Source: Paracoccaceae bacterium (GTDB lineage Bacteria > Pseudomonadota > Alphaproteobacteria > Rhodobacterales > Rhodobacteraceae). From it: a stretch of DNA of 54,158 bases. Shown here piece after piece: positions 1 to 54,158 of the stretch (positions are counted from its first letter, which is position 1; each line of letters begins with the position of its first letter). Position numbers and translations under genes: made by a program. The notes under the pieces were generated by a model, which worked only from the letters and a program-made list of their open reading frames with translations, did no database searches and was not told where the DNA came from. Location: assembly GCA_027351005.1 (NCBI GenBank), contig DAIEJF010000219.1, forward strand, positions 1-54,158. The letters are read 5' to 3'.

Positions 1-1913
<1,913 letters not shown>

Positions 1914-1936
1914 GTCGGTGTCTCCCGTGCCTCCGC

Positions 1937-3475
<1,539 letters not shown>

Positions 3476-4036
3476 TTATCCGACCTCTTTCATTGCATTC
3501 TGGAGAGCGCCGAGCTTCGAGCGGATCGAGGTGTCGATCATCTTCGAGCCGACCTTGACCACGAGACCGCCGATCAGCGCGGGCTCGACGGCGGTTTTCA
3601 GCTTCACATCCTTGCCGACGCGCGCCTTGATGGCCGCGGCCAGCTTTTCCGCCTGGCCCTGCGTCAGGGCCTTGGCGGTGGTGACTTCTGCGGTGATCTC
3701 GCCCTTGTCGGCGGCGATCATGTCCTGAAGCTGGGCGACCATCTGCGGCAGCACGAACAGCCGGCGCTTGGTGGCCATCAGCCCCAGCGTCTGCGCCAGC
3801 AGCACGGTCAGGCCCATCTTGCGGGCCAGCGCGGCGATCGCGGCGCCCTGCTCGTCACGCGAGAAGATCGGCGACGAGATCAGCGTGCGCAGGTCGGCAC
3901 TTTCGGCCAGCGCGGCGCCAAGCGCCTCCACATCCTGTTCGAGGCTCGGCAAGGCCTGATCGTCGCGGGCCAGTTCGAAAACGGCCGTTGCGTAACGTGC
4001 GGCAATGCCGGAAGAGATCGATGCTGGTTCGGACAC
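3476..4036 (-). CDS. atpH: F1 ATP synthase subunit delta
   Basis: GTG start ([20 protein letters not shown]) after a GGAAGG RBS; C-terminus [22 protein letters not shown]. Confidence 0.95.
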
Positions 4037-4136
4037 GTCCACCCTTCCGATGTTCGGGCCATCCGGGTGAACGAACACGCCGGACAGACACCCCCCATGA
4101 CGCGTGCAGGCGCACGCCCCCTTCAAATTCGGCGTG

Positions 4137-4165
4137 GGTGTAGCAGAGGACTTTTCCCCCCGCAA
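4137..4165 (-). promoter_or_regulatory. Candidate sigma70 promoter of atpHAGD
   Basis: TTGCGG-17 nt-TACACC on the minus strand, about 100 nt upstream of atpH. Confidence 0.4.
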
Positions 4166-4309
4166 CCATCTTGCTCACGATCTGGTGAGGGTCGGTTTAC
4201 GCAATATCAAGGACTTGGCGGCGCCTCACGAAACTGCGACCCCTCTGCGGCAAATGGCCTTGCCAGAATCCCCGATGCGCGTGGCGCAAATGCCGGACTC
4301 TGCACTGAA

Positions 4310-5056
4310 TCATGCGGGCTCGACCCCCGGCACGGGCAGCCCTTCCAGCACCTTCAGCGGGCGGCGCACCACGTCGCGCAGCCCTGTCCGGGTGGGGGCG
4401 TAGACCTGTTTCGAGGCTTCGACCATCAGGACCCCGCCCGACAGCCAAGGTTGCAGCCAGCCGCCCAGCCGTTCCCAGCTGTTCGCCGTGCGCAGCCAGA
4501 ACCGCCGCTGCGAGGGCGGGGCGTACAGCACCGAAGCCTGCCGCTCGGGGGTGAAGTCATGCTTGCGCAGAAGCGCCTCGAGCTGACCCAGCGAATAGGG
4601 GTGGCCGTGGCCGAACGGCGTCGCCTCGCGCCGCGCCCACAGCCCTGCGCGGGCGGGAACGACAAAGATCGCGCGTCCGCCCGGCCCCAGGACCCGCCAG
4701 CATTCGTCCAGCACCGCGCCCGGGTTCTCGGATGTCTCCAGCCCGTGCAGCACTACCAGACGGTCGACCATCACGGTCGGGATCGGCCACTGTGTTTCCT
4801 CGGCCAGCACGGCGGTATTGGCCTGCCCGCCGGGCCAGGGCATCACCCCCTGCGGCGCGGGCATCAGCCCGATCACCCGCCGCGCCTCGCTCAGATAGGG
4901 CCGCAGCAATGGCACGGCAAAGCCGTAGCCCACGACCGTCTGCCCCGTCAGCGGCGGCCACAGCGCCACCAGCTTGTCGCGGATCGCCCGCTGGGCCACC
5001 CGGCCCAATTGGGTGCGGTAGTAGAAATTCCGCAGATCCAGCACGTCCAGATGCAT
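4310..5056 (-). CDS. Class I SAM-dependent methyltransferase-like protein (YafS-like, divergent from gloB)
   Basis: [18 protein letters not shown]; [10 protein letters not shown]...[11 protein letters not shown]; typical divergent position to gloB. Confidence 0.8.
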
Positions 5057-5201
5057 CAAGGAGCCCTTCGCAGGTCAGCCCCGATCATACGCAACCTTCG
5101 CCCGAATGCCATGCCCTCGGGCCGGGCATGCCATCGCCGCTGGCGGAACCGGCGGTCACATCCTAGATAACAGCGGACGCTTTGACGAAAGGCCCCCCGC
5201 G

Positions 5202-5969
5202 ATGCCGCTGGAACTGGTGACGATCCCCTGCCTGAAGGACAATTACGCCTACCTGCTGCATGACGCGGCCACTGGCGAAACCGCGCTGGTGGACGCCCCC
5301 GAGGCCGCGCCGATCCTGGCCGCGCTGGCCGCACGCGGCTGGGCGCTGCACCAGATCCTGCTGACCCATCACCATCCCGATCACGTCGATGGCGTGCCGG
5401 CCCTTGTCGCGGCGACCGGCGCGCGGGTCCTGGGGGCCGCCGCCGATGCCCACCGCCTGCCGCCGCTGGACCGTGCGTTGAGTGACGGCGACACGGTCGA
5501 GGTGGCGGGCAGCGTCGGACATGTGATCGACGTGTCGGGCCACACGATGGGGCACATCGCCTTCCACTTTCCGGCCGATGCCGTCGTCTTTACCGCCGAC
5601 AGCCTGATGGCGCTTGGCTGCGGCCGCCTGTTCGAGGGCCCGCCCGACACGATGTGGCGCAGCCTGACCCGGCTGGCGGGCCTGCCTGCCGAAACGACCG
5701 TCTGTTCGGGGCACGAATACACGTTGGGCAACGCCCGTTTCGCGCTGACGATCGAGCCCGCCAACCCCGCCCTGCAGGCCCGCGCGGCCGCGGTGCAGGC
5801 CGCGCGCAGCGAAGGGCGGCCCACCGTGCCGTCGCGGCTGGCCGAGGAATTGGCCACCAACCCGTTCCTGCGCGCCCACCTGCCCGCGCTGAAGGCCGCG
5901 CTGGGGATGGAAGGCGCGTCGGATGTCGAGGTTTTCGCCGAGATCCGCCGCCGCAAGGACGTGTTCTGA
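5202..5969 (+). CDS. gloB: Hydroxyacylglutathione hydrolase (glyoxalase II)
   Basis: DNYAYLL, THHHPDH metallo-beta-lactamase motif, GHEYT, ELATNPFLR. Confidence 0.95.
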   Translation: MPLELVTIPCLKDNYAYLLHDAATGETALVDAPEAAPILAALAARGWALHQILLTHHHPDHVDGVPALVAATGARVLGAAADAHRLPPLDRALSDGDTVEVAGSVGHVIDVSGHTMGHIAFHFPADAVVFTADSLMALGCGRLFEGPPDTMWRSLTRLAGLPAETTVCSGHEYTLGNARFALTIEPANPALQARAAAVQAARSEGRPTVPSRLAEELATNPFLRAHLPALKAALGMEGASDVEVFAEIRRRKDVF

Positions 5970-6148
5970 GCCGTCCGGCCTTCTACGCCCGGTCGGCGGC
6001 GATCACTTTTTGCGCGCCCTGCGAATATTCCGCGCGCCGACCGAAAAAACCCTTGAAGCGCGCCGAAGAACACCGAACTTTAAATCTATGAGGCCAGGGT
6101 CGGCACAGGCATCCCCCACCGTCGGCCCGCAGGATAGGAGCACGTGCA

Positions 6149-8470
6149 GTGCCGTCATTTTCGAACACGCTCGAGCAAGCCATCCACAGCGCGCTGGCGC
6201 TTGCCAATGCGCGCCGTCACGAGCTCGCGACGCTGGAGCACCTGCTTCTGGCGCTGATCGACGAGCCTGACGCAGCCAAGGTGATGCGGGCCTGCTCCGT
6301 CGATCTGGAGGCGCTGCGGCGCACCCTTGTCGATTTCATCGACGACGATCTCTCGACTCTGGTCACCGATGTCGAGGGCTCCGAGGCCGTTCCCACCGCC
6401 GCCTTCCAGCGCGTGATCCAGCGCGCCGCGATCCATGTCCAGTCTTCGGGCCGGACCGAGGTGACGGGTGCCAACGTGCTGGTGGCGATCTTCGCCGAAC
6501 GCGAATCCAATGCCGCCTATTTCCTGCAAGAACAGGACATGACGCGCTATGACGCGGTGAACTTCATCGCGCATGGCGTGGCCAAGGACCCGTCCTTCGG
6601 CGAAGCCCGCCCCGTGACGGGCGCCGACCAGCCGCAGGAAACCCCCAAGGCCGAGGCCGGCGAGGCCAAGGAATCCGCGCTGTCCAAGTATTGCGTGGAC
6701 CTGAACACCAAGGCCCGCAAGGGCGACGTGGATCCCCTGATCGGCCGCGAGTCCGAGGTGGAACGCTGCATTCAGGTTCTGTGCCGCCGCCGCAAGAACA
6801 ACCCGCTGCTGGTGGGCGACCCCGGTGTGGGCAAGACCGCCATCGCAGAAGGGCTGGCCTGGAAGATCGTGCAGGGCGAAACGCCCGAGATCCTGGCCCA
6901 TGCCACGATCTATTCGCTCGACATGGGCGCGCTTCTGGCGGGCACCCGCTACCGCGGCGACTTCGAGGAACGCCTGAAGGCCGTGGTGAAGGAGATGGAG
7001 GATCACCCCGACGCGATCCTGTTCATCGACGAGATCCACACCGTGATCGGCGCGGGCGCCACCTCGGGCGGGGCGATGGACGCCTCGAACCTGCTCAAGC
7101 CCGCGCTGCAGGGCGGCAAGCTGCGCTGCATGGGCTCGACCACCTACAAGGAGTTCCGCCAGCACTTCGAAAAGGACCGCGCGCTGTCGCGCCGGTTCCA
7201 GAAGATCGACGTGAACGAACCCTCGGTGGAAGACTCGGTGAAGATCCTGATGGGGCTGAAACCCTATTTCGAAGAGCACCACGACCTGCGCTACACGCAT
7301 GACGCGATCCGCGCCGCCGTCGAGCTTTCGGCGCGCTACATCCATGACCGCAAGCTGCCCGACAAGGCGATCGACGTGATCGACGAGGCGGGCGCCGCCC
7401 AGCACCTGCTGAGCGAAAGCAAGCGGCGCAAGACCATCGGCCAGAAGGAGATCGAGGCGGTGGTTGCCAAGATCGCCCGCATCCCCCCGAAGAACGTCTC
7501 GAAGGACGATGCCGAGGTGCTGCGCGATCTGGAAAGATCGCTCAAGCGCGTGGTCTTCGGGCAGGACAAGGCGATCGAGGCGCTGTCCTCGGCGATCAAG
7601 CTGGCGCGCGCGGGCCTGCGCGAGCCGGAAAAGCCCATCGGCAACTACCTGTTCGCGGGCCCGACCGGCGTCGGCAAGACCGAGGTCGCCAAGCAGCTTG
7701 CCAGCACGCTGGGGGTGGAACTGCTGCGCTTCGACATGTCGGAGTTCATGGAGAAACACTCGGTGTCGCGCCTGATCGGCGCACCTCCGGGCTATGTGGG
7801 CTTCGATCAGGGCGGCATGCTGACGGACGGGGTGGACCAGCATCCGCATTGCGTGCTGCTGCTGGACGAGATGGAAAAGGCCCACCCCGATGTCTACAAC
7901 ATCCTGCTGCAGGTGATGGACCACGGGAAGCTCACCGACCACAACGGCCGGACGGTGGACTTCCGCAACGTGATCCTGATCATGACGTCGAACGCGGGGG
8001 CCTCGGAAATGGCGAAGGCGGCGATCGGCTTTGGCCGTGACCGGCGCGAGGGCGAGGATACCGCCGCCATCGAGCGGACCTTCACGCCCGAGTTCCGCAA
8101 CCGTCTGGATGCCGTCATCAGCTTTGCCCCGCTGGCCAAGGAGGTGATCCTGCAGGTGGTGGAAAAGTTCGTGCTGCAACTCGAAGCGCAGCTGATGGAC
8201 CGCAACGTCCATATCGAGCTGACGCCAGAGGCCGCCGCCTGGCTGGGCGACAAGGGCTACGACGACAAGATGGGCGCCCGCCCGCTGGGCCGGGTGATCC
8301 AGGAACACATCAAGAAGCCGCTGGCCGAAGAACTTCTGTTCGGCAAGCTGACCAAGGGTGGCGTGGTCCGCGTCCGGCTGAAGGACGACGCGATCGACCT
8401 TCAGATCGACGAACCCTCGCGCCCGCGGCTGCCCTCGGGCCAGAAGCCGCCGCTGCTGACCGCGGAATGA
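6149..8470 (+). CDS. clpA: ATP-dependent Clp protease ATP-binding subunit ClpA
   Basis: Two AAA+ modules ([16 protein letters not shown]), ClpP-docking IGF loop, no ClpB middle domain, 773 aa. Confidence 0.97.
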
Positions 8471-8495
8471 TCCGCCCAAGCCGCGCCTGATCCCG

Positions 8496-8530
8496 CCCCC
8501 GCCGGTCCGACCGGCGGGGGTTTTCCTTTT
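8496..8530 (+). terminator. Intrinsic terminator of clpA
   Basis: CCCCCGCCGG-TCCGA-CCGGCGGGGG 10-bp stem followed by TTTTCCTTTT. Confidence 0.85.
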
Positions 8531-8596
8531 GCGCGTCGGGGAGGGCCGGGGTGGCTGCGGCAGGCGCCACGGCCATTGGCCCCACCCGTCCCTGCC

Positions 8597-10213
8597 CTAT
8601 TTCTCGGTCAGCTTCAGCTCGATCCGCCGGTTCTGCGCCCGCGCCGCGGGGCTGTCGCCGGTGGCCACCGGCTGGAATTCGCCATAGCCGCTGGCGGCCA
8701 GCCGCGTGGGCGGGAAGCCCTGGCTGACCATGTAGCGCACGACCGACAGTGCGCGGGCCTGGCTCAGTTCCCAGTTGTCCTTGAACTGGCCGGTGCCCGA
8801 CAGCGGCGTATTGTCGGTGAAGCCGTTGACCTGCAGGATCCAGTTGATGCCCGGCGGCATCTGTGCGGCCACCCCTTGCAGGATGCTGGCCACCTTGGCG
8901 ATCTGCACCTTGCCGTCGTCCGACAGGTCGGCCGAGCCGGGCGCGAAAAGCACTTCGGACGGGAAGACGAAGCGGTCGCCCACCACCTTCACGCCGTCTT
9001 GCCCGGCAAGCACCTGGCTGACCTTGCCGAAGAACTCGCTGCGATAGGCCTCAAGCTGCTGGTTCTGCGCCTGCAGCCGCTTGCGCTCGGCCTCTTCGAG
9101 GTCGGCGCGTTTCTTCTGCTCGTCGGCAAGTTGCGCCAGCGCGGCGTTCAACTGGCTGCCAAGCGACTGGATCTGTACGTTGTTCGCCGTGTCCTTGGCG
9201 GACGAGGCATCAAGCATCCCCTGCAGGCTTGCCAACTGGCTGCGCATGGCGGCGATCTGCTGGTTCAGCAACGCCACCTGCCGCGCGCTTTCCGCGCCCT
9301 TCTGCTGGGCGTCCGTCAGCGCCTGCTGGGCGGTGGCCAGAAGGGCCGCGTTCTTCTGCGCCTCGGTCAACTGGGTCTGCGCGTCCGCCGCGGCCTGCGC
9401 CTTGGCGGTCTGCGCCGCGGCCAGCAGCGTCAGCGTGTCTTCAGCCTTCTTGCGCTGTTCCTCCAGCGCCAGCGTCATCGAAGTCAGTTCGGCCTGCGAA
9501 TCCTGCAACTTCTTGCGCAGCGCCTCGGCGGCCGCGGCATCCACAAGCTGCTGCTGTTCGGCATCCGTCAGTTTCGCCTGCGCCGCCTGAAGCGCGGTGT
9601 CCTTGTCGTTCATCTGGCGGTGCAGGTCGGCCGCCAGCGCCTCCAGCGCGTCGCGCCGCGCGGCCGCCAGCCGGGCGGCCTCGGTCTGCGCATCAATCTC
9701 GCTGCGGGCCTTGGCGATGGCAAGCTGCAGCGCATCCTGTTCCTGCTGCAGCTTGTCACGCGCCGCGGTCAGGTCGCCCACCTGCTGGCCAAGCTGGGCG
9801 ATCTGGCCCTGCGCCGCGGTCTTGTCGGCCAGAAGGCTGGCCACCTGCTGTTCGAAATCGGTGATCTTGGCCTGCGCCGCCGAGAGGTCAGAGGTTTTCT
9901 GCGCGATCTGCCCGTTCAGCGTGGCGATCAGCGCGTCCTGCTGTTTGGCCCTGGCATCCGCGTCGTTCAACTGCGCCTTCATCTTGGCCGCATCGGTCCG
10001 TGCCAGCCCCAGCGCATCGGCAAGGCTCTGCACCTGGGCGTTCAGCGCGTCAAGCTGGTTGCCCTGCACCGTGATCGTCTGGCGCAGCACGAACTGCACG
10101 ATCAGGAAGATCGTGACGACGAACATCAGCACCAGCAGAAGCGAGCTCATCGCATCGACGAAGCCCGGCCAGATCGGCGCCTCGCCCCGGCTGCCGCGGC
10201 GTGACAGGCCCAT
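8597..10213 (-). CDS. MotB-like protein: one TM helix, long coiled coil, C-terminal OmpA-like peptidoglycan-binding domain
   Basis: WPGFVDAMSSLLLVLMFVV TM with intramembrane Asp; A/Q/L heptad region; NWELSQARA...GYGEFQP...NRRIELKL. Confidence 0.88.
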   Translation of the reverse strand: MGLSRRGSRGEAPIWPGFVDAMSSLLLVLMFVVTIFLIVQFVLRQTITVQGNQLDALNAQVQSLADALGLARTDAAKMKAQLNDADARAKQQDALIATLNGQIAQKTSDLSAAQAKITDFEQQVASLLADKTAAQGQIAQLGQQVGDLTAARDKLQQEQDALQLAIAKARSEIDAQTEAARLAAARRDALEALAADLHRQMNDKDTALQAAQAKLTDAEQQQLVDAAAAEALRKKLQDSQAELTSMTLALEEQRKKAEDTLTLLAAAQTAKAQAAADAQTQLTEAQKNAALLATAQQALTDAQQKGAESARQVALLNQQIAAMRSQLASLQGMLDASSAKDTANNVQIQSLGSQLNAALAQLADEQKKRADLEEAERKRLQAQNQQLEAYRSEFFGKVSQVLAGQDGVKVVGDRFVFPSEVLFAPGSADLSDDGKVQIAKVASILQGVAAQMPPGINWILQVNGFTDNTPLSGTGQFKDNWELSQARALSVVRYMVSQGFPPTRLAASGYGEFQPVATGDSPAARAQNRRIELKLTEK

Positions 10214-10216
10214 CGC

Positions 10217-11548
10217 CTAGCCCCGCCCGATCGGCTGGCCGGCGCCGCGCGACAGTTGGCGGATCGCCGCGGTCAGCGCCGCCAGGTCGCTGCGCAGGTC
10301 GGCCATGCTTTCCTGCCGCCCGGCCGAGATCTCTTCCAGAATCCGCAGAAGCTGCACGTCGATCGAGCGCAGGCGCATCCGGCTTTCGGCGTCGACATGC
10401 TCGCCCCCGGCCCCGGCCTCGGGGGGATGGGCAGCGGCGCTGCGCTCCTGTGCCCGCGCCGCGCGGTCCTGCGCCTCGACCACCCGTTCCAGCCCCTCGG
10501 CCAGCCGGTCCTGCCGCACCAGCCCGCGTTCCATCGTCTCGATCAGCCTGTCCTGGGCAATGGCACTGCGGTCCTGCGCCTCGGCCAGGCGGGCCAGCGC
10601 GGTGCCGGTGCCAGCCACACCTTCCAGCCGCACGGCCACCCGCCCCACCGCCTCGATCAGCGCGCCCATCCGCTGTTCGATCGAGGCGCGGCTTTCCTCG
10701 GACTGGGTGAACAGGATCTGAAGGGATTCGATCTGTTCGGCCATGTGGTCAAGAACGCCGACCACCACGCCCTGGTCAAAGCCTCCATCACCCTCGGCGC
10801 TGGCAAAGCCCACGCGGGTGATCGACGACAGCCACTCTTCCAGTTCGCGGTAGAAGCGGTTCTGGCCGTGGCTGGCAAACAGTTCGATCAACCCCAGCAC
10901 AAGCGAGCCGAACAGGCCCAGGAGCGAGGACGAGAACGCCATCCCCATCCCGCCCAACTGCGATTGCAGCCCGCCCATCAGTTTCTCGAACACCTGCGTC
11001 GCCGTCTCGCCTTCCTTTGGCGCAAGCGAGCGGATGGTTTCCACCACCGCGGGCACGGTGGTGGCCAGCCCCCAGAACGTGCCCAGAAGCCCCAGGAAGA
11101 TCAGCAGGTTGGTCAGGTAGCGCGTGACATCGCGTTCCTCGTCGATCCGGGTCGCCACGGAATCGAGCATCGACGCGGTCGCGGTGCTGTTGATCTGCGA
11201 CCGTGCGCTGGAGCGCGAGCGCAAGAGGTTGGCCAACGAGACCAGAAGCTGCGGGGGGCGCACCTGATCGTGGCCGGGCACATGGGCCGCGAAATCCACG
11301 ATCCAGCGGACCGAGGTGAACAGTTGGATCACCTGCCAGAAGCTGGCAAGGACGCCGATCACGAAGACCAGGATGATGACCGTGTTAAGCCCGGGGTTCG
11401 AACGGAACACGACCTCGAACCGGCTCCAGGCGAAATAGGCGCCGATCGCGACCAGCACCAGAATGACCAGCATGGTCGTGATCTGCCGGACCGGCCGAGA
11501 AAAATTCGCTGCCGCCGCGCGCGCGGGCTTGTCTGTCAGCACGGGCAT
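10217..11548 (-). CDS. MotA/TolQ/ExbB-family proton-channel-like membrane protein with extended C-terminal tail
   Basis: Four hydrophobic segments; LIFLGLLGTFWGL and GMGMAFSSSLLGL channel helices; 3 nt upstream of the MotB-like gene. Confidence 0.85.
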   Translation of the reverse strand: MPVLTDKPARAAAANFSRPVRQITTMLVILVLVAIGAYFAWSRFEVVFRSNPGLNTVIILVFVIGVLASFWQVIQLFTSVRWIVDFAAHVPGHDQVRPPQLLVSLANLLRSRSSARSQINSTATASMLDSVATRIDEERDVTRYLTNLLIFLGLLGTFWGLATTVPAVVETIRSLAPKEGETATQVFEKLMGGLQSQLGGMGMAFSSSLLGLFGSLVLGLIELFASHGQNRFYRELEEWLSSITRVGFASAEGDGGFDQGVVVGVLDHMAEQIESLQILFTQSEESRASIEQRMGALIEAVGRVAVRLEGVAGTGTALARLAEAQDRSAIAQDRLIETMERGLVRQDRLAEGLERVVEAQDRAARAQERSAAAHPPEAGAGGEHVDAESRMRLRSIDVQLLRILEEISAGRQESMADLRSDLAALTAAIRQLSRGAGQPIGRG

Positions 11549-11603
11549 GGCCCCCCCGATGAACCGCGGGAACAATAGGCGGCAGGCGGGCGGCTGCCAA
11601 CCG

Positions 11604-12173
11604 TCATCTGGCCGTGCCGCAAGACCGTTGCATCGCTGCCGACAGGGCACGCACCCGTTCTGCAAGCCAGCTTAGGTCGGCATCGGCGATCCCGATCGCG
11701 GCAAGGTGTTCGGCCGTGTTGTACAGGTAATCCCGGTTCGGCCCCCGCCCGCCCGTGGCGGCCGCGATGATGGCGGCCTGTTCCTATGGCGGCAGGCCGC
11801 CGAAATACTGAACATGATCGGGGTCGATCACGAAGGTCAGCGCGCTGACCCCCCGCCCGTCGCGCAGCCTCACCGCCTGCCGGGTTTCCAGATAGGCCGA
11901 GGAGATCAGCTCGCGTTCGCGCAGCGCGGCCAGAGTGTCGGCCTCGGCGCCCGGTTCCACCCGGAAGGCCACGCCGTCGCAGAAGGCGCCGGGGCGGGCA
12001 TCAAGCGCCAGCACCAGCCCCGGCGCGGCCTCGGTTCCGCGATGGTGGATCGAGCGCATGCAGAACGACCGCTGCCAGCCGTCAAGCCGGGCGATGGCCT
12101 GTTCGGCCACCGGAAAGCCCGGGTGCCAGATCAGCGATCCGTAGCCGAAGACCCAGAGCGGGGTATCCTGCAT
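11604..12173 (-). pseudogene. chaC: ChaC-like gamma-glutamylcyclotransferase interrupted by an in-frame TAG at 11784-11786
   Basis: WVFGYGSLIW, RSIHHRGT, LRERELI; after the TAG the same frame continues EQAAIIAAATGGRGPNRDYLYNTAEHL to a TGA at 11604. Confidence 0.8.
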
Positions 12174-12236
12174 GTGGCTGGCCCTCCTGCCGCGCGCCAT
12201 ATAGACAGCGCGGCAGGCATAGGAAACGGGGGCGCG

Positions 12237-13229
12237 ATGCGCAAGCTCACAGGATTGGTGGTCGTGCTGTTCGTGCTGTGGGGCGGCTGGTGGGCGTTCA
12301 CCTCGCGCATGGAAACCCGTCTTGTCCGCGCGGCCTTCGCCGAGCGCAAGGCGGCGGGCTGGACCGCCGATTACAGCAGCCTGGGCGTTGCGGGATTTCC
12401 CAACCGGCTGGATCTGACGGTGAACGACATCGCGCTGGGGGCGCCGGGCACAGGCGTCATCTGGCGCGCGCCCTTCGCGCAGGTGCTGGGGCTGACCTAC
12501 AACCCCTGGCACGTCATCGCGGCCTTTCCGAACAGCCAGGAAATCGAGACCCCCGCGGGAACCTTCACGCTGGGCTCGTCGCGGATGGAGGCCAGCCTTG
12601 AAACCCGGCCTGGGCTGGACTTCACGCTGGCCAGCATCGTGGCAGTGATCGACAAGCCGGTGGTGACCGCAAGCCTTGGCTGGCAGGTCTCGGCCGATTA
12701 CGTCCGCGCCGCCACGCGGCAGGTGCCCGGCCGCGCCAGCGCGCAGGAAATCGGGGTGGAAACCGCCAATGTCGCCCCGGATGCAGCGCTGCACGCGGCC
12801 CTGGACCCGACCGGCACCCTGCCGCCCGCGCTGAGCCGGATCTATCTGGATGCCGAGGCAGGCTTCACGGCCCCGATCGACCGCCGCAGCGCCACCACCC
12901 CGCCCCTGCTGACCGATCTGGCGGTGAAGCAGGCCGATGTTCTCTGGGGGCCGATGCGGCTTTCGGCCACGGGCAAGGTGACGGTGGATGCGCCAGGCAT
13001 CCCCGCCGGGCGCATCACGCTGACCGCGTAGGGCTGGCGGCAGATGGTCCCCGTCGCCGTGGCACTGGGGTTGGTGCGGCCAGAACTGGAACAGACGGTC
13101 ACGAACATGCTGGCGGAACTGGCCAAGGGTTCGGGCAAGCCTGACACGGTGGACCTGCCGCTGGTGTTCGAGAAGGGCTGGATGAGCCTTGGCCCGCTGC
13201 CGCTGGGCCCTGCGCCGCGCCTGCGCTAG
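12237..13229 (+). pseudogene. DUF2125-like exported protein interrupted by an in-frame TAG at 13029-13031
   Basis: N-terminal TM (MRKLTGLVVVLFVLWGGWW), GFPNRLDLT; RITLTA*GWRQMV continues in frame to the typical C-terminus SLGPLPLGPAPRLR. Confidence 0.7.
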
Positions 13230-13260
13230 CCGGGCGCGACCGACGCCGCCCGGCCTCTTC

Positions 13261-14181
13261 TCAGGAGGACGCCTTCGAGCGCCCGAAATCCGGCGCCGCG
13301 GTATCCTGACCCGCCTCGATGATGCCCCGCCGGATGGCGCGGGTGCGGGTGAAATAGGCAAAGAGATGCTCGCCATCGCCCATGCGGATGGCGCGTTGCA
13401 GGGCAAACAGCTCTTCGGTGAAGCGGCCCAGGATCTCCAGCGTCGCGTCGCGGTTGGTCAGGAACACGTCGCGCCACATCGTGGGATCGGACGCCGCGAT
13501 CCGGGTAAAGTCGCGGAAGCCCGCCGCCGAATACTTGATGACCTCGCTGTCGGTGACGCGGCCCAGATCGTCGGCCACGCCCACCATCGTATAGGCGATC
13601 AGGTGCGGCGTGTGGCTGGTGACGGCCAGCACCAGATCGTGATGCACCGCGTCCATCTCGTCGACATTGGCGCCCATCTCTTGCAGCAGCGCGCGCAGCT
13701 TGGCCACCGCGCCCATGTCGGCCTGCGCCATCGGCGTCAGCAGCCACCAGCGGTTGGTGAACAGCGTGGCAAAGCCCGACCGCGGCCCCGAGAACTCGGT
13801 CCCCGCAATCGGGTGGCCGGGCACGAAATGCACGCCGGGCGGCATATGCGGGGCGACCGCCTCGATCACCGCTTGCTTGACCGACCCCACATCCGTCACC
13901 GTGGCGCCGGGCTTCAGATGGGGCGCGATTTCCGCCGCCACCGCCCCCATCGCGCCGACCGGCACCGCCAGCACCACCAGATCGGCGCCCGCGACCGCCT
14001 CGGCCGCGGTCTCGTGCACGGTGTCGCACAGCCCGAGTTGCAGCGCCACGGCGCGGGTCTCGGCGGTGCGGGCATGGCCGGAAATGGTGCCCACCATGCC
14101 CCCCTTCCGCATCGCATGCGACATCGACGAGGCGATCAGCCCCAACCCGATCAGGGCGACCTTCTCGTAGCGGATGGTCAT
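13261..14181 (-). CDS. tyrA: Prephenate/arogenate (cyclohexadienyl) dehydrogenase
   Basis: GLGLIASS Rossmann motif, [33 protein letters not shown]; ATGA overlap with hisC. Confidence 0.92.
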
Positions 14182-15266
14182 TCCTTCAGTCCCTTGAACT
14201 GGCCCACGGCATGCGCAACCCGGCGGCAGGCCGCCTCGTCGCCCACGGTAATGCGCAGGCAGTGCGGCAAGCCGTAGCCCGCCACGCGCCGCACGATCAG
14301 CCCTTGCGATTTCAGGTAGTCGTCGGCCGCCTCGGCCTCGGCCTGGTCGGCGAACCGCGCCAGGATGAAATTCGCCATCGACGTGTCGGACGGCACGCCC
14401 AGTTCGGCCAGCGCCTCGGCCAGCCAGCGCCGCACCCGGGCGTTTTCGGCCCGGCACTTCATGACATATTCCTGATCGCGCACCGCGGCCTCGGCCGTTT
14501 CAAGCTGGGTGGCCGACAGGTTGAAGGGCCCGCGGATCCGGTTCAGCACGTCGATGATGGGCTTGGGCCCGTAGCCCCAGCCGATGCGCAGCCCGCCAAG
14601 GCCATAGATCTTGGAAAACGTCCGCGTCATCACCACGTTCGTGCGCGCCTCGACCAGCGCCGCGCCACCGTCGTAGCCCGGAACATATTCGGCATAGGCG
14701 CCGTCCAGCACCAGGATCGCCTGCGGCGGCAGGCCCGCGGCCAGCCGCGCCACCTCGCCCGCGCCGATCATCGTGCCGGTCGGGTTGTTCGGGTTGGCCA
14801 GGAACACCAGCTTTGTGCGCCGGGTGCATGCGGCCAGGATCGCGTCGACGTCGGTGGTGCGTTCGCGTTCCGGCACGGCAACCGGGGTCGCCCCCACCGC
14901 GCGGGCCGAGATGTCGTACATCAGGAAGCCGTGCTCGGTGCGGATCACCTCGTCGCCCGGCCCCGCATAGGCCTGGCAGAGGAAGGTGATGATCTCGTCC
15001 GAGCCCACGCCACAGATGACGCGGGCGGGATCAAGCCCGTGCACCTCGCCAATCGCGGTGCGCAGGCTGGCGTGGTCGGTGTTGGGATAGCGATGCAGGC
15101 TGTGCACGGTGCGCAGGAAGGCATCCTTTGCCTTGTCCGACGGGCCGAACGGGTTTTCGTTCGACGACAGCTTCAGCGCATTTGCCACGCCGGCGACATG
15201 TCCCGCACCGCCCTGATAAAGGGCGATGTCGAGAATGCCGGGCTGCGGGCGGATCGCGTCACTCAT
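14178..15266 (-). CDS. hisC: Histidinol-phosphate aminotransferase
   Basis: [36 protein letters not shown]-lysine motif. Confidence 0.95.
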
Positions 15267-15420
15267 GCCAACCTCCTGAACGTCGGCGCCTGAATAAACG
15301 CGCCCCGCGCGCAAGGCCAGTGTCATTTCGGCCAGGGTCACCCCGGCCATCGGAATGACGGCCTGCGGCGCGCGCAGGCGGGCCCTGCCGGACGGGGCCC
15401 CGCCGGACGGAGACCGCGCC

Positions 15421-15960
15421 CTAATGCCGGGTGGTGCGCGCCAGCAGCCAGTCCATCGCAGCCAGCAACGCCCCCGAGGCCACGAAGGTCAGATGGATGA
15501 CCACCATCCAGTAAAGCTGCGTCTCTTGCCCGGGCGAGGAAAAACCCTCTTCGCCGACTTCCATGAACCGCTTCAGCAGCGCGATCCCCGAGATCGCCAC
15601 GATCGACGCGATCAGCTTGATCTTGAGTCCCTGGAAATCGACCTTGCCCATCCAGTCCGGCCGGTCTTCTGCGACGCCGATGTCGAACTTCGAGACGAAG
15701 TTCTCGTAGCCCGAGAACATGACGATCAGCAGCAGGTTGGCCGCCAGCGTCATGTCGATCAGGGTCAGCCCGGCCAGGATCGCCTGCTCCCCCGTCATCG
15801 ACATCAGCTTTTCGCCATAGCCCACCAGCTCGCGCAGATAGACCACGACCATGCCGATCAGCGCGGCCACCAGCCCCAGATACATCGGCGCCATCAGCCA
15901 CCGCGAGGTGAACAGCATCCGTTCCACGACCCGTTCCGATGTCGGCTTCTGCTGCATCAT
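15421..15960 (-). CDS. UPF0114/TIGR00645 (YqhA-like) membrane protein
   Basis: [34 protein letters not shown]. Confidence 0.85.
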
Positions 15961-16006
15961 GTACCCCCTGCTCACATCTGCTCGCAGCCATGCCAAAACG
16001 GGGCCG

Positions 16007-16040
16007 AAATGCAAGAGGCCCGCGCATCGCGCGGGCCTTT
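16007..16040. terminator. Hairpin/terminator downstream of rpsD
   Basis: AGGCCCGCGC-ATC-GCGCGGGCCT 10-bp stem about 25 nt after the rpsD stop; weak U-tract. Confidence 0.6.
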
Positions 16041-16063
16041 CGTCTTCACACAGACGCGAAGGA

Positions 16064-16684
16064 TCAGTTCTTCGCGTAGTATTCCACGACCAGGTTCGGT
16101 TCCATTTGCACCGGATAGGGCACATCGCCCAGGCCCGGCTGGCGGACGAACTTCGCGGTCATCTTCGAGTGGTCGACCTCGATGTAATCGGGCACGTCAC
16201 GCTCGGTCAGCGCGACCGATTCGAGCACGATCGCCAGTTGCTTCGACCGGGCACGCACTTCGACCACATCGCCTTCCTTCACGCGGAAGGACGCGATGTT
16301 GACGCGCTTGCCGTTCACCAGGATGTGGCCGTGGTTCACGAACTGGCGGGCAGCGAACATGGTCGGCACGAACTTGGCGCGGTAGATCACCGCATCCAGA
16401 CGGCGCTCCAGCAGGCCGATCAGCATCTCGCCGGTGTCGCCGCGCAGGCGTTCCGCCTCGGCATAGACCTTGCGGAACTGCTTTTCCGTCACGTCGCCGT
16501 AGTAGCCCTTCAGCTTCTGCTTGGCGCGCAGCTGGGTGCCGAAATCCGACAGCTTGTTCTTGCGGCGCTGACCGTGCTGGCCCGGGCCGTATTCGCGCTT
16601 GTTCAGCGGCGACTTGGCGCGGCCCCAGATGTTTTCGCCCATCCGGCGGTCGATCTTGTACTTGGCAGCGGTGCGTTTGGTCAC
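16064..16684 (-). CDS. rpsD: 30S ribosomal protein S4
   Basis: GTG start after AAGGAG; [35 protein letters not shown]. Confidence 0.98.
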
Positions 16685-16703
16685 CCCTGATCTCCTTCTG
16701 CGG

Positions 16704-16785
16704 TGCCCCCTGGGGGCGATTGAAGGGCGTTGTCCTTTTCCCGTTGCCGGGCGACAGGTTTCCCCTTGCGGGGTCCGCCAACACC
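16704..16785 (-). promoter_or_regulatory. Candidate structured 5' leader of rpsD
   Basis: Two GCAA-tetraloop hairpins inside a GGUGUU/AACGCC closing helix, plus a GCCCC/GGGGC hairpin before the RBS. Confidence 0.5.
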
Positions 16786-16823
16786 AAATGAATGCTCCGG
16801 CCACGGCGGGCCGGAACGGGGGG

Positions 16824-16851
16824 CTTATACAGCCGCGCGCCGTGGTGTCAA
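16824..16851 (-). promoter_or_regulatory. Candidate sigma70 promoter of rpsD
   Basis: TTGACA-16 nt-TATAAG. Confidence 0.65.
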
Positions 16852-16868
16852 TGGCCGGGGGGGCGGGG

Positions 16869-17945
16869 TCAGGCCACGTCGTGCCGCAGGATCGCGGCTT
16901 CCGAGGCGGTCAGGTTGCGCCGCGCATGGCCCCCGTATCGGTCGGGGTCCTGATCGAGCCCCGGAAAGAGCCGCAGCAACTCTGCCCGCTGCACCGGGTT
17001 CACCGTCTCCAGCGAGGTGTTTGAGGGGTGGAAGCTTTCGGTCTCTAGCCCGTTGGCCCAGACAATCTGGTGGCGCGCCAGCAGGATGTGCACATAGGTC
17101 ACCTCGCGCAGCGTGCCGTCCACGAAGATCGTGTCCCCGTTCACCAGATCCTTTGCGGTCACCAGCACCTCTGGGTCGTTGAACAGCGCCAGCGCGGCGG
17201 GCCCGCGCACCAGCATCCGGTGCTGGGGCGACACCAGCAGGTCATCCTCGGGTCGGCCGGTTCCCAGCGCGGCGGCCTTCAGCCGCACCGGCCGCAGGTG
17301 CGGCATCGCGAAAAGCCGCGCGCCGGTCATCCGGCGGTGGCCGGTCCACAGCACCTCCTGCGGGCCGTCATCGCGGGTCAGGATGCGGTCGCCGGGGCGC
17401 AGGCTTTCGATGGCGCGCGCGCCCCCGGGCGTGGCGATGCGGGTGCCGGGGGTGAAGCAGATGACCCCACCGGCCAGCGGGCTGTCATCGAAGCGCCCGT
17501 CGGCGGGCAGGGCCGCGCGCACGACCCAGTGTTCGACCCCTTCTTCGGGCATCTCGCCCAGAAACATCACAAGACGTGCGCCGTGGTCGGGCGCGTCGAT
17601 CACCGTGGCGGCATAGCTGCGGCGGCCATCGGTCAGCACGAAACCCTGATCGGGGACATCGTCCGCCACATCCCCGGGCTGTGCGGTCCTGCCCGGGCCT
17701 GCCCCGTCTGCCAACGCCGCGCCCAGAAGGCGGCGGACGGATCTGGCGGCATGGCGACGCAGGTCGGCGCCGGTGCGGTCGCCCTGAAGCAGAAGAACAC
17801 CCTGCGGCCCGTCGATCCGGACGGCCTCGCCCGTCCAGCGCCAGCTTGCCCCGGTTTCAACGCTGTCGATCGGGGCCGCGCGCAGACCGTCAACCTCGGT
17901 CTGGGCCCAGGAAACAACGAACGTGCCACGAAAGCCCGTTTTCAT
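16869..17945 (-). CDS. Hint (bacterial intein-like, type B) domain protein
   Basis: [16 protein letters not shown] (Cys1), [10 protein letters not shown] (block B His), [23 protein letters not shown]. Confidence 0.88.
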
Positions 17946-18158
17946 GATCGTACGCCTGTCACTACTGCCCGAGCTTTTGCTCTTTTGTCTTGCGGCAGTT
18001 TTAACATGTGGCCGCATTTCTGGAAACAAGTTTAGGCAAGACGCGCCCGGCGCCCCGCCGCCACCGTCTACCTGCCCGCCGGCGCTGGATACCGATGTGC
18101 CGCGTCGAGGCAAGCAGCCGCCAGGGCGTTCGATGGATATAAATGAGAGGGTGAAAGG

Positions 18159-18234
18159 TGGTGCCCAGAGCCGGAATCGAACCAGCGACACGCGGATTTT
18201 CAATCCGCTGCTCTACCAACTGAGCTATCTGGGC
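18159..18234 (-). tRNA. tRNA-Phe (anticodon GAA)
   Basis: GCCCAGA acceptor stem, D arm AGCTCAGTTGGTAGAGC, anticodon loop TTGAAAA, GGTTCGATTCC T arm, encoded CCA; 76 nt. Confidence 0.98.
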
Positions 18235-18324
18235 GCCGTGCCGCCCGTCGGGCAGCAGGAGTGGCGGTGTATTAGAAGAGGCGCCGTGGACTGTCCAGAG
18301 CCTTTTCGGAAAAATCTCGGCCCG

Positions 18325-18510
18325 TCACTGCGGCCGCGGCGGGGGCGGCGGCAGGTCGTCGTCGGGCGGGCTTTCCTCTTCCTCCAGCGCCTTGCCGGGG
18401 ATGACGTAATCGCCTTTCAGCCAGCGCCCAAGGTCGATGTCGGCGCAGCGGCGCGAGCAGAAGGGGCGGTATTTCGCGTCCGCCGCCTTGCCGCAGATCG
18501 GGCAACTCAT
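18325..18510 (-). CDS. yacG: DNA gyrase inhibitor YacG
   Basis: CPICGK...[15 protein letters not shown] zinc finger. Confidence 0.95.
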
Positions 18511-19547
18511 GCCAGCGCCTCGCGCAGCGGCGGGCGGTCGCGGCGGCGCTGCAGTTCGTAATTGCCCAGCGGCGTCCAGCCCGCCAGGCTGGTTTCGGCC
18601 GCCTCGTGGCGGAAGGCCGCCTTCAGCACCTGATCCAGCGTGGCGCGGTCCTTCTTGGGCATCGGCGCGAAATCGACCACCACCTGCCCACCCAGGCCCC
18701 GCAGCCGAAGCTGCCGCGGCAGATCACGGGCGGCCGCGATATTGGCCTTGAGGCTGGCCGCGGGCGACGTGTCGGTGCCGGTGTTGACATCGACCGCGAT
18801 CAGGGCCCGTGTGGGCTCGATCACCATGCTGCCGCCACCGGGAAGATCGACCGCGGGGGCAAGAAGCGCGTCGATCATCTCCTCCACCCCCAGATCGCGG
18901 AAGGCGCCGTCGCCGTCCATCACTTCGTCGGGGGCGGGCTCGGCCCAGTCGCGCCAGGCCTGCAAGGCCGCGTCGGGCGCATCGACCAGCAGTTCCGGCC
19001 CGCCGGTCACGTCGGCCAGCACCGCTTCGGCCAGCGCGCGGGTGTCCGCGATGTCTTCGGCCACCTCGTCGGGCGCGGCATGGGCGGCGGCAGAGCGCAC
19101 GATCAGACCCAGCGTCTCGTCGGCGCCGGCCATGGCCTCGGCCGCGATCTCGCCCAGTTCGGCGCGGATGTCGTCATCCTTGATGCCGCGCGCGATGTTC
19201 AAGCCCGGTGCGCCGGGGGTCACGATGCAATGGCGGCTGCGGAACAGCACACGGGTCGAGACCGGCAGCGCCTTGCCCGCTTCGGCGGACCCGGTGACCT
19301 GCACGATGACCGCCTGCCCCGGCGACAGGCCGTTGACCTGTTTGAGGAAGCCCTTGCCCTCGGGTAGCTTCACGAAGACGCCGCCCTGCCCCTTCATCGG
19401 TCGCTCGACCACGGCGCGCAGGATGGCGCCGGGGCCCGGCACGTCGTCGGGCGGGTCGATCAGCAGGTCTTCCAGCCGCCCGTCGACCACCAGCGCCGCG
19501 GCGCCGCGCCCTGCGATGCGGTCGATTGCCACCACCCGGCCCTTCAT
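18507..19547 (-). CDS. Ribonuclease E/G family protein
   Basis: [31 protein letters not shown]; located between maf and yacG. Confidence 0.88.
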
Positions 19548-20122
19548 GCCGCTCCTCCCTGCACCGGCAGCCCGGCTGCCGCCAGCAGCGCCGCCGTTTC
19601 CGCCACGGGCAGACCCACCACCCCGGTGAAGCTGCCCTGAATCCACGGGATGAAGGCCCCGGCGCGGCCCTGGATGCCATAGGCCCCGGCCTTGCCCTGC
19701 CATTCGCCGCTGTCCAGATAGCCGTTCAACTCGGCATCCGACAGGCGCTTCATCTTCACCGCCGTCACCACCGCGCGCTGCCAGAGCCGGTCGCCCCGCT
19801 TCACGGCCACGGCTGTGATGACCTCGTGTCGCCGCCCGCCCAGTGCCACCAGGAAGGCCGCCGCCTCGCCCGCGTCGCGCGGTTTGCCGAGGATGCGCCG
19901 ACCCAGCGCCACGGTGGTGTCGGCGCAAAGCACGATGTCATCGGGCCCGGCCGGGATGGCGGCGACCTTCTCGCGCGCCATGCGGGCGCAATAGGGCCGC
20001 GGCAGTTCGGCGCGGGCGGGATCTTCGTTGATGTCGGGCGCCACGATCGCATCGGGCACAAGGCCGAGCTGCGCCAGAAGCTCTTTCCGGCGCGGGCTCG
20101 CGGAGCCGAGGATCAGTCTCAC
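19544..20122 (-). CDS. maf: Maf family nucleotide pyrophosphatase
   Basis: [34 protein letters not shown]. Confidence 0.93.
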
Positions 20123-20337
20123 CTGAAACGGTAGTTGATGCGCCCCTTCGACAGGTCGTAGGGCGTCATTTCCACCTGCACCTTGTCGCCGGCAAGAACC
20201 CGGATGCGATTCTTGCGCATCTTGCCTGCCATCGTCGCGATCAGTTCATGGCCGTTGTCCAGCTCGACCCTGAATGTCGCGTTCGGCAGGAGTTCCTTGA
20301 CGACACCGGGGAATTCGAGCGTGTCTTCCTTGGCCAT
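20119..20337 (-). CDS. infA: Translation initiation factor IF-1
   Basis: [13 protein letters not shown]...[25 protein letters not shown]. Confidence 0.98.
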
Positions 20338-20433
20338 GGTCACTCCAGTTCGCGTCCCCGCGGATCGCGGGCGGCCAGTAAATGCGCCCGAACGCCGAGG
20401 TTTTCAAGGGCAAATGCGCAGGGTAAAGGCGGT

Positions 20434-20898
20434 TCAGCCCGGCTGAGGGTCGCGCGGCGGGCCAAAACGGGCCAGCATCCGGTCGCGGATCTGGTCGCGG
20501 CTTTGCCGATAGGCCGAAAGCTTTGCCTCGCGGCTTTCGCCAAGCCCGGTCGGGTCGAGGATCGGCCAGTACTCGACATCAAGGTGATAATACCGCGTCA
20601 GTTCCAGCGCCATCCGCTGGCTGGCGGGCGACAGCGCCACGATCAGGTCGAACCCCGACAGGTCATCGCCCCATTGCTTCATCTCGTCGAAACTGCGCGA
20701 GCGGTGGCGCGCCAGTTCGATCCCGATCTCCTGGCAGACCGAGACGGCGAAGCCGTCGATCTCCATGTCGTTCTTCACGCCCGCGGACTGCACATAGGTG
20801 GCGTGGCCGTAGAACTTCTTCATCATGCCTTCCGCCATGGGCGAGCGGACGGCGTTGTGATCGCAACAGAACAGCACCGATGACGGCAGGTTGCCCAA
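20434..20898 (-). CDS. Low-molecular-weight phosphatase/ArsC-like family protein
   Basis: VLFCCDHNAVRSPMAE Cx5R loop, SAG, WPILDP. Confidence 0.85.
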   Translation of the reverse strand: MGNLPSSVLFCCDHNAVRSPMAEGMMKKFYGHATYVQSAGVKNDMEIDGFAVSVCQEIGIELARHRSRSFDEMKQWGDDLSGFDLIVALSPASQRMALELTRYYHLDVEYWPILDPTGLGESREAKLSAYRQSRDQIRDRMLARFGPPRDPQPG

Positions 20899-20904
20899 GA
20901 TGGC

Positions 20905-21384
20905 TCAGCCCCAGTGCAACACGCAGATCAGGGTGAAAAGCCGCCGCGCGGTGTCGATATCGACCGCGGCCTTGCCTTCCAGCCGTTCCTGCAAGACACG
21001 CGCCCCCTCGTTGTGGATGCCGCGGCGGGCCATGTCGATGGCCTCGATCTGGCTGGGCGGCAGACGCTTCACCGCCTCGAAATAGCTTTCGCAGATCTGA
21101 AAGTAATCCTTCACCACCTGGCGGAACGGCCCCAGCGACAGATGGAATTCGCCCACCCGTTCGGCGCCTTCGGTCGCGATGTCGAACACCAGACGCCCCT
21201 CGCGGATAGCCAGGTTCAGCCGGTAGGGCCCGGCGGGCACCGCCTTGCCGTCGCGCGTGGGCAGCAGGAAGGAATTGTCCTCGAGCAGGTCAAAGATGGC
21301 GACGCGGCGTTCCTGCTCGATCTCGGGCGTGGGCGGGGCCAGCCCGGTATCGTCGATGGCGATGTGGCAGATGCGGTTCGTCAT
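20905..21384 (-). CDS. UPF0262 family protein
   Basis: EQERRVAIFDLLEDNSF, IEAIDMARRGIHNEG, TARRLFTLICVLH. Confidence 0.85.
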   Translation of the reverse strand: MTNRICHIAIDDTGLAPPTPEIEQERRVAIFDLLEDNSFLLPTRDGKAVPAGPYRLNLAIREGRLVFDIATEGAERVGEFHLSLGPFRQVVKDYFQICESYFEAVKRLPPSQIEAIDMARRGIHNEGARVLQERLEGKAAVDIDTARRLFTLICVLHWG

Positions 21385-21482
21385 GGCCGGTCCTTCGTCG
21401 CACCCGACCGTGATGCCCGAGCGGGCCGGGCCGCGCAAGCAGGACGTGGCGCCGCGGCGGGGCGGGCCGACGCGGGCCCGCC

Positions 21483-22796
21483 TCAGCCCGCCTCGTTCAG
21501 CCGGTCCAGCCGGGCGCGCACGCTGAGCCCGTGGGCTTGCAGGCTTTCGCTGATCGCCAGCGTCTCGGCCGCCGGGCCGATGGCCTTCAACGCCGCGGGC
21601 GTCATCCGGGCAAGCGTGGTACGCTTGAGGAAATCCATCACCGACAGGCCCGACGAGAAGCGCGCCGACCGCGCGGTGGGCAGAACGTGATTCGGGCCGC
21701 CGACGTAATCGCCGATGGCCTCGGGCGTCCAGGGGCCCAGGAAGATCGCCCCGGCATGCGTGATGCGGGTGGCCAGCGTCTCGGGGGCGTCGACGCACAG
21801 TTCCAGGTGTTCAGGCGCGATGCGGTTCGACAGCGCCGCGGCTTCGTCCAGATCGCGGGTGACGATGACGGCGCCATAGTCGCGCCAGCTTGCGCCCGCG
21901 ATGGCGCGGCGCTCCAGTGTCTCAAGCCGCGCCTCGACCGCTGCGGTGACGGCACGCGCAAAGGCGGCATCGGGAGTGACCAGGATCGCCTGGGCGCTTT
22001 CGTCATGCTCGGCCTGGCTGAGCAGGTCAAGCGCGACCCAGTCGGGATCGGTCGCACCGTCGGCGATCACCAGGATTTCAGAAGGCCCGGCGATCATGTC
22101 GATACCGACCTTGCCGAAGACGCGCCGCTTGGCGGCGGCCACATAGGCATTGCCGGGGCCGGTGATCTTGTCGACCGGGGAAATGGTGGCCGTGCCATAG
22201 GCCAGCGCCGCGATCGCCTGCGCTCCGCCGATGCGGTAGACGGTTTCCACCCCGGCCAGCCGCGCGGCCAGCAGCACCAGCGGGTTGGCCTGCCCCCCCG
22301 GCGTGGGGGCGCAGATCACCAGCCGTTCCACCCCTGCCACCTTTGCGGGGATCGCGTTCATCAGCACCGAGGACGGGTAGGACGCCAGCCCCCCCGGCAC
22401 ATAAAGACCGGCGGCCGAGACCGGCGTCCAGCGCCAGCCGAGGCTTGCGCCCTCGGGGTCGGTCCAGCGGGCATCCTGCGGCATCTGGCGGACGTGATAG
22501 GCCCGGATGCGTTCGGCCGCGAGTTCCAGCGCGGCGCGTTCGACGGCAGGCACCTTGGCGCATTCGGCCGCGATCTCGGCCGGGGAAAAGGCGAGCGTCT
22601 CGGGCGTCAGCCGCAGGCGGTCGAACCGTTCGGTCAGTTCGATGACGGCCGCGTCGCCGCGGGCGCGCACATCGGCGATGATGGCGGCGACGGCGTCATC
22701 GACATCGGGCGCGTCCTCGCGCTTGGCAGACAGAAGCGCCGCGAAGGCAGCTTCGAAACCGGCATCGGCGGTGGACAGGAAAACGGGCATGGGCAT
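21483..22796 (-). CDS. hisD: Histidinol dehydrogenase
   Basis: GLYVPGG, GPGNAYV, IDMIAGPSE, SQAEHD, APEHL, GPNHVLPT. Confidence 0.97.
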   Translation of the reverse strand: MPMPVFLSTADAGFEAAFAALLSAKREDAPDVDDAVAAIIADVRARGDAAVIELTERFDRLRLTPETLAFSPAEIAAECAKVPAVERAALELAAERIRAYHVRQMPQDARWTDPEGASLGWRWTPVSAAGLYVPGGLASYPSSVLMNAIPAKVAGVERLVICAPTPGGQANPLVLLAARLAGVETVYRIGGAQAIAALAYGTATISPVDKITGPGNAYVAAAKRRVFGKVGIDMIAGPSEILVIADGATDPDWVALDLLSQAEHDESAQAILVTPDAAFARAVTAAVEARLETLERRAIAGASWRDYGAVIVTRDLDEAAALSNRIAPEHLELCVDAPETLATRITHAGAIFLGPWTPEAIGDYVGGPNHVLPTARSARFSSGLSVMDFLKRTTLARMTPAALKAIGPAAETLAISESLQAHGLSVRARLDRLNEAG

Positions 22797-22857
22797 CCCC
22801 TCTTGCGTGCGCCTCCCATAGCGCGGCGGGGCGGCCCCCGCAACCGCGGGCCCTGCG

Positions 22858-23310
22858 TCAGATCAGCAGGCCCGCTGCGCCTTCCAGCCGCAGGAGCGCG
22901 ACCTTGGTCTCGACCCCCACCCCGCCGGAAAAGCCGCCAAGCCCGCTGGCGCCCAGCACCCGGTGGCAGGGGATCAGGATCGGGATCGGATTGGCCCCGC
23001 AGGCCTGGCCGATGGCCCGCGCCGGGGCGCCCATCTGGCGGGCGATCTCGCCATAGCTGCGGGTCCAGCCATAGGGAATGGTGCGCAGGATGGCCAGGAA
23101 GCCCTGCTGGAATGGCCCGCCCGCGGGCGCCAGCGGCAGGTCGAACACGGTCAGTCGGCGATCGAAATAAGCGGCAAGCTGGGCCGCCGCCTCGGCCAGC
23201 AATGGCGATGTGCCGCCGCCGCCCCGGCCCCAGGTCAGCCGGGTGATGGCGCCGCCGGTCTCTTCGACCGTAACCGGGCCGGTGGGCGTGTCGATCGTTG
23301 CGCGTATCAT
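22858..23310 (-). CDS. ogt: Methylated-DNA--protein-cysteine methyltransferase
   Basis: IPYG..SYGEIA, NPIPILIPCHRV active site. Confidence 0.9.
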   Translation of the reverse strand: MIRATIDTPTGPVTVEETGGAITRLTWGRGGGGTSPLLAEAAAQLAAYFDRRLTVFDLPLAPAGGPFQQGFLAILRTIPYGWTRSYGEIARQMGAPARAIGQACGANPIPILIPCHRVLGASGLGGFSGGVGVETKVALLRLEGAAGLLI

Positions 23311-23365
23311 GGCACGATCCTGCGCGCGGCCCGGCGCAAGGGCAAGCCCGCGCCGGGCTGGGGGC

Positions 23366-26299
23366 TCAGCCCAGCGCCTCGTTGCAACGGGCGCAGGTGC
23401 CCGCGTGGGCATGGGTGCCGACATCCGGCAGGATCTTCCAGCACCGCTGGCACTTCTCGCCCTCGGCCACCTCGAAGATCACGCCGACGCCCGGCACCTC
23501 GGGCAGGCGGAACGCCTCGTCCGGGATCGGATCGGTGGTCAACTGTATGCCCGAGGTGATGCACAGCTCGGCAAAGTCGGTGCCGTGCAGCAGCCGTGCC
23601 ACCGCGGGATCGGCGATGTGGACCACCGGCGCGGCCTCGAGGCTGGCGCCGATCACCTTGGCGCTGCGTTGCACCTCAAGCGCCGCGGTGACCACGCGGC
23701 GCACCTGCCGCAGGCTGTCCCATTTGGCGGCCAGCCCCGCATCCTGCCAGTCGGCCGGGGTGGCGGGCATGTCCTGCAGATGGACCGAGCCGTCGTCGCC
23801 GGGGAAGCGCGACAGCCACACATCCTCCATCGTGAAGACGAGGATGGGGGCAAGCCAGGTGACAAGGCGGTGGAACAGCAGGTCCAGCACCGTGCGGCAG
23901 GCGCGGCGGCGCAGGCTGCCCGGCGCGTCGCAGTAGAGCACGTCCTTGCGGACGTCGAAATACAGCGACGACAGATCGACCGTGCAGAACTGGAACAGCC
24001 GCTGGAACACGCCCTGGAAATCATAGGCGGCATAGCCCTTGCGCACCTCGGCATCCAGTTCCGCCAGCCGGTGCAGCACCCAGCGTTCCAGCTCTGGCAT
24101 CTGCGCCGCATCCACCCGCTCGGCATCCTCGAAGCCCTTCAGGTTGCCCAGCACGAAGCGCAGCGTGTTGCGCAGGCGGCGATAGCTGTCGGCGGTGCCT
24201 TTCAGGATCTCCGGCCCGATGCGCTGGTCCACGGTGAAATCGGCCTGCGCCACCCAGAGCCGCAGGATGTCGGCGCCGTACTGGTCGATCACCTCTTGCG
24301 GCACCACGGTGTTGCCGAGCGACTTGGACATCTTCATGCCCTTCTCGTCCAGCGTGAAGCCATGCGTCAGCACGCCGCGATAGGGCGCGCGGCCCTTGGT
24401 GCCGCAGGCCTGCAGCATGCTGGAATGGAACCAGCCGCGGTGCTGGTCGGTGCCTTCAAGGTAAAGATCGGCGATCCCGTCCGCCGTGCCATCGGCGCGG
24501 TCGCGCAGCACGAAGGCATGGGTGGACCCACTGTCGAACCACACGTCAAGGATGTCGAACACCTGCGTGTAGGCGGCCGGATCGTGCAGGCCCGCCAGCA
24601 TCTCTTCCTTGAAGCCCGGCACATACCAGGCGTCGGCGCCCTTTTTCTCGAACGCGGCCACGATCCGGGCGTTCACCGCCGGATCGCGCAGCAGGAAGTC
24701 GGGGTCGGTCGGCTGCGCACCGACCTTGACGAAGCAGGTCAGCGGCACGCCCCAGGCGCGCTGGCGGCTGAGCACCCAGTCAGGCCGGGTTTCCATCATC
24801 GAATGCAGACGGTTGCGGCCCGACACCGGGGTGAATTGCACAAGCTGCTCGATCGAGGCCAGCGCGCGGGCGCGGATCGTGTCGCGCCCGGTCGGGCCGT
24901 TCAACCCGTCCTTCAGCGCGCGGTCGATGGCCACGAACCATTGCGGCGTGTTGCGATAGATCAGCGGCGCCTTCGAGCGCCAGGAATGCGGATAGCTGTG
25001 CTTGATCTTGCCCTTGGCAAACAGCGCCCCGGCATAGGCCAGTTGCTTGATCACCTCGACATTGGCCGGACCGTCCTTGCCATCGGGGTTGATGATCGAC
25101 AGGCCGCCGAAGATCGGCAGATCCTTGCGGTACGACCCGTCGGGTTCGACGTTGTAGGTCATCCGCAGGTCCGGGAAGGTGTCGCGGAACTGGAGGTACA
25201 CCTGATAGTCGTCATCGCCGTGGCTGGGCGCGGTGTGAACGAAGCCGGTGCCCGCGTCGTCGGTCACGTGGTCTCCGGGCAGCATGGGCACGGGGAAATC
25301 CCACTCGCCGTGCGCAGCTTCGATGCCGCGGAAGGGGTGGGCAAGCGTCAGGGCGGACAGCTCATTGGCGGTCACGTCGCGCAGGCGGGTGAACGCCTCG
25401 ACCCGGCCCGCCTTGAAGACGGATTCGGCCAGCGCATCGGCGATCACGATCCGCTCGCCCGTCTTGGCGGTGCTGTTCTCGCCCAGCGCGCCGACCTCGT
25501 AGAGGCCGTAGGCGATCTCGGGGTTGAAACAGACGGCGCGGTTCTGCGGGATGGTCCAGGGTGTCGTCGTCCAGATGAGGATGGCGGCGCCGTCGAGGCG
25601 CTCCTTCGTCCCGTTCACCACCCCGAACCGCACCCAGATCGTGTGGCTGGTGTGGTCGTGGTATTCCACCTCGGCCTCGGCCAGCGCGGTCTTTTCGACC
25701 GGCGACCACATGACGGGTTTCGAGCCCTGATAAAGCGTGCCGTTCATCAGGAACTTCATGAACTCGTCGGCGATCACCGCCTCGGAGTGGTAGTCCATCG
25801 TGCGATAGGGGTCGGCCCAGTTGCCGGTGACGCCCAGCCGTTTGAACTCGGCGCGCTGCACGTCGATCCAGCCTTCGGCGAACTTGCGGCATTCCTGCCG
25901 GAAGGCCACCACGTCCACGTCATCCTTGTTCAGGCCCTTAGCGCGGTACTGTTCCTCGATCTTCCATTCGATCGGCAGGCCGTGGCAATCCCAGCCGGGC
26001 ACATAGCGGGCATCGCGGCCCATCATCTGCTGGCTGCGCACCACCATGTCCTTCAGCACCTTGTTCAGCGCGTGGCCGATGTGCAGGTGGCCGTTGGCAT
26101 AGGGCGGGCCGTCATGCAGGGTGAAAGGCGCACGCGCGCCCTTCTGCGCCGCCGCCTTGTCGCGCAGGCGGTCATAGACGCCGATGCGTTCCCAGCGGGC
26201 CAGCCAGTCGGGTTCGCGCTGCGGCAGGGCGGCGCGCATCGGAAAATCGGTTTCGGGCAGGAAGACGGTGTCACGGTAGTCGGGCAGGTCGGCGCACAT
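23366..26299 (-). CDS. ileS: Isoleucine--tRNA ligase (type 1)
   Basis: DGPPYANGHLHIGH, WTTTPWT, EGTDQHRGWF, KMSKS, C-terminal CQRCW...CARC zinc site. Confidence 0.98.
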   Translation of the reverse strand: MCADLPDYRDTVFLPETDFPMRAALPQREPDWLARWERIGVYDRLRDKAAAQKGARAPFTLHDGPPYANGHLHIGHALNKVLKDMVVRSQQMMGRDARYVPGWDCHGLPIEWKIEEQYRAKGLNKDDVDVVAFRQECRKFAEGWIDVQRAEFKRLGVTGNWADPYRTMDYHSEAVIADEFMKFLMNGTLYQGSKPVMWSPVEKTALAEAEVEYHDHTSHTIWVRFGVVNGTKERLDGAAILIWTTTPWTIPQNRAVCFNPEIAYGLYEVGALGENSTAKTGERIVIADALAESVFKAGRVEAFTRLRDVTANELSALTLAHPFRGIEAAHGEWDFPVPMLPGDHVTDDAGTGFVHTAPSHGDDDYQVYLQFRDTFPDLRMTYNVEPDGSYRKDLPIFGGLSIINPDGKDGPANVEVIKQLAYAGALFAKGKIKHSYPHSWRSKAPLIYRNTPQWFVAIDRALKDGLNGPTGRDTIRARALASIEQLVQFTPVSGRNRLHSMMETRPDWVLSRQRAWGVPLTCFVKVGAQPTDPDFLLRDPAVNARIVAAFEKKGADAWYVPGFKEEMLAGLHDPAAYTQVFDILDVWFDSGSTHAFVLRDRADGTADGIADLYLEGTDQHRGWFHSSMLQACGTKGRAPYRGVLTHGFTLDEKGMKMSKSLGNTVVPQEVIDQYGADILRLWVAQADFTVDQRIGPEILKGTADSYRRLRNTLRFVLGNLKGFEDAERVDAAQMPELERWVLHRLAELDAEVRKGYAAYDFQGVFQRLFQFCTVDLSSLYFDVRKDVLYCDAPGSLRRRACRTVLDLLFHRLVTWLAPILVFTMEDVWLSRFPGDDGSVHLQDMPATPADWQDAGLAAKWDSLRQVRRVVTAALEVQRSAKVIGASLEAAPVVHIADPAVARLLHGTDFAELCITSGIQLTTDPIPDEAFRLPEVPGVGVIFEVAEGEKCQRCWKILPDVGTHAHAGTCARCNEALG

Positions 26300-26375
26300 G
26301 CGGGCGGTCCTCAACGGAATGGGTGGGGCGAAGGCGCAGCCTTCGCGCAGGGGGCTGGTCCCGGCGGCTGAACCG

Positions 26376-26426
26376 TCAGCACGCCGGGCCGCTAATTCGC
26401 CGCATCTGCGCGAAATCCCGGTCCAT
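26376..26426 (-). other. Putative ileS leader peptide MDRDFAQMRRISGPAC
   Basis: ATG 7 nt after a TATAAG -10 element; 3' end overlaps a GC-rich hairpin; 76 nt upstream of ileS. Confidence 0.5.
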
Positions 26427-26532
26427 GCGCGGGCTTATACGCAAGGGCCGCGGGCGGGTCCAGAGCCTGCGGCGCCGCGCCCCGTTGCAGCAGCGGCCCG
26501 GGCGGCAGAGGGTGGCGGGAAAGGAGCCGCCG

Positions 26533-26964
26533 ATGACCGCGACGATGACCGCCATGCCCCCGCGTTTCACCATCACGCCTGCGCAGATCGATCGGGTGAT
26601 GGTGTCGTTCTATTACCGCATCCGTCATCACCGGGTGCTGGGGCCGGTCTTTACCGCCCATCTGGGCGAAGACGATGCCGTCTGGCGCGCGCATGAGGAA
26701 AAGATCGGGCGGTTCTGGAAGAACGCGATCCTGCGCGAGGGGGGCTATCAGGGCCGACCGATGATGGTGCACCGCGCCGCACCGGACATTCATCCCGACC
26801 ATTTCCCGCAGTGGCTGGCGCTGTTCGACGACACCGCCGCCGCGATCCTGCCGCCCGAGACCGCGGCCGCCTGGTCGGCACTGGCGCACCGGCTGGGCGA
26901 CGCGTTCCGCATGGGGGTCGAGGACGCCCGCCGCCCGGCGGGCGCCGTCCCCCGTCTGTCCTGA
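26533..26964 (+). CDS. Group III truncated hemoglobin
   Basis: AAGGAG RBS; FYYRIR..VLGPVF, WRAHEEKIGRFW, YQGRPMMVH, HFPQWLALF. Confidence 0.85.
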   Translation: MTATMTAMPPRFTITPAQIDRVMVSFYYRIRHHRVLGPVFTAHLGEDDAVWRAHEEKIGRFWKNAILREGGYQGRPMMVHRAAPDIHPDHFPQWLALFDDTAAAILPPETAAAWSALAHRLGDAFRMGVEDARRPAGAVPRLS

Positions 26965-27002
26965 GGCCCGTCTGCTCTGAGGCCCGTCTGCTCTGAGGCC
27001 CG
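26951..27002 (+). repeat. 16-bp tandem repeat, about 3.25 copies (CCCGTCTGCTCTGAGG)
   Basis: cccgtctgtcctgagg cccgtctgctctgagg cccgtctgctctgagg cccg. Confidence 0.9.
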
Positions 27003-27003
27003 C

Positions 27004-28660
<1,657 letters not shown>

Positions 28661-29407
28661 TCAGGCGGCGGCAATGCCCCCCTTCAACCGCAGGTCGCCG
28701 CGGCGCGGGGTGTCAAGTTCGGGCAGCAGCGCCTCGTTCGGAAAGAGGGCCAGAAACAGCGCCAGAAGGTCGCTCGGCAGGGCCGCGGCTTCGCGCACAT
28801 CGGGCGCGTAGCTGCGCAGGGCCACACCGTTGACCAGAAGCGTGCGCCCGCCCGACAGGCAGAGGTGAAAGGCCGCGACGGGCGCCACGGGCGTCAGTTC
28901 CAGTACCGAGTCGCCGTCGACCAGGTCGGTCGCGGCAACGAAGGCGCCGATGCGCGACGACCAGATCATCGCGCCGGGCCCCAGCAGCAGATCCTGCATC
29001 GGGCGCTGGAATCCCAGCGCGTCGGCCGTCATCCTCAGCAGCCGGTCAGGCCGGCCCGACACGTCGCGGCGCTGGGGGTAAAGCGTCAGGCTGCCCTTCC
29101 ACAGCAAGACCTCGGGCCCGGATTCGGCGGTATCGACGCGGTCGCCGGGCAACAGGTCCTCGACCGCCACGGGGCCCTGCGGTGTCGCCACCAGGGCGCC
29201 GCGGGCCAGCGCGGAAAACGCCTCCTCAAAGAAAGGCGTGGCGGGGGCGATCCGGTTCACCTCGGCCACCTGCCCCGATTCGTCGAGATAGACCGCCTCG
29301 TAGCGGCGCATCAGGGGGCGGGGGCGCGGCCGCGCGTCATCGGACATGGCAGAGGGGCGGAGCAGCATGGCTCCGGTCAGGCGGTCGGCAGCGGGCGCCT
29401 CTGGCAT
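28661..29407 (-). CDS. Degenerate Hint-domain protein (start uncertain)
   Basis: SALARGALVATPQGPVAVEDLLPGDRV, DLLLGPGA, LLVNGVALRSY; catalytic Cys and His absent. Confidence 0.75.
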   Translation of the reverse strand: MPEAPAADRLTGAMLLRPSAMSDDARPRPRPLMRRYEAVYLDESGQVAEVNRIAPATPFFEEAFSALARGALVATPQGPVAVEDLLPGDRVDTAESGPEVLLWKGSLTLYPQRRDVSGRPDRLLRMTADALGFQRPMQDLLLGPGAMIWSSRIGAFVAATDLVDGDSVLELTPVAPVAAFHLCLSGGRTLLVNGVALRSYAPDVREAAALPSDLLALFLALFPNEALLPELDTPRRGDLRLKGGIAAA

Positions 29408-29556
29408 GGAACGGCCTTTCAGGTCTGGTCACATCTGCTTCGGCCCCCACCGAAGGTTCAGACAGACGGGGAATGCGGTGTCCCTGCCCGGCGTCGTCCG
29501 CCATGCGGCGGCGCCCGCAGGATCGCGTCGCCGGGAAACGCCCCGGCGCACAGCGC

Positions 29557-29706
29557 TCAGCGCGCGGCGGCGGCCACCTTCTGCGGCGCGGTCGCAAGCT
29601 TCAGCGCAGCAGGCATCCGGCGCATGTCGCGCGCGAACGGCAGCGCGGGCAGCGGACCCGCGCTTGCGGCGATCACGGATTTCAACCAGCGGCGATCCTT
29701 CTTCAT
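29557..29706 (-). CDS. Small basic hypothetical protein (49 aa)
   Basis: GGAG RBS then MKKDRRWLKSVIAASAGPLPALPFARDMRR...; co-oriented upstream of the degenerate Hint gene. Confidence 0.6.
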   Translation of the reverse strand: MKKDRRWLKSVIAASAGPLPALPFARDMRRMPAALKLATAPQKVAAAAR

Positions 29707-29836
29707 CGGGAAACTCCGGTGCTGCGGGCGGGTCGGCATGACCCGCGACCCGATCACAGTCACCGCCCATTCAGGCGGACCAAGGGCGGCGTCTGGACTT
29801 TTCGAGGGGATGTGGCGGCGGAATTGTGGCGCGCGG

Positions 29837-30592
29837 CTAAAGCCGGATGATCGAGATCAGCCGACCGTAGTCGGCCTCTTTCCGGTGGGTGGTGCGGCGG
29901 TAGGAATAGAACCGGTCCGGGTCGCGGTAGGTGCACTGGCCGATCCACTCGGCATGGCCAACCCCCGCGCTGCGCAGCCGGTGCAGCCCGAAGGCCGGAA
30001 GATCGAACAACGGTCGCCCCGCGGGGCCGCCGGTGAAGAAGCGGCCATAGGCCGGGTCTTCGGCCAGAACGCTGTCCATGAACTCGGGGCCCACCTCGTA
30101 GGCGGCCTGGCTGATGGTGGGGCCGATCACGGCCACCACATCCGCGCGCCGCGCGCCCAGCGCCTCCATCGCGTCAAGCGTCGCCTCGAGCACGCCCGCC
30201 AGCGTGCCGCGCCAGCCCGCGTGGGCTGCACCGATCACCCCGGCGCGGACATCGGCGAACAACACCGGCTGGCAATCGGCGGTCAGGATGCCCAGCCCCA
30301 GCCCCGGCGTCGCCGTCACCATCGCATCGGCCGCGGGCCGTCCCTCGGGCGGGGCGGTCAGGGTCAGGACATCGGCCGAATGCACCTGGTTCAGCGTCAC
30401 CAGACGCCCGGCGCCAAGCCCCAGCGCGGCCGCCGCGCGTTCGCGGTTGATCGCCACCACGTCGGACTGGTCCGACGAGCCAAAGCCGCAGTTCAGCCCC
30501 TGGAAGATCCCTGACGAGGCGCCCCCCTTGCGGGTGAAGAACCCGTGGCGCAGCGGCGAGAGGCGGTCGGCGTGAAGGATTTCCAGGGTCAT
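29837..30592 (-). CDS. pgeF: Peptidoglycan editing factor PgeF (YfiH)
   Basis: HGFFTRKGG, QVHS, LTADCQPV, AAHAGWRG, FYSYRR. Confidence 0.93.
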   Translation of the reverse strand: MTLEILHADRLSPLRHGFFTRKGGASSGIFQGLNCGFGSSDQSDVVAINRERAAAALGLGAGRLVTLNQVHSADVLTLTAPPEGRPAADAMVTATPGLGLGILTADCQPVLFADVRAGVIGAAHAGWRGTLAGVLEATLDAMEALGARRADVVAVIGPTISQAAYEVGPEFMDSVLAEDPAYGRFFTGGPAGRPLFDLPAFGLHRLRSAGVGHAEWIGQCTYRDPDRFYSYRRTTHRKEADYGRLISIIRL

Positions 30593-31653
30593 CAGGCAAA
30601 TCCCGGCGGCAACGGGGTGTGGATCGGATGCAGGGCAAGACACTTGAACAGCGTTCCCATTTCATCGGGGTGGGTCAAGCGCCGATGTGCGGCAACATGC
30701 GCGTCGAGCGCGGCGCCGGTCAGGCCGCGGGCCAGCGCCTGCGCGCGCGCCGTGATGCCCAGCCGTTCCAGCCACAGGCCCTGCGGGGTCAGCGGGCTGA
30801 CCGCCACGCCGGGCGCGGCGCGGGCCAGCGCCTCGAAATCGACATGGGCGGTCAGGTCGGCCAGCCCCGGCGCGGCCAGCGGATCGGCCCGCCCGTGGCG
30901 CGAGAGCGCCTGCAACGTGTCGCCCAGCGAATGCCAGCCGCCGTAATCCACGATCACCGCCGCCCCGCCATGGCGGGCGATACGGCCAGCGATGGCCGCC
31001 ATCGCGGGTGCGGCGGCGGGGCAGATCTCGACGATGTCGCCGGGCCGTGTGTCGGCCAGCCGGTGCGCCAGGGCCGCCTGCGCGGCGGGCGGGGCCAGGC
31101 CGAAGGCCAGCGCGCCGTCCACCAGCCCCACCACCCGCTCGCGCCAGCCGGCCGGATCGCGGACGAACTGGCGGATCGGCAGCGCATCGAAGAACTCGTT
31201 CGCGATCAGGAACAGTGGCGCTTCGGGCAGGTCGTCGAGGCTGTCGGCCCAACGGACCTCATGGCGCGCCAGCGTCTCGCGCTGGCGGGCGCGCAGGGTG
31301 GCCGAAGCCTCGATCAGGTGCACGCGCACCGCGTCGTGAAAGCCGGGCACCCCGCGGGTGGCGCGCAGGATGTCGGCCATCAGCGTGCCCCGGCCGGGCC
31401 CGGGTTCGGCCAGCGTCACCGCGGGCGGGCGGCCCTGGTCCAGCCACGCGCCGGCCAGGCACAGCCCCGCCAGTTCGCCGAACATCTGGCTGATTTCCGG
31501 CGCCGTGGTGAAATCGCCCTGCACGCCGAAGGGGTCACGGGTCGAATAATAGCCGTGGTCGGGGTGCAGCAGGCATTCGGCCATGTAATCGGCCACCGTC
31601 AGCGGCCCCGTCGCCGCGATCCGCCGCGTCAGGCTTTCGACCAGCGCCGTCAC
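30592..31653 (-). CDS. MidA/NDUFAF7-like SAM-dependent methyltransferase
   Basis: GYYSTRDPFG..GDFTTAPEISQMFGE, GPGRGTL, ANEFFDALP, DLTAHVDF. Confidence 0.9.
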   Translation of the reverse strand: MTALVESLTRRIAATGPLTVADYMAECLLHPDHGYYSTRDPFGVQGDFTTAPEISQMFGELAGLCLAGAWLDQGRPPAVTLAEPGPGRGTLMADILRATRGVPGFHDAVRVHLIEASATLRARQRETLARHEVRWADSLDDLPEAPLFLIANEFFDALPIRQFVRDPAGWRERVVGLVDGALAFGLAPPAAQAALAHRLADTRPGDIVEICPAAAPAMAAIAGRIARHGGAAVIVDYGGWHSLGDTLQALSRHGRADPLAAPGLADLTAHVDFEALARAAPGVAVSPLTPQGLWLERLGITARAQALARGLTGAALDAHVAAHRRLTHPDEMGTLFKCLALHPIHTPLPPGFA

Positions 31654-32546
31654 GCGCGCGCTTTCCGCATGGTCCACCAGACGACCGCCAGCCCGAAGGC
31701 GATCATCGGCAGCGACAGCACCTGCCCCATGCTGAACCCGCCAAGCTGGCCGAACTGGATCACGTTGCCGAAGGGATCAGAGGGGGTGATGAACTGCGCA
31801 TCGGCCTGGCGGAAGAATTCAACAATGAATCGCGCCGTGCCGTAGCCTGCGACGAACAGCCCGCCCAGCCGCCCCGGATGCCGCAGCCAGCCCCGCCGCA
31901 GCGCCAGATAGACCAGCAGCAGACCCAGGATCACGCCTTCCATCAGCGCCTCGTAGATCTGCGAAGGGTGGCGCGTGCAGATCGTCAGCCAGTCGGGCCC
32001 GCAATCCTGCGCAGCCGCCCCCGGAAATGCCACCGCCCAGGGCAGATGGCTTGGCCGCCCCCACAGCTCGCCGTTGATGAAGTTGGCAAACCGGCCGAAC
32101 ATCAGGCCCTGGGGCGTGGCCACCGCCAGCGCATCAAAGACCGACAGCGCCGGGATCTTCTGGCTGCGGCAGTAGAGCAGCACCGCCACAACCACGCCCA
32201 GGAACCCGCCGTGGAACGCCATGCCGCCTTGCCAGAGCTTGAAGATCGACAGCGGGTCCTTGAGGTAATAGGGCAGGTCGTAGAACAGCACATAGCCCGT
32301 GCGCCCCCCCAGCACGACGCCCAGGATCACCCAGGTCAACAGGTCTTCCACCTGCGGCGGGGTCATCGGGGCCTGCCCCTCGCGCCAGAGCCGCGGCCGC
32401 TTCATCAGCGCCACGACGATGCGCCAGCCCAGCAGCAGCCCGGTGATATAGGCCAGCGCATACCAGCGCAGCGCGAAGGTGTAGCCCGCGACGCTGACCG
32501 AGAAGACCTCGGGGGAAATGTCGGGAAAGGGGATGTAGCCGTGCAT
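31650..32546 (-). CDS. lgt: Prolipoprotein diacylglyceryl transferase
   Basis: RWYALAY, GGMAFHGG, GRFANFINGELWGR, HPSQIYE. Confidence 0.96.
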   Translation of the reverse strand: MHGYIPFPDISPEVFSVSVAGYTFALRWYALAYITGLLLGWRIVVALMKRPRLWREGQAPMTPPQVEDLLTWVILGVVLGGRTGYVLFYDLPYYLKDPLSIFKLWQGGMAFHGGFLGVVVAVLLYCRSQKIPALSVFDALAVATPQGLMFGRFANFINGELWGRPSHLPWAVAFPGAAAQDCGPDWLTICTRHPSQIYEALMEGVILGLLLVYLALRRGWLRHPGRLGGLFVAGYGTARFIVEFFRQADAQFITPSDPFGNVIQFGQLGGFSMGQVLSLPMIAFGLAVVWWTMRKARA

Positions 32547-32654
32547 GATGTCTCCTCGGGCGATACCTGCCGGGAGCGGTGCGGCGAAGTCAACCTTGTG
32601 CCTCGCAGCGACCGCACCATATAAGCCAAACGTGACACGACCGGAGACAGGCCC

Positions 32655-32903
32655 ATGCAGACCCGCGGCAAGATGTTCGACGACCTGTCGAAGCTGATGA
32701 CCAACGCGATGGGGGTGGCGCAGGGCGCCCGCACCGAGGCCGAGACGGCGATGAAAAGCTGGGTGGACCGCTGGCTTGCCGATCGCGACTTCGTGACGCG
32801 CGAGGAATTCGATGCGGTGCGCGCGATGGCGCAGAAGGCCCGCGAGGAAAACGAGGCGCTGAAGGCCCGCATCGCCGCGCTCGAGGCCGCCGCGAAGGGC
32901 TGA
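32655..32903 (+). CDS. ubiK: Ubiquinone biosynthesis accessory factor UbiK (BMFP family)
   Basis: DFVTREEFDAVRAMAQKAREENEALKARIAALE; divergent from lgt. Confidence 0.85.
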   Translation: MQTRGKMFDDLSKLMTNAMGVAQGARTEAETAMKSWVDRWLADRDFVTREEFDAVRAMAQKAREENEALKARIAALEAAAKG

Positions 32904-33071
32904 CCCACCGGGGGCAGACGGGACAGGGCGCCGACGGCCCGGCCCGGGCGACGGCGCAGACCCATTGTTACCGCCGAGCGCAGGTTTGTGCCTTGCCTCG
33001 GCCGTCATGTATTCTTATTGCTGAATGCATATCCTGCCCCGCGTCTTTCCCCTCCCGCCCGGATCCCCGCC

Positions 33072-34886
33072 ATGACGACCATCTTCCGGCCGACCACCGT
33101 GCCGCAGTTCCGCCGCGCTTTCCGGGCCGGGCTGGTCCGATATGCCGCGCTGCGACGCGCGATCCGCAACCTCGAGGTGGGGCTGATCGCGGTGGCCACG
33201 CTGGTGGGGGCCTTTGTCGGGTTGGTGACCTTCGGTCTGCGGATGCTGGTCGAGGTGCTGCACCAGATCGATTTCGCCCTGCTGCCCGATACCCACCTGT
33301 CCGGGCAGACGCAGGTGGATTTCTGGCGCCTGGCCCTGGTGCCGGGTCTGGGCGGGCTGGCGCTGGGGTTGATCACGCTGATCCTGCACAAGATCCGCCC
33401 GACCGAGATCGTCGACCCGGTGGAAGCCAACGCGCTTTACGGCGGGCAGCTCAGCTTTCGTGATTCGGCGCGGCTCACCGGGTTGACCGTGGTGTCGAAC
33501 GCTTGCGGGGCCTCGGTGGGGATGGAGGCGGGCTACAGCCAGTTCGGCGCGGGCATCTTCGCCAGTGTGGGAGAATACTTCCACCTGCGGCGCGAAGACC
33601 AGCGCACGATGGTCACGGCCGGGGCGGCGGCGGCGATCGCGGCGGCCTTCAACGCCCCCCTCGCCGGGGCGTTCTACGGGTTCGAGCTGGTCCATTCCAC
33701 CTACTCCACCCGCGTGCTGGCCCCGGTGCTTGCGGCCTGTCTGTCGGCGGTGATGGTGGTGCGCCAGGTGGGCCCCGACACACCGCTTTTCGCCGTCACC
33801 GGCGTGTTCGAGGTGCCCAACATCGACTATCTGCTGTTCGCCGTGCTCGGCCTTGCGGCGGCAGCGGTGGGCATCATCACCATGCGGCTGTCAACCTGGA
33901 TCGAGCGCGTGCTGCGCGCCTCGAAGCTGCCCGCCTGGGCGCGGCCTGCGGTGGGTGGCGTGGCGCTGTCGATCCTGGGCTTCGGCTCGCCGCAGGTGCT
34001 GGGGTCGGGCCACGGCGCGATCCAGTGGCACCTGGAAACCCACTGGGCGCTGATCCCGCTGCTGCTGTTGCTGGCGGGCAAGGTCATGGGCTCGGCCGTA
34101 TCGCTGGGCGCCAGCTTCCGCGGCGGCCTGTTCTCGTCCTCGCTGTTCATCGGGGCCCTTCTTGGCGCGGTCTTCGTGCAGGGGCTGGCGCTGATCGACC
34201 CCACCTTCCTGCCGGAACGCACCGCCTTCATGCTGGTGGGCATGGGCGCCACCGGCGCCGCGATCATCGGCGCGCCCTTCACCATGGTCTTCCTGGTGCT
34301 GGAATCGACCGGCGACTTCCTCATCACCTTCGCCACCCTCATGGGCGTGCTGATCGCGGCAACCACGGTGCGGCTGACCTTCGGCTACAGCTTCTCGACC
34401 TGGCGTTTCCACCTACGCGGTCTGCCGCTGAAGGGCGGGCATGACATCGGCTGGATCACCGAGCTGACCGCGGGCCGCCTGATGCGGTCGGACGTGCGCA
34501 CGGTGCCCGTGTCGATGCCGCTGGCCCGGATCCGCGAGGTGGTGCCGCTGGGCAGCCGCAAGTGGATCTTTGCGGTGACCGATGCGGGCAGCTATGCCGG
34601 GATGATCGACGTGGCGGCGCTGCACGACCCCGACCTGAGCGACATGGTGGAACACCTTGTCGCCGCCGACCTGACGACCTGCCGCGGCTGCTTCATCCTG
34701 CCTGTCGACGACATCCGCGCCGTGCTGCGCAAGTTCCAGTCGGCGCAGGCCGAAACCCTGCCGGTGGTCGCCTCGGCCGAGACGCCGCGCATCCTCGGCT
34801 CGATTTCGGAAGACTTCTGCCTGAAGCGGTACACCCAGGAACTGGAACGCCGCCGCAGCGACGAACTGGGAATGCCGGGCCTCTGA
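33072..34886 (+). CDS. ClC family chloride channel/antiporter with C-terminal CBS pair
   Basis: GASVGMEAG, AAAFNAPLAG, GGLFSSSL, GAPFT; hydrophilic CBS-like C-terminus. Confidence 0.88.
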   Translation: MTTIFRPTTVPQFRRAFRAGLVRYAALRRAIRNLEVGLIAVATLVGAFVGLVTFGLRMLVEVLHQIDFALLPDTHLSGQTQVDFWRLALVPGLGGLALGLITLILHKIRPTEIVDPVEANALYGGQLSFRDSARLTGLTVVSNACGASVGMEAGYSQFGAGIFASVGEYFHLRREDQRTMVTAGAAAAIAAAFNAPLAGAFYGFELVHSTYSTRVLAPVLAACLSAVMVVRQVGPDTPLFAVTGVFEVPNIDYLLFAVLGLAAAAVGIITMRLSTWIERVLRASKLPAWARPAVGGVALSILGFGSPQVLGSGHGAIQWHLETHWALIPLLLLLAGKVMGSAVSLGASFRGGLFSSSLFIGALLGAVFVQGLALIDPTFLPERTAFMLVGMGATGAAIIGAPFTMVFLVLESTGDFLITFATLMGVLIAATTVRLTFGYSFSTWRFHLRGLPLKGGHDIGWITELTAGRLMRSDVRTVPVSMPLARIREVVPLGSRKWIFAVTDAGSYAGMIDVAALHDPDLSDMVEHLVAADLTTCRGCFILPVDDIRAVLRKFQSAQAETLPVVASAETPRILGSISEDFCLKRYTQELERRRSDELGMPGL

Positions 34887-35123
34887 GCCCGGCCCCCTGC
34901 CCCGGCCCGCCATCCGCCCGATCCCCCCCGGCCCGCGCACCGCGGGCGACGGGTGGGATTGCGGGTTGTCCACAGTTCTTTTCGCCAGAATTTCCTTTAC
35001 AGGCTTCCGCTCAGCCTGCACCATATCTAGTAAGGAGAAGGCCATGGATGGCCGATCCTTGGGAGGTCACCCAGCGTCTTGTGGGCCTCGGCCCACCTGA
35101 GGCTAATTGAGTGAGGGCCGCGC

Positions 35124-35627
35124 ATGTCGATCGCTGAAGACTTCCTCGACACGGATGAGATGCATCCCATCGACATCGTCGAGACGCTGGCAGAGCACCA
35201 CGACTGGGATTTCGACCGCATCGCCGATGACCAGATCGCGATGGCGGTCGAGGGGCAGTGGCGCACCTATTCGCTGACGCTGGCCTGGTCGGACGCGGAC
35301 GAGACGTTGCGGCTGATCTGCACCTTCGAGATGGAGCCGCCCGCGACCCGCATGGGCGAGCTTTACGAGGCACTGAACCGGGTGAACGACCTCTGCTGGG
35401 CGGGGGCCTTCACCTACTGGGCCGACCAGAAGCTGATGGTCTGGCGCTACGGGCTGGTGCTGGCCGGCGGCCAGATCGCCGGGCCCGAACAGATCGACCG
35501 GATGATTACCACCGCGGTGATGATGGCCGAGCGGTTCTACCCCGCGTTCCAGCTTGTCGCCTGGTCCGACAAGACGCCCGCACAGGCGATGCAGGTCGCC
35601 ATTGCAGAGGCTTACGGGCGCGCCTAG
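35124..35627 (+). CDS. YbjN domain-containing protein
   Basis: HPIDIVETLAEHHDWDFDR, ERFYPAFQLV; upstream of proC. Confidence 0.8.
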   Translation: MSIAEDFLDTDEMHPIDIVETLAEHHDWDFDRIADDQIAMAVEGQWRTYSLTLAWSDADETLRLICTFEMEPPATRMGELYEALNRVNDLCWAGAFTYWADQKLMVWRYGLVLAGGQIAGPEQIDRMITTAVMMAERFYPAFQLVAWSDKTPAQAMQVAIAEAYGRA

Positions 35628-35657
35628 GGTTTCCCCGACTCAGGACGGGGAGCTTTG

Positions 35658-36479
35658 ATGACGCTGGAAACGGTGGCCCGCCGCGGGCTGGTTCTGCTTG
35701 GCTGCGGCAAGATGGGCTCTGCGCTGCTCGAGGGCTGGCTGACGCAGGGGCTGGCCCCTGCCGCGGTCTGGGTGCTGGAGCCGCACCCCTCTGACTGGCT
35801 GAAGGGCCTGGAGGCACGGGGGCTGCACCTGAACGCGGACCTGCCCGCCGATCCGGCCATCGTGCTGGTCGCCGTGAAGCCGCAGATGATGGCCGAGGCG
35901 CTGCCGCGGCTGGCTGGCTTCGGCAATGGCGGCACGCTTTTCCTCTCGATCGCGGCCGGAACGCCGATCGCCTTCTATGAACGGGTGCTGGGCGGGGCGA
36001 CCCCGGTGATCCGGGCGATGCCCAACACCCCTGCCGCCGTGGGGCGCGGGATCACCGCGATCACCGGCAACGCGACGGCGGGCGCAGGCGATCTCGATCT
36101 GGCCGAGGCGCTTCTGTCCGCCGTGGGCCAGACCGTGCGGCTGGCGGGCGAACACCAGATGGATGCGGTGACTGCCGTCTCGGGCTCGGGGCCCGCCTAT
36201 GTCTTCCACCTGATCGAGACGCTGGCCGCCGCGGGCGTGGCCGAAGGCCTGCCTGCCGACATGGCGATGACGCTGGCCAAGGCGACGGTGGCGGGCGCGG
36301 GCGAACTGGCGCTGCGGGCAGCGGAAGACCCCGCGCAGCTTCGGGTCAACGTCACCTCGCCCGGCGGCACCACGGCGGCGGCGCTGGCCGTGCTGATGGA
36401 TGCCGAGACAGGCTTCCCCGCGCTTCTGCGCCGCGCGGTGCATGCCGCGGCCGAACGCGGGCGGGAACTGGCGAGGTAA
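35658..36479 (+). CDS. proC: Pyrroline-5-carboxylate reductase
   Basis: GCGKMG, AVKPQ, RAMPNTP, SGSGPAY, VTSPGGTT. Confidence 0.96.
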   Translation: MTLETVARRGLVLLGCGKMGSALLEGWLTQGLAPAAVWVLEPHPSDWLKGLEARGLHLNADLPADPAIVLVAVKPQMMAEALPRLAGFGNGGTLFLSIAAGTPIAFYERVLGGATPVIRAMPNTPAAVGRGITAITGNATAGAGDLDLAEALLSAVGQTVRLAGEHQMDAVTAVSGSGPAYVFHLIETLAAAGVAEGLPADMAMTLAKATVAGAGELALRAAEDPAQLRVNVTSPGGTTAAALAVLMDAETGFPALLRRAVHAAAERGRELAR

Positions 36480-36545
36480 CGACCGGGCAAGGGGTATCCA
36501 CAGCTCTTGCCCGTTTCTGCGACGGATTTAGGCGAAAGGCGTCCG

Positions 36546-36878
36546 ATGATCAGCTACGACGACTTCCAGAAGGTCGACATCCGCGTGGGCCGCATCACCC
36601 GCGCCGAACCCTACCCCGAGGCACGCAAGCCCGCGATCAAGCTGTGGGTCGATTTCGGACCCGCGATCGGGGAAAAGCGCAGTTCGGCCCAGATCACCCG
36701 GCATTACACGCCCGAGGCGCTGGTGGGTCGGCAGGTGCTGGCGGTGGTGAATTTCCCGCCGCGCCAGATCGGCAAGGTCATGAGCGAGGTTCTGGTTCTG
36801 GGCGTGCCCGATGCCGACGGCGAGGTGGTGCTGATCGGCCCCGGCCACGAGGTGCCGCTGGGCGGGAGGATGTACTGA
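36546..36878 (+). CDS. csaA: tRNA-binding/chaperone protein CsaA
   Basis: DDFQKVDIRVG, SSAQIT, VVNFPPRQIG..SEVLVLG. Confidence 0.88.
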   Translation: MISYDDFQKVDIRVGRITRAEPYPEARKPAIKLWVDFGPAIGEKRSSAQITRHYTPEALVGRQVLAVVNFPPRQIGKVMSEVLVLGVPDADGEVVLIGPGHEVPLGGRMY

Positions 36879-37834
36879 TGCGCCGACTTCTGGTGACCCG
36901 CCGCCTGCCCGACCCGGTGCTGGAGGCCGCCGCCGCCCGGTTCGACATGGTGCTGCGCGACGACACCCGGCCGCTGAGCCGGGCCGAACTGGTGGCGGCG
37001 CTGACCGACTATGACCTGGTACTGCCGACGCTTGGCGACCGGTTCGACGCCGCGGCCTTTGCCGCGGTGCCGGGTCCGCGCTGTCGGCTGCTGGCGAATT
37101 TCGGGGTGGGCTACAACCATATCGACGTGGCGGCGGCGAAGGCTGCGGGGGTGGCGGTGACGAATACCCCCGGCGCCGTCACCGATGCCACCGCCGACAT
37201 CGCGCTGACCCTGATGCTGATGAGCGCGCGGCGCGCGGGCGAGGGCGAACGGCTGGTGCGCGCGGGCCGCTGGGAAGGCTGGCATCCCACGCAGATGCTG
37301 GGCCTGCACCTGACCGGCAAGACGCTGGCGGTGATCGGCATGGGGCGCATCGGGAAGGCCATCGCCCGGCGGGCGCATTTCGGCTTCGGGATGACGGTCG
37401 TGTTCTACAACCGCTCGGCCGTGGCTGATCCGGGGGTGCCCGCCACGCAACTGCCCAGCCTGGCCCAGACGATGGCAGCGGGCGACGTGGTGGTGGTGGC
37501 GGTGCCCGGCGGCGCCGAGACGCGACACCTGATCGACGCCACCGCGATCGCCGCAATGCGGCCTGGCGCGCATCTGGTCAATATCGCCCGCGGCGACGTG
37601 GTCGAGGAAGCGGCGCTGATCGCGGCGCTTCAGGCAGGCCGCATCGCGGGCGCGGGCCTTGATGTCTACGAATTCGAGCCGCAGGTGCCGGACGCGCTGC
37701 GCGCGCTGGAAAACGTGGTGCTGCTGCCGCATCTGGGCACCGCCGCGCTGGAGGTACGCTCCGCCATGGGGATGATGGCGGTGGAAAACCTGATCGCCTT
37801 CGACGACGGGCGGCCGCTGCCAAACGCGGTCTAG
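36878..37834 (+). CDS. D-2-hydroxyacid dehydrogenase (glyoxylate/hydroxypyruvate reductase-like)
   Basis: GVGYNHID, NTPG, GMGRIG, NIARG, GLDVYEFEP, PHLG. Confidence 0.9.
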   Translation: MRRLLVTRRLPDPVLEAAAARFDMVLRDDTRPLSRAELVAALTDYDLVLPTLGDRFDAAAFAAVPGPRCRLLANFGVGYNHIDVAAAKAAGVAVTNTPGAVTDATADIALTLMLMSARRAGEGERLVRAGRWEGWHPTQMLGLHLTGKTLAVIGMGRIGKAIARRAHFGFGMTVVFYNRSAVADPGVPATQLPSLAQTMAAGDVVVVAVPGGAETRHLIDATAIAAMRPGAHLVNIARGDVVEEAALIAALQAGRIAGAGLDVYEFEPQVPDALRALENVVLLPHLGTAALEVRSAMGMMAVENLIAFDDGRPLPNAV

Positions 37835-38829
37835 CGCGCGCCCCCGCTTTCGGCCTCGCCGCTGCCGAACAGCCCCTGCAATCCGCGGGCGACAAGGTTC
37901 GATACCTTCGGCTTTGGCGCCGCGCGGAACGGCAGGGGGCGGCAGACCTCGAGCGCCGCGACCCCCACCCGGGCGGTCAGCGCGCCGTTCACCACCCCCT
38001 CGCCGAAGCGGCGCGAGAGCTTGGACAGAACGGTTCCCCCGGCGACCGAATGCACCAGATCATCGCCCGCGGCGACCGCGCCGGTGGCCACCAGATGCGT
38101 CATCACCGCCCGTGTCAGCCGCCAGCTGCCCAGAAGGCCGGACCGCCCGCCATACAGATCGGCGATGCGGCGGATCATCCGCAGGTTTGCGGCCAGCGCG
38201 GTCACCACATCGGCCAGCGCCAGCGGCACCAGCGCGGTGACGGTGGCCACCTGCCGGGCCGCGCCCTCGATCTCGCGCCGCGCGGCCTGATCCAGCGGCG
38301 CCAGAAGCTCGACTTCGGCCAGCGCGATCAGGGCGTCGGCGTCGAACAGATCGCCCTCGCGCTCCGTCAGGCGGGCCAGCGGCCAGCGCATCTCGTCGCG
38401 CCCGGCATAGAGGGCGGCGATCCGGCCCACGATGTGGCGCGCGGCCTTCAGGTCGCCCGTGCCCGCGGCCGCCTCGGCCTCGGCCCGGATGCCATCGACC
38501 CGGCGCAGGCGGGCAAAGGCCGCCAGTTCCCGCAACGCGACCGCCAGCAGCACCAGCACGAAGGCCGACACCAGCACCAGCGCCACCAGCCCCAGCACCC
38601 GGTTCTGCGCCAGAAGCCCGGTGACGAAGTTCCACGCCATCACCGACAACACGAAGGTGAAGAGCGCCGAGGCGGCCGCCCAGAACCATCCCGACAGGCG
38701 CGACCGTGGCCGCGCGGCGATGCGGAAGGCGCGGTCCATCGCGCCCGCATCGGGCACCGGCGCCGCGGCGCCGGGATCGGCGGGGGCGCCATCCAGTTCG
38801 ATCACCATGGGGCGTTTCGGGTCGGTCAT
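37831..38829 (-). CDS. ycjF: YcjF family membrane protein (TIGR01620)
   Basis: MIRRIADLYG, KLSRRFGEGVVNGALTARVG, CRPLPF. Confidence 0.88.
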   Translation of the reverse strand: MTDPKRPMVIELDGAPADPGAAAPVPDAGAMDRAFRIAARPRSRLSGWFWAAASALFTFVLSVMAWNFVTGLLAQNRVLGLVALVLVSAFVLVLLAVALRELAAFARLRRVDGIRAEAEAAAGTGDLKAARHIVGRIAALYAGRDEMRWPLARLTEREGDLFDADALIALAEVELLAPLDQAARREIEGAARQVATVTALVPLALADVVTALAANLRMIRRIADLYGGRSGLLGSWRLTRAVMTHLVATGAVAAGDDLVHSVAGGTVLSKLSRRFGEGVVNGALTARVGVAALEVCRPLPFRAAPKPKVSNLVARGLQGLFGSGEAESGGAR

Positions 38830-40241
38830 GCCAGCCGGTCTCCGATCAGGAACTCGGCCGCGCGGTCCAGCCGGATATGGGGCGGGCCCTCGCCGGGCTT
38901 CAGCGTGACGCGCGCGGGGGCAAAGCCCATCACCGCGAAATCGGCATCAAGCCAGCGCGCGGCGCCGTCGCGCGCGGGGATCAGCAGGGCGCCGGGGTCT
39001 TCGGGCAGTTCGCCCGGATACATCGCCGCCTGCCTGCCGGAGGACAGCAGCGTGCCCCGCACGCAGTCGAGCGTGCCGCCCCCCTGCGGCACCGTCTCCT
39101 CGACCGTGGCGCGCAGGCTGGCCAGCGACAGGGCCATGGTTTTCGCCCCGGCGAAATCGGCCCGGTCACGCGCCTCGCGCAGCATCGCCTCCATGATCGC
39201 GGTCAGGCGGCCGTGCTGGCTGTGGTGCAGATGGTCGGCCTTGGTCGCGGCGAACAGGATCCGCTCCACCCGCCGCGCGCCCAGCAGATCGGCCAGCCAG
39301 CTTGCCCGACCGGGCCGGAAGGCCGCGAGGATCTCGGCCATCGCGCGGCGCATGTCCTCGACCGCCTGCGGGCCCGCGTGAATGGCGCCCAGCGCATCGA
39401 CCAGCACCACCTGCCGGTCGATCCGGGCGAAATGGGTGCGGAAGAAGGGGCGCACCACCTCGCGCCGGTAGGCGTCATAGCGCCGCTCCATCTCGCGCCA
39501 GAGCGCGCCGCGGCGGGCGGCGTCGGGCTTGGGAAGCGGCGCGAAGGTCAGGACGGGCGATCCTGCAAGCTCGCCCGGCAGCAGGAACCGGCCCGGGGTG
39601 CAATCGGAAAACCCGGCGGCGCGGGCCGCGGTCAGGTAGGCGGTGAAACTGGCCGCCAGCCCCTGCGCCACGGGTTCGTCCAGCCGGGCGGCGGGGTCGG
39701 CGGCGGCCGCCGCGCGCAGGAACTCGGCGGCCATCGGGCGGGCGGCGATCCGGGCCAGCGTCTCTTCGGCCCAGGCGGCATAGGGCCTGTCCATCAGCGC
39801 CAGGTCCAGCAGCCATTCGCCGGGATAGTCGATGATGTCGAGGTGAACGGTGCGCAGCCCCGCCAGACCCGACAGCCACCCCGCGGGCCGCACCTTCAGC
39901 GACAGGCGCAATTCGCTGATCGCGCGGGTGCTGTCGGGCCAATGCGGCGCAGGGCCGGTCATGGCGCCCAGATGCGCTTCGTAGTCGAAGCGGGGCACGG
40001 TGTCATCGGGCTGCGGCTGCAACCAGGCCGACACGATCCGCCCCTGCGCCGCCGCCTGCAGCTGGGGCATCCGCGCGCGGTCCATCAGGTTGGCCACCAG
40101 CGCGGTGATGAAGACGGTCTTGCCCGCGCGGCTGAGACCGGTCACGCCCAGCCGGATCACGGGTTCGAACAGCGCCCCGTTGACCGAGGCGATGGCCTGT
40201 TCGACCCCGCGCGCCACCCCGTCCGCAATCGTGCCGATCAC
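38826..40241 (-). CDS. ycjX: YcjX family P-loop GTP-binding protein
   Basis: GVTGLSRAGKTVFIT, DYPGEWLLDL, ATKADH, PHIRLD. Confidence 0.9.
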   Translation of the reverse strand: MIGTIADGVARGVEQAIASVNGALFEPVIRLGVTGLSRAGKTVFITALVANLMDRARMPQLQAAAQGRIVSAWLQPQPDDTVPRFDYEAHLGAMTGPAPHWPDSTRAISELRLSLKVRPAGWLSGLAGLRTVHLDIIDYPGEWLLDLALMDRPYAAWAEETLARIAARPMAAEFLRAAAAADPAARLDEPVAQGLAASFTAYLTAARAAGFSDCTPGRFLLPGELAGSPVLTFAPLPKPDAARRGALWREMERRYDAYRREVVRPFFRTHFARIDRQVVLVDALGAIHAGPQAVEDMRRAMAEILAAFRPGRASWLADLLGARRVERILFAATKADHLHHSQHGRLTAIMEAMLREARDRADFAGAKTMALSLASLRATVEETVPQGGGTLDCVRGTLLSSGRQAAMYPGELPEDPGALLIPARDGAARWLDADFAVMGFAPARVTLKPGEGPPHIRLDRAAEFLIGDRLA

Positions 40242-40339
40242 CGCGCCATCCCTTTCCGTGCCGTCTCAACATAGGCGGTGCCCCCGCGCCGCGGTAGGGG
40301 CCGCTTGCCAAGTGCGGGGCGGCGCGCTACGCCCCGCCC

Positions 40340-41107
40340 ATGCCCAGATACGCGCTGAAGATCGACTATGACGGCGGCCCGTTCAGCGGCTGGCAGCGGC
40401 AGGCTGCCCAGCCGTCGGTGCAGGCGGCGGTGGAAGAGGCGCTGCGGCGGCTGGACCCCGCGGTGGGCAGCATCGCCGCCGCCGGGCGCACCGATGCGGG
40501 GGTGCATGCCACCGGCCAGGTCGCCCATTGCGACCTGGCGCGCACATGGGAACCGTTCCGCCTGTCCGAGGCGCTGAACTGGCATCTGAAGCCCGCGCCG
40601 GTGGCGATCCTGGCGGTGGCGTCGGTGCCCGATGACTTTCACGCCCGCTTTTCCGCCATCGAGCGGCGCTATCTGTTCCGGCTGCTCTGCCGCCGGGCGC
40701 CTGCCACACATGACCGCGGGCGGGTCTGGCAGGTGGGTCATGCGCTGGATGTCGAGGCCATGCGCGCAGGCGCCGCCTTTCTGATCGGTCGGCATGATTT
40801 CACCACCTTCCGGTCGGCCATGTGTCAGGCCGCAAGCCCGGTCAAGACGCTGGACGAGATCACGATCGATACCGCCCCCGTGCCGGGCGGCGTGGAAATC
40901 CGCTTCCGTCTGCGGGCACGCAGCTTCCTGCACAACCAGGTGCGCTCGATCGTGGGCACGCTGGAACGGGTGGGCGCGGGGGCCTGGTCGCCGGGCGATG
41001 TGGGCCGCGCGCTGGCGGCCCGCGACCGCGCCGCCTGTGGCCCGGTCTGTCCGCCGCAGGGCCTGTATCTGACCGATGTGGGCTATCCGGCCGATCCGTT
41101 CGCCTGA
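40340..41107 (+). CDS. truA: tRNA pseudouridine(38-40) synthase
   Basis: [28 protein letters not shown]. Confidence 0.96.
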
Positions 41108-41131
41108 CCGGCCGTTCTCTGCCGACCCGCC

Positions 41132-41359
41132 TCAGTGCGCGTTGACAGGCGCCATGTCGTTCTGCCGCGCCAGCGCGAAGGCCAGCGCCCGGTCGCGCAC
41201 CAGCGCAAGGCGTTCGCCATCGGCGTCATGCACCGCGTAAAGCATGCTGAGCCCCGGCAGTTGCGCCTGCACCTCGTCGGGCAGGCTGTTCACCGGCACC
41301 GGGCGGACATAGACGATGCGCTGCCCCGTTTCCGGCCCGAAATCGAATTTGACGTCCAT
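41132..41359 (-). CDS. DUF1150 family protein
   Basis: RIVYVRPV, LYAVHDADGERLALV, NAH C-terminus; GAGGAGG RBS; follows hsp20. Confidence 0.8.
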   Translation of the reverse strand: MDVKFDFGPETGQRIVYVRPVPVNSLPDEVQAQLPGLSMLYAVHDADGERLALVRDRALAFALARQNDMAPVNAH

Positions 41360-41369
41360 CGAAACCTCC

Positions 41370-41783
41370 TCAGGCTTTCGTGATCCGTATGGTCTGCACG
41401 ACGGGTTCAGGAACCTCCCGCACCAGATCGACGTGCAGAAGCCCGTTTTCCAGCTTGGCCCCGGCCACCTCGACCCCGTCGGCCAGCACGAAGCTGCGCT
41501 GGAACGCCCGGGCGGCGATGCCGCGGTGCAGGAACACGCGGTCGCCCGCGTCGTCTTCCTGGCGGCCGCGGATGACAAGCTGCCGATCCTCGACCGTGAT
41601 GGTCAGATCCCCCTCGCGGAAGCCGGCCACGGCCAGGCTGATCCGGTAGGCGTTTTCCGAAGACTGCTCGATGTTGAAGGGCGGATAGCCCTCGGTCGCC
41701 GTCTTGGCGGTACGCTCGACCAGGCGGTCGAGTTGCTCGAACCCGAGCAGAAACGGATGAGATCCGAACGTCAGTTTGGTCAT
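41370..41783 (-). CDS. Small heat-shock protein (Hsp20/IbpA family)
   Basis: GYPPFNIE, LAVAGF, LHRGIAARAFQRSFVLA, LENGLL. Confidence 0.93.
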   Translation of the reverse strand: MTKLTFGSHPFLLGFEQLDRLVERTAKTATEGYPPFNIEQSSENAYRISLAVAGFREGDLTITVEDRQLVIRGRQEDDAGDRVFLHRGIAARAFQRSFVLADGVEVAGAKLENGLLHVDLVREVPEPVVQTIRITKA

Positions 41784-41812
41784 CAGGCCCAGCCCTTGCA
41801 GCAAGCGACTTT
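41784..41812 (-). promoter_or_regulatory. Candidate ROSE-like RNA thermometer hairpin
   Basis: GUC(G)CUUG-CUG-CAAGGGC: UCGCU motif with a bulged G pairing to the AAGGG SD. Confidence 0.5.
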
Positions 41813-41848
41813 GCGGTGCGGCCCCGTTCATCGGCGGCCACGCCCCAG

Positions 41849-41877
41849 ATATGGGCGACCTGCCGCGGCGTTGCAAG
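41849..41877 (-). promoter_or_regulatory. RpoH-type promoter of hsp20
   Basis: CTTGCAA-15 nt-CCCATAT. Confidence 0.65.
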
Positions 41878-41969
41878 ACCCCGCCGCCGCATCACTTTTC
41901 TTCCCCGGGCAGGGGCAAAGCCGCTATAGTACGAGCCTCTGGAAAAGCGACTCAAGTGCCCCTGCCACC

Positions 41970-42188
41970 ATGAACGCGCCGATGGAACTGAACAGCGAGG
42001 AAGTGCTGCGCATCAAGCTCGAGGTGCTTCGTCAGGAGCATCGCGACCTTGACGATGCGATCCACGCGCTGCAGGCCAGTGCGCGGTCCGACCCGTCGTC
42101 GCTGCGGCGGCTGAAGAAGCAGAAACTGGCGCTGAAGGACCAGATCGCCAGGCTGTCGGACCTGCTGACCCCCGACATCATCGCCTGA
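41970..42188 (+). CDS. YdcH/DUF465 family protein
   Basis: EHRDLDDAI...LRRLKKQKLALKDQI...PDIIA; upstream of purE. Confidence 0.85.
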   Translation: MNAPMELNSEEVLRIKLEVLRQEHRDLDDAIHALQASARSDPSSLRRLKKQKLALKDQIARLSDLLTPDIIA

Positions 42189-42246
42189 GCGCCTTGCCCC
42201 CGGCCCTGCCCGGCTATAGTGCGCGCCTCAGAGCGCGGGGACAGGC

Positions 42247-42723
42247 ATGGCAGACGTTGGCATCATCATGGGCAGCCAGTCCGACTGGCCGACGATGCGC
42301 GAGGCGGCGGCGATCCTCGACGAGCTGGGCGTCTCGTATGAGGCGAAGATCGTCTCGGCCCATCGCACCCCAGACCGGCTGTGGGACTATGGCAAGACCG
42401 CCGTGGACCGCGGGCTGAAGGTCATCATCGCGGGTGCGGGGGGCGCGGCGCATCTGCCGGGCATGATGGCCTCGAAGACGCGGGTGCCGGTGATCGGCGT
42501 GCCGGTGCAGACCCGCGCACTGTCGGGCGTCGACAGTCTCTATTCCATCGTGCAGATGCCACGCGGCTATCCGGTGGCCACGATGGCCATCGGCGGCGCG
42601 GCCAATGCGGGGCTGATGGCGGCGGCGATCCTGGCGCTGGGCGATCCTGCGCTGGCCGCGCGGCTGGATGGCTGGCGCGAGGCGCTTTCTGCCTCGATCC
42701 CCGAGGAGCCGCAGGATGAGTGA
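42247..42723 (+). CDS. purE: N5-CAIR mutase
   Basis: [33 protein letters not shown]. Confidence 0.97.
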
Positions 42724-43792
42724 CCCGCTTCCCCCCGGTGCGACCATCGGTATCCTTGGCGGCGGCCAGCTTGGCCGGATGCTGTCGGTCGCGGCATCGC
42801 GGCTGGGCTATCGCTGCCACATCTACGAACCCGGCGCCAACCCGCCCGCGGGCGACGTGGCCCACCGGGTGACGACCGCCCCCTACGAGGATGAAGCGGC
42901 CCTGCGCGCCTTTGCCGAGGCCGTCGACGTGGTGACCTACGAATTCGAGAACGTGCCCACCGCCGCGCTCGACCTGATCGAATCGCTGCGGCCGATCCGG
43001 CCCAACCGGCGCGCGCTGGCCGTCAGCCAGGACCGCATCGCGGAAAAGGATTTCCTCAGCGGCCTTGGCCTGCAGACCGCGCCCTATCACGCGGTGAACG
43101 ATGCGCGCGACCTTGAGGCCGCGATTGCCGCGATCGGCACGCCCGCGATCCTGAAGACCACGCGGCTTGGCTATGACGGAAAGGGGCAGGCGCGGCTGTC
43201 CGCGCCCGAGGACGCCGCCGCGGCACTGGCCGCGATGAAGGGCGCGCCCGCCGTCTTGGAGGGCTTTGTCAGCTTCGAGCGCGAGGTGTCGGTGATCGCG
43301 GCGCGCGGTCTTTCGGGCGAGGTCTCGGCCTATGACCCCGGCGAGAACGTGCACCGCGCGGGCATCCTGCACACCACCACCCTGCCCGCACGCCTGACCC
43401 CGGCGCAACGCACCGACGCGGTGCTGATCGCCGCGCGCATCCTGAATGCGCTGGATTACGTCGGGGTGCTGGGGGTGGAACTGTTCGTGACCCCGCGGGG
43501 CCTTCTGGTGAACGAGATCGCGCCGCGCGTCCACAACTCGGGCCACTGGACGCAGACCGGCTGCGCGGTGGACCAGTTCGAACAGCACATCCGCGCCGTG
43601 GCGGGCTGGCCCCTGGGTGACGGCAAGCGGCACAGCGACGTGACGATGCTGAACCTGATCGGCGACGACATCGCGCAGGTGCCGCAGATCGCGCGCGAGC
43701 CGAACGCCGCCCTGCACCTTTACGGCAAGGCCGAGGCCCGGCCCGGCCGCAAGATGGGGCATGTGAACCGCATCACCGGACCGGCGCGATAG
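42716..43792 (+). CDS. purK: N5-CAIR synthase
   Basis: [43 protein letters not shown]. Confidence 0.97.
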
Positions 43793-43796
43793 CGGC

Positions 43797-44471
43797 TCAG
43801 GCCGCCACGCCCCCCACGATCCGCGCCAGCGCGGCGCGGATGTCGGGGATGGGGCCCATGGCGTCCACTCGGTCCAGCACACCCTTGGCCGCGTAATAGG
43901 CGATCAGCGGCGCCGTTTCGGCGTGATAGGCCGCCAGCCGCGCCGCCACCGTTTCGGCCTTGTCATCGGCCCGCCGCTTGAAGGCGGTGCCGCCGCACTT
44001 GTCGCAGACGCCCGCCACCGCGGGCTGCTTGAAGCTGTCGTGATAGCCTTCGCCGCAGGTGGCGCAGGTATGGCGCCCGGCGATACGGTCCACCATCGCG
44101 GCGTCATCGACCTCCAGCGACACGGCCGCCGTCACCCGCTGGCCGTTGGCCGCCAGCAGTGCGTCCAGCGCCTCGGCCTGGCCGCGGGTGCGGGGAAAGC
44201 CGTCAAGGGTCACGCCGCGCGCCACGTCGGGTTCGGCCATCCGGTCCTTCAGGATGGCCAGCACGATGTCGTCCGACACCAGCGCCCCCGCCTCCATCAC
44301 CGCCTTGGCGGCAAGGCCCGCGGGGGTGCCCCGGGCCACCGCCGCGCGCAGCAGGTCGCCGGTGGACAGCTGGATCAGGCCGAAGTCCTCTTCCAGAATA
44401 CGGGCCTGGGTTCCCTTGCCTGCGCCCGGCGGGCCCAACAGGATGATGACAGCGGGCGCAGGTTGGGTCAT
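43797..44471 (-). CDS. adk: Adenylate kinase with zinc-binding LID
   Basis: GPPGAGKGT, STGDLLR, LDGFPRT, CATC...CDKC. Confidence 0.93.
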   Translation of the reverse strand: MTQPAPAVIILLGPPGAGKGTQARILEEDFGLIQLSTGDLLRAAVARGTPAGLAAKAVMEAGALVSDDIVLAILKDRMAEPDVARGVTLDGFPRTRGQAEALDALLAANGQRVTAAVSLEVDDAAMVDRIAGRHTCATCGEGYHDSFKQPAVAGVCDKCGGTAFKRRADDKAETVAARLAAYHAETAPLIAYYAAKGVLDRVDAMGPIPDIRAALARIVGGVAA

Positions 44472-44475
44472 GGGC

Positions 44476-46437
44476 TTACCCCCGGTTCATGCGGTTGTTG
44501 ATCAACTCGTCCACCACGGAAGGATCGGCCAGCGTCGAGGTGTCACCCAGCGCGCCGAAGTCGTTTTCGGCGATCTTGCGCAGGATGCGGCGCATGATCT
44601 TGCCGGAACGGGTCTTGGGCAGGCCCGGCGCCCACTGGATCAGGTCGGGGCTGGCGATCGGGCCGATTTCGGTGCGCACCCATTTCACCAGTTCCTTGCG
44701 CAGGTCCTCGCTGGGCGCCTCGCCGTTCATCAGGGTGACATAGGCATAGATGCCCTGCCCCTTGATCGGGTGCGGATAGCCCACCACCGCGGCCTCGGCC
44801 ACCTTGGCATGCGCGACCAGCGCCGATTCCACCTCGGCCGTGCCCATCCGGTGACCCGACACGTTGATGACGTCATCCACCCGCCCGGTGATCCAGTAGT
44901 AGCCGTCCTCGTCCCGGCGGCAGCCGTCGCCGGTGAAATAGTAGCCCTTGTACTGTTCGAAATAGGCGGACTGGAACCGCTCGTGATCGCCCCAGAGCGT
45001 GCGCATCTGCCCCGGCCAGCTGTCGGCGATGCACAGGACGCCTTCGGTCTCGGTCTCGGGCTTGATCGCGCCCGTGGCGGCATCAAGCACCACCGGTTTC
45101 ACCCCGAAGAAGGGCAGCGTGGCCGCGCCCGGCTTGGTCCCGATGGCGCCCGGCAGCGGGGTAATCATGTGGCCGCCGGTCTCGGTCTGCCAGAAGGTGT
45201 CGACGATCGGGCATTTTCCCTTGCCCACATGCTCGTTGTACCAGTTCCAGGCCTCGGGGTTGATCGGCTCGCCGACAGAGCCCAGCAGCTTCAGGCTGGA
45301 CAGGTCGTGCCTGGCGGGCCATTCCGGCCCCAGGCCCATCAGCGACCGGATCGCGGTCGGGGCGGTGTAGAACTGCGCCACCTTGTGCTTCTCGATCACG
45401 GCCCAGAACCGGCCCGCGTCGGGATAGGTCGGCACGCCCTCGAACATCAGCGTGGTCCCGCCATTCGCCAGCGGGCCGTAGATGATGTAGCTGTGGCCCG
45501 TCACCCAGCCCACGTCCGCCGTGCACCAGAACACGTCGCCATCGTGGTAATCGAAGGTGTACTGATGCGTCATCGAGGCATAGACCAGATAGCCGCCCGA
45601 GGTATGCACCACCCCCTTCGGCTTGCCCGTGGACCCCGAGGTGTAAAGGATGAACAGCGGATCTTCCGCCCCCATCGGCCGGGCCGGGCAATCCGGCGCA
45701 ACCTGATCCATCATCGCCTTCACGTCGACATCGCGGCCCGGGATCCAGCTGGTCTGATCGCCGGTGTGCTTGACCACGAGGCAGCGCACCTTGTCGGAAC
45801 AATGCAGAAGGGCGGCATCGGTGTTGGCCTTCAGCGGCGTCCGCTTGCCCCCCCGCGGGGCGCTGTCGGCGGTGATGACCAGCTTGGCGCCGCAGTCGTT
45901 GATCCGGTTGGCCAGCGCGTCGGGCGAAAAGCCCGCGAACACGACCGAATGCACCGCGCCGATGCGCGCGCAGGCCAGCATCGCATAGGCGGCCTCGGGG
46001 ATCATCGGCAGGTAGATCACCACCCGGTCGCCCCGCATCACGCCCTGGCTCAGCAGGACGTTGGCCATCCGGTTCACCTTCTCGTGCAGCACCCGATAGG
46101 TGATGTGCTGCGCGGGCGTCGCCGGATCGTCGGGCTCCCAGATGATGGCGGTCTGATCGGCGCGAGTCGGCAGGTGCCGGTCGATGCAGTTCACCGCGAC
46201 GTTCAGAACGCCGTCCTCGAACCATTTGATGCTGACGCGGCCATAGTCGAAGGTGGTATTCTTCACCTTGCTGTAGACCTGCATCCAGTCCAGTCGACGC
46301 CCGTGCTCGCCCCAGAACGCATCGGGGTCGGCCAGCGAGGCGTCATACATCGCCCGATACGCCGCGGCGGTCACATGCGCCTGCGCGGCGAACGCGGCCG
46401 GCACCGGATGCGGCGCCACCTTCGGATGATCGGTCAT
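44476..46437 (-). CDS. acs: Acetate--CoA ligase (AMP-forming)
   Basis: [33 protein letters not shown] acetylation site; GAGGAG RBS. Confidence 0.96.
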
Positions 46438-46539
46438 GGAAACTCCTCCTCTGGCTTGCTGCCATCCCTGCGATGTCATAGCCCGGCGCACCCGCGGACG
46501 GAAAGCCGGCTCATCCTCCGCGGGGCAATCTATCGCATG

Positions 46540-46630
46540 GTCAATCTTATCGTAAACCTTTTTGAATCATGGATTTTTCTGTAAATCACTTCACAAGATG
46601 CCGCAGCGCAGGGTAAATTATTTACATACC
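46540..46630. promoter_or_regulatory. AT-rich regulatory region upstream of acs
   Basis: TGTAA-N6-TCACA (46580-46595); GTAAAT-T-ATTTAC palindrome (46613-46625). Confidence 0.5.
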
Positions 46631-46873
46631 GCCTCGAATTTGCGCCGAAATTTCAACGACCTGCCCGGTCGACTGGCACGGAAAACCGGCAAATCCATCC
46701 CGAAGCCGGGTTTCGCCCTGCCAACCCCGGCCGCGCGCGCCCCGAACAGGGCCGCGCGGGACGAACGATCGTGACGTGCTGCCTGTCGATGGCGAAGGAA
46801 TCGTGCGTGCGCGATTCGCCCCGTTGCCGAGGCCGGGCCGCGGGCCTAGCTAGGACGCTGAGAGGAGCCCGCG

Positions 46874-47368
46874 ATGCCCGAACCCGTGAACCCGATCCGC
46901 GCCACCGATGACGAGGCCCGCCACCTGGCCCGCCGCCTTCTGGCCGAGGCCCGCTTTGCCGCGCTGGCGGTGCTGCATCCCGCGACCGGCGCCCCGTCGG
47001 TCAGCCGCATCGCACTGGGACAGGACCCGGGGGGCACGCCGGTCACGCTGATCTCGACCCTGGCGTTCCACACCGGCGCGCTGCAGGCCGACCCCCGCGC
47101 CGCGCTGCTGGTGGGTGAACCCGGACCAAAGGGCGACCCGCTGACCCACCCCCGCCTGTCGGTCGATGTGCGCGCCCGCTTCATCGACCGCGCGGGGCCC
47201 GAGCATGGCGCGCTGCGCGCGGCCTGGCTCACCCGCCACCCCAAGGCGAAGCTTTACGTCGATTTCGCCGATTTCGGCTTTGTGGCGCTGAACGTTCAGG
47301 GCGCGTCGCTGAACGGCGGATTTGGCAAGGCCTATGTGCTGACCGCGGCAGACCTGCTCGGGGGCTGA
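46874..47368 (+). CDS. Pyridoxamine 5'-phosphate oxidase-like/HugZ family protein
   Basis: LISTLAFHT, PGPKGDPLTHPRL, HPKAKLYVDFADF, GGFGKAY. Confidence 0.82.
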   Translation: MPEPVNPIRATDDEARHLARRLLAEARFAALAVLHPATGAPSVSRIALGQDPGGTPVTLISTLAFHTGALQADPRAALLVGEPGPKGDPLTHPRLSVDVRARFIDRAGPEHGALRAAWLTRHPKAKLYVDFADFGFVALNVQGASLNGGFGKAYVLTAADLLGG

Positions 47369-47373
47369 GGCGC

Positions 47374-48141
47374 TCAGACCGCGCTGAACCCGCCATCCAC
47401 GAACAGTTGCGCCCCCGTGACAAAGGCGCTGTCGTCGGACGCAAGGTAAAGCGCCGCGCGGGCGATGTCGTCGGGTCGGCCCATCCGCCCCTGGCTTGCG
47501 CGGATCGCCTCTTCCGAGGCATCGACCCCCAGCGCCTGCAACTCTGCCACCTCGCGGCGGCCGTGCGGGGTGTCGATGAAGCCGGGGCAGACCGCGTTAC
47601 AGCGGATGCCGCGGTCGCGGAACTCTACCGCGATGGCGCGGGCGAACATGTGGCAGGCGCCCTTGGTGGCGTCGTAAAGCACCTCCATCGGCGTGGCGTA
47701 GACGGCCGAGATCGACGAGGTGCAGACGATCGACCCGCCTCCCGCCGCGATCATCTGCGGCAGCACGGCGCGGGTCATCAGGTACATGCTTTTCACGTTC
47801 ACGGCGAAAAGACCGTCCCAGTCCGCTTCCTCGGTATCAAGGAATGGCTTGATGACGATGGTGCCCGCATGGTTGAACAGCACGTTGACCGGCCCCAGCG
47901 CGGCCGTGACGGTGGCGACGGCGGCCTCGACCTCGGTCTTGCGGGCGACATCGGCCGCGGCAAACACCACCCGATGGCCCGCCGCGCGCAACTCGGCGGC
48001 CAGCGCCTCGCCCAGCGCGGCGTTGCGATCGACGATCCCCACCGCGGCCCCTTCGGCCGCGAAAAGCCGCACTGCCGCCGCCCCGCAGCCCGAGGCGCCG
48101 CCCGAGACCAGCGCCACCTTCCCCGCCAACCGATCCGCCAT
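47374..48141 (-). CDS. SDR family NAD(P)-dependent oxidoreductase
   Basis: SGGASGCG, NHAG, YDATK (YxxxK), CPGFIDT. Confidence 0.92.
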   Translation of the reverse strand: MADRLAGKVALVSGGASGCGAAAVRLFAAEGAAVGIVDRNAALGEALAAELRAAGHRVVFAAADVARKTEVEAAVATVTAALGPVNVLFNHAGTIVIKPFLDTEEADWDGLFAVNVKSMYLMTRAVLPQMIAAGGGSIVCTSSISAVYATPMEVLYDATKGACHMFARAIAVEFRDRGIRCNAVCPGFIDTPHGRREVAELQALGVDASEEAIRASQGRMGRPDDIARAALYLASDDSAFVTGAQLFVDGGFSAV

Positions 48142-48201
48142 CACGCCCTCCTGCCCAGACGGGGCGCAGCCTAGGCGCCCCGTCCGGCCCGTTCAAGGAG
48201 G

Positions 48202-50499
48202 TCAGTTCGGGTTGTCGACCCGCGTGGTCACCATCACCTTGCCCGCAACCGGCACAGGCCAGCCCAGCGTCACCTGCCCCCGGCCGCTGCCCTGCTGCGC
48301 CGTGGCCGCGGGCATGTCGTAGCGCGCCACGCCGCCCGCGTCGGTGATCGCCCCCGACGCGGCGATGCCGGTGACAAAGCGCGCCCAGCCCCCGAACGGC
48401 AGATAGGCCGAGGGGTCGAGCGTCCAGGTCTTCGCGGCGGTGTTCTGCTGGAATTCCAGCGAGACAGGGCTGACCGCGGCCTGCGTCACCCCGTTGAAGG
48501 CGTTGTTCTGGAACACCACGTTGCGGAACCGCCCGTAATCGAGCCCCGCAACCGTGGCATCCACCGCCTCGACCCGGTCCACCGTGGCGCTGATGGTGCG
48601 GAAGACGTTGCCCGTCACCGCCAGCCCCCAGATGAAATGCCCCGGACCCTTGGGCGCCACCACGATCCAGCGGAACCCGGTGCCGACCCCCTTCACCGTG
48701 AAGATGTTGCCCGTCACCGTCAGGCCGCCGTAGCTGTATTCGCCCAGAAACCCCGGCGCCTGGTCATGCTCGTTCGACCATTCGATGAACTGGTTGTCGA
48801 TGTAGTTGCCGATGATCGTGGACTTGGGGTTGGTTGCCGTCAGCACGATCCCGCCCAACCGCACCCCCAGCGTCTCGTCGTCGCCCTGGAAGAAGTGGTT
48901 GCCGCTGATGACATGGCCAAGCCCGTTCATCACCGCCGTATGGCGGAACCGGCTGGCGCGGTTGCTGCGGATCTTGGTGTCGTTGGCATTGACGTTGAAG
49001 GCGATCGAGGTGCGGTCCTGCGCGCGGCCGCCCTGGTCGCTGTCTTTCGACAGGAACTGGCACTGATCCAGCAAGAGCCCCAGGCAGCCGGTGCCGATCG
49101 AGGTGATGCCGCGGTCCTTGGGCGCGTTGAACACGCAATCCGAAAACCGGCAGACCGTGCCCGCCGAGGCCAGCATCACCGCCGAGCAGACGCCGGCGCA
49201 GTAGAATTCCAGGTTCGTCACCTCGAACTTGTCCAGCCGTGCCATGCCGCTGAAATCCAGCGCATAGCGGAACCGGCGGAAGCTGTAGCCCTGGGTGCCA
49301 GCGGCGTTCCAGAGCGGCTGGCTGAGCGTCACCGTGCCCGCGCCGACGCTGGTCGCGGTCACATAGACCTCGCGGCCCACGCCGTTGCCGGTGACCAGCG
49401 CGCCAACCGGGATCTGCGCGACGTTGGTGATCCCGCTCAGCGTGAAGGGCTGGGCCGCGGTGTAGGTGGCCTGTGCGGTCACCACCACATCGGCCCAGGC
49501 TGCGCCCGGCTGCGGCGCGAGCTGGCCGTTGGTCAGCACCCGCCGGGTCTGGAAACTGTCGAGCCCGGCCACCGCGGCCACATCGACCGGCGCGCTCAGT
49601 TGCACCTGGCGGCCGCCGAGGTCCAGCACGGAATGGTCGGTGTAGTTGAACAGCGCCTGCAGCATCCGGCGGAACCCGGCCTCTTCGCCGCCGAAGGCCG
49701 CCTCGTAGCTGGGCAGGTCATAGCTTTGCCGCAGCGACAGCCGCATGCTGTCGGGCATGGCAAGTTGCCCCTCGAACCGGACGGGGGCGTTCAGGGTCAT
49801 GTTACCCGGCAGGTAATAGCGCCCCGTCGATACCAGCAGGCTGCACCGCTGGGCAACCGCGGCGCTGTCGGCCGCTGCGAAGGCCGCGCGGTCGTCGGTG
49901 ATCCCGTCGCCCTTCGCGCCATAGTCGCGCACGTCCACCCAGTCCATCAGCGTCCGGGCGAAGATGTCGGTCACATCCTCGATGCGCAGATCGTCGATCC
50001 GCACCACGCCGCCGTTCGGCCCCGTCAGATCCAGCCCGAAATGGCCGTAGTTGGGCGCAGCCCCCCACACCATGTCGACGCCGCGCCGGTTGCCCACGCC
50101 CACGATGGCGCTGATCGTGGCGACCGTGCCATAGGCGCTCAGCGTGACCTGCGGCCCGGACAGGGCCACCTCCGTGACCGCCCCGGCGGCATTCCCGGCC
50201 CAGGCGCCCACCCGCAGCGTGGGCAGGTTGCCCGACATCGCCTTTACCCGGGCCGAGATGCGCAGATAGACGCCGGGCAGGATCGGGGTCTGCACCATAT
50301 GGCGCAGCTTCTGCGTGGCCGATGTCTTCTGCAGTTCCAGACAGCCGCCGAAATCCTGATCGGCAGGCACATAGGCGGCATTCGGCTGGCCCGCATAGCT
50401 TCCCGAACCGGGCGTGCCGTCCTCGTAGGACCAGGACGAAAGCCCGGCCGAAAACGGCGGCGGCATCAGCGCCACGCCGTCGGTGATGGTGATATCCAT
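48202..50499 (-). CDS. Pectate-lyase-3/GH28-related beta-helix protein with an N-terminal carbohydrate-binding-like domain
   Basis: VDVRDYGAKGDGITDDRAAF motif; Asn-ladder repeats (ISGNHF, IIGNYI, VTGNIF, VTGNVF, FQNNAF); no signal peptide visible. Confidence 0.75.
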   Translation of the reverse strand: MDITITDGVALMPPPFSAGLSSWSYEDGTPGSGSYAGQPNAAYVPADQDFGGCLELQKTSATQKLRHMVQTPILPGVYLRISARVKAMSGNLPTLRVGAWAGNAAGAVTEVALSGPQVTLSAYGTVATISAIVGVGNRRGVDMVWGAAPNYGHFGLDLTGPNGGVVRIDDLRIEDVTDIFARTLMDWVDVRDYGAKGDGITDDRAAFAAADSAAVAQRCSLLVSTGRYYLPGNMTLNAPVRFEGQLAMPDSMRLSLRQSYDLPSYEAAFGGEEAGFRRMLQALFNYTDHSVLDLGGRQVQLSAPVDVAAVAGLDSFQTRRVLTNGQLAPQPGAAWADVVVTAQATYTAAQPFTLSGITNVAQIPVGALVTGNGVGREVYVTATSVGAGTVTLSQPLWNAAGTQGYSFRRFRYALDFSGMARLDKFEVTNLEFYCAGVCSAVMLASAGTVCRFSDCVFNAPKDRGITSIGTGCLGLLLDQCQFLSKDSDQGGRAQDRTSIAFNVNANDTKIRSNRASRFRHTAVMNGLGHVISGNHFFQGDDETLGVRLGGIVLTATNPKSTIIGNYIDNQFIEWSNEHDQAPGFLGEYSYGGLTVTGNIFTVKGVGTGFRWIVVAPKGPGHFIWGLAVTGNVFRTISATVDRVEAVDATVAGLDYGRFRNVVFQNNAFNGVTQAAVSPVSLEFQQNTAAKTWTLDPSAYLPFGGWARFVTGIAASGAITDAGGVARYDMPAATAQQGSGRGQVTLGWPVPVAGKVMVTTRVDNPN

Positions 50500-50640
50500 G
50501 AATTGCCCCTGCGTCGTTGACCTCGGGCCTATACGCCCGGCCGGGCCCGCGGGACACGACAGCCAGCCCCCGCCCGCCGCATCGCGCATGGCTCGTGCTG
50601 CCGGACGGACCGCCCGGGGATCAGAGCTAGCAGCCCGCCA

Positions 50641-50656
50641 TTAACCCGCGGTTAAC
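50641..50656. promoter_or_regulatory. CtrA binding site
   Basis: TTAA-CCCGCGG-TTAAC, an exact TTAA-N7-TTAAC match in an intergenic GC-rich region. Confidence 0.75.
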
Positions 50657-50668
50657 CGGGCGCGCGCG

Positions 50669-51079
50669 TCAGGCGCCAAGCCCCTGCTGCGGAAGGACCT
50701 GAACCGCGTCGATCCGCCAGGCACCGCCCACCTGCACCATGCGGTAATCCAGCATCCAGAGCCGCCCGGCCGGATCGGTCACCATCACCCGCTGCCACAG
50801 TCCGCCTGCCACATCGCGCAGTTGCAGGTATTTGACCGCGCTGGGATGCCAGACCATCGGATACCCGGTTCTGACCATGGTTCCGAAGTTGTCGGGGGTC
50901 TGGAACAGACCCTGGATCGTCGGCGAGGCAAAGGTGAAGGCGGTGGCAAAGTCGTCCTTCTGGAAGGCCGCGATCTGGTCGCCGATGACCGCCTGGATCG
51001 CGGGATTCGGCGCCTCGTCGGCCAGCGCTGCCATCGGCGCAAGGAAAAGGAATGGCAGAACCTGCAATGCACGCTGCAT
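50669..51079 (-). CDS. DUF4864 family exported protein
   Basis: Signal peptide (...APMAALA), IGDQIAAF, AFTFASPTIQGLF, MVRTGYPMVW. Confidence 0.8.
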   Translation of the reverse strand: MQRALQVLPFLFLAPMAALADEAPNPAIQAVIGDQIAAFQKDDFATAFTFASPTIQGLFQTPDNFGTMVRTGYPMVWHPSAVKYLQLRDVAGGLWQRVMVTDPAGRLWMLDYRMVQVGGAWRIDAVQVLPQQGLGA

Positions 51080-51109
51080 CGTCGTCCTCCTGTCATGTCC
51101 CCATTGCAC

Positions 51110-51137
51110 AGCTAGGGCGCACATATGCCGCGGCAAG
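51110..51137 (-). promoter_or_regulatory. RpoH(II)-type promoter of the DUF4864 gene
   Basis: CTTG-17 nt-CCTAGCT. Confidence 0.5.
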
Positions 51138-51201
51138 GGCGTCTTCGGAGGCATATCTTTCCGCGGCCCGAGAGACTAGATTTGCCCCAAAGGAGACCAT
51201 C

Positions 51202-52065
51202 GTGGCCTTCACCTTCGCACGCAGCGACCGCAGCCTGGAACGCGGCGCCCGCCGCATCGGCAGGGAACAGGTCGGGCGGGCGCTGTCGCAGATCGACGCG
51301 CCCGCCGTTCCGCCCCCCGTCGCCGTGCATGAGGTGCGCAAGGCGGTGAAGCGGCTGCGCGCACTCTTGCGGCTCTTGCGCCCCGGCCTGTCCGACCATG
51401 CCTCGCTGGACATGCTGCTGCGCGATGCCGCCCGCCATGTCGCGGCACTGCGCGATGCCGATGTGCTGCTGCACACCCTGGAAACCCTGTCGCCCGGCGG
51501 CCTGCCCGCGCTGCGCGCCGCGCTGCATGCCCGCCGCGACGCGGGCGGCGCCGATACGGACGCCGCGCTGGCCGCCTGCCGCGCCACGCTGACCGAGGCG
51601 GCGCCGATGCTGCGTGGCCTGTCGCTGACCGGCAGCAGCGATGATGTGCTGCACGCGGGGCTGTCCGTCACGCTGCGGCGCGCGCAGTCGGCCAACCGCA
51701 TCGCATTGCGGGCCGACAGCGCGGTGGCGTTGCACGATTTCCGCAAGCGGGTGAAGGACCACCTTTACCACGCGCGGCTGCTGACCCCGCTCTGGCCCGA
51801 ACTGATGCACCCGCATGCCGAGGCGGCCGAACTGCTGTCGGAGACTCTGGGCAAGATGAACGACATTGCCGTTTTCGTCGAGGCGCTGGCCCCGCTGCAC
51901 CTGCCCGACGACGAACGCGCGGCGGCGCTGACCCTGGCGCATCTGCGCCACGACCGGCTTGCGCTGACCGCCCTGCCGCTGGGCGCCCGCCTCTTTGCCG
52001 GTCGGCCCGAGGATCTGGCCGACCGCTGGTGTGCCCTCTGGGCGATCTGGATGGCCGAGGCTTAG
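51202..52065 (+). CDS. CHAD domain protein (polyphosphate-binding)
   Basis: AAGGAG RBS, GTG start; VHEVRKAVKRLRALL, LRDADV, LHDFRKRVKDH, LGKMNDI. Confidence 0.85.
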   Translation: MAFTFARSDRSLERGARRIGREQVGRALSQIDAPAVPPPVAVHEVRKAVKRLRALLRLLRPGLSDHASLDMLLRDAARHVAALRDADVLLHTLETLSPGGLPALRAALHARRDAGGADTDAALAACRATLTEAAPMLRGLSLTGSSDDVLHAGLSVTLRRAQSANRIALRADSAVALHDFRKRVKDHLYHARLLTPLWPELMHPHAEAAELLSETLGKMNDIAVFVEALAPLHLPDDERAAALTLAHLRHDRLALTALPLGARLFAGRPEDLADRWCALWAIWMAEA

Positions 52066-52068
52066 GCC

Positions 52069-53646
52069 TCAGGCCAGATCGCCCGCCAGCCCCTTCTCGA
52101 TCAGGGCAATGGTCCTTTCGACACCGTAAAGCGCGATGAACCCGCCAAAGCGCGGCCCCTCGCTGGCGCCCAGGCAGACCTCGTAGAGCGCCTTGAACCA
52201 GGTGCGCAGCGGGTCGAAGCCGTGCTCGTTGCCCACCGCATAGACGATGTTCTGCAGGGCTTCGGGGTCATGCGTATCGCCCGCCGCCCGGAGCCGCGCG
52301 ACAAGATCCGCCATCGCCACCCGTTCCTTGCCATCGGGCGCACGGAACTTGCGCGTGGGCGCCACGAAGTCGCGGAAGTAGCGCACCGCGAATTCCGCCG
52401 CCTGATCCAGATCGGGGTTGCCCTCGGGGCTGGCGTCCGGGGCATAGCTGCGGATGAAGCCCCAGAGCCCGGACTTGTCGGTGGCCCCGGCCACGCTGGC
52501 CAGGTTCAGCAGCATCGCAAAGGGCACCACCATCCGGCTTTCGGGGGGCGTGCCGCCGTGGATGTGCCACACCGGGTTTGCAAGCTGCCCCGCCGCGTCC
52601 TGCGTCGGGAAGGCGCGCAACTGCTGGTGATATTCGTCCACCGCCTTGGGGATCACATCCCAGCTCAGCCGCTTGGCGGTCTTGGGCTTGAGGAACATGT
52701 AATAGCTCAGGCTCTCGGTCGAGGCATAGGTCAGCCATTCGTCGATGGTCAGCCCGTTGCCCTTCGACTTCGAGATCTTCTGCCCGTTTTCGTCCAGGAA
52801 CAGCTCGTAGGTGAAATGCTCGGGCTTCACCCCGCCCAGAATCTCGCAGATCCCGTCGTAGATCGGCGTGTTGGTGGAATGGTCCTTGCCGTACATCTCG
52901 AAATCCACCCCCAGCGCGGCCCAGCGGGCGCCGAAGTCGGGTTTCCATTGCAGCTTCACATGGCCGCCCGTGACCGGCAGGGTGAATTCCTGCCCCGTCT
53001 CGTCGTCGAAGGTCACGGTGCCCGCCTTCGCATCCACATGCTTGATCGGCACATACAGGACGCGGCCGGTGTCGGGGTGGATCGGCAGGAAGCAGGAATA
53101 GGTCTGCTGGCGCTCCTCGCGCAGGCTTGCCAGCATGACCGCCATGATCTCGTCGTATCTCTCGGCCGCCTTCAGCAGGATCGCGTCCATCTTGCCGGAC
53201 TTGTAATACTCCGTCGCGCTGGCGAATTCGTACTCGAACCCGAAGGTATCGAGGAACCGACGCAGCATCGCGTTGTTGTGGTGGCCAAAGCTTTCGAACT
53301 GCTCGAACGGATCAGGCACCGAGGTCAGCGGCTTTTGCAGGTTCTGCTTCAGCATGGGCATGTTCGGCACGTTTTCGGGCACCTTGCGCATGCCGTCCAT
53401 GTCGTCCGAGAACACCAGAAGCTTGGTGGGGATGTCCGAGATTTCCTGGAACGCCCGGCGGATCATCGTGGTGCGCGCAACTTCCCCGAAGGTGCCGATA
53501 TGCGGCAGCCCGCTGGGGCCGTAGCCGGTCTCGAACAGCACATAGCCTTTCGCGGGCGGCGCGTCTTCGTAGCGTTTGAGGATCCGGCGCGCCTCTTCGA
53601 AGGGCCAGGCTTTCGAAGTCATCGCGGCATCGCGGAACGCGGACAT
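52069..53646 (-). CDS. lysS: Lysine--tRNA ligase, class I
   Basis: [46 protein letters not shown]. Confidence 0.95.
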
Positions 53647-53846
53647 GGGATCATCCTCGGGAACGCAGGCCGGGCCCCGTGCCCGGCCCAGCCCGCTTAG
53701 TGAACCCGCCCCCCAAGGTCAAGTTTTCAAGCCCCGCTTTTCCCGGCCCGCGCAGACCCTGCGGCACCGGGGGCGCGACCCCGCCTCCCCTTGCCCGACC
53801 GCGCGGCCTTTCCTATTGTGACGACAAGCACAAAGGACGCACGCAG

Positions 53847-54158
53847 ATGAGTTTCGACACCGCCTCGATGACCCCTCAGGACAGCCTCGTGGCGCTGATG
53901 ATTGCCGTTTCCGCGTCGGATGAAACGATCCGCACTGCCGAACTGATGATGATCCAGGGCATCGTGAACCACCTGCCGGTCTTCGGCGGCTACGACCCCG
54001 ACCGGCTCAATCGCATCGCCCAGGTGGTCTTCGACCTGTTCGAAGAGGAAGACGGACTGGACGCGCTGTTCGGCCTCGTGCGCGACGCGCTGCCCGAACG
54101 GCTGCATGAAACGGCCTATGCGCTGGCCTGCGACGTGGCCGCGGCCGATGGCAAGCTG
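53847..54158 (+). CDS. TerB-like tellurite-resistance family protein (runs off the window)
   Basis: Not in the ORF track. Read manually: MSFDTASMTPQDSLVALMIAVSASD...ETAYALACDVAAADGKL, open to the end. Confidence 0.8.
   Translation, partial: MSFDTASMTPQDSLVALMIAVSASDETIRTAELMMIQGIVNHLPVFGGYDPDRLNRIAQVVFDLFEEEDGLDALFGLVRDALPERLHETAYALACDVAAADGKL

Follow-up and report, generated by a model that had tools for sequence, protein, structure and literature searches.

A widespread, non-flagellar MotAB/ZorAB-like gene pair with a predicted periplasmic rod in Alphaproteobacteria

Known ion motors of the 5:2 type power flagella and gliding, and others serve nutrient import, constriction of the outer membrane, secretion or defence against phages. 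In Zorya, Thr147 and Ser184 of ZorA and Asp26 of ZorB are required for function, according to the available part of the study (PMC11946911). SiiAB conducts protons via an Asp and binds peptidoglycan (10.1101/641415; PMC12607715), and SiiB contacts the ABC protein SiiF (PMC12607715), as described in the accessible sections of these reports. In the passages available from a survey, Zorya A subunits are said to contain a cytoplasmic beta-sheet and non-flagellar B subunits to lack an OmpA-like domain (PMC12505986).

The pair described here lies in a window of 54,158 nucleotides, i.e., the whole stretch of DNA analysed (contig DAIEJF010000219.1, Paracoccaceae bacterium). Its features are listed in Table 1. 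Genes A and B form a two-gene unit on the minus strand with a 3-nt gap, with the limits that the earlier note had assigned to them; of the neighbours it named, clpA is convergent and chaC lies upstream on the same strand. The claim that the window holds no flagellar, ton/tol or Zorya gene was borne out by comparisons with Pfam (11 proteins), NCBIfam (37) and PADLOC (42), the latter giving no match at 1e-8 among the 42 other window proteins. Secretion genes were likewise absent from the window in the NCBIfam and PADLOC scans. The canonical motB of the same genome is found on another contig, beside flgE/flgK-like frames, and tolQ is also on another contig, away from the pair. The G+C content is 0.675 for the pair and 0.684 for the window. 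A promoter-like pattern occurs once near A, compared to 0.2 expected, and the pattern TTGGC/A...CCTAT is visible upstream of orthologs in eight of ten aligned rows and degenerate in two. A ChvI box in the promoter was considered but set aside, given the 68% G+C of this DNA.

Table 1. Features of the gene pair in the window.
Feature	Position	Strand	Description or basis
Promoter-like site TTGGCA-17 nt-TATTGT	11572..11600	-	24 nt before ATG of A
Gene A	11548-10217	-	443 aa from ATG; channel subunit, four hydrophobic segments, helical C-terminal tail
Conserved membrane core of A, residues 20-243	10820..11491	-	129-sequence alignment
Helical tail of A, residues 246-443, predicted cytoplasmic	10220..10813	-	Model, alignment
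Gene B	10213-8597	-	538 aa; PRK09039 family 'peptidoglycan-binding protein' (NF006542)
WPGFVD motif and single membrane helix of B, residues 15-43	10085..10171	-	Asp20 codon 10156-10154
Predicted periplasmic coiled-coil rod of B, residues ~45-385	9059..10081	-	Heptad periodicity, no proline
OmpA-like peptidoglycan-binding domain of B, residues 422-529	8627..8950	-	Pfam; MotB/MotS/PomB type

The pair had been suspected to be widespread in Alphaproteobacteria, and A orthologs are indeed present in 200 of 301 genomes, so the observation is not a matter of chance. A and B occur together in 192 of the 202 genomes that have either, mostly in single copy and among housekeeping genes. They are found in most sampled alphaproteobacterial lineages and are retained in genomes of 0.8-1.1 Mb. 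In 12 small genomes B is not next to A, yet is encoded elsewhere with its Asp. The gene order in S. meliloti is the same as here. Database names of the family include SMc03992/3, Atu3746/7, RL4023/4 and bll1511. PRK09039 'peptidoglycan-binding protein' covers NF006542-NF006546, and the upstream partner is labelled 'MotA/TolQ/ExbB proton channel family', 'biopolymer transporter ExbB' or 'flagellar motor protein MotA'. Because an NCBIfam model exists and orthologs carry motA and motB labels, only the function is new ground, just as the earlier note had expected any novelty to be functional. A literature search found names only and no functional study of the PRK09039 pair, and the available passages of PMC11369160, PMC2797634 and PMC12204202 contain nothing on it. 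No partner, substrate or phenotype was identified among the sources examined, which weighs against the explanation preferred below.

Subunit A contains four hydrophobic segments. The channel-helix motifs picked out earlier, GLLGTFWGL and GMAFSSSLLG, correspond to residues 153-161 and 202-211, and the C-terminal tail of about 200 aa beyond the last helix is found again in both sequence and model. Across 129 sequences, the last two membrane helices carry Thr157 (100%), Ser208 (100%) and Ser207 (91%). The structure model used has a pLDDT of 83.9; a fold from the single sequence alone was poor (pLDDT 51.5) and was set aside. Searching 48,161 chains with the model placed ExbB, TolQ and ZorA on top, effectively tied at Z scores of 11.2, 11.0 and 10.8, although for bundles of helices a Z of about 11 is only modest. 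The ExbB match aligns 197 residues with an rmsd of 4.1, and MotA/PomA score below these three (Z 8.4-9.8, with MotA at 9.8). Foldseek returned nothing at E<=0.001, its weak rows being ExbB, TolQ and ZorA; a profile of A against solved sequences gave coiled-coil noise only, and the PF01618 score stays under the cut-off (17.3 vs 22.9 bits). In the model, the stretch linking the second membrane helix to the long helix 121-174 contains only one short helix (100-112), and there is no strand and no ZorA beta-hairpin. Judged by this modelled fold and the conserved Thr/Ser, A is a channel subunit of the MotA/TolQ/ExbB type. A complex prediction for four copies of the A core plus two of the B helix (score 0.05, mark 0.32) counts neither way. 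The tail has a variable middle and a weakly conserved tip (G410, R411, R419 and L425 at 50-65%), and measures 31-226 aa in core orthologs when two broken-looking rows are set aside. Both the tails of about 30 aa in some orthologs and this degree of tip conservation count against the explanation preferred below.

Subunit B passes the cut-offs of two PRK09039 models (NF006542, 745.3 bits vs 388; NF006543, 320.6 vs 305) and is a member of this existing NCBIfam family, so it is not unclassified. The motif WPGFVDAM was correctly located, at residues 15-22, adjoining one hydrophobic helix (25-43). Its Asp had been proposed to be placed like that of MotB, but the helix resembles that of ZorB more: its best PDB matches are 8vvn_B and 8qyd_F (ZorB), both weak (E 0.012 and 0.077), and B has no Pfam match to MotB_plug (PF13677). 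Poor conservation of the Asp had been set beforehand as grounds for rejecting the motor reading; it is present in all 86 B proteins, a set selected through the C-terminal domain and comprising those whose helix shares its reading frame. Eight further B rows lack such a helix, five being secreted paralogs and three broken or gapped frames.

The earlier description of B skipped its most distinctive feature, a predicted periplasmic coiled coil of ~340 residues between the helix and the OmpA-like domain. This rod has a periodicity of 3.5 residues, is free of proline from 17 to 417 and would be about 50 nm long if continuous. No tandem DNA repeat explaining it was found here. Across the family its length ranges between 166 and 957 residues. 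The spacing from the Trp to the GDRF motif, 397 residues here and thus about twice the mode (201), is 5 mod 7 in 61 of 84 B proteins, which corresponds to 32 of 49 distinct lengths and 24 of 31 distinct lengths over 230. Such seven-residue steps could equally arise from selection for coiled-coil stability alone. Since the periplasm is typically 15-25 nm wide, the long rods exceed it, which argues against a simple distance ruler. The OmpA-like peptidoglycan-binding domain noted earlier was recovered as PF00691 (E 3e-17), with MotS/MotB/PomB as best solved relatives.

The four hydrophobic segments of A and the MotB-type OmpA domain of B recall MotAB/PomAB, and database labels (motB for Atu3746, 'flagellar motor protein MotA' for Atu3747) would make the pair a second flagellar stator, a reading that is almost certainly wrong. 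Placement within flagellar MotAB, with deletion affecting swimming only, had been set as the result that would overturn a non-flagellar function. The pair does not follow flagella, and presence of A is independent of fliG: among the 301 genomes, 133 have A and fliG, 67 A only, 61 fliG only and 40 neither, so that fliG is missing from 67 of 200 A genomes and A from 61 of 194 fliG genomes. In Phaeobacter, mutants in the synteny-assigned pair genes are absent from the non-motile list, and these genes do not respond to loss of the CtrA pathway (PMC12363192). Compared to the flagellar stator features (FIT) in the available parts of PMC12505986, B does carry an OmpA-like expanded peptidoglycan-binding domain, and A has four segments for the four-helix 'square' fold but matches MotA/PomA at Z 8.4-9.8 only. 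However, the modelled A has a short cytoplasmic segment instead of a torque interface of >=4 helices or a large torque-generating domain, and in B a proline-free heptad coil directly follows the helix in place of a plug and flexible linker. Neither occurrence with flagellar genes nor a need for swimming was found, and CtrA control is lacking. A second flagellar stator is thus largely refuted by the fliG independence, the absence of a plug and the Phaeobacter data.

The second comparison made earlier, with the architecture of ZorAB (PDB 8QYD, 8VVN; available part of PMC11946911), stands for the long helical A tail (about 200 aa) and the wall-binding B, but other pairs, linked to secretion, are nearer and the beta-hairpin is missing from the model. 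Further likenesses are the fold of A (Z 10.8), the Thr/Ser ring positions and the W-x-x-aromatic-x-D helix of B, residues being matched by motif position and the Asp by HMM alignment. The best defence-library (PADLOC) matches are ZorA1 for A (E 2e-11) and ZorB3 for B (E 1e-26). These matches, the ZorB-type helix and the tail would fit an anti-phage sensor with effectors encoded elsewhere, which we nevertheless regard as highly unlikely. The pair is a mostly single-copy core gene pair amid housekeeping genes, and no zorC/D, zorE or zorF/G gene was found in the two-gene unit, the window or the annotated neighbourhoods of core orthologs. The 42 other window proteins lack PADLOC matches, and EH_Signature and DUF3348 were not found in the genome, a weak test as the genome is 91% complete and no control genome was positive. 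Moreover, A has four hydrophobic segments, no strand in its model where Zorya A subunits have a beta-sheet (PMC12505986, available part), and a shorter tail than E. coli ZorA, while B has its long periplasmic rod.

The nearest relatives found outside the core family are pairs beside tolC, ABC, hlyD and giant RTX/Ig-repeat genes. Such loci (L085/L086, L088, L147, L148 and L169) match the A-core profile at E 7e-46 to 2e-21, compared to only 8e-17 to 3e-10 for Zorya III-like A proteins, and further ones are found on plasmids in Arcobacter and Providencia. In a quick, unrooted tree, from which no order of events is drawn, the Zorya III-like A branch measures 4.1 vs 0.8-1.9 for the secretion-linked relatives; the core group (SH-aLRT 90) also takes in three rows from outside the core, of which two have very long branches. 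The alignment with an enterobacterial relative of 468 aa spans all four helices (HH probability 98.8%). By sequence, then, pairs linked to type I secretion appear closer to this family than Zorya among the relatives found; they are called SiiAB-like from their gene context and size alone. These relationships, together with the SiiB-SiiF contact (PMC12607715, accessible sections), suggest a SiiAB-like motor that contacts an ABC exporter or type I system encoded elsewhere and controls release or retention of a surface or envelope product. In 42 of the 67 genomes that have an MsbA-like exporter (TIGR02204), its gene follows within 5 kb downstream of B, convergently in 40 of these cases. However, this exporter is on the opposite strand, shows no linkage to the pair here, and among 40 genomes with the pair it was not found in 21. 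Although the secretion-linked B proteins share the WP..VD motif, they are short (195-365 aa) and without a recognisable OmpA motif; a tolC/hlyD/ABC/adhesin operon accompanies the sister group only, and the window holds no secretion genes. According to the accessible sections on SiiA, its 40-residue linker is disordered and its wall-binding motif degenerate, whereas in B here the motif is complete and a long coiled coil is present. An export accessory is therefore a possible but rather unlikely role.

The A core finds its best fold matches in TolQR and ExbBD (Z 11.0-11.2), with which it shares a compact cytoplasmic domain. The pair differs from them in that the ExbD/TolR domain is replaced by an OmpA-like one in B, that A has a long tail, and that no TolA/TonB-like gene adjoins the pair in annotated loci. 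Some hints of an envelope role exist, all weak. Of 27 genomes with the pair and tolB on one contig, 13 have them no more than 25 kb apart, in a synteny block tolQRAB-pal-tilS-ftsH-glmM; the S. meliloti pair is two genes from the essential septal gene rgsF; a ChvI-bound fragment is located inside SMc03993 (PMC3687685, available table); and the Atu3746 protein occurs in detergent-resistant membranes under all conditions tested (PMC8656257). This old synteny and the retention of the pair in genomes of 0.8-1.1 Mb would suit a second force generator in constriction or polar growth, pulling or spacing the inner membrane relative to the wall beside Tol-Pal or Rgs. We consider this unlikely, as SMc03993/SMc03992 are absent from the text and seven supplementary files of a Tol-Pal/Rgs pull-down study (PMC7327166), and neither RL4023 nor RL4024 is essential in Rhizobium, both scoring as neutral on the two media of an INSeq screen (available supplement of PMC5118466). 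Atu3746/7 show near-zero changes in the supplement rows available from PMC11527210. The tol-pal synteny has been lost at this locus and may reflect nothing more than an ancient block of genes that has no functional significance. Presence in 40 pair-less vs 40 pair-bearing genomes, hand-picked sets in which kin are not independent, does not track the pair for tolB (39 vs 40), lpxC (36 vs 38) or chvG (18 vs 18), and the MsbA-like exporter is present in 23 vs 19; all four failed as partners in this comparison. The pair-less set includes an unpublished genome, G040, which contributes a single row to every count, and no claim is made on it alone.

Taken together, distribution, fliG independence and screens support the earlier reading of the pair as housekeeping, wall-anchored, widespread and non-flagellar. 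Our best explanation, held with moderate confidence, is a non-flagellar housekeeping proton motor of the MotAB/TolQR/ExbBD/ZorAB family that probably senses or maintains the envelope. By analogy, five A subunits likely form a ring around two B subunits. As in the rest of the family, protons would pass Asp20 of B, and the A ring would turn around a B dimer held still by its grip on peptidoglycan. Since B has no plug and its membrane helix would run straight into a stiff two-stranded coiled coil, wall binding or strain at the far end of the rod would gate the channel. Like its counterpart in ZorA, the A tail would relay the movement to a partner in the cytoplasm or inner membrane. Because loss is neutral in laboratory media, the role would be conditional, i.e., in stress, division accuracy or surface life.

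The long rod and wall-binding domain that dominate B could alternatively form a non-rotating strut between wall and membrane, or a gated ion leak, with the motor residues kept for assembly or ion homeostasis. Secreted paralogs at six loci keep the rod and OmpA domain without the Asp helix, and no partner was found. Nevertheless, such a strut or leak is quite unlikely: the near-invariance of Asp, Thr and Ser throughout the class, together with the joint retention of A and B also where they are not linked, is in keeping with an active channel. Returning to the proton motor, a more extended proposal is tentative and clearly less probable than its general form. The pair might be an ancestral alphaproteobacterial housekeeping motor and a further 5:2 class, in which a plug-less stator reads wall mechanics with its rigid, heptad-phased rod and drives a partner via the A tail, with SiiAB-like pairs as the closest offshoot and Zorya more distant.

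The pair fits none of the known jobs of 5:2 motors, though it is kept by most sampled lineages, genomes of <1 Mb included, and it is mislabelled as flagellar in model organisms. The OmpA-like domain in the B subunit of a non-flagellar pair contradicts the statement in the available part of the survey (PMC12505986). Mutants of the pair are already present in public transposon collections. Once its partner is found, a further core envelope machine could be described in rhizobia, roseobacters and endosymbionts, with lessons for the origins of SiiAB and Zorya.

By analogy with known motors, gene A (a channel subunit of the MotA/ExbB/TolQ/ZorA fold) and gene B (its peptidoglycan-binding partner) very probably encode a non-flagellar ion-conducting complex. 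Their coordinates agree with the earlier note, which described a two-gene unit with a 3-nt gap, neighbored by clpA and chaC; clpA is convergent with the pair. The TTGGC/A...CCTAT pattern of the promoter-like site is seen again upstream of A orthologs, and presumably fits the rhizobial housekeeping-promoter consensus. The chaC frame carries an in-frame TAG at 11784-11786, about two thirds along, where 5 close relatives read through; either the frame was interrupted recently by a nonsense mutation or the assembly is wrong at this point. The DUF2125 gene is a constant neighbor in this host group (loci L034-L044 and L095), and the interval from B to clpA is frequently occupied by an M23 peptidase gene. 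The remaining window genes are housekeeping by Pfam and NCBIfam, and the genomes that share 70-97% identity with it are of Rhodobacteraceae type.

Features of the A/B locus in the window, and loci of secretion-linked relatives
Feature	Position or locus	Strand	Length	Remark
gene A	11548-10217	minus	443 aa	
gene B	10213-8597	minus	538 aa	
promoter-like site ahead of gene A	11600-11572	minus		
chaC	~11600-12173	minus		upstream of gene A, same strand
intrinsic terminator-like hairpin	8495-8521	plus		strong; 3′ of clpA
DUF2125 gene	12237-13031	plus		divergent from chaC
secretion-linked A-like loci	L085, L086, L088, L147, L148, L169			

Gene A has 4 hydrophobic segments and, as previously described, a C-terminal tail of about 200 aa; in core orthologs the tail spans 31-226 aa, with weak conservation confined to its tip. 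The model built from a 129-sequence alignment is confident and all helical (mean pLDDT 83.9). Among 48,161 solved chains its best match is ExbB (Z 11.2, rmsd 4.1, 197 aligned), tied at the top with TolQ (Z 11.0, rmsd 4.1, 189 aligned) and ZorA (Z 10.8, rmsd 3.6, 191 aligned); MotA/PomA score Z 8.4-9.8, and some unrelated helical bundles 9-10. Two residues, Thr157 and Ser208, never vary, and Ser207 is conserved at 91%. The ion filter of ZorA consists of Thr147 and Ser184 (PMC11946911).

Gene B scores above the NCBIfam PRK09039 cut-off. The best solved matches of its N-terminal profile are two type I ZorB chains, both weak, and its C-terminal domain is nearest MotS/MotB/PomB. A set of 94 distinct B sequences was selected by this domain alone. 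The membrane helix is encoded in frame with it in 86 of them, and the Asp pointed out in the earlier note is present in 86/86; the other 8 are 5 secreted paralogs and 3 broken or gapped frames. A passive strut or leak is a very unlikely reading. The helix with its Asp and the OmpA-like domain had been recognized in the earlier note, but the proline-free stretch of ~340 residues between them had been overlooked. In this predicted rod a period of 3.5 residues stands out sharply (power 3.8; seven other periods reach no more than 0.36), and if continuous the rod would be ~50 nm long. The spacing from the Trp of the WPGFVD motif to the GDRF motif ranges between 166 and 957 residues, most often 201 and in this B 397, and equals 5 mod 7 in 61/84 proteins and 32/49 distinct lengths, the phase being kept through several-fold length changes. 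Its variability and, in some proteins, its great length argue against the rod being a simple ruler. Six loci (L110, L111, L112, L113, L114 and L115) hold extra copies of the C-terminal domain with a coiled coil, without the Asp helix or an adjoining A gene; several have signal-peptide-like starts, and they represent a derived wall-binding family that is probably secreted. In a 1.0-Mb genome (G279, L109 5304-6261), B is split into two overlapping frames within the OmpA domain.

The suspicion that such pairs are widespread in Alphaproteobacteria was borne out: gene A has a match in 200/301 genomes, gene B in 194 and both in 192, the 8 A-only genomes having weak or divergent matches or broken frames. 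Within the 112 distinct loci with a strong A match, B lies directly downstream in 97. Another 12 genomes, 0.8-2.1 Mb in size, have no B after A but encode B elsewhere, and those unlinked copies that were examined preserve the Asp-helix motif. Such joint retention would be expected of genes whose products form one complex. Few strong orthologs were seen outside the class (6 genomes of a phylum sample of 251), and four whole families gave no match to the query used (0/6, 0/5, 0/4, 0/4).

The marker fliG occurs in 194/301 of the alphaproteobacterial genomes: 133 have A and fliG, 61 fliG only and 40 neither, while 67 have A without fliG, which answers the earlier question of presence in non-flagellated genomes. 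In Phaeobacter inhibens the genes between clpA and chaC are PGA1_c25180 and c25190, an assignment by gene order alone; a sequenced library holds 3 and 2 transposon mutants in them. None of these mutants is tabulated as non-motile, and expression of the two genes shifts by log-fold values within 0.1 when ctrA, cckA or chpT is mutated (PMC12363192). On the cross-table and these mutants a flagellar role retains next to no probability. Near one contig end (G000:C3 1-2921) the host also encodes a motB of its own, next to flgE/flgK-like frames; fliG and flhA were not found in its assembly (91% complete), through either missing contigs or a flagellar remnant. RL4023 and RL4024 are orthologs according to a table of PMC5929573, the S. 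meliloti tags behind this being assigned by gene order. Both are neutral in two media, and in Rhizobium the pair is therefore not essential (PMC5118466). That the pair generates force for division or growth is unlikely.

Weak gene A matches are of two kinds. The first resembles Zorya III and has DUF3348/DUF2894 genes as neighbors (E 8e-17 to 3e-10). PADLOC gave 0 matches among 42 other window proteins, and phage defence is a very improbable function. The second is closer (E 7e-46 to 2e-21), adjoins tolC, ABC, hlyD and giant RTX or Ig-repeat genes, and also occurs on Arcobacter and Providencia plasmids; in a quick tree the L085 type lies much nearer the core A family than Zorya III. Salmonella siiAB is described with this gene layout; SiiAB conducts protons by way of an Asp it cannot do without, attaches to peptidoglycan and interacts with SiiF, an ABC protein (10.1101/641415, PMC12607715). 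From gene layout, rather than Salmonella SiiA/SiiB sequences, we infer that the secretion-linked pairs are SiiAB-like. At L088 (6625-11121, G220), the A-like protein reaches 1499 aa, ~1250 of them in its tail, and a B-like gene and tolC come next. Genome G258 has, besides its core pair, a second pair ordered B then A (L147 6765-9241 and L171), divergent from a giant RTX-repeat frame of >6000 aa. A further unnamed family from another class of the phylum (L151, L153, L154, L155, L162) combines an A of 330-390 aa with a B of ~260 aa, which bears a YE(V/I)FSD motif and matches no Pfam entry; two of these pairs follow a gene for a 4Fe-4S membrane protein.

Among the alphaproteobacterial genomes only 3/301 have the L085 type. 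An export accessory role for the core pair is rather unlikely. Of the 67 genomes with an MsbA-like exporter (TIGR02204), 42 encode it downstream of B at a distance of no more than 5 kb. suhB is often upstream, and tolB lies within 25 kb in 13/27 same-contig cases; this neighborhood looks like an old gene block. Across hand-picked sets of 40 pair-bearing and 40 pair-less genomes, the presence of lpxC, tolB, chvG or the exporter does not follow that of the pair, and therefore all four are ruled out as obligatory partners. In S. meliloti the pair comes after rgsF and suhB, and it was not found in the Rgs/Tol-Pal study. A ChvI-bound fragment maps within SMc03993 (PMC3687685), and Atu3746 is a constitutive membrane protein (PMC8656257).

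The family already has a database model, plus wrong labels; no functional study was found in the open-access literature searched. The present analysis adds the co-retention of unlinked A and B, the sister group linked to secretion, mutant data from the literature and the rejection of four candidate partners. By the rules established for MotAB, ExbBD, TolQR and ZorAB, the pair would form a ring of five A subunits that rotates about a pair of B helices while protons move past the B Asp, with B held fixed to the cell wall. MotB has a plug and SiiA a disordered linker, whereas gene B has neither, its helix running on into the rod. Wall engagement or strain may gate the channel via this rod, and the A tail may hand the output to a partner. 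The pair would work like a 5:2 motor, yet it falls outside the flagellar stators, Zorya, SiiAB and Tol/Ton by tests that define each of these. An envelope-sensing role stands at about an even chance, in which case the sensing logic would be similar to that of ZorAB, here in a housekeeping role.
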